64,000 nucleotides of DNA from Patescibacteria group bacterium (lineage in GTDB: Bacteria > Patescibacteriota > Saccharimonadia > UBA4664 > SCTI01): NCBI GenBank assembly GCA_004297735.1, contig SCTI01000001.1, positions 190,435 to 254,434 of the forward strand, written 5' to 3'. Under the pieces are notes generated by a model. It worked only from the letters and a program-made list of their open reading frames with translations. It was not told the origin of the DNA and made no database searches. Below are positions 1 to 64,000 of this stretch, piece after piece; within the stretch, counting starts at the first letter, position 1; each line of letters starts with the position of its first letter. A program made the position numbers and the translations under genes.

Positions 1-9852: not shown

Positions 9853-9921
9853 AATTTTGCACACACGTTATTTGAGTTTAAAGAGCGTATACTATAAGCA
9901 TCGCCAAATAAAGGACTTATT

Positions 9922-10827
9922 ATGCAAAAAATTGTTCCACATCTGTGGTTTGACACGCAGGCCAAAGAAGCGGCTGAGTTTTATGTAAAGGTGTTTCCTG
10001 ACTCAAAGATTATTAGCAGTAGTGTAATCAAAAATACTCCTAGCGGGGACTGCGATATCATGTCGTACTCACTAGGGGGCTATAGGTTTATGGCGATTAG
10101 TGCCGGGCCTGCCTTTAAAATTAATTCGTCGATTTCATTTATGGTTAACTTTGACCCCAGTCGCGACGATAAGGCCAGGGAGCATTTAGACGAGTTATGG
10201 GAGGCCTTGAGCCAAGGTGGCGAGGTAATGATGCCGCTGGACAAATACCCATACAGCGAACGTTATGGCTGGGTGCAAGATCGTTTTGGTGTGAGCTGGC
10301 AGCTGATTTTAACCGATCCGGAAGGCGAGCCGAGACCGTTTATTGTGCCAACTCTGCTGTTTAATGGCGAAGCTACCAATAAAGCGGCCGAAGCAATTAA
10401 GTTTTACTTATCGGTATTTAAGGATTCAAAAATGGGAACCGAAGCTCCCTACCCAGAGGATAACGGCCCAGCCAAGAAAGGCTCCCTTATGTTTGCCGAC
10501 TTTATGCTAGAAAATCAGTGGTTTGCAGCGATGGATGCCGGCGTTGAGATGTCATCACCTTTTAACGAGGCGGTGTCGTTGCTGGTTAATGCCGAGGATC
10601 AGGCGGAGATTGATTATTACTGGGACAAGCTTAGTGCCGTGCCGCAAGCCGAGCAGTGCGGCTGGCTGAAGGATCAGTTTGGCGTATCTTGGCAGGTGGT
10701 ACCAACCGCCATGAGCAAGATGATGTCAGAGGCTACGCCAGAACAAGCTCAGCGCGTAACTCAAGCCTTTTTGAAGATGAAGAAGTTCGATATTGCGAAG
10801 TTGGAGTCGGCTTACGAGGGGAAGTAG
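9922..10827 (+). CDS. VOC-superfamily protein, PhnB-like, two tandem domains
   Basis: 301 aa. N-terminus MQKIVPHLWFDTQAKEAAEFYVKVF is typical of the PhnB/3-demethylubiquinone-9 3-methyltransferase-like glyoxalase-fold family. A second copy begins near IVPTLLFNGEA. Confidence 0.65.
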   Translation: MQKIVPHLWFDTQAKEAAEFYVKVFPDSKIISSSVIKNTPSGDCDIMSYSLGGYRFMAISAGPAFKINSSISFMVNFDPSRDDKAREHLDELWEALSQGGEVMMPLDKYPYSERYGWVQDRFGVSWQLILTDPEGEPRPFIVPTLLFNGEATNKAAEAIKFYLSVFKDSKMGTEAPYPEDNGPAKKGSLMFADFMLENQWFAAMDAGVEMSSPFNEAVSLLVNAEDQAEIDYYWDKLSAVPQAEQCGWLKDQFGVSWQVVPTAMSKMMSEATPEQAQRVTQAFLKMKKFDIAKLESAYEGK

Positions 10828-10830
10828 CTT

Positions 10831-11190
10831 CTATTGCGTTCTTAAAATCTTATCCATCGCCTTGCCGCGGGCTAGCTCATCGATTAGCTTATCCAGATAG
10901 CGAATTTCTTGTGTTGTTGAATCTTTAATGTCTTCCACCCGTATGCCGCAAATTACTCCCGTAATTAACTTTCGGGCCGGGTTTAACTTGGGGGCGGAGT
11001 TAAAGAAAGCTTCAAAGTCGACCTGCTGTTCAAGCTGAACTTTTAGCTCAGCTTGGCTGTATCCGGTTAACCAGACAATAATCTCATCGACTTCAGCTTT
11101 AGTGCGACCTTTTTTCTCAACCTTGGCAAGATAGAGCGGGTAAACCTTGGCTACGCTCATGGTGTAAATGCGTGGCTTTTTGTCTTCCAT
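10831..11190 (-). CDS. DUF2200 family protein
   Basis: 119 aa, with [31 protein letters not shown] matching the conserved DUF2200 N-terminus (from memory). Confidence 0.55.
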
Positions 11191-11232
11191 TTAGGCACCT
11201 TTCTGTATGTGGTTATATTATCATCACTGAGT

Positions 11233-11255
11233 GCCGGTCCGGACAACGTAATTAT
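11233..11255 (+). repeat. 23-nt repeated element (copy 3, diverged)
   Basis: GCCGGTCCGGACAACGTAATTAT, in the divergent intergenic region between the DUF2200 and tail-fibre-like genes. Confidence 0.55.
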
Positions 11256-11311
11256 AGGTTGAACTATATAACGCTCATGCTTTACTATTAAAGCAATAAT
11301 GAGGTCATCGA

Positions 11312-12049
11312 ATGCCAAGGCTGCCGCAACCCGGTCAGGATAATGGAACATGGGGAGAGCTTTTAAACGAATATTTAAGTGTTGAGCTGGATTCAGCCGG
11401 CAATCTTAAGCTTCGTACCGATGGCACGCTTGACTCTAAAGCCAACGACAGCGAGGTGGTCCACCTGTCAGGCTCAGAGACCATTGCTGGGCTAAAGATA
11501 TTTTCAACCGTGCCGACCATTCCGGCTCCTTCAACCGGAACCGATGCCGCCAACAAAACCTACGTCGATAATACTGTTGCTTCAGGTACGCCGGATGCGA
11601 CCGGAAGTGTAAAGGGCAAGATTCAGCTAGCTGGCGACCTAACCGGTACAGCTGCTAGCCCAACCATTGCCAACGGTGCCGTTACCGCAGCTAAGGTTGC
11701 GGCCGATGTGGCCACGCAAGCCGAGCTGGACTCGGTTGCTCAAACTTTAACCGCCAACACCCAAACCACTAGTTATGTTTTGGTGGCAGGAGATGCCGGT
11801 AAGGTGATCGAGATGAACTCATCTTCGGCTACCACTGTAACGATCCCACTAAATTCTAGTGTGGCCTTTGCTACGGGTACCGTAATCGAGGTACTGCGTT
11901 TTGGCACTGGCACCGTTACGATTACCCCAACCGGCGGAGTTACCATTCGCTCACGGGCTAGCTTAACCGCAATTGCTAACCAGTACGGCTCGGTATCATT
12001 ACGTAAACGCGCTACCGATGAGTGGGTACTGGTTGGGGATCTTACCTAA
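11312..12049 (+). CDS. Tail-fibre-like/adhesin-like protein, N-terminal part
   Basis: 245 aa rich in Thr/Gly/Ala beta-strand repeats (TGTVTITPTGGVTI). Ends at TAA 12047-12049. The next ORF continues in the same frame. Confidence 0.5.
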   Translation: MPRLPQPGQDNGTWGELLNEYLSVELDSAGNLKLRTDGTLDSKANDSEVVHLSGSETIAGLKIFSTVPTIPAPSTGTDAANKTYVDNTVASGTPDATGSVKGKIQLAGDLTGTAASPTIANGAVTAAKVAADVATQAELDSVAQTLTANTQTTSYVLVAGDAGKVIEMNSSSATTVTIPLNSSVAFATGTVIEVLRFGTGTVTITPTGGVTIRSRASLTAIANQYGSVSLRKRATDEWVLVGDLT

Positions 12050-13297
12050 GTGGCGACCATAACGGCGAGCCGTTCGGCGACATCGCAGTACCAGTCTTGG
12101 TTCACCCCAAATGCTGGAGGGCGCTGGGGCGGTTGGCAGATAGCTTCTAACTTAGCCATGGGTCAAAATACCGCCGTGGGTGGATTGTCGTCACCATCAG
12201 CTCAATATGCTGGTTCGACTGGGGCCAGCCGCACCACGCGGAGGCGCTGTCGAGCAGCTTTTTCGTTTAGTCAGCTAAAGCTCGAGTTCACCAACAGCCC
12301 TTGCGACGTTGAGCCAACGACAGCGAGCGAACACGGCGACATCACCATAGCGGCTAGCGTCGAAACTGCTGGCGGCGCACTAACCCAAGTTACCTTTGAC
12401 GGTGGGTCGACCACCAAGGTTTTAACCAAAAATACCACCGTTTTAAGCGATGCGGCGTCTTTTACAGCGGCCGAAGGCGATATTTTTTGGGTGAGAACCT
12501 ACGTTAGCGCCGGAACCGGTCTGCGTTACCCGCTAAACATGTTAACCGATCAAACCAACGGAGAGGGGACGGTCAACAGTGTTAATCAGACCATGTCCGG
12601 AACGATTTCTAGCTCAAACGCCAAGAGCTTTACCGCTACAGCCGTGGTTGCGCCTCGGCCAGCCCCAGTAACCAACTTATTAATTGTGGGCGACAGTATT
12701 ACGGCTGGACGAACCGAAGCTACCGATCAAACTTTATCGGATCATCAACGAGGTTGGGCAGCCCGAGCCTTTGGTGGTATTTATCCATTTTATCGTCTAG
12801 CGATGGGTGGAGATCGAGCCAATTTAATTCCGACCAACTGGCCATCCCGCCAGACACTACCGGCAACGGGCGGGTTTAGCCATGCCATTGTTTTACTGGG
12901 GGTTAACGACATTCAAGATGCCGCTCAGACCGGAGCCAATGTGATATCTTCGCTTGATACTATTTACCAATGGCTACAGGATGCTGGCATCCCGCGTATT
13001 TATGCTGTGACCATACCGCCATTTAGCGTTACCGGCACTTACACTAGCGCTGGAGGGCAAACGGTTAACTCTACCTTTGATGGCTACCGCCAAACCGTTA
13101 ACACCTCGATTCGGGCGTTATCTAACAGTCGACTGTATGGCTATATCGATGCCGCGGCGGCGGTTGAGGATGGCAGCAACGCAGGTAAGTGGCGTTCGGA
13201 CGGCGGAGTAGCGTATTCCGATGATGGGACCCACCCCAATACGCTGGGTCATCAAACTATAGCAAACGCTATTACCACCAAAACCTTCGCGGTTTAA
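12050..13297 (+). CDS. SGNH/GDSL hydrolase-domain protein, in frame with the upstream ORF
   Basis: 415 aa. GDS block LLIVGDSITAG and C-terminal DGTHPNTLGH (SGNH catalytic Asp/His block). GTG start directly after the upstream TAA, same frame. Confidence 0.55.
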   Translation: MATITASRSATSQYQSWFTPNAGGRWGGWQIASNLAMGQNTAVGGLSSPSAQYAGSTGASRTTRRRCRAAFSFSQLKLEFTNSPCDVEPTTASEHGDITIAASVETAGGALTQVTFDGGSTTKVLTKNTTVLSDAASFTAAEGDIFWVRTYVSAGTGLRYPLNMLTDQTNGEGTVNSVNQTMSGTISSSNAKSFTATAVVAPRPAPVTNLLIVGDSITAGRTEATDQTLSDHQRGWAARAFGGIYPFYRLAMGGDRANLIPTNWPSRQTLPATGGFSHAIVLLGVNDIQDAAQTGANVISSLDTIYQWLQDAGIPRIYAVTIPPFSVTGTYTSAGGQTVNSTFDGYRQTVNTSIRALSNSRLYGYIDAAAAVEDGSNAGKWRSDGGVAYSDDGTHPNTLGHQTIANAITTKTFAV

Positions 13298-13346
13298 TAG
13301 TTTTATATTTTAGATTGGCGCTGTATAGTATGGCTATATAGTACTT

Positions 13347-14204
13347 ATGGTTAAATGCGGTGAGGTTTTGGGCAAAGTAGGAGCTGTTTTTGGTTTTGGC
13401 GTAGTCATGGTCGTTGGTTCGGCGGTTTTGATTTATGGGCCAGGTGGCATACTGTCGCAAAAAACTGTTGTTAAAACCGGTCCCGTTCCGGTCACAGTCA
13501 ATCAGCAGAGCGACCCTACAGACTCAACCACGGAAAGCCCGAACCCAAGCACCGAACCCAGCCCGGACCAGGCCTATGAATGGGTCAACTCACAGGTAAA
13601 TCCCTACTCAACCTATTACGCTAGTTACCGCCGAAGCAGCAATGCTACTACTGCCACCGTCGTGACGACCACCTCGACGTCAGTAACCAACACCGATACA
13701 GAATCCGAGCCAACTCCGCCGCCGGCACCGGTCTATTACGATGTTACCCGCACCGGTGCCTACAAGTACACTCCGGCCGAGGTTGAGGCTGGTGTGACAG
13801 CGACGAACCCGTCTTACTTTACCCGTACCGGCAACAATTTTTACACCACCTTAAAGAGCGGCACTTACGGTGGTGGGTTTCCGGCGGCGCCAGGAGACTA
13901 CTTCTACTTAAATGAGCTGTACTACCAAATTAATATTAATAGTTCGTTAACCTATTTAAATATTGGAACTCATCTTAAATACAAGGATCAAGACATTAAC
14001 TTTTATGTTGATGGTAGTTTAGCCATTAAACTGGTGCTGGTTGAAGATTTAAGCAATCCAGGTGTTGATTTTTATGTAACCAAACAGTACAACTTGCCTC
14101 CTGAGTATTTATGGAACACCGGAACTTACGGCCAGGTTCAAGGCGGCCCGTACATTTTTGATCCGGTTGATATTGCACTACCGGTTAGCTGTTCTGGTTG
14201 CTAA
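13347..14204 (+). CDS. Hypothetical membrane-anchored Ser/Thr-rich protein
   Basis: 285 aa. N-terminal TM helix (VGAVFGFGVVMVVGSAVLIY), low-complexity T/S/P-rich linker, C-terminal CSGC. Confidence 0.4.
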   Translation: MVKCGEVLGKVGAVFGFGVVMVVGSAVLIYGPGGILSQKTVVKTGPVPVTVNQQSDPTDSTTESPNPSTEPSPDQAYEWVNSQVNPYSTYYASYRRSSNATTATVVTTTSTSVTNTDTESEPTPPPAPVYYDVTRTGAYKYTPAEVEAGVTATNPSYFTRTGNNFYTTLKSGTYGGGFPAAPGDYFYLNELYYQININSSLTYLNIGTHLKYKDQDINFYVDGSLAIKLVLVEDLSNPGVDFYVTKQYNLPPEYLWNTGTYGQVQGGPYIFDPVDIALPVSCSGC

Positions 14205-14224
14205 CACGATGTCATTAATAAAGG

Positions 14225-15835
14225 GTGTACAATAGCAGTATGAAGAAGTGGTCGGTCATCGCCATATTAGCAGTTGCCCAGTTTGTAATGATACTGGACG
14301 GCACGGTGATGAATGTTTCGATCTCGACGGTCGCCAAGGATCTTGGCACCAGCATTACCGGGATGCAAACCGCTATTACCCTGTTTGCACTGACCATGGC
14401 CGCGTTTATGCTAACCGGCGGTAAGCTCGGGGAGATTTGGGGTCACAAGCGAGCCTTCACCATTGGCTCAATGATCTACGGCAGCGGCTCGCTAATTACC
14501 GCGGCAGCTCCATCATTGGGCGTCTTGCTGTTTGGCTGGTCACTGGTTGAAGGTCTTGGCGCGGTTTTGGTAATACCGGCAATTGCTTCGCTGGCGGCCG
14601 CCAACTACTCAGGTAAAGACCGAGTGGCAGCGTTTTCGCTGATTGGGGCGGCTACCGGCTTAGCGGCGGCGGTTGGCCCGATTATTGGCGGCTTTGTAAC
14701 AACTTATCTGTCATGGCGTTACGTTTTTGCCGCCGAAACGCTGATAATGATAGTGGTACTTTTGGTGAGTGGTCGAATTGCCGACGCCAAGGTGAGCAAG
14801 GGAGTAAAACTAGACATACCAAGCGTAGTGCTATCGGCAACCGGCATGATCCTGGTGGTGTTTGGAGCTTTGCAGAGCCGGTCCTGGGGCTGGATCCAAC
14901 CGCTAGGCGCGCCAGAAGTCAATGGTCAGGCCATCACCCCTCTGGGTATATCGGTAGTAGCTTATTTGATATTGCTGGGCGTTCTGGTGCTCAAGCTGTT
15001 TTACGATCGACAGGTTCGGCTTGAAAGCGAAAACAAGCAACCTCTACTTAAAGTCTCAATGCTCAAGATTGGCGTACTGCGTAGCGGTTTAACCGTCTTG
15101 ACCGTTCAGTACTTTACCGTTGCCTCAGTCTTCTTTATTGTTCCGGTTTATTTGCAGACCATTCTAGGCTATGACGCGCTGCAAACCGGCCTCAAACTAA
15201 TACCACTATCAATTGGCTTACTGATATTTACGCTGGTGGGTTCGCGCCGCAGCACGGTAATGCCACCACGTCGAATTGTGCGAGCCGGACAGCTAGCGAT
15301 GGCTTTTGGGGCGCTTTTAATCCTTGGCTCAATTAACACCGAGTTAAAGGGAACCATGTTCTGGCTCGGTATGTTTGGCTTGGGGGCCGGCTTTGGGCTG
15401 CTGGCCTCGCAGCTAGGCAATGTGACCATGTCGGCGGTCGACAAATCGGATACCGGCCAGGTCGGTGGCTTGCAGGGGACCTTCCAGAACCTAGGCCAGT
15501 CGTTTGGTACTGCGGTTGCCGGTTCGATCTTTATTCTCACTCTAACCTCGGGCTTCACCGCGGCGGTGCAGAACAGCCAAAGCTTAACCGAGCAAGCCAA
15601 GACCACCATTACCCAGCAAGCACAGAGTGGTGTCGGCATTGTATCGCAGCAGCAAGCCGAGCAGTACGTGCTAGACCAGGGCGGCACGCAAGCAACCGCT
15701 CAAGAGATATCCGACCTTTATGTTAGTTCTCAGCTTGAGTCACTCCGGACTACTCTAGCAATTATCTTTTTTGGCTTAATTTTGTCGCTAATCTTGTCGG
15801 CTAAATTGCCATCAAAGATGCCTAAAATAGTTTAA
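14225..15835 (+). CDS. MFS transporter, DHA2 (EmrB/QacA, 14-TM) family
   Basis: 536 aa. N-terminus AQFVMILDGTVMNVSISTVAKDLG and motif LTGGKLGEIWGHKRAF are typical of DHA2 drug:H+ antiporters. Confidence 0.8.
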   Translation: MYNSSMKKWSVIAILAVAQFVMILDGTVMNVSISTVAKDLGTSITGMQTAITLFALTMAAFMLTGGKLGEIWGHKRAFTIGSMIYGSGSLITAAAPSLGVLLFGWSLVEGLGAVLVIPAIASLAAANYSGKDRVAAFSLIGAATGLAAAVGPIIGGFVTTYLSWRYVFAAETLIMIVVLLVSGRIADAKVSKGVKLDIPSVVLSATGMILVVFGALQSRSWGWIQPLGAPEVNGQAITPLGISVVAYLILLGVLVLKLFYDRQVRLESENKQPLLKVSMLKIGVLRSGLTVLTVQYFTVASVFFIVPVYLQTILGYDALQTGLKLIPLSIGLLIFTLVGSRRSTVMPPRRIVRAGQLAMAFGALLILGSINTELKGTMFWLGMFGLGAGFGLLASQLGNVTMSAVDKSDTGQVGGLQGTFQNLGQSFGTAVAGSIFILTLTSGFTAAVQNSQSLTEQAKTTITQQAQSGVGIVSQQQAEQYVLDQGGTQATAQEISDLYVSSQLESLRTTLAIIFFGLILSLILSAKLPSKMPKIV

Positions 15836-15890
15836 AGATAGGGGATATCCGGCTTTCCAGCTATAATAACTATATAAGCGGAGGCGCAGC

Positions 15891-16304
15891 ATGAAGGGAC
15901 CAATCGACTATATTATTGTTGGTTTTGAGGGCAACAAATTTGATGGCAGTGTCTTAAAGGCACTTAGCCAGGCCATTGATGACGGCGTGATCGCCTTAAT
16001 TAACCTGCTAGTGATTACCCGCGACGATAAAGACAACGTAACCGTCGTTGATGTGGCTGATTTTGACGGAGAAACGGCCGCCTTCATTAAGCAGTACCAG
16101 CCTCAGCAAACCACCGTTGACCAAGACGACATTGATGAGGTCGCCGACTTGATTGAAAAAAATTGTTCGGCCGGCATGCTGGTTATTGAGCAGCTTTGGG
16201 CAAAACCGCTTAAAAAGGCTCTTTTGGACGCAAACGGCGTGTTACTGGCCGAGGGACGGATTCACCCCGAAGCCGCAATTGAATTAGAGGGTAAAGGAGA
16301 ATAA
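15891..16304 (+). CDS. Hypothetical protein, partner of the SHOCT protein
   Basis: 137 aa, acidic. Separated by 2 nt from the downstream SHOCT-domain ORF. Confidence 0.45.
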   Translation: MKGPIDYIIVGFEGNKFDGSVLKALSQAIDDGVIALINLLVITRDDKDNVTVVDVADFDGETAAFIKQYQPQQTTVDQDDIDEVADLIEKNCSAGMLVIEQLWAKPLKKALLDANGVLLAEGRIHPEAAIELEGKGE

Positions 16305-16306
16305 CT

Positions 16307-16558
16307 ATGCCAGGATTACTACGAGGAGTTGCCCGTACCGCGGTCATTTCGGGCACCGCCACAGCTGTATCTAACCGCGTAAGTCGGAGGCAAGCCCAAA
16401 AGTGGAGCGGCGAGCAGAGTCAGCAGCCAACCCAGGCGGTTGAGCCGGCTCAAGATGACTTAACCGCTCAGCTAGAGCAGCTAGCAGCGTTAAAAGATAA
16501 AGGCATTTTGACCCAAGAAGAGTTTGACGCTAAAAAGAAGCAAATCTTAGGACTGTAG
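16307..16558 (+). CDS. SHOCT-domain protein
   Basis: 83 aa. C-terminal LAALKDKGILTQEEFDAKKKQILG matches the SHOCT consensus. Confidence 0.6.
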   Translation: MPGLLRGVARTAVISGTATAVSNRVSRRQAQKWSGEQSQQPTQAVEPAQDDLTAQLEQLAALKDKGILTQEEFDAKKKQILGL

Positions 16559-16598
16559 CAAGCAAGCTAGCGTATAATGCTTATGCTACAATCGAAAT

Positions 16599-17360
16599 AT
16601 GAGTAACCAAAAAATAGCCTCCCTGATAAAACTAAATTGGACTGCAGCAGCACTGCATTTAGCGCAGGGCATAGCGATTGTGGCTTTAAGCCGCGACTTT
16701 ACTTTGCCAATCTCGGTTAGCTTTTTACAGTTTAACCCCGCCACGCAAAACCTTGAGCCAACCTCGACTCCATTGTTCGACTTATCGCTACCGTGGCTGG
16801 TGGCATTATTCTTGTTCCTGTCTTTCCTGGCACACTTAACCATTGTTACCGTTTATCGTCATCGATACGTGGCTGATTTGCAAAAGGGCATCAACAAAGC
16901 TCGCTGGATAGAGTACAGTCTGTCGGCTTCGGTAATGATTGTAGCTATCGGATTACTCGTCGGTATCTATGATATAGCCAGCTTAATCGCCCTGTTTGGG
17001 TTGATAGCAATCATGAATCTATGCGGCCTGATTATGGAAGTCCACAATCAGACAACCAAGAACACTAACTGGCTAAGCTACTGGGTAGGCTGCCTGGCGG
17101 GGATAATTCCCTGGGTGATGATTGCGATTTACCTCTGGGCCGGAGCCGACAACGGCAGCCAGGCGCCAACCTTTGTTTACTGGATATTTGTTTCCATTTT
17201 TGTATTCTTTAACTGTTTTGCAATTAATATGTTTCTGCAGTACAAAAAGATTGGGCCATGGGCTAACTATCTTTACGGCGAAAAAGTATACGTCATTTTA
17301 AGTCTTGTCGCCAAATCAGCTTTAGCTTGGCAGGTATTTGCCGGAACATTGCGACCCTAG
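16599..17360 (+). CDS. Heliorhodopsin
   Basis: 253 aa, 7 TM. Blocks highly similar to characterised heliorhodopsin 48C12 (from memory): RWIEYSLSASVMIV (counterion Glu in RW-EYS), GCLAGIIPW, YVILSLVAKSALAWQVFAGTL with the Schiff-base Lys in LVAKSALAWQ. Conserved His in TM1 (AALHLAQ) and TM2 (FLAHLTIV). Confidence 0.85.
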   Translation: MSNQKIASLIKLNWTAAALHLAQGIAIVALSRDFTLPISVSFLQFNPATQNLEPTSTPLFDLSLPWLVALFLFLSFLAHLTIVTVYRHRYVADLQKGINKARWIEYSLSASVMIVAIGLLVGIYDIASLIALFGLIAIMNLCGLIMEVHNQTTKNTNWLSYWVGCLAGIIPWVMIAIYLWAGADNGSQAPTFVYWIFVSIFVFFNCFAINMFLQYKKIGPWANYLYGEKVYVILSLVAKSALAWQVFAGTLRP

Positions 17361-17367
17361 CCAGCTG

Positions 17368-17670
17368 CTATTCATTAGATTTAGATCTGCGATTGCTAAA
17401 CCGTTGCTGACGACGCTTAACAGTAACCGTAATAAAGGTGGTTACAATCCCTACGCCAACCAGTATATAAAAAGTAGTGAACAGCTTACCGATATCGGTT
17501 TTTGTTACTAAGTCGCCGTAGCCAACCGTGGTCAGCGTTATCACGCTAAAGTAGTAGGCGTTCAACCAGCTAAATCTCTCTATATAGTGATAAAAAACGG
17601 TGCCAATCGCAATTGTGCTAACGGCGCCCAGTAAAATTAAGCGATAGGCATATTTGCTAATGTCATGCAT
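17368..17670 (-). CDS. Minimal two-TM K+ channel (TVGYGD selectivity filter)
   Basis: 100 aa. TM1, pore helix, TTVGYGD, TM2, and a basic C-tail (KRRQQRFSNRRSKSNE). Confidence 0.8.
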   Translation of the reverse strand: MHDISKYAYRLILLGAVSTIAIGTVFYHYIERFSWLNAYYFSVITLTTVGYGDLVTKTDIGKLFTTFYILVGVGIVTTFITVTVKRRQQRFSNRRSKSNE

Positions 17671-17737
17671 GGTTTAATTATGACATACTAGTAGGCAAAT
17701 CAAGTTTAATTTATTAATTAGATAGGGAGAAATTATT

Positions 17738-18172
17738 ATGAGCAATATTAGAACCAATCCATACCTGTTTTTTAAAGGAAACGCCCTTGAGGCAATGAAG
17801 TTTTATCAGAGCGTGTTTGGCGGTGAGCTTGATACCAAAACTTACGCCGATTTTCACGTTCCGGCCGAAGGCGACTTAAAAGATGACAGTATTATGCATG
17901 CCTCATTAAATGGTGGCGATGTGGTGTTGATGGCTAGCGACACCAACCTGGCTAGCCCCAAGGCCGCCAAGATAACGATATCGCTTAACGGTGATGCCGA
18001 CAGTGAGGCGCGATTAACCGAGGTTTTTAAACTGCTTAGCGATGGCGCCGAGGTACAAACCCCACTCAAAAAAGAGATGTGGGGCGATCTTTACGGTAGC
18101 CTAACCGATAAGTACGGCATTGACTGGATGATTAATATTGAGTCCGGAGCAAAAGAGGGCGCGGCTAGCTAA
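17738..18172 (+). CDS. VOC/glyoxalase-fold family protein (PhnB/YjdN-like)
   Basis: 144 aa. N-terminus NPYLFFKGNALEAMKFYQSVFGGEL and C-terminus KYGIDWMIN are typical of the family. Confidence 0.6.
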   Translation: MSNIRTNPYLFFKGNALEAMKFYQSVFGGELDTKTYADFHVPAEGDLKDDSIMHASLNGGDVVLMASDTNLASPKAAKITISLNGDADSEARLTEVFKLLSDGAEVQTPLKKEMWGDLYGSLTDKYGIDWMINIESGAKEGAAS

Positions 18173-18812
18173 CCGGCTTGCCCATCGATTTAATTTTTAG
18201 TTGATCGGCTTTGGGTTGGCGACGGACAATTACGTAATAGCCTAGCAGGGTTAAGGACGGAAGCGCCATCAGCAGCATCTGCGATAGCTGCGGGAGCGCT
18301 ATAAATCGCTGAAGCCAGTCTGGAACCGAAACTCCAGCCAGACGGCTGACGTGCAAAGTGTATTCACTCACCAGTTTTGGTATGGCCATAGTAACTAAAA
18401 TTGCGGCGGCCACTGCCGGTGAGGTGATTAGTGTGCTCTGGCGCGACCATCGGGTGTAGAGGGCGTAGAAAAGATAAAAGTCGAGGAACAGATTAGGAAA
18501 GAAAAACAGCACATACTCTAAGCCTGTACCAATAAAGATGATCACTCCAATTAAACGCCAGCCAATCAGGGCGTAAGCAATTTTCTTGGCGCGTGCATCG
18601 GCCCACTTACGAACGGTCAGTCCCATTATTAGCAAAAAGTAAGTGTCAAGCAGCTTATCGACCACCTGGTAGTTATGGTACCCAATAAAAGAGCTGCCGA
18701 TTATCTGGTAGTCGTAGGCGTCCAATGCCATGCTAGCTGCCACGCCGGTTAAGGGCCAGCGCAGAATCAACAGCGGTGCCAGAAGTCGGAGTATAACTAT
18801 CAGCGCAAGCAT
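18165..18812 (-). CDS. Hypothetical polytopic membrane protein
   Basis: 215 aa with 6 or more hydrophobic helices. No recognised motif. Confidence 0.45.
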   Translation of the reverse strand: MLALIVILRLLAPLLILRWPLTGVAASMALDAYDYQIIGSSFIGYHNYQVVDKLLDTYFLLIMGLTVRKWADARAKKIAYALIGWRLIGVIIFIGTGLEYVLFFFPNLFLDFYLFYALYTRWSRQSTLITSPAVAAAILVTMAIPKLVSEYTLHVSRLAGVSVPDWLQRFIALPQLSQMLLMALPSLTLLGYYVIVRRQPKADQLKIKSMGKPVS

Positions 18813-18871
18813 GTTTTTAATCCTTTATACCTGGGCTTATCATACACCTTTATGTAATATTCCAACGATTA

Positions 18872-18900
18872 TTGACAAATAAGCGTAAAAATTGTAATTT
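18872..18900 (+). promoter_or_regulatory. Near-consensus sigma70-like promoter driving a leaderless transcript for the 18907 ORF
   Basis: TTGACA (18872-18877), 17-nt spacer, TAATTT (18895-18900). The ATG at 18907 is 6-7 nt downstream and has no room for an RBS. Confidence 0.45.
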
Positions 18901-18906
18901 TTATGC

Positions 18907-19371
18907 ATGGAGCGCGCATCGCCGGGCCTCATCTCCCGCTTCGGAGTCATGCGAAGCATCGTGGCGTTCATCGCCATCGTCGCCGCCCTGGTCGGTCTGA
19001 TCGTCTTCGCGATCACGGGCGTCGAGCCGAATGCCATCGGGACCGCGTTCATGGTCCTCGGCGCCGTCGGCATCACCATCGGTCTGCTCGTCGCCTTCGG
19101 CGGCAGCGAGGCTGGGGTGGTCCTCATGAGCACCGTCATCGCCGTCCTGGTCACCATGGCCGCGAAGACGACCCTCGGGTACACCTCCGTGATCATGGAG
19201 GTCGGGCTGATGGCCCTGATCGGGGCCACTTCCGCTGCCGTCTTCTCCTGGCACCGTCGCCGGCGCCTGAACGCGGCGAGCTGGTTCGACATCGGTGGCG
19301 TCACCCAGATCACGCCGATGAACCTCAAGAAGCCGAACCTCCCGCCCGTTCCGCTTCACCAGCAGGTCTAG
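18907..19371 (+). CDS. Hypothetical 4-TM membrane protein (very high-GC islet)
   Basis: 154 aa in the only sensible frame, with four hydrophobic helices. About 66% GC. Other frames give Arg-rich nonsense. Confidence 0.5.
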   Translation: MERASPGLISRFGVMRSIVAFIAIVAALVGLIVFAITGVEPNAIGTAFMVLGAVGITIGLLVAFGGSEAGVVLMSTVIAVLVTMAAKTTLGYTSVIMEVGLMALIGATSAAVFSWHRRRRLNAASWFDIGGVTQITPMNLKKPNLPPVPLHQQV

Positions 19372-19380
19372 TCGGCCCAC

Positions 19381-19431
19381 GGCCCCGCCGGAGCACTCAC
19401 CAGGTGTTTCGGCGGGGCCTCCCGCTTTTTA
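19381..19431 (+). terminator. Rho-independent terminator
   Basis: Perfect 10-bp stem GGCCCCGCCG...CGGCGGGGCC followed by tcccgCTTTTTa. Confidence 0.6.
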
Positions 19432-19455
19432 GGACTTATTAGTTATACTAGAGAC

Positions 19456-20001
19456 ATGGTTTACGTAGCATTACTTCGCGGCATCAATGTCGGCGGCAAC
19501 AACAAAGTAGAGATGGCCAAGCTAAAGCTGACCTTTGAGCAGCTAGGCTTTACCAAAGTTAAAACCTACATTAATTCCGGAAATATTATATTTGAAGGGC
19601 CTGATCAAAATCACCTGCAGCTAGCCTCACAAATTGAGGCTGCGATTACAAAAGATTTTGGCCTCAATATACCGGTGGTTTTACGTAACCTTAAGCAGAT
19701 ACAAGCAATCTGCAAAGCCATGCCTGAGACTTGGGTTAACAACTCGGTCATGAAGTGTGATGTACTGTTTTTGTGGGAAGAGGTTGATAACAAGTCGGCA
19801 CTTGAGGCAATGTCGGTTAAACGCGATATTGTTGACTTAAAGTACGTCCCAGGAGCAGTTATCTGGAGAATTGACAAGGAAAATGTCACTCGTGGTGGTA
19901 TCGATAAATTTATTGCGGCACCAATTTACAAGAAAATCACGATCAGAAACTGCAATACCGTCCGTAAGCTAAAGACTCTTATGGAAGAAGCCGCTCACTA
20001 A
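19456..20001 (+). CDS. DUF1697 family protein
   Basis: 181 aa. N-terminus MVYVALLRGINVGGNNKVEMAKLKLTFEQLGF is the conserved DUF1697 start. Confidence 0.65.
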   Translation: MVYVALLRGINVGGNNKVEMAKLKLTFEQLGFTKVKTYINSGNIIFEGPDQNHLQLASQIEAAITKDFGLNIPVVLRNLKQIQAICKAMPETWVNNSVMKCDVLFLWEEVDNKSALEAMSVKRDIVDLKYVPGAVIWRIDKENVTRGGIDKFIAAPIYKKITIRNCNTVRKLKTLMEEAAH

Positions 20002-20515
20002 ACTTTTGGCGTAGCTTTTCTAGCTTAGGATTAATAATTACCTGACAGTAAGCAGCCTGGGGATTTCTTGCAAAATAGTTCTGATGTTCCGGCTCAGCTG
20101 GGTAAAACTGCTCAAGCGGCTCCAGTTTTGTAACCACTGGATCGCTCCACAGTTTAGCCACCTTTTTAATTGAAGCTTCGGCAATTTTTTTCTGTGCTTG
20201 ATCTAAGTAGAAAATAGCTGATCGGTACTGCGGACCAATATCGGCGCCCTGGCGATTAAGCGTCGTTGGGTTGTGTAGCGCCCAAAATATATCTAAAACG
20301 TCTTCGAGACTGATAATTGATGGGTTGAACTCAACCCTAACCGCCTCGGCATGGCCGGTCTCACCACTGACAACCTGATAGTAGGTTGGATTTAGGGTCT
20401 GGCCTCCGGTATAACCAGAGGTAACGCTGGTGATGCCGTTAATCATTCGAAAAGCCGCATCAATGCACCAAAAGCAGCCGCCCGCCAAAACAATTGATTG
20501 TGATGATGATGTCAT
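19979..20515 (-). CDS. msrA: Peptide-methionine (S)-S-oxide reductase MsrA
   Basis: 178 aa. Active-site GCFWC motif (LAGGCFWCIDAAF). Conserved HDPT/Q-GxD-GxQYRS region. Confidence 0.9.
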   Translation of the reverse strand: MTSSSQSIVLAGGCFWCIDAAFRMINGITSVTSGYTGGQTLNPTYYQVVSGETGHAEAVRVEFNPSIISLEDVLDIFWALHNPTTLNRQGADIGPQYRSAIFYLDQAQKKIAEASIKKVAKLWSDPVVTKLEPLEQFYPAEPEHQNYFARNPQAAYCQVIINPKLEKLRQKFSERLLP

Positions 20516-20578
20516 ATTTATAGTTTAGCAGCTTAAACTCATTGCGCCCCCTTGCGGGGACGCAAGAGGGCGAGGGGG

Positions 20579-20908
20579 CTAGGCCGCAATCTCGAGACGG
20601 CCGGGCAGCCCAACCGAGCTGTTGCGAGGGAATAGCTCGGTGTTGTAAGCCACCCGCTGAAGCTGCTCGAGCAGACGATGCCACTCGCCGGCTTCGTCGA
20701 TGTTCAGCTCGCGATAGCTGCCGTCTGCTGTCTGGGCCATCAGCTTGAGATCACCGGTCACGGATCCGGTTTCCACGAGCTGGCGCGCGACTGAGGTCAG
20801 TAGACCGTAGAGGGTGGGGCTAGATGCGGCAGGGAAAACCACCTTGTCGGGGTCTCCTGCCAGCAGCACATATGTCGACGAATCTGCCAAAACGCCTCCT
20901 TGGTGCAA
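20579..20908 (-). CDS. Hypothetical protein (high-GC islet)
   Basis: 109-aa ORF, about 62% GC, no recognised domain. GC-rich hairpin at 20531-20578 downstream. Confidence 0.35.
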   Translation of the reverse strand: MHQGGVLADSSTYVLLAGDPDKVVFPAASSPTLYGLLTSVARQLVETGSVTGDLKLMAQTADGSYRELNIDEAGEWHRLLEQLQRVAYNTELFPRNSSVGLPGRLEIAA

Positions 20909-20970
20909 TGGGGGGTACGAAACTGCTTTTACTTAATCACAACCAGGCTCATAACTCAACCAATAAAAGC

Positions 20971-20995
20971 GAAAGTCCCCACGAGGGGGACTTTC
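20971..20995. terminator. Strong 10-bp hairpin (possible bidirectional terminator or end of a small RNA)
   Basis: GAAAGTCCCC-acgag-GGGGACTTTC, flanked by an A-run on the 5' side and T-run character on both strands. Lies in a 240-bp intergenic region. Confidence 0.35.
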
Positions 20996-21146
20996 TGGTG
21001 CTCACCGAGCACGTACTTGAACAAAATAGCACTTGGTGAACACCCTTACGGTATCACGGTTGAGCTTTTAGGCGCAATAGAATTTTTATAAACAAACTTT
21101 GATATGGCGGTTTTTGGCTCGCCAAAGCTTATGATACGATTGAGCT

Positions 21147-21614
21147 ATGGCTGCAATTGTTCGTCCGTTAAAACTAAATGAAGTACCGTCTTTGCACCGA
21201 CGTTTTGGCGAGGCAATTGACACCAGCTTTGCCTATATAAAGCCGCAATACAGAGTCAAAATTAGACGAGACAACAATCTGATTCGGCTGGGCTACGCCT
21301 GCGTCCATCCTCAGCGTATTTTGCTAGCAGCCGTTGATGAGGGTGATTTACTTGGTTACGCAATTGGGGCCGTAGGTAAAACTCAGGCCGATCTATATTG
21401 GCTGTATGTGTCGCCAAAAAGCCGTGGTCAACAGTTAGGCTTAAAGCTGCTGCAGACCTTTGAGCAATCAAGTCGACAACAAGGAGTCAACCGAGTCGGA
21501 CTATCTACCTACGATCACCACACCTACTACGCCGCGATTGGCTACAACACCATTAAGCAAGAGACGCTGCATGGTGTACCAATGAAGATTATGGTTAAGG
21601 ATATTAGTTTATGA
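21147..21614 (+). CDS. GNAT family N-acetyltransferase
   Basis: 155 aa. Acetyl-CoA binding motif A around LYVSPKSRGQQLGLKLL. Confidence 0.55.
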   Translation: MAAIVRPLKLNEVPSLHRRFGEAIDTSFAYIKPQYRVKIRRDNNLIRLGYACVHPQRILLAAVDEGDLLGYAIGAVGKTQADLYWLYVSPKSRGQQLGLKLLQTFEQSSRQQGVNRVGLSTYDHHTYYAAIGYNTIKQETLHGVPMKIMVKDISL

Positions 21615-22924
21615 AATTTAAGGGCGGTTTAATTAATAAAAAGAATGGCCGGAGGCGGCTTTTAGGTCTGCTACTGGTGCTGTTGGTCTCGCTTGGGGTG
21701 TACCAGTACTTAACTACGCCGAAAGAGTTAATTTCGTTGCCAGCAAGCTCGCAGCAACTGCTAAAAAAGACCCCTCCTAAGGGTGGGCAGGTGGTCTCGG
21801 TTGAGGCGGTTCAAACTGTGCCCGCCGATCAAGTTTTGGCTTTATCGCGGCAAAACTATGGCGCTAGCGCCCCTCAACCCTCGACCGCAGTTACTAAAGC
21901 TTTAATTAAATACACATCGTATTTACCAAACAACACTAAGATTGAGGTTTACGCTCGAGCCTACATACCGTCTAGCGGTTCTAATCTGCCAACTTTGGCT
22001 TTTGCGCCTGGCACTACCGGTATCGGCGACCAATGTGCTGCCAGTCTTGAGCAACCGGCAGTTAGCAACTGGGCTAACTACGAGTCGCACATGATGACTT
22101 ACGCTGGCCAGGGTTACGCCTCAATCATTACCGATTACGAGGGGATGCGAGACGTCGACCGGATCCATCACTATATGATTGGCGAGGTTGAGGGTCGAGC
22201 GGTGCTGGATAGTTTGCGAGCGCTCCATAACTGGGATGTGACGGCTGGCCGGCTAAACGATAACGGCTTGTTTGTGGGTGGTTTTTCTCAAGGCGGTCAT
22301 AGCGCGATGTGGGCCGACAAGATTGCGGCGGATTATGCACCAGAATATAAACTGCGAGGAGTGGTTGGTTTTGGACCGGTTAGCGACGTTAAGCGCACAT
22401 TGGTTGATGTAACTCGCGGTGCCAATATTAACTGGTTTGGGCCCTTTATTCTTACCAGCTACCAAGACTATTACAGCCGTACCTACGATGTCGCCGCCAT
22501 GTTGCAGCCTAAATGGGTGCCGGGTCTTAAAAGCGAGGTCACCTCACACTGCATCGACACCGTAATAAACCACTGGGGTCGTGACCCGGCAGCGGTTTAC
22601 ACTCCCGCATTACGAACCGCTATGGCAACCGACAACTGGGCTGGGTTTGAGCAACTAAGCAAAGACCTAGACGCTAACGCCGTCGGGGATCAAAAGACCA
22701 CTACCGCTAAATTAATTAATCAGGGGGCGCATGATAACGTAATTTTGGTTGGCCAACAACAAGCGGTGATGCCAAAACTGTGCGCCAATAGCAAGGGGCC
22801 GGTCAATCTCCGGGTCTATCCTGGTGCCACTCACTACAATGTAATGGTGCAAAGTTTTCGCGATACAACCATTTGGATGCAATCAATAATCGGAAATCGA
22901 TTACCGATTACGAACTGTAGTTAG
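21611..22924 (+). CDS. Secreted alpha/beta-hydrolase (secretory-lipase-like)
   Basis: 437 aa. N-terminal membrane anchor. Nucleophile elbow GFSQGGHSA (G-x-S-x-G). Confidence 0.5.
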   Translation: MKFKGGLINKKNGRRRLLGLLLVLLVSLGVYQYLTTPKELISLPASSQQLLKKTPPKGGQVVSVEAVQTVPADQVLALSRQNYGASAPQPSTAVTKALIKYTSYLPNNTKIEVYARAYIPSSGSNLPTLAFAPGTTGIGDQCAASLEQPAVSNWANYESHMMTYAGQGYASIITDYEGMRDVDRIHHYMIGEVEGRAVLDSLRALHNWDVTAGRLNDNGLFVGGFSQGGHSAMWADKIAADYAPEYKLRGVVGFGPVSDVKRTLVDVTRGANINWFGPFILTSYQDYYSRTYDVAAMLQPKWVPGLKSEVTSHCIDTVINHWGRDPAAVYTPALRTAMATDNWAGFEQLSKDLDANAVGDQKTTTAKLINQGAHDNVILVGQQQAVMPKLCANSKGPVNLRVYPGATHYNVMVQSFRDTTIWMQSIIGNRLPITNCS

Positions 22925-24747
22925 CTGTTGCGGAAGCGCTTGCGCTCAACGGCGGTTAAGCCGCGCTTGCGCATTCGAATTGATTCCGGTGTGACTTCGA
23001 GCAGCTCATCGTTTTCAATAAAATCGAGAGCCTCTTCGAGCGAAAGCTTCTTATAAGGGATGAGCTGGGTGGTCATATCGGTAGAAGAAGCGCGAACGTT
23101 GGTTAGCTTCTTTTCTTTACAGGCGTTAATTTCCATGTCATCACTGCGACGATTCAAGCCGATAATCATGCCCTCATACAATTTTTCGCCTGGGCCAACA
23201 AAAGCGGTACCGCGGTCTTCGACCACCCGCAGGCTGTAGGTTACAGCTGGCCCGGTTTCGGCTGAAATTAGCACGCCATTGCGCAGTTTCTGCAACGGAG
23301 CACCCAGCGGCCGGTATTCTAACAGGCTGCTATTCATCACTACGGTGCCCTTAGTGGCGGTTAAAAGAACGTTGCGCAGACCGAGCAAGGCACGGGTTGG
23401 CAAATGGAAGATAATACTAGTTACGCCCTTGCTGGTTGGCTCCATTTCTTTAAGGTCAGCCTTGCGACGGCCAAGCTCACTGGTGACAGCGCCAACATAC
23501 TCTTCGGGCACCTCAACGATCAACTCCTCAACCGGCTCAAGCTTTTTACCATCCTCTTCCTTAAGCACTACTTGCGGGCGGCCAACCTCAAACTCAAAGC
23601 CTTCACGGCGAAGTGTTTCAATTAAGACCGATAGGTGGAGTTCGCCACGACCCGAGACCAAGAAGTTGGTGTCACGCTCTTCAACCCGCAAGCTAACGTT
23701 GGTTTCAAGCTCTTTTTGCAACCTGGCACCAATTTGGCGAGAGGTGGTAAACTTACCCTCTTTACCGGCAAATGGCGAGGTGTTTGGACCCAGCGCAATC
23801 TGTAGGGTAGGGGCTTCAATCTCCATAACCGGAAGCGCTTCTTGAGCCGAAGCGTCGGCCAAGGTTTCACCAATTTGGGCCTTATCGATACCGGTAATCT
23901 GGGCGATCTCGCCAGCTCCGGCCTGATCGACCTCGACTCGCTGGAGACCGGCCGATACAAAGATACGATCGATCTTGGTACCAACAACACCACCTGCAGC
24001 GGTCATCAGAGCGATGGCCTGGCCGCGCTTAGCCACGCCGCGCTGAATCCGCCCGATAGCGTACTTACCCTGGTAGCTATCCCAAGCCAGTGAGGTCACC
24101 AGCATCTGGAAGGGCTGATCTAGTTCAACCTGCGGCGACGGGACATGATCAATAATGGCCTTAAAGATAGGGGAGAGATCGGCAGCGTCGCCTTCGGGAT
24201 CGGGCGGAACCGACTCCCAAGCCTTACCGGCCCGGCCGATGGCATAGTAAACCGGATAATCCAGCTGATCATCGCTAATTGCCAAATCCAGGAACAGATT
24301 GCCGACCTCATCCTCAACCTCGGCAATGCGAGCATCGCGCTTATCGATTTTATTAATAACCACAATTGGCTTGAGGCCTAAGGCCAGCGACTTCTTAAGC
24401 ACAAACTTGGTTTGAGGCATCGGCCCCTCTTGGGCGTCGACAATTAAGATAATGCCGTCGGCCATACCGAGAGTACGTTCAACCTCACCGCTAAAGTCGG
24501 CGTGACCTGGGGTGTCGATGATGTTGATCTTGTAGCCGTCGTACTCTACCGCCGTGGTTTTAGCGGAAATTGTAATACCACGCTCGCGCTCCAGATCGCC
24601 AGAGTCGAGAATGGTGGTTTGCTGCATTTCGGCTTGATTATCACGGAAGGTTCGCGACTGCTTAAGCAAGCCGTCGACAAGCGTGGTCTTACCATGGTCG
24701 ACGTGAGCCACAATGGCAATGTTTCGAATTGTTTTGGGATCGCGCAT
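22921..24747 (-). CDS. typA: Translational GTPase TypA/BipA
   Basis: G1 motif AHVDHGKTTL, DTPGHADF, NKIDK. Length and domain order match BipA. The six-frame ORF extends to 24774, but the conserved start is MRDPKTIRNIAIVAHVD. Confidence 0.9.
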   Translation of the reverse strand: MRDPKTIRNIAIVAHVDHGKTTLVDGLLKQSRTFRDNQAEMQQTTILDSGDLERERGITISAKTTAVEYDGYKINIIDTPGHADFSGEVERTLGMADGIILIVDAQEGPMPQTKFVLKKSLALGLKPIVVINKIDKRDARIAEVEDEVGNLFLDLAISDDQLDYPVYYAIGRAGKAWESVPPDPEGDAADLSPIFKAIIDHVPSPQVELDQPFQMLVTSLAWDSYQGKYAIGRIQRGVAKRGQAIALMTAAGGVVGTKIDRIFVSAGLQRVEVDQAGAGEIAQITGIDKAQIGETLADASAQEALPVMEIEAPTLQIALGPNTSPFAGKEGKFTTSRQIGARLQKELETNVSLRVEERDTNFLVSGRGELHLSVLIETLRREGFEFEVGRPQVVLKEEDGKKLEPVEELIVEVPEEYVGAVTSELGRRKADLKEMEPTSKGVTSIIFHLPTRALLGLRNVLLTATKGTVVMNSSLLEYRPLGAPLQKLRNGVLISAETGPAVTYSLRVVEDRGTAFVGPGEKLYEGMIIGLNRRSDDMEINACKEKKLTNVRASSTDMTTQLIPYKKLSLEEALDFIENDELLEVTPESIRMRKRGLTAVERKRFRNS

Positions 24748-24834
24748 GTCGGCTCCAGTTAGCTTTATAATCAAAATAAAAGCGCCCGCTTCAGTTCGCT
24801 GGGCGCGCTGTATCTGAAAAACTATACCATATTT

Positions 24835-25254
24835 CTACTGTTTTAGTCTAGATCGATAATGAGTTGGGGCTACAGGGATCATAGTTAAGAGAACAGCAAG
24901 AATCAGCCCGAGGTAGCCCGATAATAGTGACAGGAAGAAAATGCCGACCGGAATAGCAAAAAACCTAAGATCTTGTAACCGGTTTTTAGCGGAAAGTATC
25001 ATAAGAGCTAAAAAGAAATCGTATAGCGCATAAAGGCCAATAGAGTCGTTGAAAGACGCATAATTCAAATTGACATATATGCCATCATCTAGGTTGGCAT
25101 AAAGAGCCATTATGAACAAAATCCAAACAATCAAGGAGCTTAAAACAAAGTGGAACAGACCAAACTTTACAAGGTCGGCTCCATCGCGTACTTTCTTAAG
25201 TTTAAAAAAATCCATGGGCCTATTTATATCACTGATTATAGTAATTACAAGCAC
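24835..25254 (-). CDS. Hypothetical small membrane protein (AT-rich)
   Basis: 139 aa, 3-4 hydrophobic helices. Confidence 0.35.
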   Translation of the reverse strand: MLVITIISDINRPMDFFKLKKVRDGADLVKFGLFHFVLSSLIVWILFIMALYANLDDGIYVNLNYASFNDSIGLYALYDFFLALMILSAKNRLQDLRFFAIPVGIFFLSLLSGYLGLILAVLLTMIPVAPTHYRSRLKQ

Positions 25255-25291
25255 CAGGCCTCTGTAACAATGCTTATGCTAATATTTAGGC

Positions 25292-25414
25292 ATGCATCCA
25301 TCGTTATTGTCAGGTGAGCAAACGCTGGCGCAGTTTGATTCGACTACCAGCGGCCTATCTAGGGCTGAAGCCGCTGAGAAGACCAGATTAGACTGCTTCA
25401 TTTCCCACCTATAA
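25292..25414 (+). pseudogene. Remnant of a P-type cation ATPase N-terminus
   Basis: 40-codon ORF MHPSLLSGEQTLAQFDSTTSGLSRAEAAEKTRLDCF... resembles the conserved N-terminal GLS/T-xEA-xxRL segment of P-type ATPases. It is followed by a stop and no downstream ATPase body. Confidence 0.3.
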
Positions 25415-25453
25415 ACTCTTGTTTTTCTTTCTTTAGCTAGCTACTCTTTTTGT

Positions 25454-25717
25454 ATGAAGCTTATTAAAAACCCTCAAAAGGCACGACAAATCATCCCAAT
25501 AATTGTGGTTGTTACTATCCTTATACAGCCAATAAATTTTCTTAGTTATTTTGTAAACTCTTCTGGTAGCCAAAGCACACTTATAAACGACCTCATAATG
25601 TATGGAGGTATGGCTGTGATACTGGCCTGTCTCATAGTTGCCATAGCAATTCGGCGCGCCGATGTCTCACCAAGCCCCAACGAAACACAGGATGTACAGA
25701 CACCTTCAGAAAAATAG
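25454..25717 (+). CDS. Hypothetical small membrane protein
   Basis: 87 aa, two hydrophobic helices. Confidence 0.3.
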   Translation: MKLIKNPQKARQIIPIIVVVTILIQPINFLSYFVNSSGSQSTLINDLIMYGGMAVILACLIVAIAIRRADVSPSPNETQDVQTPSEK

Positions 25718-25762
25718 CCACTATTTTGTTATGATAGAGGCTGAGTTAAACGAGGAGCCACT

Positions 25763-26032
25763 ATGAAATGCCCAGTTGATAGCACCGAGCTAACCATGTC
25801 TGAGCGACAGGGGATTGAGATTGATTATTGCCCGCAGTGTCGTGGTGTCTGGCTGGATCGTGGCGAACTCGACAAGATTATTGAGCGTGGTGGGGCTGTG
25901 GCTGCACCGACTCCGCAGCCACAGCAGCGCCCAGAGCAACGGTACGAGGATAATGGCCATCATGATGGGCATGGTGGCTACCACAAGCCGCACAAGCGCA
26001 AAGACAACTGGCTCGGCGAGCTGTTTGACTAG
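25763..26032 (+). CDS. TFIIB-type zinc-ribbon protein
   Basis: MKCPVDSTEL...IDYCPQCRGVWLDRGELDKI is the zf-TFIIB-type ribbon. His-rich C-terminal tail. Confidence 0.55.
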   Translation: MKCPVDSTELTMSERQGIEIDYCPQCRGVWLDRGELDKIIERGGAVAAPTPQPQQRPEQRYEDNGHHDGHGGYHKPHKRKDNWLGELFD

Positions 26033-26080
26033 CCGTTTGCACATAAGAATTCCTTAATCAGCAAACGGTATAATAAGGAA

Positions 26081-26665
26081 ATGCTAACCGAATCCTTCTA
26101 CCAGCAAGATGCCGTTACCTTAGCTCAAGCCCTAATTGGCTGTGAGCTGGTTCATACCACCGAGCAGGGAACGACCGCTGGGATTATTGTGGAGACTGAG
26201 GCCTACAGCCAAGATGACGAGGCCAGCCACAGCTTTCGCGGCCAAACTAAGCGCAACGCGGTGATGTTTGGTCCGGCCGGTCACGCCTATATTTACTTCA
26301 CCTATGGCATGCACTACTGCATGAACGTGGTAGCTGGTCCGGAGGGTAGGGCGGAGGCAGTATTGATTCGAGCCCTGCAGCCATCGCAGGGGATTGAGTT
26401 AATGAAAGCACGCCGCGGGACAGACGAGCTGCACAACCTATGCAGCGGACCAGCCAAGTTGGTCCAGGCAATGGGTATACTGCATGAGCAAAACGGAATG
26501 AGTTTAATGGAGGAGAAACTTTTTATTACGCCAGCTGTGAAATTGCTCGAGATTAAGGCCACACCACGAATTGGCATTCGCCAGGCGGCTGATAAGCCGT
26601 GGCGATTTATTGCCCGCAACAGCTTATTTATTACTAATCACAAATTTAATCGCTTAAACGCTTAG
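26081..26665 (+). CDS. DNA-3-methyladenine glycosylase (Mpg/AAG family)
   Basis: 194 aa. Conserved GIIVETEAY and GPAGHAYIYFTYGMHYCMNVV blocks. Confidence 0.8.
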   Translation: MLTESFYQQDAVTLAQALIGCELVHTTEQGTTAGIIVETEAYSQDDEASHSFRGQTKRNAVMFGPAGHAYIYFTYGMHYCMNVVAGPEGRAEAVLIRALQPSQGIELMKARRGTDELHNLCSGPAKLVQAMGILHEQNGMSLMEEKLFITPAVKLLEIKATPRIGIRQAADKPWRFIARNSLFITNHKFNRLNA

Positions 26666-27231
26666 TGCCTCGCCGGTATATTAAAAAGTTATTAATTGCC
26701 GTGGCTTTGGTGGGTCTATCCGCCCTGGGGGCAGGCGTGACTCAAACCGGTGATTTAAGATTACCGGATCCCGAACGCACCCCTCCGGGATACCACCGGG
26801 TGGTTGAGGTTAGCGATGGCGACACCTTTAAGGTTAAAATTGCCGGCGTAACCGAAACGGTTCGCCTAATCGGTATCGACACTCCAGAGACGAAGGATCC
26901 GCGCAAGCCGGTGCAGTGCTTTGGTCGGGCGGCGAGCGACGAAGCCAAGCACTTACTCAAGGGCAAGCTGGTTAGGCTAGAGGGAGATCCGGAGAGTGGT
27001 GATCGCGACAAGTACCAACGCCTACTTAGGTTCGCTTATTTAGAGGATGGCACATTCTACAACCAGCACATGGTTGAGCAGGGATTTGCTTTTGCTTATA
27101 CGATTTTTCCAAACAGCAAGCTAGAGCTATTTCGCAGCTGGGAACGCCAAGCGCGCGAGGCTAAGCGCGGGCTGTGGGCTGGCTGCCCGGTGAGCGAATC
27201 TAACGACAAGCGCCAAACCGGTAACGAGTAG
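26665..27231 (+). CDS. Thermonuclease (SNase-like) with N-terminal membrane anchor
   Basis: 188 aa. SNase motifs VRLIGIDTPE and DRDKYQRLLRFAY. Confidence 0.75.
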   Translation: MPRRYIKKLLIAVALVGLSALGAGVTQTGDLRLPDPERTPPGYHRVVEVSDGDTFKVKIAGVTETVRLIGIDTPETKDPRKPVQCFGRAASDEAKHLLKGKLVRLEGDPESGDRDKYQRLLRFAYLEDGTFYNQHMVEQGFAFAYTIFPNSKLELFRSWERQAREAKRGLWAGCPVSESNDKRQTGNE

Positions 27232-27645
27232 TTACTCGCTGGGGATGAACAGTTCTGGCTTGCCGACTTTGGCGCTCAAGATAATCGGGCGCACCTCACC
27301 ATCGGTATCTTTAATTTGAGTCTCTTGAGTTTGGTTGTAGTGCGTAACCAAGTGGTGGCTCATGATCTCTTGAAGATCCTTCAATTTAAACTTTAGCTCT
27401 TCTAGCTCCGAGTTAATTGTTTGATAATCACGGTCGGCTTCAAGCAGTTTCTTGGCTTGCTGACGCTTAACGGTTAGCTCCTTAATCTCTTCTTGTAGCT
27501 CCTGGTATTCTTGATTCTGCAACAAAACATCTTTGAGGTTGTCGCGCATTACCTTAGCCTTGCTGCGAGTTTCTTCCATCTCAAGCATTAAGCGTTGAAT
27601 TGCGTCTAAAGTACTTTCTTCGATCGGCTGCTGTGTCTCTGCCAT
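27232..27645 (-). CDS. Hypothetical coiled-coil protein
   Basis: 137 aa. Heptad-rich E/K/L/Q composition. Confidence 0.4.
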   Translation of the reverse strand: MAETQQPIEESTLDAIQRLMLEMEETRSKAKVMRDNLKDVLLQNQEYQELQEEIKELTVKRQQAKKLLEADRDYQTINSELEELKFKLKDLQEIMSHHLVTHYNQTQETQIKDTDGEVRPIILSAKVGKPELFIPSE

Positions 27646-27705
27646 GTATGTCTGCCTTCTTTATCGTAACCAGTATAGCCGAGTTGCTGACGCCGGCAAA
27701 GTCAA

Positions 27706-28884
27706 TTAGTTGCCAATAATGTATAACTGGCGCTCGGCTCGGGTAACAGCCGTATACAACCAGCGCCGCCAGTCCTCATCGCTCATGTGACGATTGCGCT
27801 CTTCGAACAGCAACACCGTATCGGCCTGTGAGCCCTGGGCCTTATGCACAGTCAAGGCGTAACCAAAATCAAACAAGTCGCCTCGATTCTTTTTGCCGGT
27901 TGGCGGATCGGGTACCGGCGAGACGGTAGCGCTAGCCCCAAACTGCTGGCGCAATAAAAAGCCATCGTAGGCCCGATCATCGATCTTAAGCTCGGCCTGC
28001 CACCACAATGAGTCCGGGTCATTTTCGGCTGGACGCAGATGCTCAATTACCCCCGTCATGCCGTTATACAGCTTGGCGGTAGAGTGGTTACGCAAACAAA
28101 TCACGTGCTCTCCCGCTACCGGCTCGTCGCCCTCAAACCCCAACTTGGCGCGCAGTGTGTGGTTGAGCTTAACGCGAGTGTGATTGTAGCCACAAAGAAC
28201 CAGCCAGTCCGGCCGCCATTGCTCTAACAGCTCCTCCATCTGATGGCCAATCATATCGCTAGCCCGGTCAAGTTTGAGTACCGCTTCGCCGTACTTCCCG
28301 GCCGGTATCTCACCGGTGGTGCGAGCCATGGTCGCGACCTCAATAATTGGGCTATCAATGGCCTGGCGGTAAACCCGCTCAAGCCTAATCATTGGTTCGG
28401 CCATTAAATTAAAGTTGCTGCCCACCGGAGGAAGCTGGCCGTGATCACCCACCGCCAAGATGGGTATCTTAAAGGCCAGTAGATCGTTCCAGATGTCTGC
28501 GGTCACCATGCTGGCCTCATCAACCACAATTAGCTCTACGTCCAAGTTAGACTTGCGTCGCCAGCCAACCACATGTCCGCTAGCATCGGTCTCAGTGTTG
28601 TAGATTAAGCTGTGAATTGTACCAATGGTGTCGCTGCGACGGACTATTTTTTGGCGACGCAAGGTCTGTTCTAGCACTCGAACCGCCTTGCCGGTAAAGG
28701 CACAAAAAGCGACTTTGGTGTCAGGATAGTTCTCCTTGAGCGCCTGGCGCACATATCCGATCAAGGTTGTTTTACCGGTGCCGGCGTAACCGCCCAGAGT
28801 TAAATATGGCGACGGCTTGGTCCTAAACCAGGCGCCAATGGTTCGCATGGCCTGGGCCTGATCTGAAGACAATGTGTAACTCAT
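27706..28884 (-). CDS. RecD/Pif1-like SF1 helicase (AAA ATPase)
   Basis: 392 aa. Walker A GYAGTGKTT, Walker B LIVVDEASM, motif VI-like TVHKAQGSQ. Confidence 0.65.
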   Translation of the reverse strand: MSYTLSSDQAQAMRTIGAWFRTKPSPYLTLGGYAGTGKTTLIGYVRQALKENYPDTKVAFCAFTGKAVRVLEQTLRRQKIVRRSDTIGTIHSLIYNTETDASGHVVGWRRKSNLDVELIVVDEASMVTADIWNDLLAFKIPILAVGDHGQLPPVGSNFNLMAEPMIRLERVYRQAIDSPIIEVATMARTTGEIPAGKYGEAVLKLDRASDMIGHQMEELLEQWRPDWLVLCGYNHTRVKLNHTLRAKLGFEGDEPVAGEHVICLRNHSTAKLYNGMTGVIEHLRPAENDPDSLWWQAELKIDDRAYDGFLLRQQFGASATVSPVPDPPTGKKNRGDLFDFGYALTVHKAQGSQADTVLLFEERNRHMSDEDWRRWLYTAVTRAERQLYIIGN

Positions 28885-28945
28885 CCACCCTAGTGTAGCA
28901 AAGTTGGCAAGATGACCAATGCTTAACTTCAGCCTCTAACTTAGG

Positions 28946-29182
28946 ATGAGCTTAAAGGTGGAGGGCAAGTTTATGGCAACGCTAAAACAACATCGCAACC
29001 GCAAGTGGGCGCATGCGGTATTGGATGCAAATCTCGATCCAATTAATAAGGTTCAAAAGTTGGTAGCCCTAGGCTACGAGCAAGAAGATGCCGAATTGAT
29101 GGTCTGGCAGCACCAAGAAGCGTCGCACCAAATGGTTTACTACGAGCAGTTACCGCAACCGGAGTACGGAAGAAAGAAGTAG
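28946..29182 (+). CDS. Hypothetical protein
   Basis: 78-aa ORF with an RBS-like ggtggag upstream. Confidence 0.3.
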   Translation: MSLKVEGKFMATLKQHRNRKWAHAVLDANLDPINKVQKLVALGYEQEDAELMVWQHQEASHQMVYYEQLPQPEYGRKK

Positions 29183-29235
29183 CCAAATTAACCAATTGTT
29201 AGGCTTTAACCTTAAATTACCGGTATACTAAGGCC

Positions 29236-30072
29236 ATGAAATATGGCGTACACATCTCAACCGCCGGCAATCTGCCGGGCACACCGGCAAGAGCCAAAGC
29301 GATGGGGGCAGAGGTGCTCCAGTTTTTTGCTGGCAGCCCTCGCACCTTTAAGCAGCCCGTCTACGATGACGAGATTGCTACAAAGTTTAAGCAAGCTGCT
29401 GCCGAAATTGATATGCCCACCTATATCCACATGATGTATCTGACCGCCTATGGCACGCCAGATGATGGCTTGCGCGCCAAATCGGTGGCCGCTGCCAAAC
29501 AGACCATGGAGAACGCTGAAAAGCTGGGAGTAAAGGGTGTTGTGACGCATATGGGATCACACAAGGGGCTGGGGGTTGAAGCGGTCATGGATAAGCTGGT
29601 TGAAAGCTTGCAGACCGTCCTTGAACCGGTTAAAGACAGCCGGCTGCTACTTGAAATTTCGGCCGGCTCAGGCGGTAATGTCGGCAACTGTATTGAGGAG
29701 CTAGCGGCCATATACGAAGCTATGGGCCGAGATGAACGGCTGGGTTTCTGCCTTGATACCTGCCACATGTTTGCCGGTGGCTACGAAGTCAACACCGTGG
29801 ATGGCTGGGAGGCGGCGCTGGCTAAATTTGATGAGCTGATTGGGCTCGACAAAATGCCGGTTTTCCACTTAAACGACTCTAAAACCGAACTAGGTAGTAA
29901 ACGCGACCGACACGAAAACATTGGCAAAGGATTTATTGGAGAGGATGGTTTTCGAGCAATTCTTAATAACCCGCGGGTCAAAGACAAGGTCGGAATCTTA
30001 GAAGTTCCAGGTTTAGATGGTAAGGGCCCAGACAAGCCTAACCTCGATAAGCTGCGAGAGCTGACCGCTTAA
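29236..30072 (+). CDS. nfo: Endonuclease IV (AP endonuclease family 2)
   Basis: 278 aa. TIM-barrel AP endonuclease family 2 motifs (MKYGVHIS..., HMGSH, CLDTCH). Confidence 0.85.
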   Translation: MKYGVHISTAGNLPGTPARAKAMGAEVLQFFAGSPRTFKQPVYDDEIATKFKQAAAEIDMPTYIHMMYLTAYGTPDDGLRAKSVAAAKQTMENAEKLGVKGVVTHMGSHKGLGVEAVMDKLVESLQTVLEPVKDSRLLLEISAGSGGNVGNCIEELAAIYEAMGRDERLGFCLDTCHMFAGGYEVNTVDGWEAALAKFDELIGLDKMPVFHLNDSKTELGSKRDRHENIGKGFIGEDGFRAILNNPRVKDKVGILEVPGLDGKGPDKPNLDKLRELTA

Positions 30073-30077
30073 CGCCA

Positions 30078-30938
30078 ATGCCGGTCAGTTTCACCAACCA
30101 AACCGATCAGCCGCTCTTTCCGGAAATTTTATGGAGCCGACCGACCTTAAAGAGTCGGGGAGGCAGACTGCTGATTGTCGGCGGACACAAACATGAGTTT
30201 AGCCAGGTGCAGGCGATTTATCAGGTTGCCGAAGCAGCCGGAGCGGGCTATGTTCAAGCTGCCTTACCGGACACGCTAAAGCCTTTAATTGGCGGGGGAG
30301 AGTTTGGTCATTTTTTGCCAGCTACCGCATCTGGCTCGCTGGGGAGGGCAGCACTTGGTGAGCTTGAGCATTTAGCCAAGGATTATGACGCGGTAATTAT
30401 TGGCGCCAACTTAACCAATAATTCAGAAACCGGCATTTTAATTGAGTCGCTAATTAAAAAAACCGAACAGCCGGTAGTTATTACCGAGGAGACCATCGGA
30501 ACGCTTAAATTTTATCCTGATTTAATTACCGGCAACCCGAAAGCACTAGTTACCGCGACCATGAACGGCTTGTTTGCACTCGCCAATAACCATCACATGC
30601 CTCTGGCCATCAAGCCCAACAGCGGCATGATTGGTAAGCTAGAGATTCTGCAACAGCTTATTGATATTAGTCGCTGCAGCTATGTCATCTTTGACCAAGA
30701 GATGATCGTAGCTAGCGAAGGAGAGATCAGTGTCACGCCGCTCAAAACCAGCCTATCTGGGCGGCAGGGTATAGTAACCGCCCTATCCTCGATCTTCTGG
30801 CTCCAGCATCGCGACAAGCCATTTACGGCCCTAACTACAGCAGCTTATGTCGCCGGTCAACTAACAGAGGCCGACCTAGCCACAGTCAGCGCTACGTCCC
30901 AGGCAATTCGCCGAGTTTTTAACAAGTTTGAGGATTAA
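30078..30938 (+). CDS. Divergent YjeF-C-like (NAD(P)H-hydrate dehydratase-fold) protein
   Basis: 286 aa. Glycine-rich RLLIVGGHKHE...AGAGYV and overall layout loosely resemble the YjeF C-terminal carbohydrate-kinase fold. Catalytic motifs are not clearly conserved. Confidence 0.35.
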   Translation: MPVSFTNQTDQPLFPEILWSRPTLKSRGGRLLIVGGHKHEFSQVQAIYQVAEAAGAGYVQAALPDTLKPLIGGGEFGHFLPATASGSLGRAALGELEHLAKDYDAVIIGANLTNNSETGILIESLIKKTEQPVVITEETIGTLKFYPDLITGNPKALVTATMNGLFALANNHHMPLAIKPNSGMIGKLEILQQLIDISRCSYVIFDQEMIVASEGEISVTPLKTSLSGRQGIVTALSSIFWLQHRDKPFTALTTAAYVAGQLTEADLATVSATSQAIRRVFNKFED

Positions 30939-31566
30939 CGTGGATTTTACCGATACTAACAAAAAAACCATCCAGGTATATGAAGAAAACATCGATAAGT
31001 TTGTCGATAAAACAGCTAGCACCTGCAACAATATGCCGCGTGAGTGGATTGATCTTGCGCTTAAGATGATGCCCGTCAATCAAAAGATATTGGAGTTAGG
31101 GAGTGCCACCGGTCGTGATGCCGTCTATATCAAGGATCTTGGTTATGATATTCGTTGCACGGACATCGTTGATGGTTTTTTGAAGATATTAAAAGAGCGA
31201 GGGCTTAGCCCCGACAAGCTTAATGCTATTACCGACGACATCGGTGGATCATATGGCATGGTCCTGGCAAACTGCGTTTTTCTGCACTTTAATAATGAGG
31301 AGCTCCACTCAGTACTCAAAAAGACCCACGAAACACTTACCTCGCGTGGTGTTTTGGCCTGCTCATTCATGCTCGGTCAGGGTGAGATGTGGAGGAATCA
31401 CAAGGTGGCTGGCCGGTATTTTCACCTATGGCAGCCAGAAGAAATTATGGCCGTCCTTCGCCAACACGGCTTTAAAACCGAGTACATGAGGGCAGGCGAC
31501 CTACCTAGCTACGCCGATAAGTTTTACATTATTGCAACTAAAATCCCCACCGAGAAGTCCGTTTAA
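30928..31566 (+). CDS. Class I SAM-dependent methyltransferase
   Basis: 212 aa. Motif I ILELGSATGRDAVYI. Confidence 0.6.
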   Translation: MRINVDFTDTNKKTIQVYEENIDKFVDKTASTCNNMPREWIDLALKMMPVNQKILELGSATGRDAVYIKDLGYDIRCTDIVDGFLKILKERGLSPDKLNAITDDIGGSYGMVLANCVFLHFNNEELHSVLKKTHETLTSRGVLACSFMLGQGEMWRNHKVAGRYFHLWQPEEIMAVLRQHGFKTEYMRAGDLPSYADKFYIIATKIPTEKSV

Positions 31567-31578
31567 TAATTATTTAAT
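31563..31578 (+). repeat. AT-rich 16-nt motif TTAATAATTATTTAAT (copy 1; also at 41912-41927, variant at 60012-60027)
   Basis: Overlaps the stop codon of the upstream gene and heads a conserved leader for the coiled-coil paralog genes. Confidence 0.5.
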
Positions 31579-31623
31579 ATTTGTGTGAGATATTAGGGCT
31601 AATATAAACAAGTGAGGTAGTTT

Positions 31624-31956
31624 ATGAACAAAGCCGCATCAAATCAATCAGCCACAATCGAAGCCGTGCTTCATGCCGTCAACCAGTTGCGCGAAAGTTT
31701 TAGCGCATTTGGAGGCAGATTGGACTCACTAGAAAATAGGTTTGATTCGCTGGAGGGTCGGTTCGATAAGCTTGAGTCAAAGGTTGAGCGCGGGTTTGCA
31801 AGGCAGGACTTACGCATGGATGGATTAGAAAATCGTGTTAAGCATATTGAAAAAACTATGGAAATGGTTCATCGGAAAATTGACGTAACTACCGACAGAC
31901 TAGACGATCACACCTTGCGAATAGTTCGACTGGAGCAAAGACCAATCGAATCTTAA
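31624..31956 (+). CDS. Coiled-coil repeat protein, paralog of 41978..42376
   Basis: 110 aa with repeats LE(N/G)RFD(S/K)LE similar to (I/V)EGR(L/M)(D/G)SIEGRM in the paralog. Confidence 0.5.
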   Translation: MNKAASNQSATIEAVLHAVNQLRESFSAFGGRLDSLENRFDSLEGRFDKLESKVERGFARQDLRMDGLENRVKHIEKTMEMVHRKIDVTTDRLDDHTLRIVRLEQRPIES

Positions 31957-31992
31957 GTTTGCAAAACTACAAATAAACAAGTCTATAAGTCC

Positions 31993-32079
31993 TGGTACCG
32001 CTGGTCGGGCTCGAACCGACATGAGGTTGCCCTCACGGGATTTTGAGTCCCGCGTGTCTACCAATTCCACCACAGCGGC
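31993..32079 (-). tRNA. tRNA-Leu (anticodon CAA), class II with long variable arm
   Basis: Reverse complement gives GCCGCTG-TG-GTGGAATTGGTAGACAC-G-CGGGA CTCAAAA TCCCG-TGAGGGCAACCTCATGT-CGGTTCGAGCCCG-ACCAGCGGT-A-CCA. Anticodon CAA. G1-U72 wobble in the acceptor stem. Confidence 0.8.
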
Positions 32080-32156
32080 GCACGTATTGCTGTAAAATTC
32101 AGCTACTCCTTGGAGAACGAACGTAAAAAGATTACCATATAAGTATAGTGAATTAA

Positions 32157-33194
32157 ATGGTTTTAATGAGTCACGCCCACATCGCCCGATTTCCAACTCA
32201 ACCGGCCCGCCGCAAAGCCAACGATCCCGACGCAGCCACCCAGGCCCGAAAACGGATTGCCGAGCTACCGGACCTCTACCAGCAGCACGCTGCTCCAGAC
32301 AAGGAGCAGCTAGTTGGGTTGGTGCAACCTACTAGCATCGCGGCTGAACAGACCGCGCCGACCGGCCTATTGCGCAAGCCACTCCAAACCGCGCCGATTC
32401 TGCCAACAGCTGATGTTGCCATACCGGTTGACCTACCGGGTGAGCACTTTGAGGAGCCAAGTCATTCAATACCCACATGGCGAAAATTATTCGACAAGGT
32501 GCGACCATTTGGCATCGGTATTGCCACCTTCGCCTTACTTTTCTTGGTTTACAAGGCGCCAATCTTTTTAAGCCAAATTAGTTATTTAACCTCGGATAAA
32601 CCGGCCACCGTTTCTACTAACACCACTCCGCAGGTCGGACCCGACCCGGTGATCAGCATACCCAAGATAAACGTCACCGCACCGATAGTGTTTGCAAAGA
32701 GCAATGTGGAGTCGGAAATTCAAAAGGACTTGCAGTCTGGTGTGGTGCACTATGCCAATACCGCCAACCCCGGAGAGCCGGGCAATAGTGTAATATTTGG
32801 TCACTCCTCGAACGACTGGTGGGAGCCAGGTAACTATAAGTTTGTTTTTGTACTGCTAGAGCGCATGGCGGTTGGCGATAGCTTTACGGTTAACTACAAC
32901 TCCCAGCAGTACGTTTACCAGGTAACCGAAACCAAGGTAGTGGAGCCTAACGACTTGAGCGTGCTCAATAGCGACGGGTCACACCAATTAACCTTAATCA
33001 CCTGTACACCACCAGGTACGAGCTGGCGACGCTTTATTGTAAAAGCTAAGCAAATCAGCCCCGAACCAACCACGACTGCGCCAGCGGCCAAATCAACCAG
33101 CGATTTTGACGGCAAGCAGCTTACCGGGACCTCAACCAACCTAACCGATCAGTTAGCAAACTGGTGGCGAAAGGTTACTGGCGGATCTGAATAG
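32157..33194 (+). CDS. Sortase (membrane-anchored transpeptidase)
   Basis: 345 aa. TM segment PFGIGIATFALLFLV. Catalytic His (VIFGHSS) and TLITC motif with the active Cys. Confidence 0.7.
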   Translation: MVLMSHAHIARFPTQPARRKANDPDAATQARKRIAELPDLYQQHAAPDKEQLVGLVQPTSIAAEQTAPTGLLRKPLQTAPILPTADVAIPVDLPGEHFEEPSHSIPTWRKLFDKVRPFGIGIATFALLFLVYKAPIFLSQISYLTSDKPATVSTNTTPQVGPDPVISIPKINVTAPIVFAKSNVESEIQKDLQSGVVHYANTANPGEPGNSVIFGHSSNDWWEPGNYKFVFVLLERMAVGDSFTVNYNSQQYVYQVTETKVVEPNDLSVLNSDGSHQLTLITCTPPGTSWRRFIVKAKQISPEPTTTAPAAKSTSDFDGKQLTGTSTNLTDQLANWWRKVTGGSE

Positions 33195-34557
33195 ATCGAA
33201 TCTGCATTGAGCCGCTAGAGGTCTGAGCAACCACAAATAGCGATTTGTCGTCAGGCGAATTAAAGGGCGGTAAACCATTTACTCGGGTAATGCCGGTGGC
33301 ATAGTTACCGTCGTATTCGGATAACACCGCCTTGCCATCCTGAACGTACTGCAAATGATAGTTATCAAACCAGCTAATGCCGCCGATTGGGCTGGAGCCG
33401 GTGGATAGATTGTACAGCTTGGATAGCTCTTGATCGTAGTTTGCTACGCCAGCGGCGGAGGTTATGAGCAAGAAGCGGCCATCTCCATTAAAGCTAAGGT
33501 TGCCCGATGGCGTTTGAACCGCAATCGGTGTTAGTGAATCGGCATCAACATTAGGGTAAAGCAGAGTTTTTTGTTGATCCGGAACTGCCACAGCTACCTG
33601 CGGCACATTAATATAGGATGAGTAAGCCACATCGTAACTGGCGCTTGGCGGCAAACTTTCAACCAGTTGTCGCTTTTGGCCACCGCGGTTTACCTGCCAT
33701 AAGGACGGCTTGGGGGTAGCGTTGCTAACGTAAAATATACGGTCCCCGGCATCAGCATATGCCAAAACGCCTCTAGCCAGTGGCTCTGATACCGAGCGAT
33801 CATTGATATCGATCCGTCGCAAACCTTCGGGTGAGGACCATAGCAACTGACTGCTATCGGCCTTACTAAAGCGCGAAGCCAAAACGTTGGTTTTAAACAT
33901 GTCATTTAAATCAATTGGACTGCCCGAACCATTGGCGGCCAATACTAGACCGGTCTCGCCAGCGGCACTCGTCTTTTTAACGAGTACTTTAGAGGCATCA
34001 TCGGCCCACGACAGAACCTCTAGCTTCTCTAGCGGCTGGCCGGCTGGGTCAAGAGGAATGGTGTAAATCCGCTCGGTTTTTTGGTTACGCGCATTAAGCA
34101 TCCAAAGCCCGGCCTCCTGGCCACCAGGGACAATATAGGCTATGCGACTGCGATCGCCGCTAGACACAAACTGCTGGATCGCTGGGTAGGTTGAAATATC
34201 GCTAACCTCAAAGCGCTGGGGCATAAGCAATACATACTGTGTTGCCGTTACTCTCGAAGGAATTATCTCAACCTCTTTGGTCCAAGTTCGGTAGCCATCT
34301 TTGGCTAAAGAGTAGGTGTAGGTGCCACCCTCAAGGCTTTTACGATAAGGCGTGGTGTCGTTAAGATCGCGTCCGTTTAAGCTAACGGCGGAATTTGACG
34401 GCTTAGATTCAAGCAGCAATAAACCACGATGAACCAACCGCCCAGCCTTCAAGTCATAGCTGTAGCCGTTCCCGTAAGCTACCAAAACTACGGTGCCGCC
34501 AATAACAATGACAGCGCCTAGTATGTAGCCGCCAATAATAATGATTCGACGTAACAT
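33175..34557 (-). CDS. PEGA-domain/beta-propeller surface protein
   Basis: 460 aa. N-terminal TM. PEGA-like block GGTYTYSLAKDGYRTWTKEVEI. Downstream WD/TolB-like repeats. Confidence 0.5.
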   Translation of the reverse strand: MLRRIIIIGGYILGAVIVIGGTVVLVAYGNGYSYDLKAGRLVHRGLLLLESKPSNSAVSLNGRDLNDTTPYRKSLEGGTYTYSLAKDGYRTWTKEVEIIPSRVTATQYVLLMPQRFEVSDISTYPAIQQFVSSGDRSRIAYIVPGGQEAGLWMLNARNQKTERIYTIPLDPAGQPLEKLEVLSWADDASKVLVKKTSAAGETGLVLAANGSGSPIDLNDMFKTNVLASRFSKADSSQLLWSSPEGLRRIDINDRSVSEPLARGVLAYADAGDRIFYVSNATPKPSLWQVNRGGQKRQLVESLPPSASYDVAYSSYINVPQVAVAVPDQQKTLLYPNVDADSLTPIAVQTPSGNLSFNGDGRFLLITSAAGVANYDQELSKLYNLSTGSSPIGGISWFDNYHLQYVQDGKAVLSEYDGNYATGITRVNGLPPFNSPDDKSLFVVAQTSSGSMQIRSIQIRQ

Positions 34558-34643
34558 AATCGACTTACACTATACGCCAGACAGCCTAAAAATTAAAGCT
34601 CAGGTGGCATGGTTGAGTAGGTGCCGGTATAATACATGGCAGT

Positions 34644-35651
34644 ATGTTCGGAAAGCGTCTGGCAATTGATTTAGGTACCACTCGCGTATTGGTTTATGAA
34701 CCAAAGCGCGGCTTGGTGATTAACGAGCCAAGTGTGGTGGCGGTCAGTACTGCCGACAAAAGTATTGTGGCGATTGGCGAGGACGCCAAAGAGATGCTTG
34801 GTCGCACCCCCGACACAATTGTCGCCTCACACCCACTTAAAGATGGTGTGATTGCCGATTACCACATCACTCAAGCCATGATTAAGCACTACATCAACAA
34901 GGTGCTAGGCGGATTTCGTTTAACCCGCCCCGATATCATGATTACGGTACCGGCGGGGGCGACCTCAACTGAACGGCGGGCGGTGGTTGATGCAACCTTA
35001 GCCGGTGGCGCTCGTGCCGCTTATATTATTCGTGAGCCAATTGCGGCCGCGCTTGGTGCCGGTATTCCAATTGCGGCGGCGGCCGGCAACATGGTAGTAG
35101 ACATTGGTGGAGGCACCACCGAAATTGCGATCCTGAGCCTGGGTGGCGTAGTGGCCCAAAACTCGGTTCGAGTTGGAGGTAACAAACTTGATGCCGCTAT
35201 TGCTGAGGGGATTCGCCGCAACCACAGCCTCGCTATTGGCGCTCAAACCGCCGAACAAATTAAACACACCATTGGTAGCGCTTTGACACCAAAAACCAAA
35301 AAAACCATGGAGGTGCGTGGGCGTGATGTAGTGGCCGGCCTGCCAAAAACCGTTACCATAACCGCCAGCGAGATTACCACCTACATGGCTGACGAGTTAG
35401 AAAAAATTGTCTTGGCAATTAAAAGCGTGCTCGAACAGACTCCACCGGAGCTTTCGAGCGACATTATCGATCGAGGCATGATTTTAACCGGAGGCGGTGC
35501 CCTACTAACCGACCTAGACAAGTTACTAACCAGCATCACCGGGGTACCCTGCGTGGTGGCCGAAGATGCTCAGCTGTGTGTAGCCAGAGGGGCTGGAATC
35601 GCCCTTGATAACCTTGGTGAGTACAAGCGAAGTCTGGCTGGGCTGTCTTAA
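34644..35651 (+). CDS. mreB: Rod-shape determining protein MreB
   Basis: 335 aa. Actin-fold motifs LAIDLGTTRVLVY, DIGGGTTEIAI. Confidence 0.9.
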   Translation: MFGKRLAIDLGTTRVLVYEPKRGLVINEPSVVAVSTADKSIVAIGEDAKEMLGRTPDTIVASHPLKDGVIADYHITQAMIKHYINKVLGGFRLTRPDIMITVPAGATSTERRAVVDATLAGGARAAYIIREPIAAALGAGIPIAAAAGNMVVDIGGGTTEIAILSLGGVVAQNSVRVGGNKLDAAIAEGIRRNHSLAIGAQTAEQIKHTIGSALTPKTKKTMEVRGRDVVAGLPKTVTITASEITTYMADELEKIVLAIKSVLEQTPPELSSDIIDRGMILTGGGALLTDLDKLLTSITGVPCVVAEDAQLCVARGAGIALDNLGEYKRSLAGLS

Positions 35652-35652
35652 G

Positions 35653-36927
35653 ATGAGCTCCTTTAAGGTAAGTTCAGACTCCTTACGCAGCACCATTCAG
35701 TGGGGCGCTGTACTAATAGTTGCAATAATGCCGTTTCATGCCTTTTTAAGCGTATGGCTGGGCTCGTTGTTTGGCCATCAAGCCGCCTGGCAATCGTGGA
35801 AGGAGCTCTTAACCTTAATATTGGTGAGTTTGACGGTATGGTACGTTTATAAAAATCCGGGCGTGTTACAACGCTGGCGGCAGCCGCTATGGTATGCCGT
35901 AGCTGGTTTTGTAGCGATTGCCACGCTGGTGACCTTAGCGGCTTGGCCGGGCGCGACCGCGGCTGTGTTTGGCGCTAAAACCGATTTAGAGCCTTTAGTA
36001 GTGGCTGCAATTGCCGCCGTTGTAGCCGATCCCAAGCTGGTGCAGCGCCTGGTAAAAGTTCTGCTCGCTACCAGCGCAATTGTAGTAACTTTAGCGCTAT
36101 TACAGGTTTATATTCTGCCCAAAGAGTTTTTGAGCGGTTTTGGCTATAGCAGCTCAACCATTACACCTTACATGCTGGTCGATCCGGCTCTGCCTGCTAT
36201 CCGCGCTTTTGCCACGCTCGGCGGCGCCTTGCAGCTCGGCAGTTTTTTGTTGCTACCTCTGGCACTGGTGGCAGCACTAATGATTAGACAATTTCGCTGG
36301 TGGCAGCCAATTATGTTGCTGGCCACCGGCATGGCGCTGTGGCACACCCACTCTCGCGCCGCCTGGATTGGCGCAATTGTAGCGATTGGCGTAATAGTAA
36401 TCTTGCGACTACCAAGTAGGTGGAGGCTGCCATCGGCTTTAATCGGTATTGTGACGGCAGCAATTGGTTTGAACATCTTAATTAGCCTGTCATCCAGCTC
36501 ATCAACCCTGCAGTACTACCTGTTCCACGGAAGCATAAAAGCCACCGGCTACCAAACCTCAACCGAGCTACATGGGCTAGCGATTCAAACCGGCCAACAG
36601 GAGCTGCTGCGCCAGCCTTTGGGCCAGGGCCTTGGGACCGCTGGCCCAGCCTCTTACCACACCGATAGGCCACTAATACCGGAAAGTCAGTATCTTCAAA
36701 TTGGTATTGAAACCGGCTTTGTCGGGTTGGCGCTGTTTCTTATTATTCAAATCATTTTAGCGCTTCAACTGCTCAAGCGGCATGAACATTCTCCGCTGGC
36801 CACCGCCTTAGTGTCTAGTCTGGCTGGCATAGCGGTCTTAAACCTGGCTCTACATGGCTGGGCCGATAGCTCGACCGCCCTGGTGTACTGGGCGATGGCG
36901 GGTGCCTACATTGGAGCTGAATCATGA
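35653..36927 (+). CDS. O-antigen ligase/polymerase-like polytopic membrane protein
   Basis: About 425 aa, 10-12 TM, with a periplasmic loop containing WHTHSRAAWIG (Wzy_C-like). The six-frame ORF starts at 35605; the internal ATG at 35653 directly follows the mreB stop. Confidence 0.5.
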   Translation: MSSFKVSSDSLRSTIQWGAVLIVAIMPFHAFLSVWLGSLFGHQAAWQSWKELLTLILVSLTVWYVYKNPGVLQRWRQPLWYAVAGFVAIATLVTLAAWPGATAAVFGAKTDLEPLVVAAIAAVVADPKLVQRLVKVLLATSAIVVTLALLQVYILPKEFLSGFGYSSSTITPYMLVDPALPAIRAFATLGGALQLGSFLLLPLALVAALMIRQFRWWQPIMLLATGMALWHTHSRAAWIGAIVAIGVIVILRLPSRWRLPSALIGIVTAAIGLNILISLSSSSSTLQYYLFHGSIKATGYQTSTELHGLAIQTGQQELLRQPLGQGLGTAGPASYHTDRPLIPESQYLQIGIETGFVGLALFLIIQIILALQLLKRHEHSPLATALVSSLAGIAVLNLALHGWADSSTALVYWAMAGAYIGAES

Positions 36928-38033
36928 AGGTAGCCTTGGTCCATGACTGGCTCAACACCAAATATGGTGGTGCCGAACGGGTGCTTGAGCAGTTGGCTAA
37001 AATTTATCCGGAAGCTCCAATTCACACCTTAATCTACAACCAAGAGGCCGGAGGCAGTATCGACCCCTCACGGATTCGTACTAGCTGGCTACAGCGCTTG
37101 CCTCGCTGGCTGCAGCGACGATCCCGATACCTATTACCGTTAATTCCAACCGCTATTGAGCAGTTTGATTTAAGCCAATACGATGTGGTGATATCATCTT
37201 CGGCAGCATTTTCTAAGGGCGTCATCACCAAACCCGAAACGCTCCACGTCTGCTACTGCCATACCCCAACTCGTTTTGTGTGGGACTACTGGCCACGCTA
37301 CCTAAATGAGCAAAAGGTCGGGCCTTTGCGCCGAGCCGTAATTCACCGCTTAACCTCCAAGTTGCGTCTATGGGACTACTATAGTGCCGAACGCGTCGAT
37401 AGCTGGGTAGCCAACTCACAAACCACCGCTGCTCGCATCAATAAGTACTACCGCCAAAAGGTGGATGCCGTCATCTATCCGGGGGTTGAGGTTGAGCAGT
37501 TCAAGCCGGTCAAACCCGACCAAAAACAAGACTACTTTGTGACCCTGGGTATGTTAACACCGTACAAAAAGATCGACCTTGCCATAGCGGCTTGCAACCA
37601 ATTAAAACGACGATTGATTGTAATTGGTGACGGTCCCGATCGGGCGAGGTTAGAAAAACTGGCTGGGCCTACAATCGAGTTTGCTGGATACGTTGATAGC
37701 GCCACCAGATCTAAGTTGGTTGCTGAAGCTCAAGCCTTAATTTTTGCCAACGAAGAGGACTTTGGCATTGCGCCGGTTGAGGCGATGGCCGGAGGAACCG
37801 CGGTCATTGCCTACAACAAGGGCGGCCTAACTGAAACGGTGGTTGATGGTGTTACTGGATGTTTCTTTAACCAGCCTACAGCTGATTCTTTGGTAGAGTC
37901 ACTTAAAACATTCAAGGCTTCGGATTTTAAAACCAAAGCCCTGACCGATCAGGCTCAGAAATTTAGCCAGCAACGCTTTGCCGATAAAATACAGAGCTAT
38001 GTCAGCCAAAGGTACCAAGACTATGTCGGCTAA
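36924..38033 (+). CDS. Glycosyltransferase family 4 (GT-B)
   Basis: 369 aa. C-terminal EDFGIAPVEAMAGGTAVIAYNKGGLTETV motif. Confidence 0.8.
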   Translation: MKVALVHDWLNTKYGGAERVLEQLAKIYPEAPIHTLIYNQEAGGSIDPSRIRTSWLQRLPRWLQRRSRYLLPLIPTAIEQFDLSQYDVVISSSAAFSKGVITKPETLHVCYCHTPTRFVWDYWPRYLNEQKVGPLRRAVIHRLTSKLRLWDYYSAERVDSWVANSQTTAARINKYYRQKVDAVIYPGVEVEQFKPVKPDQKQDYFVTLGMLTPYKKIDLAIAACNQLKRRLIVIGDGPDRARLEKLAGPTIEFAGYVDSATRSKLVAEAQALIFANEEDFGIAPVEAMAGGTAVIAYNKGGLTETVVDGVTGCFFNQPTADSLVESLKTFKASDFKTKALTDQAQKFSQQRFADKIQSYVSQRYQDYVG

Positions 38034-38901
38034 GCAGTACGACATTTTGGGCGTTACAACCGATAGTCTCACCATGCGACAAGCGGTTGAGTTAATATCC
38101 GCTCGCGCCAAACAGAATGGTGCTTGTTATGTAACCAAACCATATGTTGAGTTTTACGACGCCGCTTCCGGTGACCCAAAAATACGCGCTGTACTCAACC
38201 AGAGCTACCTTTGCCTACCGGATGGCGTGTCGACCCAATGGGCCGCCCAGTATCTATACGGGGGTAAGCGCTGGTGGGGCAGGGCGCTGTGGCTGGCCGC
38301 GAGCATCATGTTGCGCCCTGCTGCTATCCGCAAATTGATCCCAGAAAGGTTTAGCGGCGCAACCTTTACCTGGAAGCTGCTGCAAAACTGCGATCAGCAA
38401 AAGTTAAGCGTGTACCTGATAGGCAGTCCCAAGAACGGCTCAATTGCCACTACCACGGCAGCTATTTTGCAGCAGCTACCAGGCTTAAAAATTGTTGGTA
38501 CTCGCCCAGGGGAGTTAGGCGGCTTACGCGGTCATGCGCTCTTGCAGGCGCTTGAAAGCGATCAGGCGGTTCTTAATGAGCTAACCACCGAGCTTAAGCA
38601 AAAGCAGCCTGACGTTATTCTGGTTGGACTAGGGTTTCCCCTACAAGAGCTGGTCATATCTAGGCTAGCTAATGAGCTACAGCGCGGTGTCTTGATCGGC
38701 GAGGGTGGCACCTTTGATTACGACAGTTTTGGTGGCATCCGCAAGCGAGCCCCTAAATGGTGGCGAAAGATTGGCCTAGAGTGGCTTTGGAGACTGCTGC
38801 TGGAACCCAGTCGGCTGGAGCGGCAGCGAGCGATTCCACGGTTTATGTGGCGAGTCTACCAACAGGGACGTCGCCTTAACCAAGCCAAGCGTAACGCTTA
38901 A
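38023..38901 (+). CDS. WecB/TagA/CpsF family glycosyltransferase
   Basis: N-terminus MSAKQYDILGVTTDSLTMRQAVELI is the typical family start. The six-frame ORF begins at 37978. Confidence 0.7.
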   Translation: MSAKQYDILGVTTDSLTMRQAVELISARAKQNGACYVTKPYVEFYDAASGDPKIRAVLNQSYLCLPDGVSTQWAAQYLYGGKRWWGRALWLAASIMLRPAAIRKLIPERFSGATFTWKLLQNCDQQKLSVYLIGSPKNGSIATTTAAILQQLPGLKIVGTRPGELGGLRGHALLQALESDQAVLNELTTELKQKQPDVILVGLGFPLQELVISRLANELQRGVLIGEGGTFDYDSFGGIRKRAPKWWRKIGLEWLWRLLLEPSRLERQRAIPRFMWRVYQQGRRLNQAKRNA

Positions 38902-38946
38902 GCCTAGTCAGGCAACCATTAATGTTGTACCATAAGCATAATAAAG

Positions 38947-40125
38947 GTGACCTTGCACTCGATGGAATGTTCAAACTGTCATAAGAATGGGTTTGTGATT
39001 ATTGGCAACAAGCGATACTGCAGCAACTGCGGTACGAGACTTGACGCTCAGTCGGCTGCCCCTCGGGCTATGTCCGACATCAAACCGTCCGGCCCCCGAC
39101 CAGCCCCGGTAGCCGCCACTCAGCTTCACGGCCAGCAAGTTGGGGCGGCCAAGCCTGGGGTGCTTGACCTACGCTCAGGCTCACCAGCGGCTCCAAGCAA
39201 CAGTGAGGCAAAAGCGGCCACACCGATCGTCGCCTCAAAAACCCCCGTGGCGCCCAAGCCAGTTCAACCACCCAAGCCGCCGCAGGGCCCAGCGGTACCG
39301 CCACCACCAGCAGTGGTAGCCCCTACCGGTGTAAACGCCGTTACCGCCGCAACCGCTTTGGCTCCGACAGCCATTACCGCCCCAGCTCCAGAAGCACCGG
39401 CCCAACCAGCCTTAGCAGCAGTGCCAATGACACCTCAACCAAGTGCGGCCAGCCAAACCCACCCATTGGTTAAGCGCTTCCCATCGCACCCAGCGGTACA
39501 AGCCAAATCAGCCAGTGCCAGCGAGCCTCTAGTACCAAACTCGGTGGTAGCCCCGGCAGCGGCTAATCCAGCCGCCGAAGCAGCCCCTGTGCCAACCTCG
39601 CCGGCCCTTGAGCAAGCACTACACAATGCCGCCGACACAACCCTTGCTAGTCCAAGCCCCTCTAACAAGCCGCTACCCGGGCTTGCCAGCGCTGCCGCCG
39701 CGGTTGCTGCTATCGCCATTATCGGCGGTTTAATCTGGATGCAAAACTCGCCTAAGCTAGCTTTTCGCTCAGCGGCGACTCAAGCCGGCGTACAAGCCAG
39801 TCTGCCAACCTATGTGCCATCAAGCTACCGCCAGGTTGGACCGGCTGCCGTAGCGCCCGGCCAGCTCACGCTCACATTCCAGTCCACCAACAAGGATAGT
39901 GAGATGCAAATCATCCAGCGGCGCACCGCCTGGGATTCTAACTCGCTACGCGAAAACTTTGTTGGGCGCCAAAGCGACCAGTATTTAGCGGTTCAAGGCC
40001 AAGGTCTAACCATCTACTTGTTTGGCGATCGAGCCAGCTGGGTTAACCATGGCGTATGGTATACCGTAGAGGGCACCTCGCGATTGAGCCAAGAACAAGT
40101 CCTTAAAATTGCCTACGGACTATGA
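38947..40125 (+). CDS. Zinc-ribbon, Pro/Ala-rich, single-TM membrane protein (hypothetical)
   Basis: 392 aa. N-terminal CSNCHK...CSNCG ribbon, long PA-rich low-complexity region, TM AAVAAIAIIGGLIW, C-terminal globular domain. Confidence 0.45.
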   Translation: MTLHSMECSNCHKNGFVIIGNKRYCSNCGTRLDAQSAAPRAMSDIKPSGPRPAPVAATQLHGQQVGAAKPGVLDLRSGSPAAPSNSEAKAATPIVASKTPVAPKPVQPPKPPQGPAVPPPPAVVAPTGVNAVTAATALAPTAITAPAPEAPAQPALAAVPMTPQPSAASQTHPLVKRFPSHPAVQAKSASASEPLVPNSVVAPAAANPAAEAAPVPTSPALEQALHNAADTTLASPSPSNKPLPGLASAAAAVAAIAIIGGLIWMQNSPKLAFRSAATQAGVQASLPTYVPSSYRQVGPAAVAPGQLTLTFQSTNKDSEMQIIQRRTAWDSNSLRENFVGRQSDQYLAVQGQGLTIYLFGDRASWVNHGVWYTVEGTSRLSQEQVLKIAYGL

Positions 40126-40457
40126 CCGACTCGGCTTGGGAACGCCTTACCGAAGCCATCGATATCAAACTGGGGTTTGACCGCCACGGCCGCGAAGCTC
40201 GACCGCTAGAGGACCGGCCAGATCTAACCGCACAGGTCGAGTTCTTTGAGTTTGTTAAAGATGGCCAAACTCTCCGCCTTGAACGTCACACCGGCCCAGC
40301 CATTATCGATCGTAAGTCGCACTACAGCCATCGCGGCGGCACCGCCAACCGCATTGAGACCATTTACAATGAGCGCGAAATCGCCCACACCGTGCATCTT
40401 TTACGCAAAGAGGGTAATGACTGGGTCGCCGTAGATCTGAATGAGCTTGGACTGTAG
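40122..40457 (+). CDS. Hypothetical protein
   Basis: 111-aa ORF translationally coupled to the upstream gene (ATGA overlap). Confidence 0.4.
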   Translation: MTDSAWERLTEAIDIKLGFDRHGREARPLEDRPDLTAQVEFFEFVKDGQTLRLERHTGPAIIDRKSHYSHRGGTANRIETIYNEREIAHTVHLLRKEGNDWVAVDLNELGL

Positions 40458-40493
40458 TTGCCGACACCGGCAAATATCAGGTAAGCTAAGGGT

Positions 40494-41915
40494 ATGAAGC
40501 AACCCATCCGCGTCCGTTTTGCCCCTAGCCCAACCGGATACCTACACATTGGCAACCTGCGCAGCGCTCTATTTAGTTATTTGTATGCCCGCCATACTAA
40601 TGGCAAATTTATTTTGCGGATTGAAGATACCGACCGCGAGCGTTTGGTCCCCGAGGCGCTTGACTACATATATGAAACGTTTGAGTGGATGGGCCTTGAA
40701 ACCGATGAAAGTCCCAAAAATCCCAACTCAAAATATGCGCCCTATATTCAGTCGGAGCGCCTGCAGCAGTTCCAGGATTTTGCCAATCAGCTGGTTGAGG
40801 AGGGTAAGGCTTACCGTGACTACACCTCGGCCGAACAACTAGAAAAGCTACGCCAAGAGGCTCAGGCCGCCAAGCAGCCGTTCCGCTTTACTAAGGCGAT
40901 GGCCAAGCTCAACCCCGATAATCCCGATGACCCGTACGTGATTCGCTTTTTGGTCCAAGATGGCCCCAAAGTGACTTGGTCCGATGCGGTCTGGGGCGAT
41001 CAGAGTTGGGACCGTTCGGTTCTGGATGATTTTGTGGCCATTAAGTCCGATGGCTTCCCAACCTACAACTTTGCCGTGGTGGTTGATGATAACGCCATGG
41101 ATATTACCCACGTTTTTAGAGGTTCGGAGTTTATTTCGACCACACCTAAAAACCTACTGATATATGATGCCTTTGGGTGGAAGCCGCCGGTCTACGCTCA
41201 TCTGCCCCAAGTTTTAGGCCAGGACAAGGCAAAACTAAGTAAGCGTCATGGCGCTAAGTCGGCCCTGGAATATCGTGATGCCGGCTATCTGCCCGAAGCC
41301 ATATTTAACTACTTAGCCAGCCTCGGCTTTAACGACGGCACAACCAAGGAGTTTTACACCAAAGCAGAACTAATCAAGGTGTTTGCCACCAATCGAATCC
41401 AGTCCAGCCCGGCCGTTTTTGACCCAGAACGACTCGACTGGATGAATGGTCACTATGCCCGCCAGCTGTCGCTAGAAGAGCTTTACCGGCGCAGCGAGAA
41501 CTTTTGGCCCGAATCAGCCCAAGCAGCAGATGCAGCCTATAAAAAACAGGTGCTGGGGCTGGTCCAAGAGCGACTTAAGTTTTTGGCTGAATTGCCCGGA
41601 CTCACCGAATTCTTTTTTACGGAACCGGCCGTCGATAAGCGTTTAATTACCAAACAATTAGCGGACGATCAGGTTAAGGACTTGTTGCCAAAGATTATTA
41701 ACTTACTTGAAGCCAGCGATTTTAGCGAAGCAGATCTCGAAAAGAAGTTGCGCGGTTTGGTTGGAGGAGAGGGTCTTAAAACCGGTCATTTGTTTGGCTT
41801 GATTCGAGCCGCGGTAACCGGCCAATCGGCTTCACCCGGGCTGTTTGAAACTTTGCATGTTATCGGAAAAGAGCGCTCTCTTAAGCGATTAAACTATTTT
41901 CTTTCGCATTGTTAA
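40494..41915 (+). CDS. gltX: Glutamate--tRNA ligase
   Basis: 473 aa. PSPTGYLHIGN (HIGH) and KLSKRHG (KMSKS) motifs. Confidence 0.9.
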   Translation: MKQPIRVRFAPSPTGYLHIGNLRSALFSYLYARHTNGKFILRIEDTDRERLVPEALDYIYETFEWMGLETDESPKNPNSKYAPYIQSERLQQFQDFANQLVEEGKAYRDYTSAEQLEKLRQEAQAAKQPFRFTKAMAKLNPDNPDDPYVIRFLVQDGPKVTWSDAVWGDQSWDRSVLDDFVAIKSDGFPTYNFAVVVDDNAMDITHVFRGSEFISTTPKNLLIYDAFGWKPPVYAHLPQVLGQDKAKLSKRHGAKSALEYRDAGYLPEAIFNYLASLGFNDGTTKEFYTKAELIKVFATNRIQSSPAVFDPERLDWMNGHYARQLSLEELYRRSENFWPESAQAADAAYKKQVLGLVQERLKFLAELPGLTEFFFTEPAVDKRLITKQLADDQVKDLLPKIINLLEASDFSEADLEKKLRGLVGGEGLKTGHLFGLIRAAVTGQSASPGLFETLHVIGKERSLKRLNYFLSHC

Positions 41916-41977
41916 TAATTATTTAATCTTGGTTTGCTAGGCTAAAATCAACCATAAAACATAAAGAGGGGAGAGGC

Positions 41978-42376
41978 GTGGCACAGACCGAAATTAGCAC
42001 ACAACATAAAATTTTAGAGGTAGTTGAAGCCATACAGCTCAGGCTCGGCTCGGTGGAAGGTAGACTTGATTCTATCGAAGGGCGCATGGGCTCAATCGAA
42101 GGTCGCATGGAGACCTTCGCCACCAAAGATGATCTGAGGGATGAAATTAAGCAGGTTGAGGCTTACGTCGACCATGTGGCTGACAAAATTTTTCAACGAC
42201 TGGATATTACCGAGCTCAACATCCGTACAGATATGAGCGCCATGATAACGAAAGCTGTCGGCGAGGTACGCATCAATACCAATTATGAACTTGGGCGCCT
42301 CGAGTCGTTGATCATGAGTGTGCGAGACGAGCTCAAGGCCGACATTGCTGCGACCCGGCCGCTTACCCAAGCGTAA
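41978..42376 (+). CDS. Coiled-coil repeat protein, paralog of 31624..31956
   Basis: 132 aa. GTG start preceded by aggggagagg. Repeats VEGRLDSIEGRMGSIEGRM. Confidence 0.5.
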   Translation: MAQTEISTQHKILEVVEAIQLRLGSVEGRLDSIEGRMGSIEGRMETFATKDDLRDEIKQVEAYVDHVADKIFQRLDITELNIRTDMSAMITKAVGEVRINTNYELGRLESLIMSVRDELKADIAATRPLTQA

Positions 42377-42397
42377 GCTTTTTGCTACAATGAGGGT

Positions 42398-43597
42398 ATG
42401 AGTAAAGCTCCTCAACCAGCTAAAAAAACTCCTCCTGAATCCGATATCGACTCAGTTATTGATGAGTCATCGATTCAAGTTGACGATGGCACCCCGGTGG
42501 TTGATGACCTAAAGATGCCGGAAGAGGCCCACCCAAGCCGCTGGACCCGTTTTAAGCGCTTTATATCGACCCACCGAACCCGAACAATCTTAATTGTGGG
42601 CCTACTTTTAATACTGCCAACCGCGGCTTGGGCTTACTACGTAGTAACTCACCCCACGCCAATAAAAGAGGCCCAGCTACTGCCACGGCCAGAGAAACCA
42701 AAAACTAAGGCCTCGCCGCTTACCGGTGTACAGATTGCCCCCGAGCTGGCCGACCGACCGATTCTGGGTGTAGTGATAGAGAATCACCCAGATGCCAGAC
42801 CGCAGTCAGGCTTGAGCCAGGCTGGCGTGGTTTACGAAGCCTTAGCCGAAGGTGGCATCACTCGATTCTTAGCTTTCTTTTTAGACGAGCGCCCTGCCAA
42901 TATTGGCCCAGTGCGGTCGCTTCGAACCTACTTTGTTGACTGGGGGCTGGAGTTTAACTCACCGGTAGCCCATGTTGGCGGCAATGCCGCAGCGCTTGAC
43001 CTAGTTGGCCCAACCGGCCTTAAAGACATAAACCAGTTTTACAACGGTAACAGCTTCTTCCGTACTAGCGACCGTATCGCGCCACACAACGCTTACACCA
43101 ACAGCAACTTGATGGATGCACTGCTAAAAAAGAATGGCTGGGACAAGCCGGCCGAGTTTAAGGTATCGCCACGCCAAAACGATGCTCCTGCCAAGAGCCC
43201 TTTACACCCAATCATCGGCATCAATTACTCCTATGCCGACTTCCAGGTTGAATATCGCTACGATGCCGCCTGTAACTGCTACAATCGCTTTTTAGCGGGT
43301 AAGCCTCACGTTGACCGTAATACCGGCCAGCAGATAAAGGTTAAAAATGTGGTGGTTGAATATATGCCTACCAGCTACGGCAAGTCAAGGATTGGCGAGC
43401 AGATGACGATCATGGCCACCCCAGGTAGTGGACGGGCAGTTGTGTTCCGTGATGGAGAGGCGATAGAAGGTAACTGGAGCAAGTCTCAGCACCAGGATCG
43501 AACCAAACTTACCGATGCGGCTGGCAAGGAGATCCCTCTCAACCGCGGGAATACCTGGTATCCAATCGTACCGACCGACAAGACGGTAAGTTACTAA
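42398..43597 (+). CDS. DUF3048 (YerB-like) domain protein, membrane-anchored
   Basis: 399 aa. N-terminal TM. Block VVIENHPDARPQSGLSQAGVVYEALAEGGITRFLAFF resembles the DUF3048 core (from memory). Confidence 0.55.
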   Translation: MSKAPQPAKKTPPESDIDSVIDESSIQVDDGTPVVDDLKMPEEAHPSRWTRFKRFISTHRTRTILIVGLLLILPTAAWAYYVVTHPTPIKEAQLLPRPEKPKTKASPLTGVQIAPELADRPILGVVIENHPDARPQSGLSQAGVVYEALAEGGITRFLAFFLDERPANIGPVRSLRTYFVDWGLEFNSPVAHVGGNAAALDLVGPTGLKDINQFYNGNSFFRTSDRIAPHNAYTNSNLMDALLKKNGWDKPAEFKVSPRQNDAPAKSPLHPIIGINYSYADFQVEYRYDAACNCYNRFLAGKPHVDRNTGQQIKVKNVVVEYMPTSYGKSRIGEQMTIMATPGSGRAVVFRDGEAIEGNWSKSQHQDRTKLTDAAGKEIPLNRGNTWYPIVPTDKTVSY

Positions 43598-43663
43598 GAT
43601 AATGCCGAGGTCACCGGTACCTGGTGACCTCACGTTGCTAAAAACCTAAAGCGTTAGCTAAAA

Positions 43664-44284
43664 CTAGCGACAGGTGTTTGGCCACGGGCTACAACCACGA
43701 CGGGCGTACAGCATCTGTGCGCGCATGTCCTGTTCGGCCGGCGAGGCGTTTGAAGGCAGGCCGCTGCCGCCAACGCTCTGCCAGGTGCCCTGGCTAAACT
43801 GATAGGCGCCATAGTAACCGTTGCCGGTGTTGGTGGCGTAGTTACCACCTGACTCTCTTGCCCGTATCCGAGCAAACAGATCACCGCTGGCGGCTGAACT
43901 GACGGCTGGAGCGGCTGGAGCAACCTTGCGGGTCTGAACCGGCTTAGCCGCCGCTACCGGCTGCTGTGCTACCTGAGGAGCCGGAGCCGCTACTGGGGCG
44001 CCATAGCCCGCGGGCAGCGCTCGCTCAGGAACCGGAGTGGTTGGCACGGTTATTTCTTGCCCAACATTGAGTTGGTCGGGGTTTTGGAGCTGCAAGTTTG
44101 CATCCCAGAGTACCTTCCACGAAGGCAATGTGTTTGCGGTCGCGATGGACGAAAGTGATTCGCCCGCCACGACTACGTGTTTCTTAGGTTGGTCTTCGGC
44201 TTTACCCTCGGCGGCATGTGCACTCCCGCTGGCAATAACCGTTCCCGCCGCTATTGCTAGCAGCATGATCGCTATTTTACGCAT
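43664..44284 (-). CDS. LysM plus transglycosylase-like (Rpf/IsaA-type) secreted protein
   Basis: 206 aa. Signal peptide, LysM (HVVVAGESLSSIA...VGQEITVP), C-terminal GGNYATNTGNGYYGAYQFSQGTWQ block. Confidence 0.65.
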   Translation of the reverse strand: MRKIAIMLLAIAAGTVIASGSAHAAEGKAEDQPKKHVVVAGESLSSIATANTLPSWKVLWDANLQLQNPDQLNVGQEITVPTTPVPERALPAGYGAPVAAPAPQVAQQPVAAAKPVQTRKVAPAAPAVSSAASGDLFARIRARESGGNYATNTGNGYYGAYQFSQGTWQSVGGSGLPSNASPAEQDMRAQMLYARRGCSPWPNTCR

Positions 44285-44487
44285 GTTTCTCCTTTGCTTT
44301 GCTTAACAACGCATCGCTATGCCGGCCGTTTGGTACCAGTAAACCCACCTCACAGTGACGCGAGACTGTAAATTACCAAAGCTGTAAAAATCGGTCAATA
44401 GTTCAAAGTTACAAAAATATGACACAATTGACAGCCTTAGCTACCCACCAACAGGAGCCGAATCAAACTTGCTATAATGGATTCTAT

Positions 44488-45414
44488 ATGTGGAAAACTT
44501 TTCGGCGTAAGCGCATTAACTTGGTGCTTGAGAGTGGCGGGGTGAAGGTCATTGGGGAGCTTGGTGCTATTCAGGTTTTACAAGACAGCGGTTACCGTTT
44601 TAAAAGGATTTCCGGTACCTCGGGTGGCGCCATTATCGGCGCCCTACTAGCAGCCGGCATGACACCGGAGCGAGCGATACAAAGACTTAAAGAGCTCGAC
44701 ATTACCGAGTTTGCGCAAACCATTGCGGCTGAAAATGCTCGTTCTTGGATTAATGCTGGCTTAGTCGTGATTCGTCAGCGCTGGGTTGACGACGGCAGTC
44801 GGCTGGAGGCATGGCTACAAGAGGAACTTGGCCAGCTTGGCGTACACAGCTTTGCCGATCTTAAGATTCCACGATGGAGAAGCCGACACATTGCGCCGCA
44901 CAAGCGCTACCAGCTAGTGGTTAACACCACCGATCTAAAAAGCGGCGAGACCATTCGCTTACCGTGGGATTACCACAAGCTGGGCCTCAACCCCGACACC
45001 CAATCGGTTGCCCGGGCCGTCCGAGCCTCGGCTTCTATTCCGTTTTTATATCAGCCGGTTCAACTTGGCGATCGACAACTTATTGACGGGGCGATTACCT
45101 CCCCATACCCGATTGAGCTGTTTGATGACGACACCAGCCGCAACACTTTGGGTGTGGTGGTGACCGGCATCAAAAAGGCCGACAAGGTCAGGGGCAGCAG
45201 TGAACACCCCATCAACTTGGCTCGAGCTTTACTGCGAATTCAGCGAGAGCGGATTGAGCGGGTAAGTGAAAATGATCAGGCGAACCTGAGTCGAACCATT
45301 CAGATTGATACGCGCTCAATATCCGACCTACACTTTGCAATTAACCGCGATGAGCAGGTTGAGCTGATATATCAAGGGCGCAAAGCCGCCGAACAGTACG
45401 TGAGGTCGCATTAG
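44488..45414 (+). CDS. Patatin-like phospholipase
   Basis: Oxyanion LVLESGGVKVIG and nucleophile GTSGGAI (G-x-S-x-G), catalytic DGA/DGG. TATAAT at 44473-44478 upstream. The six-frame ORF starts at 44419. Confidence 0.75.
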   Translation: MWKTFRRKRINLVLESGGVKVIGELGAIQVLQDSGYRFKRISGTSGGAIIGALLAAGMTPERAIQRLKELDITEFAQTIAAENARSWINAGLVVIRQRWVDDGSRLEAWLQEELGQLGVHSFADLKIPRWRSRHIAPHKRYQLVVNTTDLKSGETIRLPWDYHKLGLNPDTQSVARAVRASASIPFLYQPVQLGDRQLIDGAITSPYPIELFDDDTSRNTLGVVVTGIKKADKVRGSSEHPINLARALLRIQRERIERVSENDQANLSRTIQIDTRSISDLHFAINRDEQVELIYQGRKAAEQYVRSH

Positions 45415-45416
45415 CC

Positions 45417-46490
45417 ATGGCTCAACTTGATCCCGCCATCATTCCTAGCGGACATGAAGCCTACACTCGAATGCTTAGCGACATCACCGCGGCTAAGCGC
45501 GAGGTTGTCTACGCCAACTTTTGCTTCTTGCCCGGCAAATCATTTAACCGGCTAGCTGATGCTTTAACCACGGCGGCTAAGCGAGGAGTCGAGGTGTACA
45601 TTGTTGCTGACTGGTATGGCTCATCGGCACTAGGAGAGAAGCGGGTGGCCAAGTTGAGAGCCGCCGGAGTTCAGTGGACCTGGTTTAGGCCAAAGCGCTG
45701 GCGCACCATTGCTAGCTACAACCGACGAATGCATAAAAAGCTGCTTATTGTTGACCGGCGGGTGGCCTACACCGGCGGGGTGGGGTGGGCCGATTTTTGG
45801 GAAAGACCAACCGTCGAATACCCAGCCGCCTGGCGCGACACCCACTTTCGCATCACCGATAGCGGCACAATTACCGCCATGTACAACAGCGCCATAGACA
45901 GCTGGAACAAGTTTAGCGGCCACAAACTGACTCCACTTAAAACCGCCCTAACCGGCGCCAAGATACTAAACAGCGTGCCCCCACGGCTTCACCGTTTGTC
46001 GCCGGCAGGTCGCCAGTTTGCAGACTCGCTCGACCTGGCTCGCACCGCAGTTAAAATTACTACCGCTTACTTTGGGCCAAGCCGCTCACTGCGCCAAGCC
46101 CTCATTCGCACCGCCAAGCGTGGCGTTAAGGTTGAGCTACTTTTAAACGGTCCTCATGCCTCGCACGAGATAGCCGCTCAGGCTGGGCGGGCCTACTACG
46201 ACCAGCTTCTAAAAGCCGGCGTTCAAATTTACGAATATCAGCCCACCAAACTGCACGCCAAGCTTATGACGATTGACGGTCGCCAAGCAATCATTGGTTC
46301 GGCTAACTGGAACTTTCGATCGCTGCACCACGATCAAGAGTGCAATTTAACGGTAGCCAGCGCCGACTTTTGCCGCCAACTTGATCGCCAGTTCGAAGCC
46401 GACAAGCGCCAATCAGCCCGAATCACCGAGGTTGATCCAAGCCAAATATGGAAACAGCGATTAAGCTCACTGGGGCGCTACTTCTTCTAG
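45417..46490 (+). CDS. Phospholipase D-family protein (cardiolipin-synthase-like, two HKD motifs)
   Basis: 357 aa. HKD motifs RRMHKKLLIVDRRVAYTGG and LHAKLMTIDGRQAIIGSANWN. Confidence 0.75.
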   Translation: MAQLDPAIIPSGHEAYTRMLSDITAAKREVVYANFCFLPGKSFNRLADALTTAAKRGVEVYIVADWYGSSALGEKRVAKLRAAGVQWTWFRPKRWRTIASYNRRMHKKLLIVDRRVAYTGGVGWADFWERPTVEYPAAWRDTHFRITDSGTITAMYNSAIDSWNKFSGHKLTPLKTALTGAKILNSVPPRLHRLSPAGRQFADSLDLARTAVKITTAYFGPSRSLRQALIRTAKRGVKVELLLNGPHASHEIAAQAGRAYYDQLLKAGVQIYEYQPTKLHAKLMTIDGRQAIIGSANWNFRSLHHDQECNLTVASADFCRQLDRQFEADKRQSARITEVDPSQIWKQRLSSLGRYFF

Positions 46491-46555
46491 ACAAAGCATT
46501 AGCATTTTAAAACAAACTATGTTACAGTAATTCACGTATTAACTCTGCATGGCAG

Positions 46556-47128
46556 ATGCATATAAAAATCCCCAAACATCACCGAACCAAAAAAGCCAAA
46601 ATCGCCTTTTTAAAGCGCTCGGCGGCGGCTAAAAGCCACCATCACCGCAAGCGCCACAAAAAGCTCGCTTTGCAGCACGCCTTTGTGCTGGGTCTGCTTG
46701 GCCTGGTGACCCTAGCCACCACCGGCGTGGTAGCGGCCATGGCCGACAACTTGATCCCGCCCCCCAGCAAGCCAATCGACATGACTCCATATATCGAGGC
46801 CGCCAAAGCCGAACGCGAGGCTCAAAAGGCTCGCAATGCCGCAGTTATTGAGTCGGCACCCGACCAATCCGGTATCGCGTCTTGGTACGCGCTTGGCTTG
46901 CGCGCTCCCGATGCCCTAACCTGCGCTAGCACCAAGTTCCCACGTGGGACTTACCTTAAGGTCAAAAATCTCCGCAATGGAGCCCAGGTAACCTGCTTGG
47001 TCAACGACTACGGCCCACAGCCCGGTACCAAGCGAGTGATCGACCTGTCGCGAGGCAGCTTTACCAAGATTGGCAGCCTTGGTAGCGGTACGCTCCCGGT
47101 AGAGATTCGAGTTGTCCCAGGGCCGTAA
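46556..47128 (+). CDS. RlpA-like double-psi beta-barrel protein
   Basis: 190 aa. Basic N-terminus plus TM. DPBB block IASWYALGLRAPDALTCASTKFPRGTYLKVKNLRNGAQVTCLVNDYGP. Confidence 0.7.
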   Translation: MHIKIPKHHRTKKAKIAFLKRSAAAKSHHHRKRHKKLALQHAFVLGLLGLVTLATTGVVAAMADNLIPPPSKPIDMTPYIEAAKAEREAQKARNAAVIESAPDQSGIASWYALGLRAPDALTCASTKFPRGTYLKVKNLRNGAQVTCLVNDYGPQPGTKRVIDLSRGSFTKIGSLGSGTLPVEIRVVPGP

Positions 47129-48581
47129 ACCCTCCTTTAAATGGTGCCCTAGTCGCAAACTGGCAGTCGCCGGTTTAGCCGCTATAATTATTTTCTTTAT
47201 ATTTAACGTTTATTTAATGTTCACCAATCCTTACGGATGGGGGAGCATAGTACAGCAGCCCTACACCACCAAGGTTGAAAATGGGCAGATAACCTTTCAT
47301 CAAAACTTTACTATAAAAGTTTACGGCGGTCCCGTTGCCGATCTGCTTGGTTACTACAAATCTGGCTTACTTATCGTTCAAAACAGCCTGTTTGGCAGCC
47401 AGCCGGTTCCGGGTAGCTCGGCGGAGGAGATTACCAGCAGCATCCACTGGCTCCGCTTTGACCCAAGCAAGCCCTATCTGATCTCCGGTGACCAGTTCAG
47501 CGTCCTGTATGTCCGTAACCTCGGCGTGTTTTACAATCAACTACTTAACCCCAACATTGCGCTTAGTCAAGACGACTGGCAAAACAAGCAGCGCGTCTAC
47601 CTCCAGTCGGTCCTGTATGGTATTGATGGCTTGAGCGCGGCGCGCACGCCCAAAACCACCGTGGTACCGATTGGGCCCAGATCGGCGGCCCTAACCCAAG
47701 TGCACCCTGGCAGTTACGGCTCCGATAGCGTCTACGGCCTGCTTTACGGCCTAGACCAGCTCCAAAATGAAAAAACTAGCGCAGACGGGAAATATCACCA
47801 ACAGACTCGAGGCGCCGCCGAGCAAATCATACGAGAACGCCAGCCGCAGCTTCAACAAATAGTTAACGACTACTTAAATACGGTGCAAGATCCGCAAACC
47901 GGACTGGTAAAAAACAATCTGAAGCTGGCTAGCGCTCGCGACGGAGTAACCCGTAGCAGCAGCTTTTATGACAATGTGGTGATGTGGAAGACACTTGAAC
48001 TAGCCAATAAACTTGATATTCGTACCACTAATACTCAAGAGCTCACCAGCCTGCATCAACGCATTCTGAACACGTATTGGAGCCAGCAAACCGGCTGTTT
48101 TATTGATTCAATCGACAACCGCTTGAGCTACAGCTCCGACTGGCTGATAGCGCTTCCAATCGAGTTTCTGCTGCCAACCCAGGATAAAGACAGGCTCCAA
48201 AGCTGCGTCAGCTACATTCGCAAACATAAACTGGCTGAACCCTTCCCAATAAAATACAACAACGAGAGCAAACCCGAAGGGCCTTGGGCGGTGCGTACCT
48301 TTGTGCCGAACTACGGCGGAAATGCTATCTGGAGCTATTGGGGCGCCGAGTACATCACCCTGCTGGCTAACCTCAATAAAACCACTAACGATCCAAGCTA
48401 TCGCCAGGAAGCTGAACGCCACATTAACACCTATCACCAAAAAATGGTTGAATACCACGGCTTCCCAGAAACTTTTGATGCAAACGGTAACTTTTTACAA
48501 AACGCGGTTTATAAAAGCATCCGTTCCACCGGCTGGGTGGTGCAGCTAGAGTACGCTGAGTGGCTGTTGAGCCAACCCTAA
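47112..48581 (+). CDS. Hypothetical membrane-anchored protein (possibly six-hairpin glycosidase-like)
   Basis: 489 aa. N-terminal TM. No firm motif. C-terminal region with NAIWSYWG is weakly reminiscent of (alpha/alpha)6 glycosidases. Confidence 0.4.
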   Translation: MSQGRKPSFKWCPSRKLAVAGLAAIIIFFIFNVYLMFTNPYGWGSIVQQPYTTKVENGQITFHQNFTIKVYGGPVADLLGYYKSGLLIVQNSLFGSQPVPGSSAEEITSSIHWLRFDPSKPYLISGDQFSVLYVRNLGVFYNQLLNPNIALSQDDWQNKQRVYLQSVLYGIDGLSAARTPKTTVVPIGPRSAALTQVHPGSYGSDSVYGLLYGLDQLQNEKTSADGKYHQQTRGAAEQIIRERQPQLQQIVNDYLNTVQDPQTGLVKNNLKLASARDGVTRSSSFYDNVVMWKTLELANKLDIRTTNTQELTSLHQRILNTYWSQQTGCFIDSIDNRLSYSSDWLIALPIEFLLPTQDKDRLQSCVSYIRKHKLAEPFPIKYNNESKPEGPWAVRTFVPNYGGNAIWSYWGAEYITLLANLNKTTNDPSYRQEAERHINTYHQKMVEYHGFPETFDANGNFLQNAVYKSIRSTGWVVQLEYAEWLLSQP

Positions 48582-48589
48582 ACGTGCAG

Positions 48590-48628
48590 ACGCCCCGCTA
48601 GCTACATGCCGGCGGGGCGCTTTTATTC
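48590..48628. terminator. Bidirectional hairpin terminator, copy 1 of an identical 39-nt repeat
   Basis: ACGCCCCGCTAGCTACATGCCGGCGGGGCGCTTTTATTC: 8-bp GC stem CGCCCCGC/GCGGGGCG, then TTTTATT. An identical copy lies at 50766-50804. Confidence 0.65.
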
Positions 48629-48636
48629 GATCGTAT

Positions 48637-49206
48637 TCAGCTACTGATGACGTCTCCGTCCCCATCGAGGCCCATCTCGACGAGGATTTTGTCCAGGTCG
48701 CCCTCGATCAGCACCGACTCGCGATAGTACGCAAGGAGCTCGGCGCCGCACCGCTCGACCTCTTCCTTGAGAATGACGCCAATCGCCTGCGGGAGGTAGT
48801 CGTTCTTGGGATCCTTGAACAGCCGGAGCAGCTGATCTCGCTCGAGGGCGCCGATTTCGTGCTGCGGCTCGTCCTCCGTTCCGTGATCGAGCCAGGCCAG
48901 CCAGCGGGCCGGGTACTTTGAGGAATCGAGAACCAACAGGATCGAGCCTCTGGCGCTTTCCCCTGGCTGAAGCAACGGTACCCAGGATTGGGCACCACAG
49001 AGCGGAACCACCATCAAGTCTTGAAACCTCGGCTCCTTGATGAACGGCTCGCTGCACGAACCATCGGATTCATCGGTGTATGCCTTCAGCGGTTGCCCGC
49101 CGTGCTCCTTCAAAAATGGGAGCGCTCTCTCTACGACTCGCTCGAGAGCGATCAGATGGAGCTCGGCCTGCTGGTGGGTGTAAGGATCGGTCATGGTAAG
49201 CCTCAC
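48637..49206 (-). CDS. Hypothetical protein co-oriented immediately downstream of the RT gene (candidate retron accessory/effector)
   Basis: 189 aa, about 62% GC, acidic C-terminus (DGDGDVISS). No recognised domain. 100-nt gap to the RT stop. Lies between the RT and the repeat-1 terminator. Confidence 0.45.
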   Translation of the reverse strand: MRLTMTDPYTHQQAELHLIALERVVERALPFLKEHGGQPLKAYTDESDGSCSEPFIKEPRFQDLMVVPLCGAQSWVPLLQPGESARGSILLVLDSSKYPARWLAWLDHGTEDEPQHEIGALERDQLLRLFKDPKNDYLPQAIGVILKEEVERCGAELLAYYRESVLIEGDLDKILVEMGLDGDGDVISS

Positions 49207-49277
49207 TCAGTTGTACTGTCAAAAAGACTGTGTGATTTATACCATATATAAAAGCATATTCAAATAATGGCTGCTTC

Positions 49278-49310
49278 CCGGTTTTGGTCAGATCCGGAAA
49301 CTGATACTAC
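49278..49310. repeat. 33-nt element CCGGTTTTGGTCAGATCCGG(A/T)AACTGATA(C/G)T, copy 1 of 3
   Basis: Also at 52104-52136 and 53467-53499. Each copy sits 0-6 nt 3' of the stop codon of a minus-strand island gene. Confidence 0.7.
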
Positions 49311-50296
49311 CCTCGGAAGAGGCGCTGTAGCCACTCCTCCATGGGGCTGAGCGGAACTTTGGGCCGAGTAATCGGCTTGACGTAGGTGTACTTCCGCCAA
49401 ACCAGCGCCGCCTGACGATCAAACGGAAAGCCGCCAAGGGCTAGGTGCTCACGCAGAGCGCCCATACGGCCCTCTACCACGCCGGGTTCAATTGCCTTGC
49501 CCACGCGATTACTCTTGCCGTTAACCAAGCAATACATGCTGCCCTCTAGGCCCTGCAGCCACTTGCGCGGCAGGTAGATGGCAAAGGCACGATTGATGTC
49601 ATCGCTAGCTTCACCGGCGCTTGGACCGGCACCCAACCTTAGACCGGTGATCATGACCGGGCGACGAGCCACGTCGTAGTAGCCAGTCTTCTTGTAGTTG
49701 AGTCGGAAGCCACTGCGCTTAATGACAGCTCGAATTGCCTCGCGCTTACGACGACCAATCGGCTCCCAGCTCGAAAACACCAGATCGTCGATATAGCGCG
49801 TATAGGTCAGGCTCCAGCGCTCGGCTAGCTCAATCAACGCCTCGTCAAGCTTACGAGCCGCAACCTGGTTGAACAGATCGGTGGCTGCCGGCGTACCGGT
49901 CATTAGCCCTCGGCCACGAGGAGTGGCCAGGTAGCGACGAACGAAATCCTCCATGCCTACCTGATCTACCCAAAGCTCTGACTTTACTTCAGCCAGAACC
50001 GGATACAGCCACTCGGGGCGAACCGACGGGTAGGCGTTGTACAGATCCAACTTGTAAACGTAGTGGTTACCCCAATGCTGCATAGCGCAACGAACGGCTG
50101 AGCCACCACGTACACCACCAAAGTTATGTGATGGGATGCCAAGCTGTAAGCGTGTTTCGCGGATAACCTGGGCATGCACCTCGCGCATGGCTGCATTGGG
50201 CACAAACACCTCGCGCCGTTTACCGCCATTGCGACCGTTGATGAATCGGCGCTCCGTTGCAGGAGGCGCCGTAATGCTACGGGTCTCCTTAGACAT
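49307..50296 (-). CDS. Reverse transcriptase, retron-type (small stand-alone RT)
   Basis: 329 aa. RT motifs: SHNFGGVRGGSAVRCAMQH (retron-like HxF..GRS...NA..H block), motif A YKLDLYNAYPSV, motif C YIDDLVF (encoded 49784-49795), and PVMITGLRLG corresponding to the retron VTG motif. No maturase/En domains. RBS GGAGG 7 nt upstream. Confidence 0.75.
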   Translation of the reverse strand: MSKETRSITAPPATERRFINGRNGGKRREVFVPNAAMREVHAQVIRETRLQLGIPSHNFGGVRGGSAVRCAMQHWGNHYVYKLDLYNAYPSVRPEWLYPVLAEVKSELWVDQVGMEDFVRRYLATPRGRGLMTGTPAATDLFNQVAARKLDEALIELAERWSLTYTRYIDDLVFSSWEPIGRRKREAIRAVIKRSGFRLNYKKTGYYDVARRPVMITGLRLGAGPSAGEASDDINRAFAIYLPRKWLQGLEGSMYCLVNGKSNRVGKAIEPGVVEGRMGALREHLALGGFPFDRQAALVWRKYTYVKPITRPKVPLSPMEEWLQRLFRG

Positions 50297-50765
50297 TGCG
50301 CCTCCAATTGTAAAAGTATTATCGTGACGACCCGGCGGGGTCTGGAGAAAGACGACAACATGGGTTTACCGGGCCGTGCGCCCTCGCTGCGGCGCGCCCG
50401 AGTGGCGGTCACCGGCCTGCGGAGCAGACCAGCTGCTCTTCTGCCACGAGCGCTCACGCGCCGCGGATGAAGAACCGGCCACCTCATCGTGCCGCAGCCT
50501 GCGCTGGAGCTCCCGCGTACGAGAGCCTATAGACCACCTACACGCTACGGAATGGCTACCGCGTTGGCGGAGTGGCTACCGCTCGTTTGCGTCAGTTGGC
50601 CCAACCTCGTCGTTTGAACGACCAGGCACTGGTGTTAGGACGGTTGTCGACCTTACATCTCCAGACCCCACCTATAGGGTGTCACTACTTACCGAACACC
50701 TATCGGTAGCGTCATGATAGCAGGCCTGTGCATATGGAGGCAATATTAGTTACCTTAAAACTTCA
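50297..50765 (-). ncRNA. Candidate retron msr/msd non-coding RNA region (GC-rich 5' leader of the RT gene)
   Basis: 469 nt with no plausible ORF (all frames Arg-rich nonsense). About 64% GC. Multiple local palindromes (GGAGCTCC, GAGCAGctggtCTGCTC, CACCCTATAGGTGG). Confidence 0.3.
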
Positions 50766-50804
50766 ACGCCCCGCTAGCTACATGCCGGCGGGGCGCTTTT
50801 ATTC
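50766..50804. terminator. Bidirectional hairpin terminator, copy 2 of the identical 39-nt repeat
   Basis: Identical to 48590-48628. Separates gene 50799..51476 from the RT unit. Confidence 0.65.
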
Positions 50805-51476
50805 AACTGAGCCCCACATGTGGAGCTTGACCGAATTCTGAGGACGCTTCAAGATCTGCTCACGCCAAACGAAGTCAGGGTGGAGCTGGCCTTTCTGCCT
50901 AAGAACCAGACAGACCGTATCTACCAGCTCGTTCCAGCGGATGTTGTAGTTCTCGAGGTAGGGGAGAAGCCGCGCGATCGTCACCCGCGGCGGCGCCTCT
51001 AGCGTGCGCTTGTAAAAGCGGCAAATTTCGTACTCGTCGCTGCCGGCTTTAAGCGCGTGCTCCAGTGTGATCTGAAGTCGCTGGTTACGGCGGCACACAT
51101 CAAGGAGCTGCTCCAGACTGAGCGGGAAGTATGCCATTTCGGCCAAGGCATACTCGCACCAATCGCGCACAAACTGGCGACGGGCCACCCCAAAAGCAGT
51201 GACCTGCGTTTTGGCCTCATCTAGGTGCTCGCTAATCTGCGCTAGATTGAGCTGCACCAGGCCGGGCTTAGAGCCCAGCTTGCGGTAGAAGAGATGGCTG
51301 TCGGGCCGGCTACTAAAGTAGCGGGCGGCGGCGTTAAACGCACCTTTAGCCAGCTTAGTCCGGCCGTTTGCGACGTTAAACCTTACCGCGTCATCCATGG
51401 TGGCCCAAAGCTCCACGCTACTACTAGTGCCGCCAAGCGTCGAGAAGCTGGTAAAGCCAGAAGGAGTGCTGTGCAT
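50799..51476 (-). CDS. Hypothetical protein (island gene)
   Basis: 225-aa ORF, about 60% GC, no recognised domain. Confidence 0.4.
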   Translation of the reverse strand: MHSTPSGFTSFSTLGGTSSSVELWATMDDAVRFNVANGRTKLAKGAFNAAARYFSSRPDSHLFYRKLGSKPGLVQLNLAQISEHLDEAKTQVTAFGVARRQFVRDWCEYALAEMAYFPLSLEQLLDVCRRNQRLQITLEHALKAGSDEYEICRFYKRTLEAPPRVTIARLLPYLENYNIRWNELVDTVCLVLRQKGQLHPDFVWREQILKRPQNSVKLHMWGSVE

Positions 51477-52103
51477 AGATTATTCCTCAATCTCGCTGTC
51501 AAAGAAGAAGGACGGCCGAAGCCGTCCCGTGTACACCTCCATACGGAGATGGCGCCGGCCTAAGGGTGCTCTCGGACACCCAGAGGCCTACTCAGTGTTT
51601 CTTTATCCCCCTGAGTTACCGGGGTTTATTTTCGGCTTACCGAGAGTTACCGTCCAGCAACACTACAATTAGATGCAGGAGGTGGATACCCCTAACAAAC
51701 TGACGCTTCCACACTACCCCTAGGAGGTAGCGCGTCAGGCTGACTGGTACTACCATCCACCTGTGAGGTCAGCTCTCCAACTTGCCGCTGATTTACGTCG
51801 CAGCGACTATCAGGTGCAGAGGTGGCTCGAGGCGTGGTCTCGTTAACCTTTCGAGCTTGGCTTATGCCTTGCCCTTGGCACGAGCAACATCGCTGTTGCC
51901 ACTGTTTGAGATACTATCATTTTATGTGTTTTTGTCAACATGCCAAAGAGTCTCGAGTGAGTCGATTTATTACCGATTATTCAAAGCACAAAATTGCCGA
52001 GCTATTTTCGCAGGCGGTGGATTTGCATAAAACTTAAACCAGTTTTAGTTGTGCAGTTTCGTCCTTTTGGACTCGTCAGAACACATACACATGTATTGAC
52101 TGC

Positions 52104-52136
52104 TCCGGTTTTGGTCAGATCCGGTAACTGATAGTG
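52104..52136. repeat. 33-nt element, copy 2
   Basis: CCGGTTTTGGTCAGATCCGGTAACTGATAGT. Lies 3 nt 3' of the stop of 52139..53386. Confidence 0.7.
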
Positions 52137-52138
52137 GT

Positions 52139-53386
52139 TTAGGCCCTAAGTGCCCCCGTGGCGCGATAGGCCTCGAGCCACCTCTCGTTATAGAACCAGT
52201 CAGGCACATATGCACTCTCGATTTCGCCCTCGCTAGAGAGCACCTGGTGGGCCCAGACGCACCGACCCTCGCTGCCGCGAACGCGACTTCCAAAGCCGCT
52301 GTTTACCCGTAGACCTGCCTTTTCGGCAACCACTTCGGGATACCGATAGGGACCGTCAAAGCCGCCGCTGACACTCAGGTAGAGGTCGTCCAGTTCGCAC
52401 ACAGCCAGGACCAATCGCTGGATCTCAGCAATCCCCTCAAGACTCAAGCAACGAGTCCGCGAGGCATGAACCGTGATCGAGGAGCCAGCGGCGTAAAACG
52501 GATGGTTGACGTTTGTCCAGCCCCTCAGAGACTGGTCGTCTTCATCGTCCCGCAACGACCCTTCTGGCGGCAGAACCGCCTGAACAGCCATACCGCGAAT
52601 CAGAGCGGAGGTGTGCCCATTGATCAGCCCAACTGAGATCTTATCTCGGCTCATGACCGGGTGATACCCGGGCACGATACTGAGATCAAGGCCACCACCT
52701 GGCTTAAACAGGCCGTGCCACAGCCTGAATGACCGCTCTGAGTCACCGATCTCAAAGGTGACCAGCTGCAACCAGTCGTAACTCCATCGCCCACTAAGCG
52801 AGTGGGTGATGCCGATCTCTTGGATCTTGGGATGGTCAAGTGCTACAAGTAGTGCCGCTTCAAGGCTATTGACCGCAGCGAACACCACTTCGATTTGAAG
52901 CTGTTCCAGGGCCTCAGCCAGCATTCCAACCGACATGCAGTTGAAGACCGGATTCGGAACGTATGTATTGAGTGTTCGCAGCGACAGCCAGTGCGAAGAG
53001 CGACCAATCCGAGACCGGTGTAGCGGGCCACATGTGTGGTAACGGCTCACCCAGTAGCGCTGGGTATGACTAGCGATCCGGCGCAACGCCCACAGGTGCT
53101 GCTGTCCGGTTGTGCCCGGAAGCATTATCACTGCGCTTACCTGGTAGAGGTGGTCGAGGAGCACCCGTGCAACAGGTGCGCCATCGCGATAAAGCTTGAC
53201 CTCAAGCGAGCGACAAAAGTAGCGCCACTCCAGATCATCCTCGGCGTACTCGAAAGCAAGCTGAGGGTTCTTCACTCCCATATAGGGCAGCGATGGGTTA
53301 CGACCGCGGCTGCGTTGCCACATGCCGTGCAGCAGGACGTACTCGGCGGAACCTGGTTCGTGTCCTTTCAAGATACTCTTTTTCAC
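52139..53386 (-). CDS. Hypothetical protein (island gene), C-terminal half weakly resembles the PNP/MTA-nucleosidase phosphorylase fold
   Basis: 415 aa. Segment VFAAVNSLEAALLVALDHPKIQEIGITHSLSG loosely resembles the glycine-rich nucleoside-phosphorylase family-1 core. The assignment is tentative. Confidence 0.4.
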   Translation of the reverse strand: MKKSILKGHEPGSAEYVLLHGMWQRSRGRNPSLPYMGVKNPQLAFEYAEDDLEWRYFCRSLEVKLYRDGAPVARVLLDHLYQVSAVIMLPGTTGQQHLWALRRIASHTQRYWVSRYHTCGPLHRSRIGRSSHWLSLRTLNTYVPNPVFNCMSVGMLAEALEQLQIEVVFAAVNSLEAALLVALDHPKIQEIGITHSLSGRWSYDWLQLVTFEIGDSERSFRLWHGLFKPGGGLDLSIVPGYHPVMSRDKISVGLINGHTSALIRGMAVQAVLPPEGSLRDDEDDQSLRGWTNVNHPFYAAGSSITVHASRTRCLSLEGIAEIQRLVLAVCELDDLYLSVSGGFDGPYRYPEVVAEKAGLRVNSGFGSRVRGSEGRCVWAHQVLSSEGEIESAYVPDWFYNERWLEAYRATGALRA

Positions 53387-53466
53387 TTCTAATCCTTATG
53401 ACGAGATGGACAAAGAATGACTTATTATACAATTTATTATAATTAAATTCAAATAATTCAGCTTCA

Positions 53467-53499
53467 CCGGTTTTGGTCAGATCCGGTAACTGATAGTGC
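53467..53499. repeat. 33-nt element, copy 3
   Basis: CCGGTTTTGGTCAGATCCGGTAACTGATAGT. Lies 5 nt 3' of the stop of 53504..53917. Confidence 0.7.
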
Positions 53500-53503
53500 G
53501 GGC

Positions 53504-53917
53504 TCAGCCCTGTGGACAAGAGAGAAACACGTACTCTCCGTCGCGCCGCTGAAAGCGACTGATCGTGCTCCAGTCCTCAAACGAAGGGGCGAAGCCGAGA
53601 TGGCGGCGCGCCATGATCTTGTTGAGAACCTGGCGCGTAGCGCTGAACGCGTTGACATAGCCGTAGTAGGTCGCGGTCACGTCGGGGGTCCAGGTGCCGG
53701 TCTGGCTCATGGAGTAGTTGCAGGCCGCGGCGACCTGGTAGAACTGCTTGACGTACCAGCTGTACATCCCCTTGGGCGCGATGATGGTCGACGGACCGGG
53801 GGAGGCGTACGTCGCGCCACCTGAGCTACCGTCCGAACCTCCCGCCAAAGCGGAGGGGGCGGCGATCAGCGAACCGATCACGGCGATCAGGATGAGGATG
53901 TGACGGGAACGGGGCAT
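53504..53917 (-). CDS. Small secreted hypothetical protein (island gene)
   Basis: 137 aa. Signal peptide MPRSRHILILIAVIGSLIAAPSALA. About 63% GC. Confidence 0.45.
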   Translation of the reverse strand: MPRSRHILILIAVIGSLIAAPSALAGGSDGSSGGATYASPGPSTIIAPKGMYSWYVKQFYQVAAACNYSMSQTGTWTPDVTATYYGYVNAFSATRQVLNKIMARRHLGFAPSFEDWSTISRFQRRDGEYVFLSCPQG

Positions 53918-54025
53918 TGCCCCTCCTTTGGTACAGGAAGGATTCTTTTACCTTCGTGCGAAATATATTACCATAAGTTCTTTATTTTGTCAACATATCT
54001 GCCAGATATAAAGAGTGATAATTCC

Positions 54026-54100
54026 TGGTAGTCCCACGGGGACTCGAACCCCGGTTACTGGAATGAGAATCCAGCGTCCTAACCACTAGACGATGGGACC
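54026..54100 (-). tRNA. tRNA-Glu (anticodon CUC)
   Basis: Reverse complement GGTCCCA-TC-GTC TAGTGGTTAG GAC-G-CTGGA TTCTCAT TCCAG-TAAC-CGGGG TTCGAGT CCCCG-TGGGACT-A-CCA. Anticodon CUC. Confidence 0.8.
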
Positions 54101-54231
54101 ATAAGCAGGCTGGGCCTGCGTACTTGAACCTGGATACTATAGCAAAAAAAAGGACTTTTGTCTATAAGGACCCGACCTCTTGGCAATCTGGGCTAAACCA
54201 GTCATAATAGAGTAAAACGTAAGAGGTTTGG

Positions 54232-56040
54232 TTGGATTTATTAACGCGGCGTTATAGCATTCTGGCTTCGCTCCTGGCCTATCTGGGCGGAGTGGTGGCT
54301 AGTGTCACGCTGCTTATATTCGTGCTGGCGCCCGATAAGACGCCCCAAAACATAACCCTGGCGGTGATGCTAGGAGGTAGCGGGGCGATCCTGCTGGCTT
54401 ACTACTTGAGCCTACACCAACTACTCAAAAAGAATCACCTACAGCTATCAACCGGCATCATGGCGGTGCTGGCGGCGATTAGCGAGTTTATTTTAATTAA
54501 TGCAACCGGCGGCCCGGATTCTCCTTATTACTCGCTGTGGATTTTAGCGATCGTGATTGCTGGGCTGTTTGGTCAGGTTGCCACCATCACCGTGGTGTTC
54601 ATGACGCTACTGTACTTTGTGTACGTTTTTTGGACGCACGATTTTAACCAGACCTACATCGCTACGCACTTAGGGATCGTGCTGATGACCATCGGCACCG
54701 GCGCGATCGCTGAGTGGATTCATTTGTTTTTGGGGCGGGGAATGGTACGAGCCAGCCAGGTTGAAAAACTAGCCGGCCAGCTGGGCGAAGAGGAGCTCAA
54801 GTCGGAAGCGATTATGCGTAGCGTGGGTGATGGTATTTTGGTGATTGATACCAAGCGCCGGATTCAGCTGTTCAACCCAGCCGCCACCCGCTTAACCGGC
54901 TGGGATGCCGGTAGCGCTCATGGCATTGATTACCGACTGGTGCTCAACCTGCGGGATGCCGAAGGTAAAAAACTCAGCGACGACACCGACCCATTTACGC
55001 AGGTATGGCGGGAGGGCAAGAGTAAGGTGCGCGATGACTTAACGCTTGAGACCAAGAATGGGCGCAAACTGTCGGCATCGCTGTCGCTGTCACCACTCAC
55101 CGACAACAAAAAACAGATCCGTGGTGGTATTTTGCTGTTTCGCGACATTAGTGCCGAAAAAGAGGTTGAGCGCCAACGCAATGAGTTTATTAGCACCGCT
55201 TCGCACGAAATGCGCACTCCAGTAGCGGCGATTGAAGGCTACTTGGCGCTGGCGATGAATGCCAACGTGGCCACGATTGACGATCGAGCAAAGCAGTATC
55301 TAGATAAGGCCCACCATGCCACTCAGCATTTGGGTGCTTTGTTTAAGGACTTACTGTCGATTACCACCATCGATGACGAGCAACACACCCCGAGCGAGGT
55401 GTTTGATCTTGGCGCGACCATTAAAGAGGTGGTTGACGATATGAAGATCCAGGCCGAAAAGAAAGGCCTTGAAGTTCAGCTGGAGACCAGCGACGTACGC
55501 GTTCGCGGCGAACACGCGGTGGTGCCGGTGTATGCGGTTAAGGCGGCCCCAAGTCGTATTCTCGAAGTTGTATCCAACCTGGTAGAAAACGCGATCAAGT
55601 ACACTCAGACCGGCACCATCCGGGTGACCATTGGCGGCACCAGCGAAGCCGTCACCGTTAGCGTTATTGATACCGGTATGGGTATTGCGGCTGAGGACAT
55701 TCCGCACCTGTTCCAAAAGTTTTACCGAGTCGACAACAGTGCCACCCGCACCATTGGCGGTACCGGGCTGGGGCTCTACCTGTGCCGCAGTATTATTGAA
55801 CATTCCGGCGGTCGAATTTGGGTAGAGAGCAAGCCGGGCGAGGGGAGCGCCTTTAAGTTCACCCTGCCACGATTGGCTAGTGATAAGATTACTAAGGCGG
55901 CCGCTAGTGTAGCGGTTTCACCTGGTACGACCACGGCGACGGCCATGCCAGCAGCTCCACCCTATTCTGTAGCGACCAAACCAAGCTCTAAGAGCGGTAA
56001 GGTGATGACCGACATCCACAAACCGGCGGTGGCAACATGA
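54232..56040 (+). CDS. Sensor histidine kinase (polytopic N-terminus, PAS, HisKA, HATPase_c)
   Basis: H-box STASHEMRTPVAAIEGY. N, G1 (VIDTGMGI) and G2 (GGTGLGL) boxes. PAS-like region ILVIDTKRRIQLFNPAA. The annotated start codon is TTG; a downstream ATG is possible. Confidence 0.8.
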   Translation: MDLLTRRYSILASLLAYLGGVVASVTLLIFVLAPDKTPQNITLAVMLGGSGAILLAYYLSLHQLLKKNHLQLSTGIMAVLAAISEFILINATGGPDSPYYSLWILAIVIAGLFGQVATITVVFMTLLYFVYVFWTHDFNQTYIATHLGIVLMTIGTGAIAEWIHLFLGRGMVRASQVEKLAGQLGEEELKSEAIMRSVGDGILVIDTKRRIQLFNPAATRLTGWDAGSAHGIDYRLVLNLRDAEGKKLSDDTDPFTQVWREGKSKVRDDLTLETKNGRKLSASLSLSPLTDNKKQIRGGILLFRDISAEKEVERQRNEFISTASHEMRTPVAAIEGYLALAMNANVATIDDRAKQYLDKAHHATQHLGALFKDLLSITTIDDEQHTPSEVFDLGATIKEVVDDMKIQAEKKGLEVQLETSDVRVRGEHAVVPVYAVKAAPSRILEVVSNLVENAIKYTQTGTIRVTIGGTSEAVTVSVIDTGMGIAAEDIPHLFQKFYRVDNSATRTIGGTGLGLYLCRSIIEHSGGRIWVESKPGEGSAFKFTLPRLASDKITKAAASVAVSPGTTTATAMPAAPPYSVATKPSSKSGKVMTDIHKPAVAT

Positions 56041-56098
56041 TTACAGTTGATCAGGTTAGAGATTATTGTTATGCTTTGATTAAAAGGACTATTCAATA

Positions 56099-56542
56099 GT
56101 GGCCAAGGTACTCTTAGTAGAAGATGATTTGAGCTTGCGTGAAATTTACGGTGCCCGCTTGCAGGCGGAAGGCCATCAGGTTGTAACCGCCTCTGACGGC
56201 GAGGAGGCGCTAGCGGTAGCTATGCGCGATCACCCTGAGCTGATTGTACTGGATGTAATGATGCCAAAAATCAGTGGTTTTGACGTGCTAGACATCCTAC
56301 GATCAACACCAGAAACCAAGAATATTAAGGTTATTATGATGACCGCGCTCAGCCAGGAGGCCGACCGGGCGCGTGGCGAAAGCCTTGGAGTCAACAAGTA
56401 TCTAGTAAAGTCTCAGGTGACACTAGAGGACGTAATGTCGGCGGTCCGTCAGGTGTTGGTTGGCGACGGAGGAGCGGCCGCTGAGCCAGGTGCTGCCCCC
56501 GCCAATGGGACTCCGCCACCCGCCGCACCCCCTGCCGCGTGA
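56099..56542 (+). CDS. Response regulator, receiver domain only, with Pro/Ala-rich C-tail
   Basis: 147 aa. LLVEDD, phospho-acceptor in LIVLDVMMP, conserved K in KYLVK. Confidence 0.75.
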   Translation: MAKVLLVEDDLSLREIYGARLQAEGHQVVTASDGEEALAVAMRDHPELIVLDVMMPKISGFDVLDILRSTPETKNIKVIMMTALSQEADRARGESLGVNKYLVKSQVTLEDVMSAVRQVLVGDGGAAAEPGAAPANGTPPPAAPPAA

Positions 56543-56546
56543 GCTA

Positions 56547-57221
56547 ATGCGGATCAACCGCTTTGTGGCGACCGCCACCGGCATATCAAGGCGCCAGGCC
56601 GATACCGCCATTCAAGATGGGCGAGTGCTTATAGAGGGTAGGGTAGCCCAACTGGGAGATACGGTTGAGCCCGGCCAAGACGTTAAGCTAGACGGCCAAG
56701 ACCTGAAGCTACCGGCCTTAACCACCATTATGCTCAATAAGCCCCCAGGGTATATATGCAGCCGCGTCCAGCAAGGGGGTACACCCACCGTTTATGAGCT
56801 TTTACCGCCATCCCTGCACGTTCTTAAGCCGGTCGGTCGGCTCGATAAAGATTCATCTGGCCTGCTGCTGCTGACCAACGATGGCCAGCTGGCTCATCGA
56901 TTGGCTCACCCACGACACCATAAATGGAAGATATATGAGGTAACCACCCAACAGCCTCTGCAGCCGCCGCAGCTAGAAGCATTGCGAAAGGGAGTACAAT
57001 TAGAGGACGGGTTAAGTCAGATGGATATTGATCAACATAACAACCTTTACATAGTTAGGCTACAGGAGGGCCGGAACCGCCAGATCCGCCGCAGCTTTGC
57101 CGCGGTTAATGCCGCAGTAGCTACACTACATCGCACCGATTTTGGGCAGCTCAAACTTGGCTCTCTACCCAGCGGGCAGTGGCGCGAGGTTGAGGTTGAT
57201 CCAGAAGGAGCTCCAGCGTGA
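56547..57221 (+). CDS. Pseudouridine synthase, RsuA/RluB family (S4 domain plus catalytic domain)
   Basis: MRINRFVATATGISRRQADTAIQDGRVLIEG (S4 domain) and catalytic GRLDKDSSGLLLLTNDG. The six-frame ORF starts at 56460 and overlaps the upstream response-regulator gene. Confidence 0.8.
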   Translation: MRINRFVATATGISRRQADTAIQDGRVLIEGRVAQLGDTVEPGQDVKLDGQDLKLPALTTIMLNKPPGYICSRVQQGGTPTVYELLPPSLHVLKPVGRLDKDSSGLLLLTNDGQLAHRLAHPRHHKWKIYEVTTQQPLQPPQLEALRKGVQLEDGLSQMDIDQHNNLYIVRLQEGRNRQIRRSFAAVNAAVATLHRTDFGQLKLGSLPSGQWREVEVDPEGAPA

Positions 57222-58135
57222 TTTTTGGGTTAAATGTATCTTTGGTCTGGCTGGTAGCCGGCTTGGCTTTGCTGCCCGGTAACAGTCTAGCTACAATATC
57301 AAAGTTTGCCGCCAGCGTAACCAAACCAACCGCTCAAACTCAAGTTCAAACTCTATCCGATCAAGCCATGCCGGTGGCCCGCAACGGCTTAAAGCCACCG
57401 GCCTTAACCGCCACGGCAGTATACGCCGTTGATGTCGAAACCGGCACCGTACTATTAAGCAAGAACGCCGACCAACCGCGACCAATTGCCTCAATCACCA
57501 AGCTGGCAACCGTAATCACTTATCTGAGTCGCCACAACCTAAATGACACCATTACGGTGCCGCCGTTGCCGGCCTACCAAGCCGGGGCCGAGCTGATTGG
57601 GCTTAAACCGGGCGAACGTTATAAAACCCAAGACATTGTTGCCGCTGCCCTGATCCCATCAGCCAATGATGCCGCCGACACCCTTGCCCTTAGCGACGCC
57701 GGTAGCCTGGAAGAGTTTAGTAAAAGCATGCAGGAGCAGCTGGCCAACTGGGGGATTGAAGGCGCTCAGTTTAGCAACCCCACCGGTTTGACCACCGGCA
57801 CCAGCCTTAACCAAGTATCGGCGGCTGGGGTGGCTAATATGGGCCAGCTGTTGGTGCGCAATCCACAACTCCGGCAGCTGGTTCAAACTCAAACCCAAAC
57901 GATTTCCAGCCTGGAGGGCCGGCCGCTTAGCCTTGCCACCACCAATCAACTTTTGAAAAATTCCCAATTTAATGGTATAAAGACTGGATACACACCCGAA
58001 GCCGGTCAGTGTTTTGTAAGCCTTGCAACGGTCAACGGACATCAAATCGTCACCGTGGTGCTGGGCTCACAAGATCGCTTTGGCGAAACCGAGCAATTAG
58101 TAAATTGGATTAAACGGAGCTATGAATGGCTGTAA
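57218..58135 (+). CDS. D-alanyl-D-alanine carboxypeptidase (S11, PBP5-like)
   Basis: 305 aa. SxxK (ASITKLAT), SxN (IPSANDA) and KTG (GIKTGYT) motifs. Confidence 0.75.
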   Translation: MIFGLNVSLVWLVAGLALLPGNSLATISKFAASVTKPTAQTQVQTLSDQAMPVARNGLKPPALTATAVYAVDVETGTVLLSKNADQPRPIASITKLATVITYLSRHNLNDTITVPPLPAYQAGAELIGLKPGERYKTQDIVAAALIPSANDAADTLALSDAGSLEEFSKSMQEQLANWGIEGAQFSNPTGLTTGTSLNQVSAAGVANMGQLLVRNPQLRQLVQTQTQTISSLEGRPLSLATTNQLLKNSQFNGIKTGYTPEAGQCFVSLATVNGHQIVTVVLGSQDRFGETEQLVNWIKRSYEWL

Positions 58136-59430
58136 CCCCCCTTGTGGCAATTGTTGGTCGACCAAACGTCGGCAAGTCCAGCCTGTTTAATCGCCTGATT
58201 GGGCGCCGGCAGGCAATTACGCATGATGTGGCCGGTACCACTCGCGATGCCAACTATGGCGTGGTCACCTGGAACGGCAAGCACCTCATGCTGGCCGACA
58301 CGGCCGGGCTTCACCCCACCAAAGACGAGCTAGAGCTACGGGCGCAGGACCAGATTACAGAAGTAGCCGAGGTAGCTCAGTTAATCTTGGTGGTAATCGA
58401 CGCCACCACTATGATCACCAACGAAGACCGCCAGGCTGCTCGCCAAGCGCTTAAGACCGGTAAGCCGGTGGTGCTGGCCCTAAATAAGCTGGATGGTGGC
58501 AACCAAAAACCGGTCGACGAGTTTGTACGACTTGGCATTAAGCATCAGGTTGAGGTCTCGGCTATACATGGTCGTGGTACCGGCGACCTGCTAGATGTAC
58601 TGGTTGAGGCGATTGGCGGCACCAATGAGCCGGCCGACGACAATCAGATCCGATTAGCCCTGCTGGGTCGACCAAACGTCGGCAAGTCCAGCCTGCTCAA
58701 CAGCATGGTTGGTAAGCAGCAAGCGATCGTGTCGGCCACCGCCGGTACCACTCGTGATGTCGGTCGAGCCAGTGTACGCTACCACAATCAAGATATTCAA
58801 ATACTCGATACCGCTGGATTGCGCCGACGCGGCAAGATCGAAGGTGGGGTAGAAAAGTACAGCGCCCTGCGCACTCTGGCCGCAATCACTCAAGCCGATG
58901 TCTGCGTTTTGGTTATGGATGCTACCGAGCTAAGCGTAGCCGGCGACCAAAACATTGCCGGCCAGGTACTAGAGGCCGGAAAGGGGCTAATAATTGTGGT
59001 AAATAAGTGGGACGCGGTCGACAAAGAAACCGGCACCCAAGAGGCGCTTACCCGTAAGCTTATGCACGACTTTAGCTTTGCGCACTGGGCGCCGCTGGTT
59101 TATACCTCGGCCACCGAAGGACTAAACGTGGCTAAGCTGTTTGAGCTAACCCGTCAAATCGTTGAGCGAAGAACCACCACCATCCCCACCACTAAGCTTA
59201 ACAAGGTGCTTGGTCAGCTAACCAGCAAGCAGCCGCCAGCAGGGCTTAAAAACCGTCAGCCAAAAATTAAATACGCCGCCCAAACCGACACCAATCCGCC
59301 AACCTTCACTATATTTAGCAGCTACGCCGATTTAATCCACTTTTCGTATAAGCGCTATCTAGAAAATGGCTTACGCGAGGCCTATGACTTTACCGGGACT
59401 CCAATTAAACTAGAGTTTAGGAGTAAGTAA
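58126..59430 (+). CDS. der: Ribosome-biogenesis GTPase Der (EngA), tandem GTPase domains
   Basis: 434 aa. Two G-domains, each with GRPNVGKSSL, DTAG, NKxD. C-terminal KH-like domain. Confidence 0.9.
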   Translation: MAVTPLVAIVGRPNVGKSSLFNRLIGRRQAITHDVAGTTRDANYGVVTWNGKHLMLADTAGLHPTKDELELRAQDQITEVAEVAQLILVVIDATTMITNEDRQAARQALKTGKPVVLALNKLDGGNQKPVDEFVRLGIKHQVEVSAIHGRGTGDLLDVLVEAIGGTNEPADDNQIRLALLGRPNVGKSSLLNSMVGKQQAIVSATAGTTRDVGRASVRYHNQDIQILDTAGLRRRGKIEGGVEKYSALRTLAAITQADVCVLVMDATELSVAGDQNIAGQVLEAGKGLIIVVNKWDAVDKETGTQEALTRKLMHDFSFAHWAPLVYTSATEGLNVAKLFELTRQIVERRTTTIPTTKLNKVLGQLTSKQPPAGLKNRQPKIKYAAQTDTNPPTFTIFSSYADLIHFSYKRYLENGLREAYDFTGTPIKLEFRSK

Positions 59431-60003
59431 ATGAAGTTGATCGTCGGTCTTGGTAATGTTGGTCGCCAGTACCATGCCACCCGCCATAATCTAGGCTTTG
59501 ATGTGGTTGAGATGCTGGGGATTACCTTTGGCCATCAGCCAAGTGAGTTTAAAAAGCACAGCAAGGCCACCGCGGAAGTGCTAGACCTTAAACAGTCTCA
59601 TGATTGTATTTTGGTTAAACCTACAACCATGATGAACCTGAGCGGACAAGCGGTAGGTGATTTAGTGCGTTTTTATAAGATTAACCCGGCCGATGTTTGG
59701 CTGATTTATGATGATGTTGATTTGCAGTTTGGGCAAATGCGCATTCGAGTTGGTGGTGGTAGCGCCGGTCACAACGGCGTAAAGTCGGTGATTGAGCATA
59801 TTGGCGATGGTTTTTGGCGCGTTCGACTTGGTGTTGCTAACCAGTTTTTACCTACAACGCCAACCGACGCCTTTGTGCTTAGCCCCTTTATGGCAGACGA
59901 AGCAGCCAAGATACCAACCATTCTTAGACAGACCTCCGATTATCTTGAAGATGCCTTGCTCGATGGGCAGATCGTGGATCACACTCAAAATTTGATTGCC
60001 TGA
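59431..60003 (+). CDS. pth: Peptidyl-tRNA hydrolase
   Basis: 190 aa. MKLIVGLGNVG...YHATRHNLGF, GHNG motif. TGA stop. Confidence 0.9.
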   Translation: MKLIVGLGNVGRQYHATRHNLGFDVVEMLGITFGHQPSEFKKHSKATAEVLDLKQSHDCILVKPTTMMNLSGQAVGDLVRFYKINPADVWLIYDDVDLQFGQMRIRVGGGSAGHNGVKSVIEHIGDGFWRVRLGVANQFLPTTPTDAFVLSPFMADEAAKIPTILRQTSDYLEDALLDGQIVDHTQNLIA

Positions 60004-60344
60004 ACTTAGTTTTAATAATTCCTTAATCTCGGTCTGAGATACTAAAAACCTACCCTTAAACGCGACAAAACCCCATGTCAGGGTAGCGGGAGCTTCCACG
60101 AACACAGGGTTATGTCGCCCTCGAATGCCGCGCTAGATATATGCGATTTGGCGATCTGGCATCAATGGCGAGACCGGGTATTCGAGGGACTGAACTACCT
60201 GCTGAACAACTAAAGGAGGGTGCTTTTGGTTGCCATGCAGGCAGGTCAGTAGGGTTTACTGGTGGAAAGAACAACCCGTTTTAGGGTATGATTACGAAAA
60301 TATCACACCTTGTTATAAATGTCAATACTTTTTATGCAAACTTT

Positions 60345-61217
60345 ATGAAATATACCATACTCAATTGTGCAGATTCACAGTATCCAGCATTGCTGAAGGA
60401 GACTTCAGATATGCCAAATAAGCTGTATGTTCGGGGCGATCTAAATAGTGGTCGACCCCTGGTTGCGGTTGTGGGCTCTCGTAAACCAACGCCTTATGGA
60501 CTCCAAATGACCGCACGGATTGTGCAAGAATTGGTCGCTGCAGGAATTGGGATTGTGTCTGGGTTAGCATATGGCGTCGACAAACAGGCGCATCGATCGG
60601 CCTTAGACGCTGGTGGCTACACGGTGGCGGTTTTAGGTAACGCAATTGACTCAATTCACCCTAAACCTCATAAAGGTATTGCCGACGAAATATTAGAACA
60701 AGGTGGGGCGGTTATTAGCGAGTACGCCCCAGGCACTTCGACTCAGCCGTTTATGTTTATAGAAAGAAACCGGATTATTGCCGGCCTGTGCATTGGGACG
60801 GTAGTTATTGAGGCCGGTCCACGCAGCGGCAGTTTGACAACGGCTAAACGAACCCTTGATGCCAATCGGAGCGTCATGGCGTTACCGGGACCGACCACCA
60901 GTGAGCTATCAAGTGGCACAAACGCATTGATACGCTCGGGAGCGGTTTTGGTGCGACATGGATTCGACGTGATGGATGAGCTAGGTATTGGCTACTCAAA
61001 AGTGAGTACCTCGCCAAAGCCAGCTGTCGGCGCGCTGGGCGGAGATACGCCGGAAGAAAAGCTTATTATCAAGCTCATCGCTCAAGGAATTTTTGACAGT
61101 CAGCAGTTGATTGAGCGAAGTAAACTGCCAGCAGCCGAGTTTGCTCGAATTATCACCTTAATGGAGATCAGCGGTAAGATCCGTGATAGCGGAAACGGAA
61201 CCTGGACGCTTAGGTAA
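60345..61217 (+). CDS. dprA: DNA-processing protein DprA (Smf)
   Basis: Rossmann-like core VAVVGSRKPTPYG...GIVSGLAYGVDKQAHRSAL and C-terminal DML1-like region. The six-frame ORF starts at 60288; the conserved start is MKYTILNCAD. Confidence 0.85.
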   Translation: MKYTILNCADSQYPALLKETSDMPNKLYVRGDLNSGRPLVAVVGSRKPTPYGLQMTARIVQELVAAGIGIVSGLAYGVDKQAHRSALDAGGYTVAVLGNAIDSIHPKPHKGIADEILEQGGAVISEYAPGTSTQPFMFIERNRIIAGLCIGTVVIEAGPRSGSLTTAKRTLDANRSVMALPGPTTSELSSGTNALIRSGAVLVRHGFDVMDELGIGYSKVSTSPKPAVGALGGDTPEEKLIIKLIAQGIFDSQQLIERSKLPAAEFARIITLMEISGKIRDSGNGTWTLR

Positions 61218-62259
61218 TTTTGCGCTGATTAGCATCAATCGGTCTCGCCCTTCGCTCTTCGGACGCCAAAAAACGAACCGTTGTATAGATCAATAGGTTC
61301 ATGACCAGCAGCGGTAGGGCTTCGAGCGATTCGCGGTAAAAGGCAAAAAACTGAGTTATAAAGATGTCGATCAGGACGGCGCGCTGGAGCAAGTCGTAGG
61401 CGCGAGCCCGGTTGTCGCTAAAAATCAAAACGGCACGGGCGGTAATTGCAGCAACCGTTAAGGCACTAATTAGTTCTAGCACGATAACCAGGGGAGGGGC
61501 CTCCAAGACTCCGCCCTGCAACCAAGGCAATAGCGCCAACGCAACCGTTACCACCTCCCAGGTGGTTTTGGCGACAACTCCAGCCACAAACAGCCTCAAC
61601 CCCCAAGCCGCTACAATAAACTTTTGATACCACTTTGTTAGATGGGTGTGCGCTGTGGTCCACCAACTCGGTCGTGGTACCGGTTGAGCGGCGGTAGCCT
61701 CCAGGGCCTGAATTAACGGGTTAACCAGCGGGTGGCTAGGATCGGACTTGCGTAGGTAGCTAAGCGCGTGGCGTTTTTCGGCCTCATCCAGGTCGTGGAT
61801 AACAGCCTCCTCGAGCAAAAACAGGGCGTTGAGCAGGCTCTCTGGCTGATTCAGCCCCCGACGTCGCGACAGCTGCCGAATGGCCATTAGCAGGCCCACA
61901 AACAGTAAATAAATTAAAGCGATGGTGGGCTGAAAGAAGTAGTTGTTGTCTTGGGTGATAAACTTGCCCAACTCATCAATAAAAAGCCCAAAGCCAATTC
62001 CACCCAATATGGCGCCAAAACGTTGCGCTCGATAGCCAAGTACCGAAAACATTAAAATCATGGCGGCCAGCATTAAAAAACCACCCGGTAGCATGTGGGC
62101 AACATGCAGCGTGCGCCCACCAACCTCGGGATAGTTGGTTAAATGAAGATATAGCCTGGTAACTAAAACGGTGGCCACCGACACCACAAAAAACAGCTCG
62201 AGGGTGTCCGCTGCCCGAACGTTTCGATAAAGATGGTTGCGTCGCAATAACGGTCTCAT
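61210..62259 (-). CDS. Hypothetical polytopic membrane protein
   Basis: 349 aa, 8 or more TM helices, no recognised motif. Confidence 0.45.
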   Translation of the reverse strand: MRPLLRRNHLYRNVRAADTLELFFVVSVATVLVTRLYLHLTNYPEVGGRTLHVAHMLPGGFLMLAAMILMFSVLGYRAQRFGAILGGIGFGLFIDELGKFITQDNNYFFQPTIALIYLLFVGLLMAIRQLSRRRGLNQPESLLNALFLLEEAVIHDLDEAEKRHALSYLRKSDPSHPLVNPLIQALEATAAQPVPRPSWWTTAHTHLTKWYQKFIVAAWGLRLFVAGVVAKTTWEVVTVALALLPWLQGGVLEAPPLVIVLELISALTVAAITARAVLIFSDNRARAYDLLQRAVLIDIFITQFFAFYRESLEALPLLVMNLLIYTTVRFLASEERRARPIDANQRKIT

Positions 62260-62321
62260 TAACCTGATTGTACCAAATATTGGCGTTGTCGATTAATCAA
62301 AAAACTAGTAATATAACCTTT

Positions 62322-63287
62322 ATGAGTTTTTGGCAACAGTTACCCCGACCATTTTTTATACTAGCCCCCATGGACGATGTTACCGACACCGTGTTTCGCG
62401 AGGTGGTAGCCCGTACCGGCGCGCCCGACCTTGCCATGACCGAATTTGCCAGCACCGATGGCTTTGTTCACCCCAAGGGTCGAGACAGCGTTGAGCGACG
62501 GCTACAGGTAAACCCTAGCGAAAAACAAGCTGGCGTGCCTTTGGTGGCACAAATCTGGGGCGGTACGCCCGACCACTACTACCAGACCGCCAAGGAGCTG
62601 GCGAGTCGCGGCGATTTTGTGGGCATCGATATTAATATGGGCTGCCCCGAAAAGGGGATTGTACGGCGGGGCTGTTGCGGTGGGCTGATTGAGCGCCCCG
62701 AAGTAGCGGCCGAGATTATTGCTGCTACCAAAGCTGGAGCTGGCAATTTGCCGGTTAGCGTTAAAACCCGAATTGGCTTGCGCACCATCATTACCGAGGA
62801 GTGGATTAGCCATTTGCTGCGGCAAAACCTAGCCGCCCTCACCGTTCACGGACGCACCGTTAAAGAAATGAGCAAGGTTCCAGCCCACTGGGACGAGATC
62901 GGCAAGGTGGTGGAGCCGCGCGATCAAATCGCTCCTGATACCCTGATTATTGGCAACGGCGATGTGCGCGATCGTGAGCACGGACTGGAATTAATTGATA
63001 AGTACAAGCTCGACGGCATCATGCTTGGCCGTGGCATTTTTCATGACATCCAAGCCTTTGGCCAGCAGCCGGTCGAACTAACGCCCAAGCAGCGGATCGA
63101 CCTACTTAATCGCCATTTTGATCTGTACGATAAAACCTGGGGCCACACCAAGCGGTTTGACCCAATGAAGAAGTTCGCCAAGGTTTACATCAGCGAGTTC
63201 CCGGGTGCGGCCGAGCTGCGAGCCAGAGTCATGGAAACCAAATCAATTAGTGAAGCCAAGCAGGTTTTGGCTGATTCGGACATTTAG
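62322..63287 (+). CDS. tRNA-dihydrouridine synthase (Dus family)
   Basis: FILAPMDDVTDTVFREVV, the catalytic Cys region DINMGCPE, and a TIM-barrel FMN site. The six-frame ORF starts at 62268. Confidence 0.85.
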   Translation: MSFWQQLPRPFFILAPMDDVTDTVFREVVARTGAPDLAMTEFASTDGFVHPKGRDSVERRLQVNPSEKQAGVPLVAQIWGGTPDHYYQTAKELASRGDFVGIDINMGCPEKGIVRRGCCGGLIERPEVAAEIIAATKAGAGNLPVSVKTRIGLRTIITEEWISHLLRQNLAALTVHGRTVKEMSKVPAHWDEIGKVVEPRDQIAPDTLIIGNGDVRDREHGLELIDKYKLDGIMLGRGIFHDIQAFGQQPVELTPKQRIDLLNRHFDLYDKTWGHTKRFDPMKKFAKVYISEFPGAAELRARVMETKSISEAKQVLADSDI

Positions 63288-63364
63288 GTAAATCCTTTGA
63301 ATTGACGAAACTCGAGTAGTCATATAACATTTCATCATCCTTTCAAGCTACCCCGTGAGGGGAG

Positions 63365-63775
63365 GTGGACGTACCAATGCGACTGATTGGCCATACGGCT
63401 CCTTGGACCGAGATCCGTGGATACGACGGACCGCTTGTCGAATTCCAAAGCGGACCAAACCGACGCGCGAAGAGTCGGCAAGAAGACCCTGGTCTCAAGA
63501 CCTGGCTAGAGGTCATTCAAGTAGAGGTCATAATCCTCCCTAGACAGCCTTACTACTTCGGCTTTCGACTGTCCTATGGTCCTGATCAAAAGACCATCTA
63601 TCGATTCGAGAGGCAGCTGAAAGAGCAGTTCATTGCCCCGAGGCTTGGCCCTGAAAGATTGATTGGCGTGATAATGCCGGTCAGCCCGATAGTGTTGCCT
63701 TCAAAACTTGAGGCTCATCCGCGCATGGTGCTTCACATTGACGACCACCGCTACCCGAACCTTCTCGTGCCCTAA
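63365..63775 (+). CDS. Hypothetical protein (high-GC islet)
   Basis: 136-aa ORF, about 57% GC. Followed by a terminator. Confidence 0.35.
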   Translation: MDVPMRLIGHTAPWTEIRGYDGPLVEFQSGPNRRAKSRQEDPGLKTWLEVIQVEVIILPRQPYYFGFRLSYGPDQKTIYRFERQLKEQFIAPRLGPERLIGVIMPVSPIVLPSKLEAHPRMVLHIDDHRYPNLLVP

Positions 63776-63778
63776 GAA

Positions 63779-63810
63779 AGCCCCGCCTTCGAGCGGGGCT
63801 GAAGTTATTT
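63779..63810 (+). terminator. Rho-independent terminator
   Basis: AGCCCCGC-cttcga-GCGGGGCT 8-bp stem followed by gaagTTATTTT. Confidence 0.55.

Positions 63811-64000: not shown

What the first reader, a model, noticed from the sequence alone, without database searches (positions are those of the whole stretch)
50297..50765. 469-nt GC-rich non-coding region upstream of the RT: candidate msr/msd RNA
Every reading frame here gives Arg-rich low-complexity translations typical of non-coding high-GC DNA. The region still contains many local dyads on the RT strand: GGAGCTCC, GAGCAG-ctggt-CTGCTC, CACCCTATAGGTGG and ACCGA-taggtgt-TCGGT. The RT ATG follows directly, with a GGAGG RBS. Retron ncRNAs sit exactly here and are highly structured. 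By eye I could not find the long a1/a2 inverted repeat, so the exact RNA boundaries are open.
Basis: partly seen in the sequence, partly recalled or inferred. Interest (0 to 1): 0.65.

Follow-up and report, generated by a model that had tools for sequence, protein, structure and literature searches.

The report
Retron-like RNA beside a reverse transcriptase
The GC-rich gap upstream of this Patescibacteria reverse transcriptase encodes a conserved, highly folded RNA of about 385 nt with the layout of a retron msr/msd template, but in a rare, unclassified lineage with an unusually long RNA and no conserved partner toxin gene.

Summary
Window 50297-50798 (minus strand) is non-coding, GC-rich, and folds far better than shuffled sequence (z = -6.8).

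Its arms are 50672-50643 and 50359-50334, and they enclose 283 nt.

The RNA is conserved upstream of the RT gene in five other distinct loci, where the RTs are 39-52% identical. In a hand-curated six-sequence alignment, 14 of 22 a1/a2 pairs keep pairing through changes on both sides.

Inside the helix lie three shorter hairpins and one long, variable, GC-rich hairpin. An invariant G sits 2 nt after a1. This matches the published retron layout.

The RNA has its own conserved extended -10 promoter.

By HMM, PDB sequence search and Foldseek, the RT is closest to retron RTs. It carries xAxxH (CAMQH) and ITG in place of NAxxH and VTG. No type-specific model claims it.

No neighbouring gene is conserved across the loci, and no Rfam family matches the RNA. 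The immediate RT family is tiny: 4 clusters at E<1e-50 among 1.84 billion representatives.

Verdict: this is a retron-type ncRNA+RT module, a new variant of a known kind. msDNA synthesis and the 2'-5' branch are inferred, not shown.

The parts
50714..50743 (-). Promoter-like site: TTGCCT, 18-nt spacer, TGc-TATCAT (extended -10). The predicted transcription start is near 50707.
   Evidence: The consensus scan finds it. The TGCTAT[CT]ATGA block is conserved in the homologous loci. The start site itself is inferred from spacing.
50322..50707 (-). Predicted structured ncRNA of about 385 nt, the candidate msr-msd transcript. It may continue into the RT mRNA.
   Evidence: z = -6.75. nhmmer finds homologous sequence upstream of the RT in L001/L002, L003, L005/L006, L086 and L088/L089. 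The MFE architecture is shared. No Rfam match.
50643..50672 (-). a1, the 5' arm of the long terminal helix: P1b GGUGGGGUCUGGAGA at 50672-50658 and P1c CGACAAC at 50649-50643, with bulges between them.
   Evidence: In the curated alignment, 96% of cells are paired and 14 of 22 pairs change on both sides across 6 sequences; slid controls give 35-47% paired.
50334..50359 (-). a2, the 3' arm of the long terminal helix: GUUGUCG at 50359-50353 and UCUCCAGACCCCGCC at 50348-50334.
50677..50685 (-). P1a 5' strand (GUGAC-A-CCC). It extends the terminal helix outward and pairs with 50333-50324.
   Evidence: Cofolds of all homologues show an outer extension. It is less regular than P1b and P1c, and it competes with the U/D pairing.
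50324..50333 (-). P1a 3' strand (GGG-UC-GUCAC).
50641..50641 (-). Invariant G, 2 nt after the inner end of a1. It is the candidate branching (priming) guanosine.
   Evidence: The context is [C/A]-G-[U/A] in win, L001, L003, L005, L086 and L088. Its role is inferred by analogy with retrons (PMC7736814, PMC8632793).
50605..50626 (-). SL1: a 9-bp hairpin, CCUGGUCGU-UCAA-ACGACGAGG, with a conserved UCAA/UCAU loop. Candidate msr stem-loop.
   Evidence: 89% of cells are paired and 2 pairs are compensatory across 5 sequences. RNAalifold predicts it.
50531..50602 (-). SL2: a hairpin of variable length, closed by GGGCCA/UGGUCU.
   Evidence: RNAalifold consensus with compensatory inner pairs. It is formed locally in L003, L005 and L086. 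In the window's own MFE, the GGGCC pairs instead with GGCCC near 50375, so the closure here is less certain.
50508..50527 (-). SL3: an 8-bp hairpin, GGCUCUCG-UACG-CGGGAGCU.
   Evidence: 100% of cells are paired and 4 of 8 pairs change on both sides in win, L003, L005 and L086. There is no clear equivalent in L001.
50378..50504 (-). SL4: a long GC-rich hairpin of 127 nt with a forked tip. Its sequence and length vary between homologues. Candidate msd (the reverse-transcribed part).
   Evidence: It cannot be aligned between homologues, as expected for msd. The msd assignment is inferred.
50368..50373 (-). 'U' motif CCCGGU, in the single-stranded stretch 9-14 nt upstream of a2. It is complementary to 'D'.
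   Evidence: Sequence conservation. For the U/D pairing, 88% of cells are paired and 2 pairs are compensatory.
50331..50336 (-). 'D' motif GCCGGG. It overlaps the last 3 nt of a2 and the start of P1a, so it has two mutually exclusive partners: U, or the 5' CCC..GGU.
   Evidence: Analogous pairs (UCAGCGG/CCGCUGA) flank a2 in remote relatives.
49307..50296 (-). Reverse transcriptase, 329 aa, with a YIDD catalytic motif. Region X reads CAMQH (H74 invariant). Region Y reads ITG (T217 and G218 invariant).
   Evidence: Pfam RVT_1. The PADLOC hits listed are all retron RT models, at 44-84 bits. NCBIfam retron_St85_RT scores 87 bits, below its cutoff of 235. The PDB phmmer search returns retron RTs, plus weak hits to group II maturase RT domains deposited as 'retron-type'. 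The top 14 Foldseek hits are retron RTs.
48637..49206 (-). ORF189 (NCBI aa): an orphan gene inside the repeat-bracketed cassette. It is only a possible local cargo or effector.
   Evidence: Its only database match is itself. It has no Pfam, PADLOC, PHROG or NCBIfam hit. It is absent from the other loci. The AF2 model has pLDDT 47 and is unusable.
50766..50804 (.). Copy 2 of a perfect 39-nt direct repeat. The repeat is a bidirectional terminator hairpin, ACGCCCCGCTAGCTACATGCCGGCGGGGCGCTTTTATTC.
48590..48628 (.). Copy 1 of the same 39-nt repeat. Together the two copies bracket ORF189 + RT + ncRNA, a cassette of about 2.2 kb.

Best explanation
The region encodes the non-coding RNA partner of the adjacent reverse transcriptase, in a retron-type module.

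Proposed mechanism:
1. A dedicated extended -10 promoter (50743-50714) drives an RNA that starts near 50707.
2. The two ends of the RNA (a1 50672-50643, a2 50359-50334, extended outward by P1a) form a helix of about 26-35 bp. This helix closes a multi-branched interior: three shorter hairpins (SL1-SL3, the msr-like part) and one long, variable, GC-rich hairpin (SL4, the msd-like part).
3. By analogy with retrons, the RT binds this RNA. It uses the 2'-OH of the invariant G at 50641, which the helix places next to the template end just upstream of a2. It then copies the linker, the U motif and SL4 into a single-stranded DNA of roughly 130-250 nt that stays attached to the RNA.

Shown here: the non-coding nature of the region, the conserved structure with covariation, the conserved promoter, the retron affinity of the RT, and the co-inheritance of RNA and RT.

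Inferred: reverse transcription of the RNA, the branch point, the msr/msd boundary, and any defence function.
For: Structure:
- z = -6.75, and -4.9 and -7.1 in homologues.
- a1/a2: 96% of cells paired, 14 of 22 pairs compensatory, slid controls 35-47% paired. The four-sequence version gives 100% paired and 11 of 22.
- SL3: 4 of 8 pairs compensatory.
- SL1 and SL2 are supported.

Co-occurrence: the RNA is found upstream of every close RT homologue for which upstream DNA exists. In remote relatives (29-38% identical), a long inverted repeat again ends 16-40 nt before the RT start.

RT affinity:
- The PADLOC hits listed are all retron RT models.
- NCBIfam gives retron_St85_RT 87 bits, against Drt2 16, Drt3a 21 and group II 15.
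- The strongest PDB sequence hits, nine sequences at E 1e-7 to 2e-5, are retron RTs. These alignments place CAMQH on NAKIH/NAAAH and ITG on VTG.
- The top 14 Foldseek hits are retron RTs.

The layout matches the published definition: a1/a2, 1-3 short msr hairpins, a long msd hairpin and a branching G (PMC7736814).

The validated Ec86 retron, fetched as a control, has the same order: a1, G, msr, msd, a2, then the RT start.
Against: - No msDNA, transcript ends or branch can be observed with these tools.
- The RT scores about equally (44-84 bits among the 25 listed) against all retron type models and below NCBIfam cut-offs, so it belongs to no defined type.
- The N of NAxxH is not conserved (C, C, H or S).
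- No effector gene or domain is conserved beside the module.
- The RNA is about twice the usual retron ncRNA length. This comparison rests on my own knowledge and the Ec86 control (about 170 nt).
- A second conserved pairing (U/D) competes with the outer end of the terminal helix. I do not know this as a described retron feature.
- The covariation counts come from hand-curated excerpts of 4-6 sequences whose helices were read from those same sequences. That inflates the percentage paired.
Confidence: 0.7

Rival explanations
1. The RNA is a dedicated partner or template of the RT, but it works by a non-retron mechanism. There would be no 2'-5' branch. Instead, 3'-OH or protein priming, template jumping or homopolymer synthesis would operate, as in the two-component DRT2 or DRT9 systems, where the cDNA product itself is the effector.
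For: - The module has two components, and no effector is conserved across any locus.
- The RNA is long and multi-branched.
- An extra conserved U/D pairing flanks a2.
- Foldseek still detects DRT9 and DRT2 RTs at E about 1e-7.
Against: - RT sequence and fold are clearly nearer to retron RTs than to DRT2, DRT3 or DRT9.
- The Drt2 HMM scores 16 bits against a cutoff of 390.
- No stop-free frame is shared by the homologues' template regions on either strand, so a Neo-like concatemer gene is unlikely.
- The a1/a2 helix with an adjacent invariant G is the retron priming geometry.
Confidence: 0.18
2. The structure is only a cis-regulatory 5' leader of the RT mRNA, controlling its stability or translation, and is never reverse transcribed.
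For: It lies directly upstream of the RT start. The D motif has two alternative partners, which resembles a switch.
Against: - A 385-nt leader with a terminal helix of about 26-35 bp, four internal hairpins and a hypervariable central hairpin is not typical of leaders.
- The RBS (50305-50301) lies outside the structure.
- The same architecture recurs across an RT clade whose nearest relatives use such RNAs as templates.
- No riboswitch or leader family matches.
Confidence: 0.07
3. The region is the template repeat of a diversity-generating retroelement, or a degenerate group II intron. DGRs make up most RTs in CPR bacteria.
For: [quoted passage not shown]
Against: - There is no second, diverged copy (VR) of any part of the region anywhere in the 64-kb window. 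The only repeat found is the 39-nt terminator.
- The RT lacks a DGR-like motif (TGTPAATDLFN, read from the alignment, against the GxxxSQ signature as I recall it) and matches retron models.
- No group II intron RNA hit in Rfam.
- The group II RT/maturase HMM scores 15 bits against a cutoff of 300.
Confidence: 0.02

Closest known systems
Bacterial retrons (msr-msd ncRNA + RT), e.g. retron Ec86/Eco1 (type II-A)
   Same: - The gene order is promoter, ncRNA, RT on one strand.
- The terminal a1/a2 repeats hybridise.
- A G lies next to the inner end of the helix.
- Short hairpins are followed by a long variable hairpin.
- a2 ends a few tens of nt before the RT start.
- The RT has YxDD, xAxxH and [V/I]TG motifs.
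- The best sequence and fold matches are retron RTs.
   Different: - The RNA is about 385 nt, against about 170 nt for Ec86, with a helix of about 26-35 bp against 12 bp.
- The invariant G lies 2 nt from the helix rather than adjacent to it.
- The N of NAxxH is replaced.
- No type-specific HMM claims the RT.
- No effector gene is conserved, whereas Ec86 has its effector immediately upstream.
- An extra U/D pairing flanks a2.
- The host is a Patescibacteria MAG.
Myxobacterial retrons Mx162/Mx65 (long msDNA; type III-A as I recall it from Mestre et al.)
   Same: They have a long a1/a2 and a long msd (own knowledge). RT_III-A is the single best PADLOC model for the window RT, at 84 bits.
   Different: The score is far below what a family member would give, and it is barely above that of other types. 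The accessory genes of that type are absent here.
DRT2 (UG2) and DRT9 two-component RT + ncRNA defence systems
   Same: There are only two components, a structured ncRNA directly upstream of a small RT, and no separate effector gene.
   Different: The RT is not of the UG/Abi lineage (Drt2 16 bits; Foldseek E about 1e-7 against about 1e-11 for retrons). There is no conserved stop-free template frame. The terminal-helix-plus-G geometry is retron-like.
[quoted passage not shown]
   Same: These are divergent retron RT lineages recognised by region X/Y motifs, with de novo predicted msr/msd-like RNAs upstream.
   Different: Those lineages carry recurrent stand-alone accessory proteins and occur in Bacillota and Bacteroidota. 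Patescibacteria are not mentioned in that survey. Here no accessory gene recurs.

Membership tests
Retron | RT belongs to the retron/retron-like RT lineage | tested here: met
   The PADLOC hits listed are all retron RT models. Retron_St85_RT is the best NCBIfam model. The PDB phmmer search returns retron RTs (E 1e-7 to 2e-5), with only weak hits (E about 0.006-0.008) to group II maturase RT domains labelled 'retron-type' and to Ec67. The top 14 Foldseek hits are retron RTs.
Retron | Assignment to one of the 13 described retron types | tested here: not met
   Among the 25 PADLOC models listed, scores are 44-84 bits with none dominant (RT_III-A 84, RT_VI 83). The NCBIfam hit is far below its cutoff (87 against 235). 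The same pattern holds for 10 relatives.
Retron | Region X NAxxH motif between RT2 and RT3 (H the most conserved residue; PMC7736814) | tested here: inconclusive
   CAMQH aligns with NAKIH of Ec83 and NAAAH of Ec78. H74 is invariant and A71 nearly so. The N is replaced by C, C, H or S.
Retron | Region Y VTG triplet in RT7 (G the most conserved residue) | tested here: met
   PVMITGLRL aligns with HVTGITI of Ec78. T217 and G218 are invariant in the family, and G218 is invariant in the 12-sequence alignment.
Retron | Contiguous ncRNA gene on the same strand next to the RT | tested here: met
   A homologous structured RNA lies directly upstream of the RT in all six distinct loci that have upstream DNA.
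Retron | Complementary a1/a2 ends that hybridise and enclose msr and msd | tested here: met
   96% of cells are paired and 14 of 22 pairs are compensatory.
Retron | msr with 1-3 short stem-loops, followed by msd as a long variable hairpin | tested here: met
   SL1-SL3 followed by the long SL4 appear in win, L003, L005 and L086. L001 lacks a clear SL3. Which part is msr and which is msd is inferred.
Retron | Conserved branching G at the inner end of a1 | tested here: inconclusive
   G50641 is invariant in six sequences and lies 2 nt after the helix. A conserved G at that place is necessary but does not prove branching.
Retron | Production of msDNA linked to the RNA by a 2'-5' bond | not testable with these tools
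   This needs expression, gel and debranching assays, or RT-DNA sequencing.
Retron | Associated effector gene or fused effector domain (tripartite system) | tested here: not met
   The neighbours differ in every locus: HisRS, ABC ATPase, Band_7, DUF998, glycosyltransferase, MS channel. tblastn of the window's neighbours finds nothing in the other loci. The RT has no extra domain (329 aa). ORF189 is an orphan.
Retron | Match to a curated RNA family in Rfam | tested here: not met
   There are no hits at gathering score, and only chance-level hits at E up to 10.
Diversity-generating retroelement | Template repeat with an adenine-mismatched variable repeat in a nearby target gene | tested here: not met
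   A sensitive blastn of the region against the 64-kb window finds no diverged copy.
DRT2 (UG2) | Drt2-type RT, and an ncRNA template that yields a stop-free concatemer ORF | tested here: not met
   Drt2 HMM scores 16 bits against a cutoff of 390. No frame is free of stops in all four homologues.
Group II intron | Ribozyme domains (Rfam Intron_gpII) and an RT-maturase | tested here: not met
   No Rfam hit. group_II_RT_mat scores 15 bits against a cutoff of 300.

The most novel reading that the evidence does not exclude
This is a previously undescribed, effector-less, two-component retron lineage, resident in the tiny genomes of Patescibacteria/Saccharimonadales.

It has an unusually long msr-msd RNA. 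It also has an extra conserved helix (U/D) that competes with the outer end of a1/a2, acting as a conformational switch or pseudoknot that gates priming.

Its biological output would be the RT-DNA itself, or a partner encoded elsewhere, rather than a neighbouring toxin.
Probability: 0.3. Interest if true: 0.7.

Novelty: new variant of a known kind. Interest (0 to 1): 0.5.

Why it matters
Retrons are understood as tripartite toxin-antitoxin defence systems, and they are prized as in vivo DNA writers.

A lineage with a conserved RNA and RT but no partner gene asks what a retron does without an effector. That it sits at syntenic positions in related genomes of ultra-small episymbiotic bacteria sharpens the question.

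The long, well-defined template hairpin could also be a useful scaffold for producing longer RT-DNA.

My full-text searches found no paper describing a retron in Patescibacteria. DGRs are reported to dominate the RTs of that group (PMC8632793).

The curated helices and coordinates given here make the system directly testable by expression in E. coli.

Tried and rejected
- Phage origin of the window: megablast against phage records found nothing. The contig is a Patescibacteria MAG.
- Rfam: no family matches at gathering score or at E up to 10.
- DGR: no TR/VR copy in the window.
- Hidden coding capacity or a Neo-like concatemer ORF: no shared open frame, and no Pfam hit for the mechanical ORFs.
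- Effector search: neighbours were compared across loci by Pfam, PADLOC, PHROGs, NCBIfam and tblastn, and by clustering of about 60 relatives' neighbours. Nothing is conserved, except two small ORFs (about 72 and 96 aa) in a distant six-locus subgroup.
- ORF189: its only homologue is itself. The AF2 model has pLDDT 47, so no fold search was run.
- Sequence-profile search (nhmmer) for the RNA in 80 remote loci found nothing below E about 10. Only the structural analogy is visible there.
- Flanking direct repeats like the window's 39-mer were sought in the other loci and not found.
I treat the GGAGUUCGGUA block as a conserved sequence motif, not as a proven helix.
- The CCGCUGA motif after a2 also occurs in Ec86, but it has no upstream partner there. 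The U/D pairing is therefore not a general retron feature.
- A full-length covariance model was not built. The RNA is near or over the limit of 400 alignment columns, and models of that size exceed the calibration time limit.
Full report
**What is at the coordinates**

On the minus strand, a 329-aa ORF (50296..49307) carries an RVT_1 domain. A GGAGG precedes it at 50305-50301. The next ORF upstream ends at 50799 and is followed by a GC-rich terminator hairpin, so 50297-50798 is intergenic.

GC rises to 0.62-0.65 inside the gap, against about 0.55-0.57 around it.

The mechanical ORFs that cross the gap have no Pfam hit. No frame stays open in all homologues. The protein is identical to a hypothetical protein of a 'Patescibacteria group bacterium' MAG on a 273-kb contig. 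The window has no near match among phage records.

**Is the structure more than chance?**

The 386-nt stretch 50707-50322 folds at -199.6 kcal/mol, against -161.6 +/- 5.6 for dinucleotide shuffles. That is z = -6.75, and none of 100 shuffles folds as well. The 511-nt gap as a whole gives z = -6.9.

The repeat finder reports 50334-50348 against 50658-50672 (15 nt, 93% complementary) and 50348-50359 against 50643-50654. Together these form a helix of about 26 bp, with two small bulges, that encloses 283 nt. An outer extension (50685-50677 with 50333-50324) lengthens it to about 35 bp.

**Conservation**

Protein searches found few close relatives: P0002 and P0003 (51-52% identity), P0014 and P0015 (43%), and P0016 and P0017 (38-39% by BLASTP; 41% by phmmer).

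An exhaustive HMMER scan of 1.84 billion cluster representatives found:

| E-value threshold | Proteins |
|---|---|
| below 1e-50 | 4 |
| up to 1e-30 | 23 |
| up to 1e-10 | 585 |

Wherever upstream DNA is available, nhmmer finds a homologue of the window's non-coding region directly upstream of the RT. This holds for L001/L002, L003, L005/L006 (a Saccharimonadales MAG), L086 and L088/L089. The match is weak for L088/L089.

The alignment shows three zones:
- A conserved 5' block. It holds a TGCTAT[CT]ATGA element, a GGAGTTCGGTA motif, a1, and a hairpin with a UCAA/UCAU loop.
- A conserved 3' block: CCCGGYA, a2, CCGGG.
- A centre that cannot be aligned and differs in length (interiors of 283, 264, 207 and 208 nt).

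The consensus scan reads the TGCTATCAT element as an extended -10 with a TTGCCT -35 at 18-nt spacing. The RNA therefore most likely starts near 50707.

**Covariation**

I excerpted the helices into gap-free mini-alignments so that they stay in register. In L086 and L088, one bulged U of a2 was removed by hand.

| Helix | Sequences | Cells paired | Pairs changed on both sides | Slid controls (paired) |
|---|---|---|---|---|
| P1b+P1c (terminal helix) | 4 | 100% | 11 of 22 | 36-47% |
| P1b+P1c (terminal helix) | 6 | 96% | 14 of 22 | 35-47% |
| SL1 | 5 | 89% | 2 | (same run as P1) |
| SL3 | 4 | 100% | 4 of 8 | 11-69% |

(The slid-control figures for P1 come from runs that also included the nine SL1 pairs.)

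RNAalifold on the a1-to-SL3 segment recovers SL1 and SL2, with compensatory inner pairs.

Independent MFE folds of the window, L001, L003, L005/L006, L086 and L088 all give the same plan: a long closing helix, then a single-stranded stretch with an invariant G, then SL1, SL2, (SL3), a long GC-rich SL4, a single-stranded CCCGGYA stretch, and a2.

Two caveats apply. The helices were read from these same sequences, which inflates the percentage paired. And six related sequences cannot give a proper significance test. Even so, the number of double-sided changes in the terminal helix is large.

**The RT**

- The PADLOC hits listed are all retron RT models (RT_III-A 84 bits, RT_VI 83, and 23 others down to 44), with none standing out.
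- NCBIfam ranks retron_St85_RT first (87 bits, cutoff 235). Drt3a (21), Drt2 (16) and group II RT-maturase (15) follow far behind.
- The strongest hits of the phmmer search against PDB sequences (E 1e-7 to 2e-5) are all retron RTs. The only others are weak (E about 0.006-0.008): group II intron maturase RT domains deposited as 'retron-type', and Ec67. The printed alignments place the window's CAMQH on NAKIH (Ec83) and NAAAH (Ec78), and PVMITG on HVTG (Ec78).
- Mestre et al. (PMC7736814) define retron RTs by these two motifs, with H and G the most conserved residues. H74, T217 and G218 are invariant in the family, but the N is not conserved.
- An AF2 model (pLDDT 77) matches retron RTs in its top 14 Foldseek hits (E 6e-12 to 9e-10). 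Group II RTs follow from about 1e-9, interleaved with further retron RTs, and DRT9/DRT2/AbiP2 at about 1e-7.
- Ten relatives give the same undifferentiated PADLOC profile.

The RT is therefore retron-like but outside the typed groups.

**The wider clade**

Eighty metagenomic relatives at 27-43% identity show no sequence similarity in their upstream regions. Many still carry a long inverted repeat whose 3' arm ends 16-40 nt before the RT start. These include L020, L010, L008, L007, L030, L054, L012, L014/15, L031 and L009. The RNA-plus-RT design is thus a property of the clade.

The validated Ec86 retron was fetched as a control. It shows the same order on a smaller scale: a 12-bp a1/a2, the G adjacent to the helix, and a2 ending 8 nt before the RT ATG. 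Its effector gene lies immediately upstream.

**What is missing: an effector**

The neighbours of the six family loci are unrelated housekeeping-type genes, often on the opposite strand. They include HisRS, an ABC ATPase, a Band_7 protein, DUF998, a glycosyltransferase, a mechanosensitive channel and a rotamase. The window's own neighbours have no counterpart in the other loci. Clustering of the neighbours of about 60 relatives finds nothing recurrent, apart from two small ORFs in a distant six-locus subgroup.

Within sub-lineages the module sits at syntenic sites. DUF998 is 83% identical between L006 and L086, and the rotamase is 67-69% identical between L087 and L088. This suggests vertical retention.

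In the window itself, a perfect 39-nt direct repeat brackets exactly ORF189 + RT + ncRNA. The repeat is a bidirectional terminator hairpin at 48590-48628 and 50766-50804. This looks like a 2.2-kb cassette inserted between two convergent genes with duplication of their shared terminator. ORF189 is an orphan, and its AF2 model is unusable. It could be a local effector, but nothing supports that beyond its position.

**An unexplained extra: the U/D pairing**

The six nt upstream of a2 (U, CCCGGU, 50373-50368) are complementary to the six nt that overlap and follow the end of a2 (D, GCCGGG, 50336-50331).

Across the six family members the pair covaries:

| Locus | U / D |
|---|---|
| win | CCCGGU / GCCGGG |
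| L001 | CCCGGU / ACCGGG |
| L003 | CCCGGC / GCCGGG |
| L005 | CCCGGC / GUCGGG |
| L086 | UCCGGC / GCCGGG |
| L088 | CCUGGG / CCCAGG |

In this set, 88% of cells are paired and 2 pairs are compensatory.

Remote relatives carry a different but equally complementary pair in the same position. Examples are UCAGCGG/CCGCUGA, UCAGCAA/UUGCUGA and UCGGCG/CGCCGA. There, 91% of cells are paired and 3 pairs are compensatory.

D's other possible partner is the 5' CCC..GGU that extends a1. The two pairings exclude each other. The RNA may therefore switch conformations, or form a pseudoknot in which U/D stacks on a1/a2. Ec86 has CCGCUGA after a2 but no upstream partner. These helices are short and hand-picked, so this is a lead, not a result.

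**Rivals**

- A DGR template is excluded for this window, because no diverged copy exists in 64 kb. DGRs do dominate CPR RTs (PMC8632793).
- Group II intron and DRT2 membership fail their tests.
- A DRT-like, branch-free mechanism remains possible, because the system has two components.
- A pure leader function is unlikely given the architecture.

**Literature**

Full-text searches for retron together with Patescibacteria, candidate phyla radiation or Saccharibacteria returned no paper describing such an element. A 2026 survey of retrons in metagenomes does not mention Patescibacteria.

**Verdict**

The gap encodes a conserved, retron-type msr/msd-like RNA whose boundaries and helices can now be given to the nucleotide.

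It is a new variant of a known kind: an untyped retron-like RT, a long RNA, no conserved effector, a CPR host, and a possible extra switch helix. msDNA synthesis, the branch point and the function remain to be shown experimentally.

Noticed in passing
window 48590-48628 and 50766-50804: A perfect 39-nt direct repeat (a bidirectional terminator hairpin) brackets exactly ORF189 + RT + ncRNA. This suggests a 2.2-kb cassette inserted between two convergent genes, with duplication of their shared terminator. No such flanking repeats exist in the homologous loci.
   Followed up: partly
window 48637-49206 (-): ORF189 is an orphan. Its only match among 5.8 billion sequences is itself, and it hits no family. 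A promoter-like TTGACA-18-TACCAT site at 49222-49193 overlaps its annotated start. Its AF2 model has pLDDT 47.
   Followed up: partly
window 50373-50368 with 50336-50331; also L001, L003, L005, L086, L088: A conserved 6-bp complementarity flanks a2 (the U/D pair). It covaries and competes with the outer end of the a1/a2 helix, so it may be a conformational switch or a pseudoknot.
   Followed up: partly
L007, L008, L009, L010, L012, L014, L020, L030, L046 (upstream of their RT genes); L090 1781-1790: Remote relatives carry a conserved CUCAGCGG motif before a2 and CCGCUGA just after it, with compensatory variants. The same AUCCGCUGAA occurs 10 nt after a2 in retron Ec86, inside the RT start codon region, but has no upstream partner there.
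   Followed up: partly
window 50700-50688 and homologues: The motif GG[A/U]GUUCGGUA, just after the predicted transcription start, is conserved in sequence in all six family members. No consistent pairing partner is evident. It may be a protein-binding or tertiary-contact site.
   Followed up: no
L086 2753-3697 (-): A second retron-like RT gene (314 aa, 38% identical to the window RT) lies convergent to, and 65 nt away from, the family RT in this contig. That makes two RT modules side by side.
   Followed up: partly
L058, L061, L067, L069, L074, L078 (upstream of RT): A distant subgroup of relatives has two conserved small ORFs (about 72 and 96 aa) directly upstream of the RT. These are the only recurrent neighbours seen in the whole set.
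   Followed up: no
L005/L006 and L086; L087 and L088/L089: The RT module sits at syntenic sites within sub-lineages: next to DUF998 (83% identical) in one, and near a SurA-like rotamase (67-69% identical) in the other. Meanwhile the RTs have diverged to roughly 40% identity with the window RT. This is consistent with long vertical retention.
   Followed up: partly
window 45417-46490 (+), 46556-47128 (+), 54029-54100 (-), 54232-56040 (+): Nearby genes are a PLD-like (HKD) protein, a DPBB/lytic-transglycosylase-like protein, a tRNA gene and a PAS histidine kinase. ORFs 50799-51476 (-) and 52139-53386 (-), which lie between the RT and the tRNA, have no family hits.
   Followed up: no
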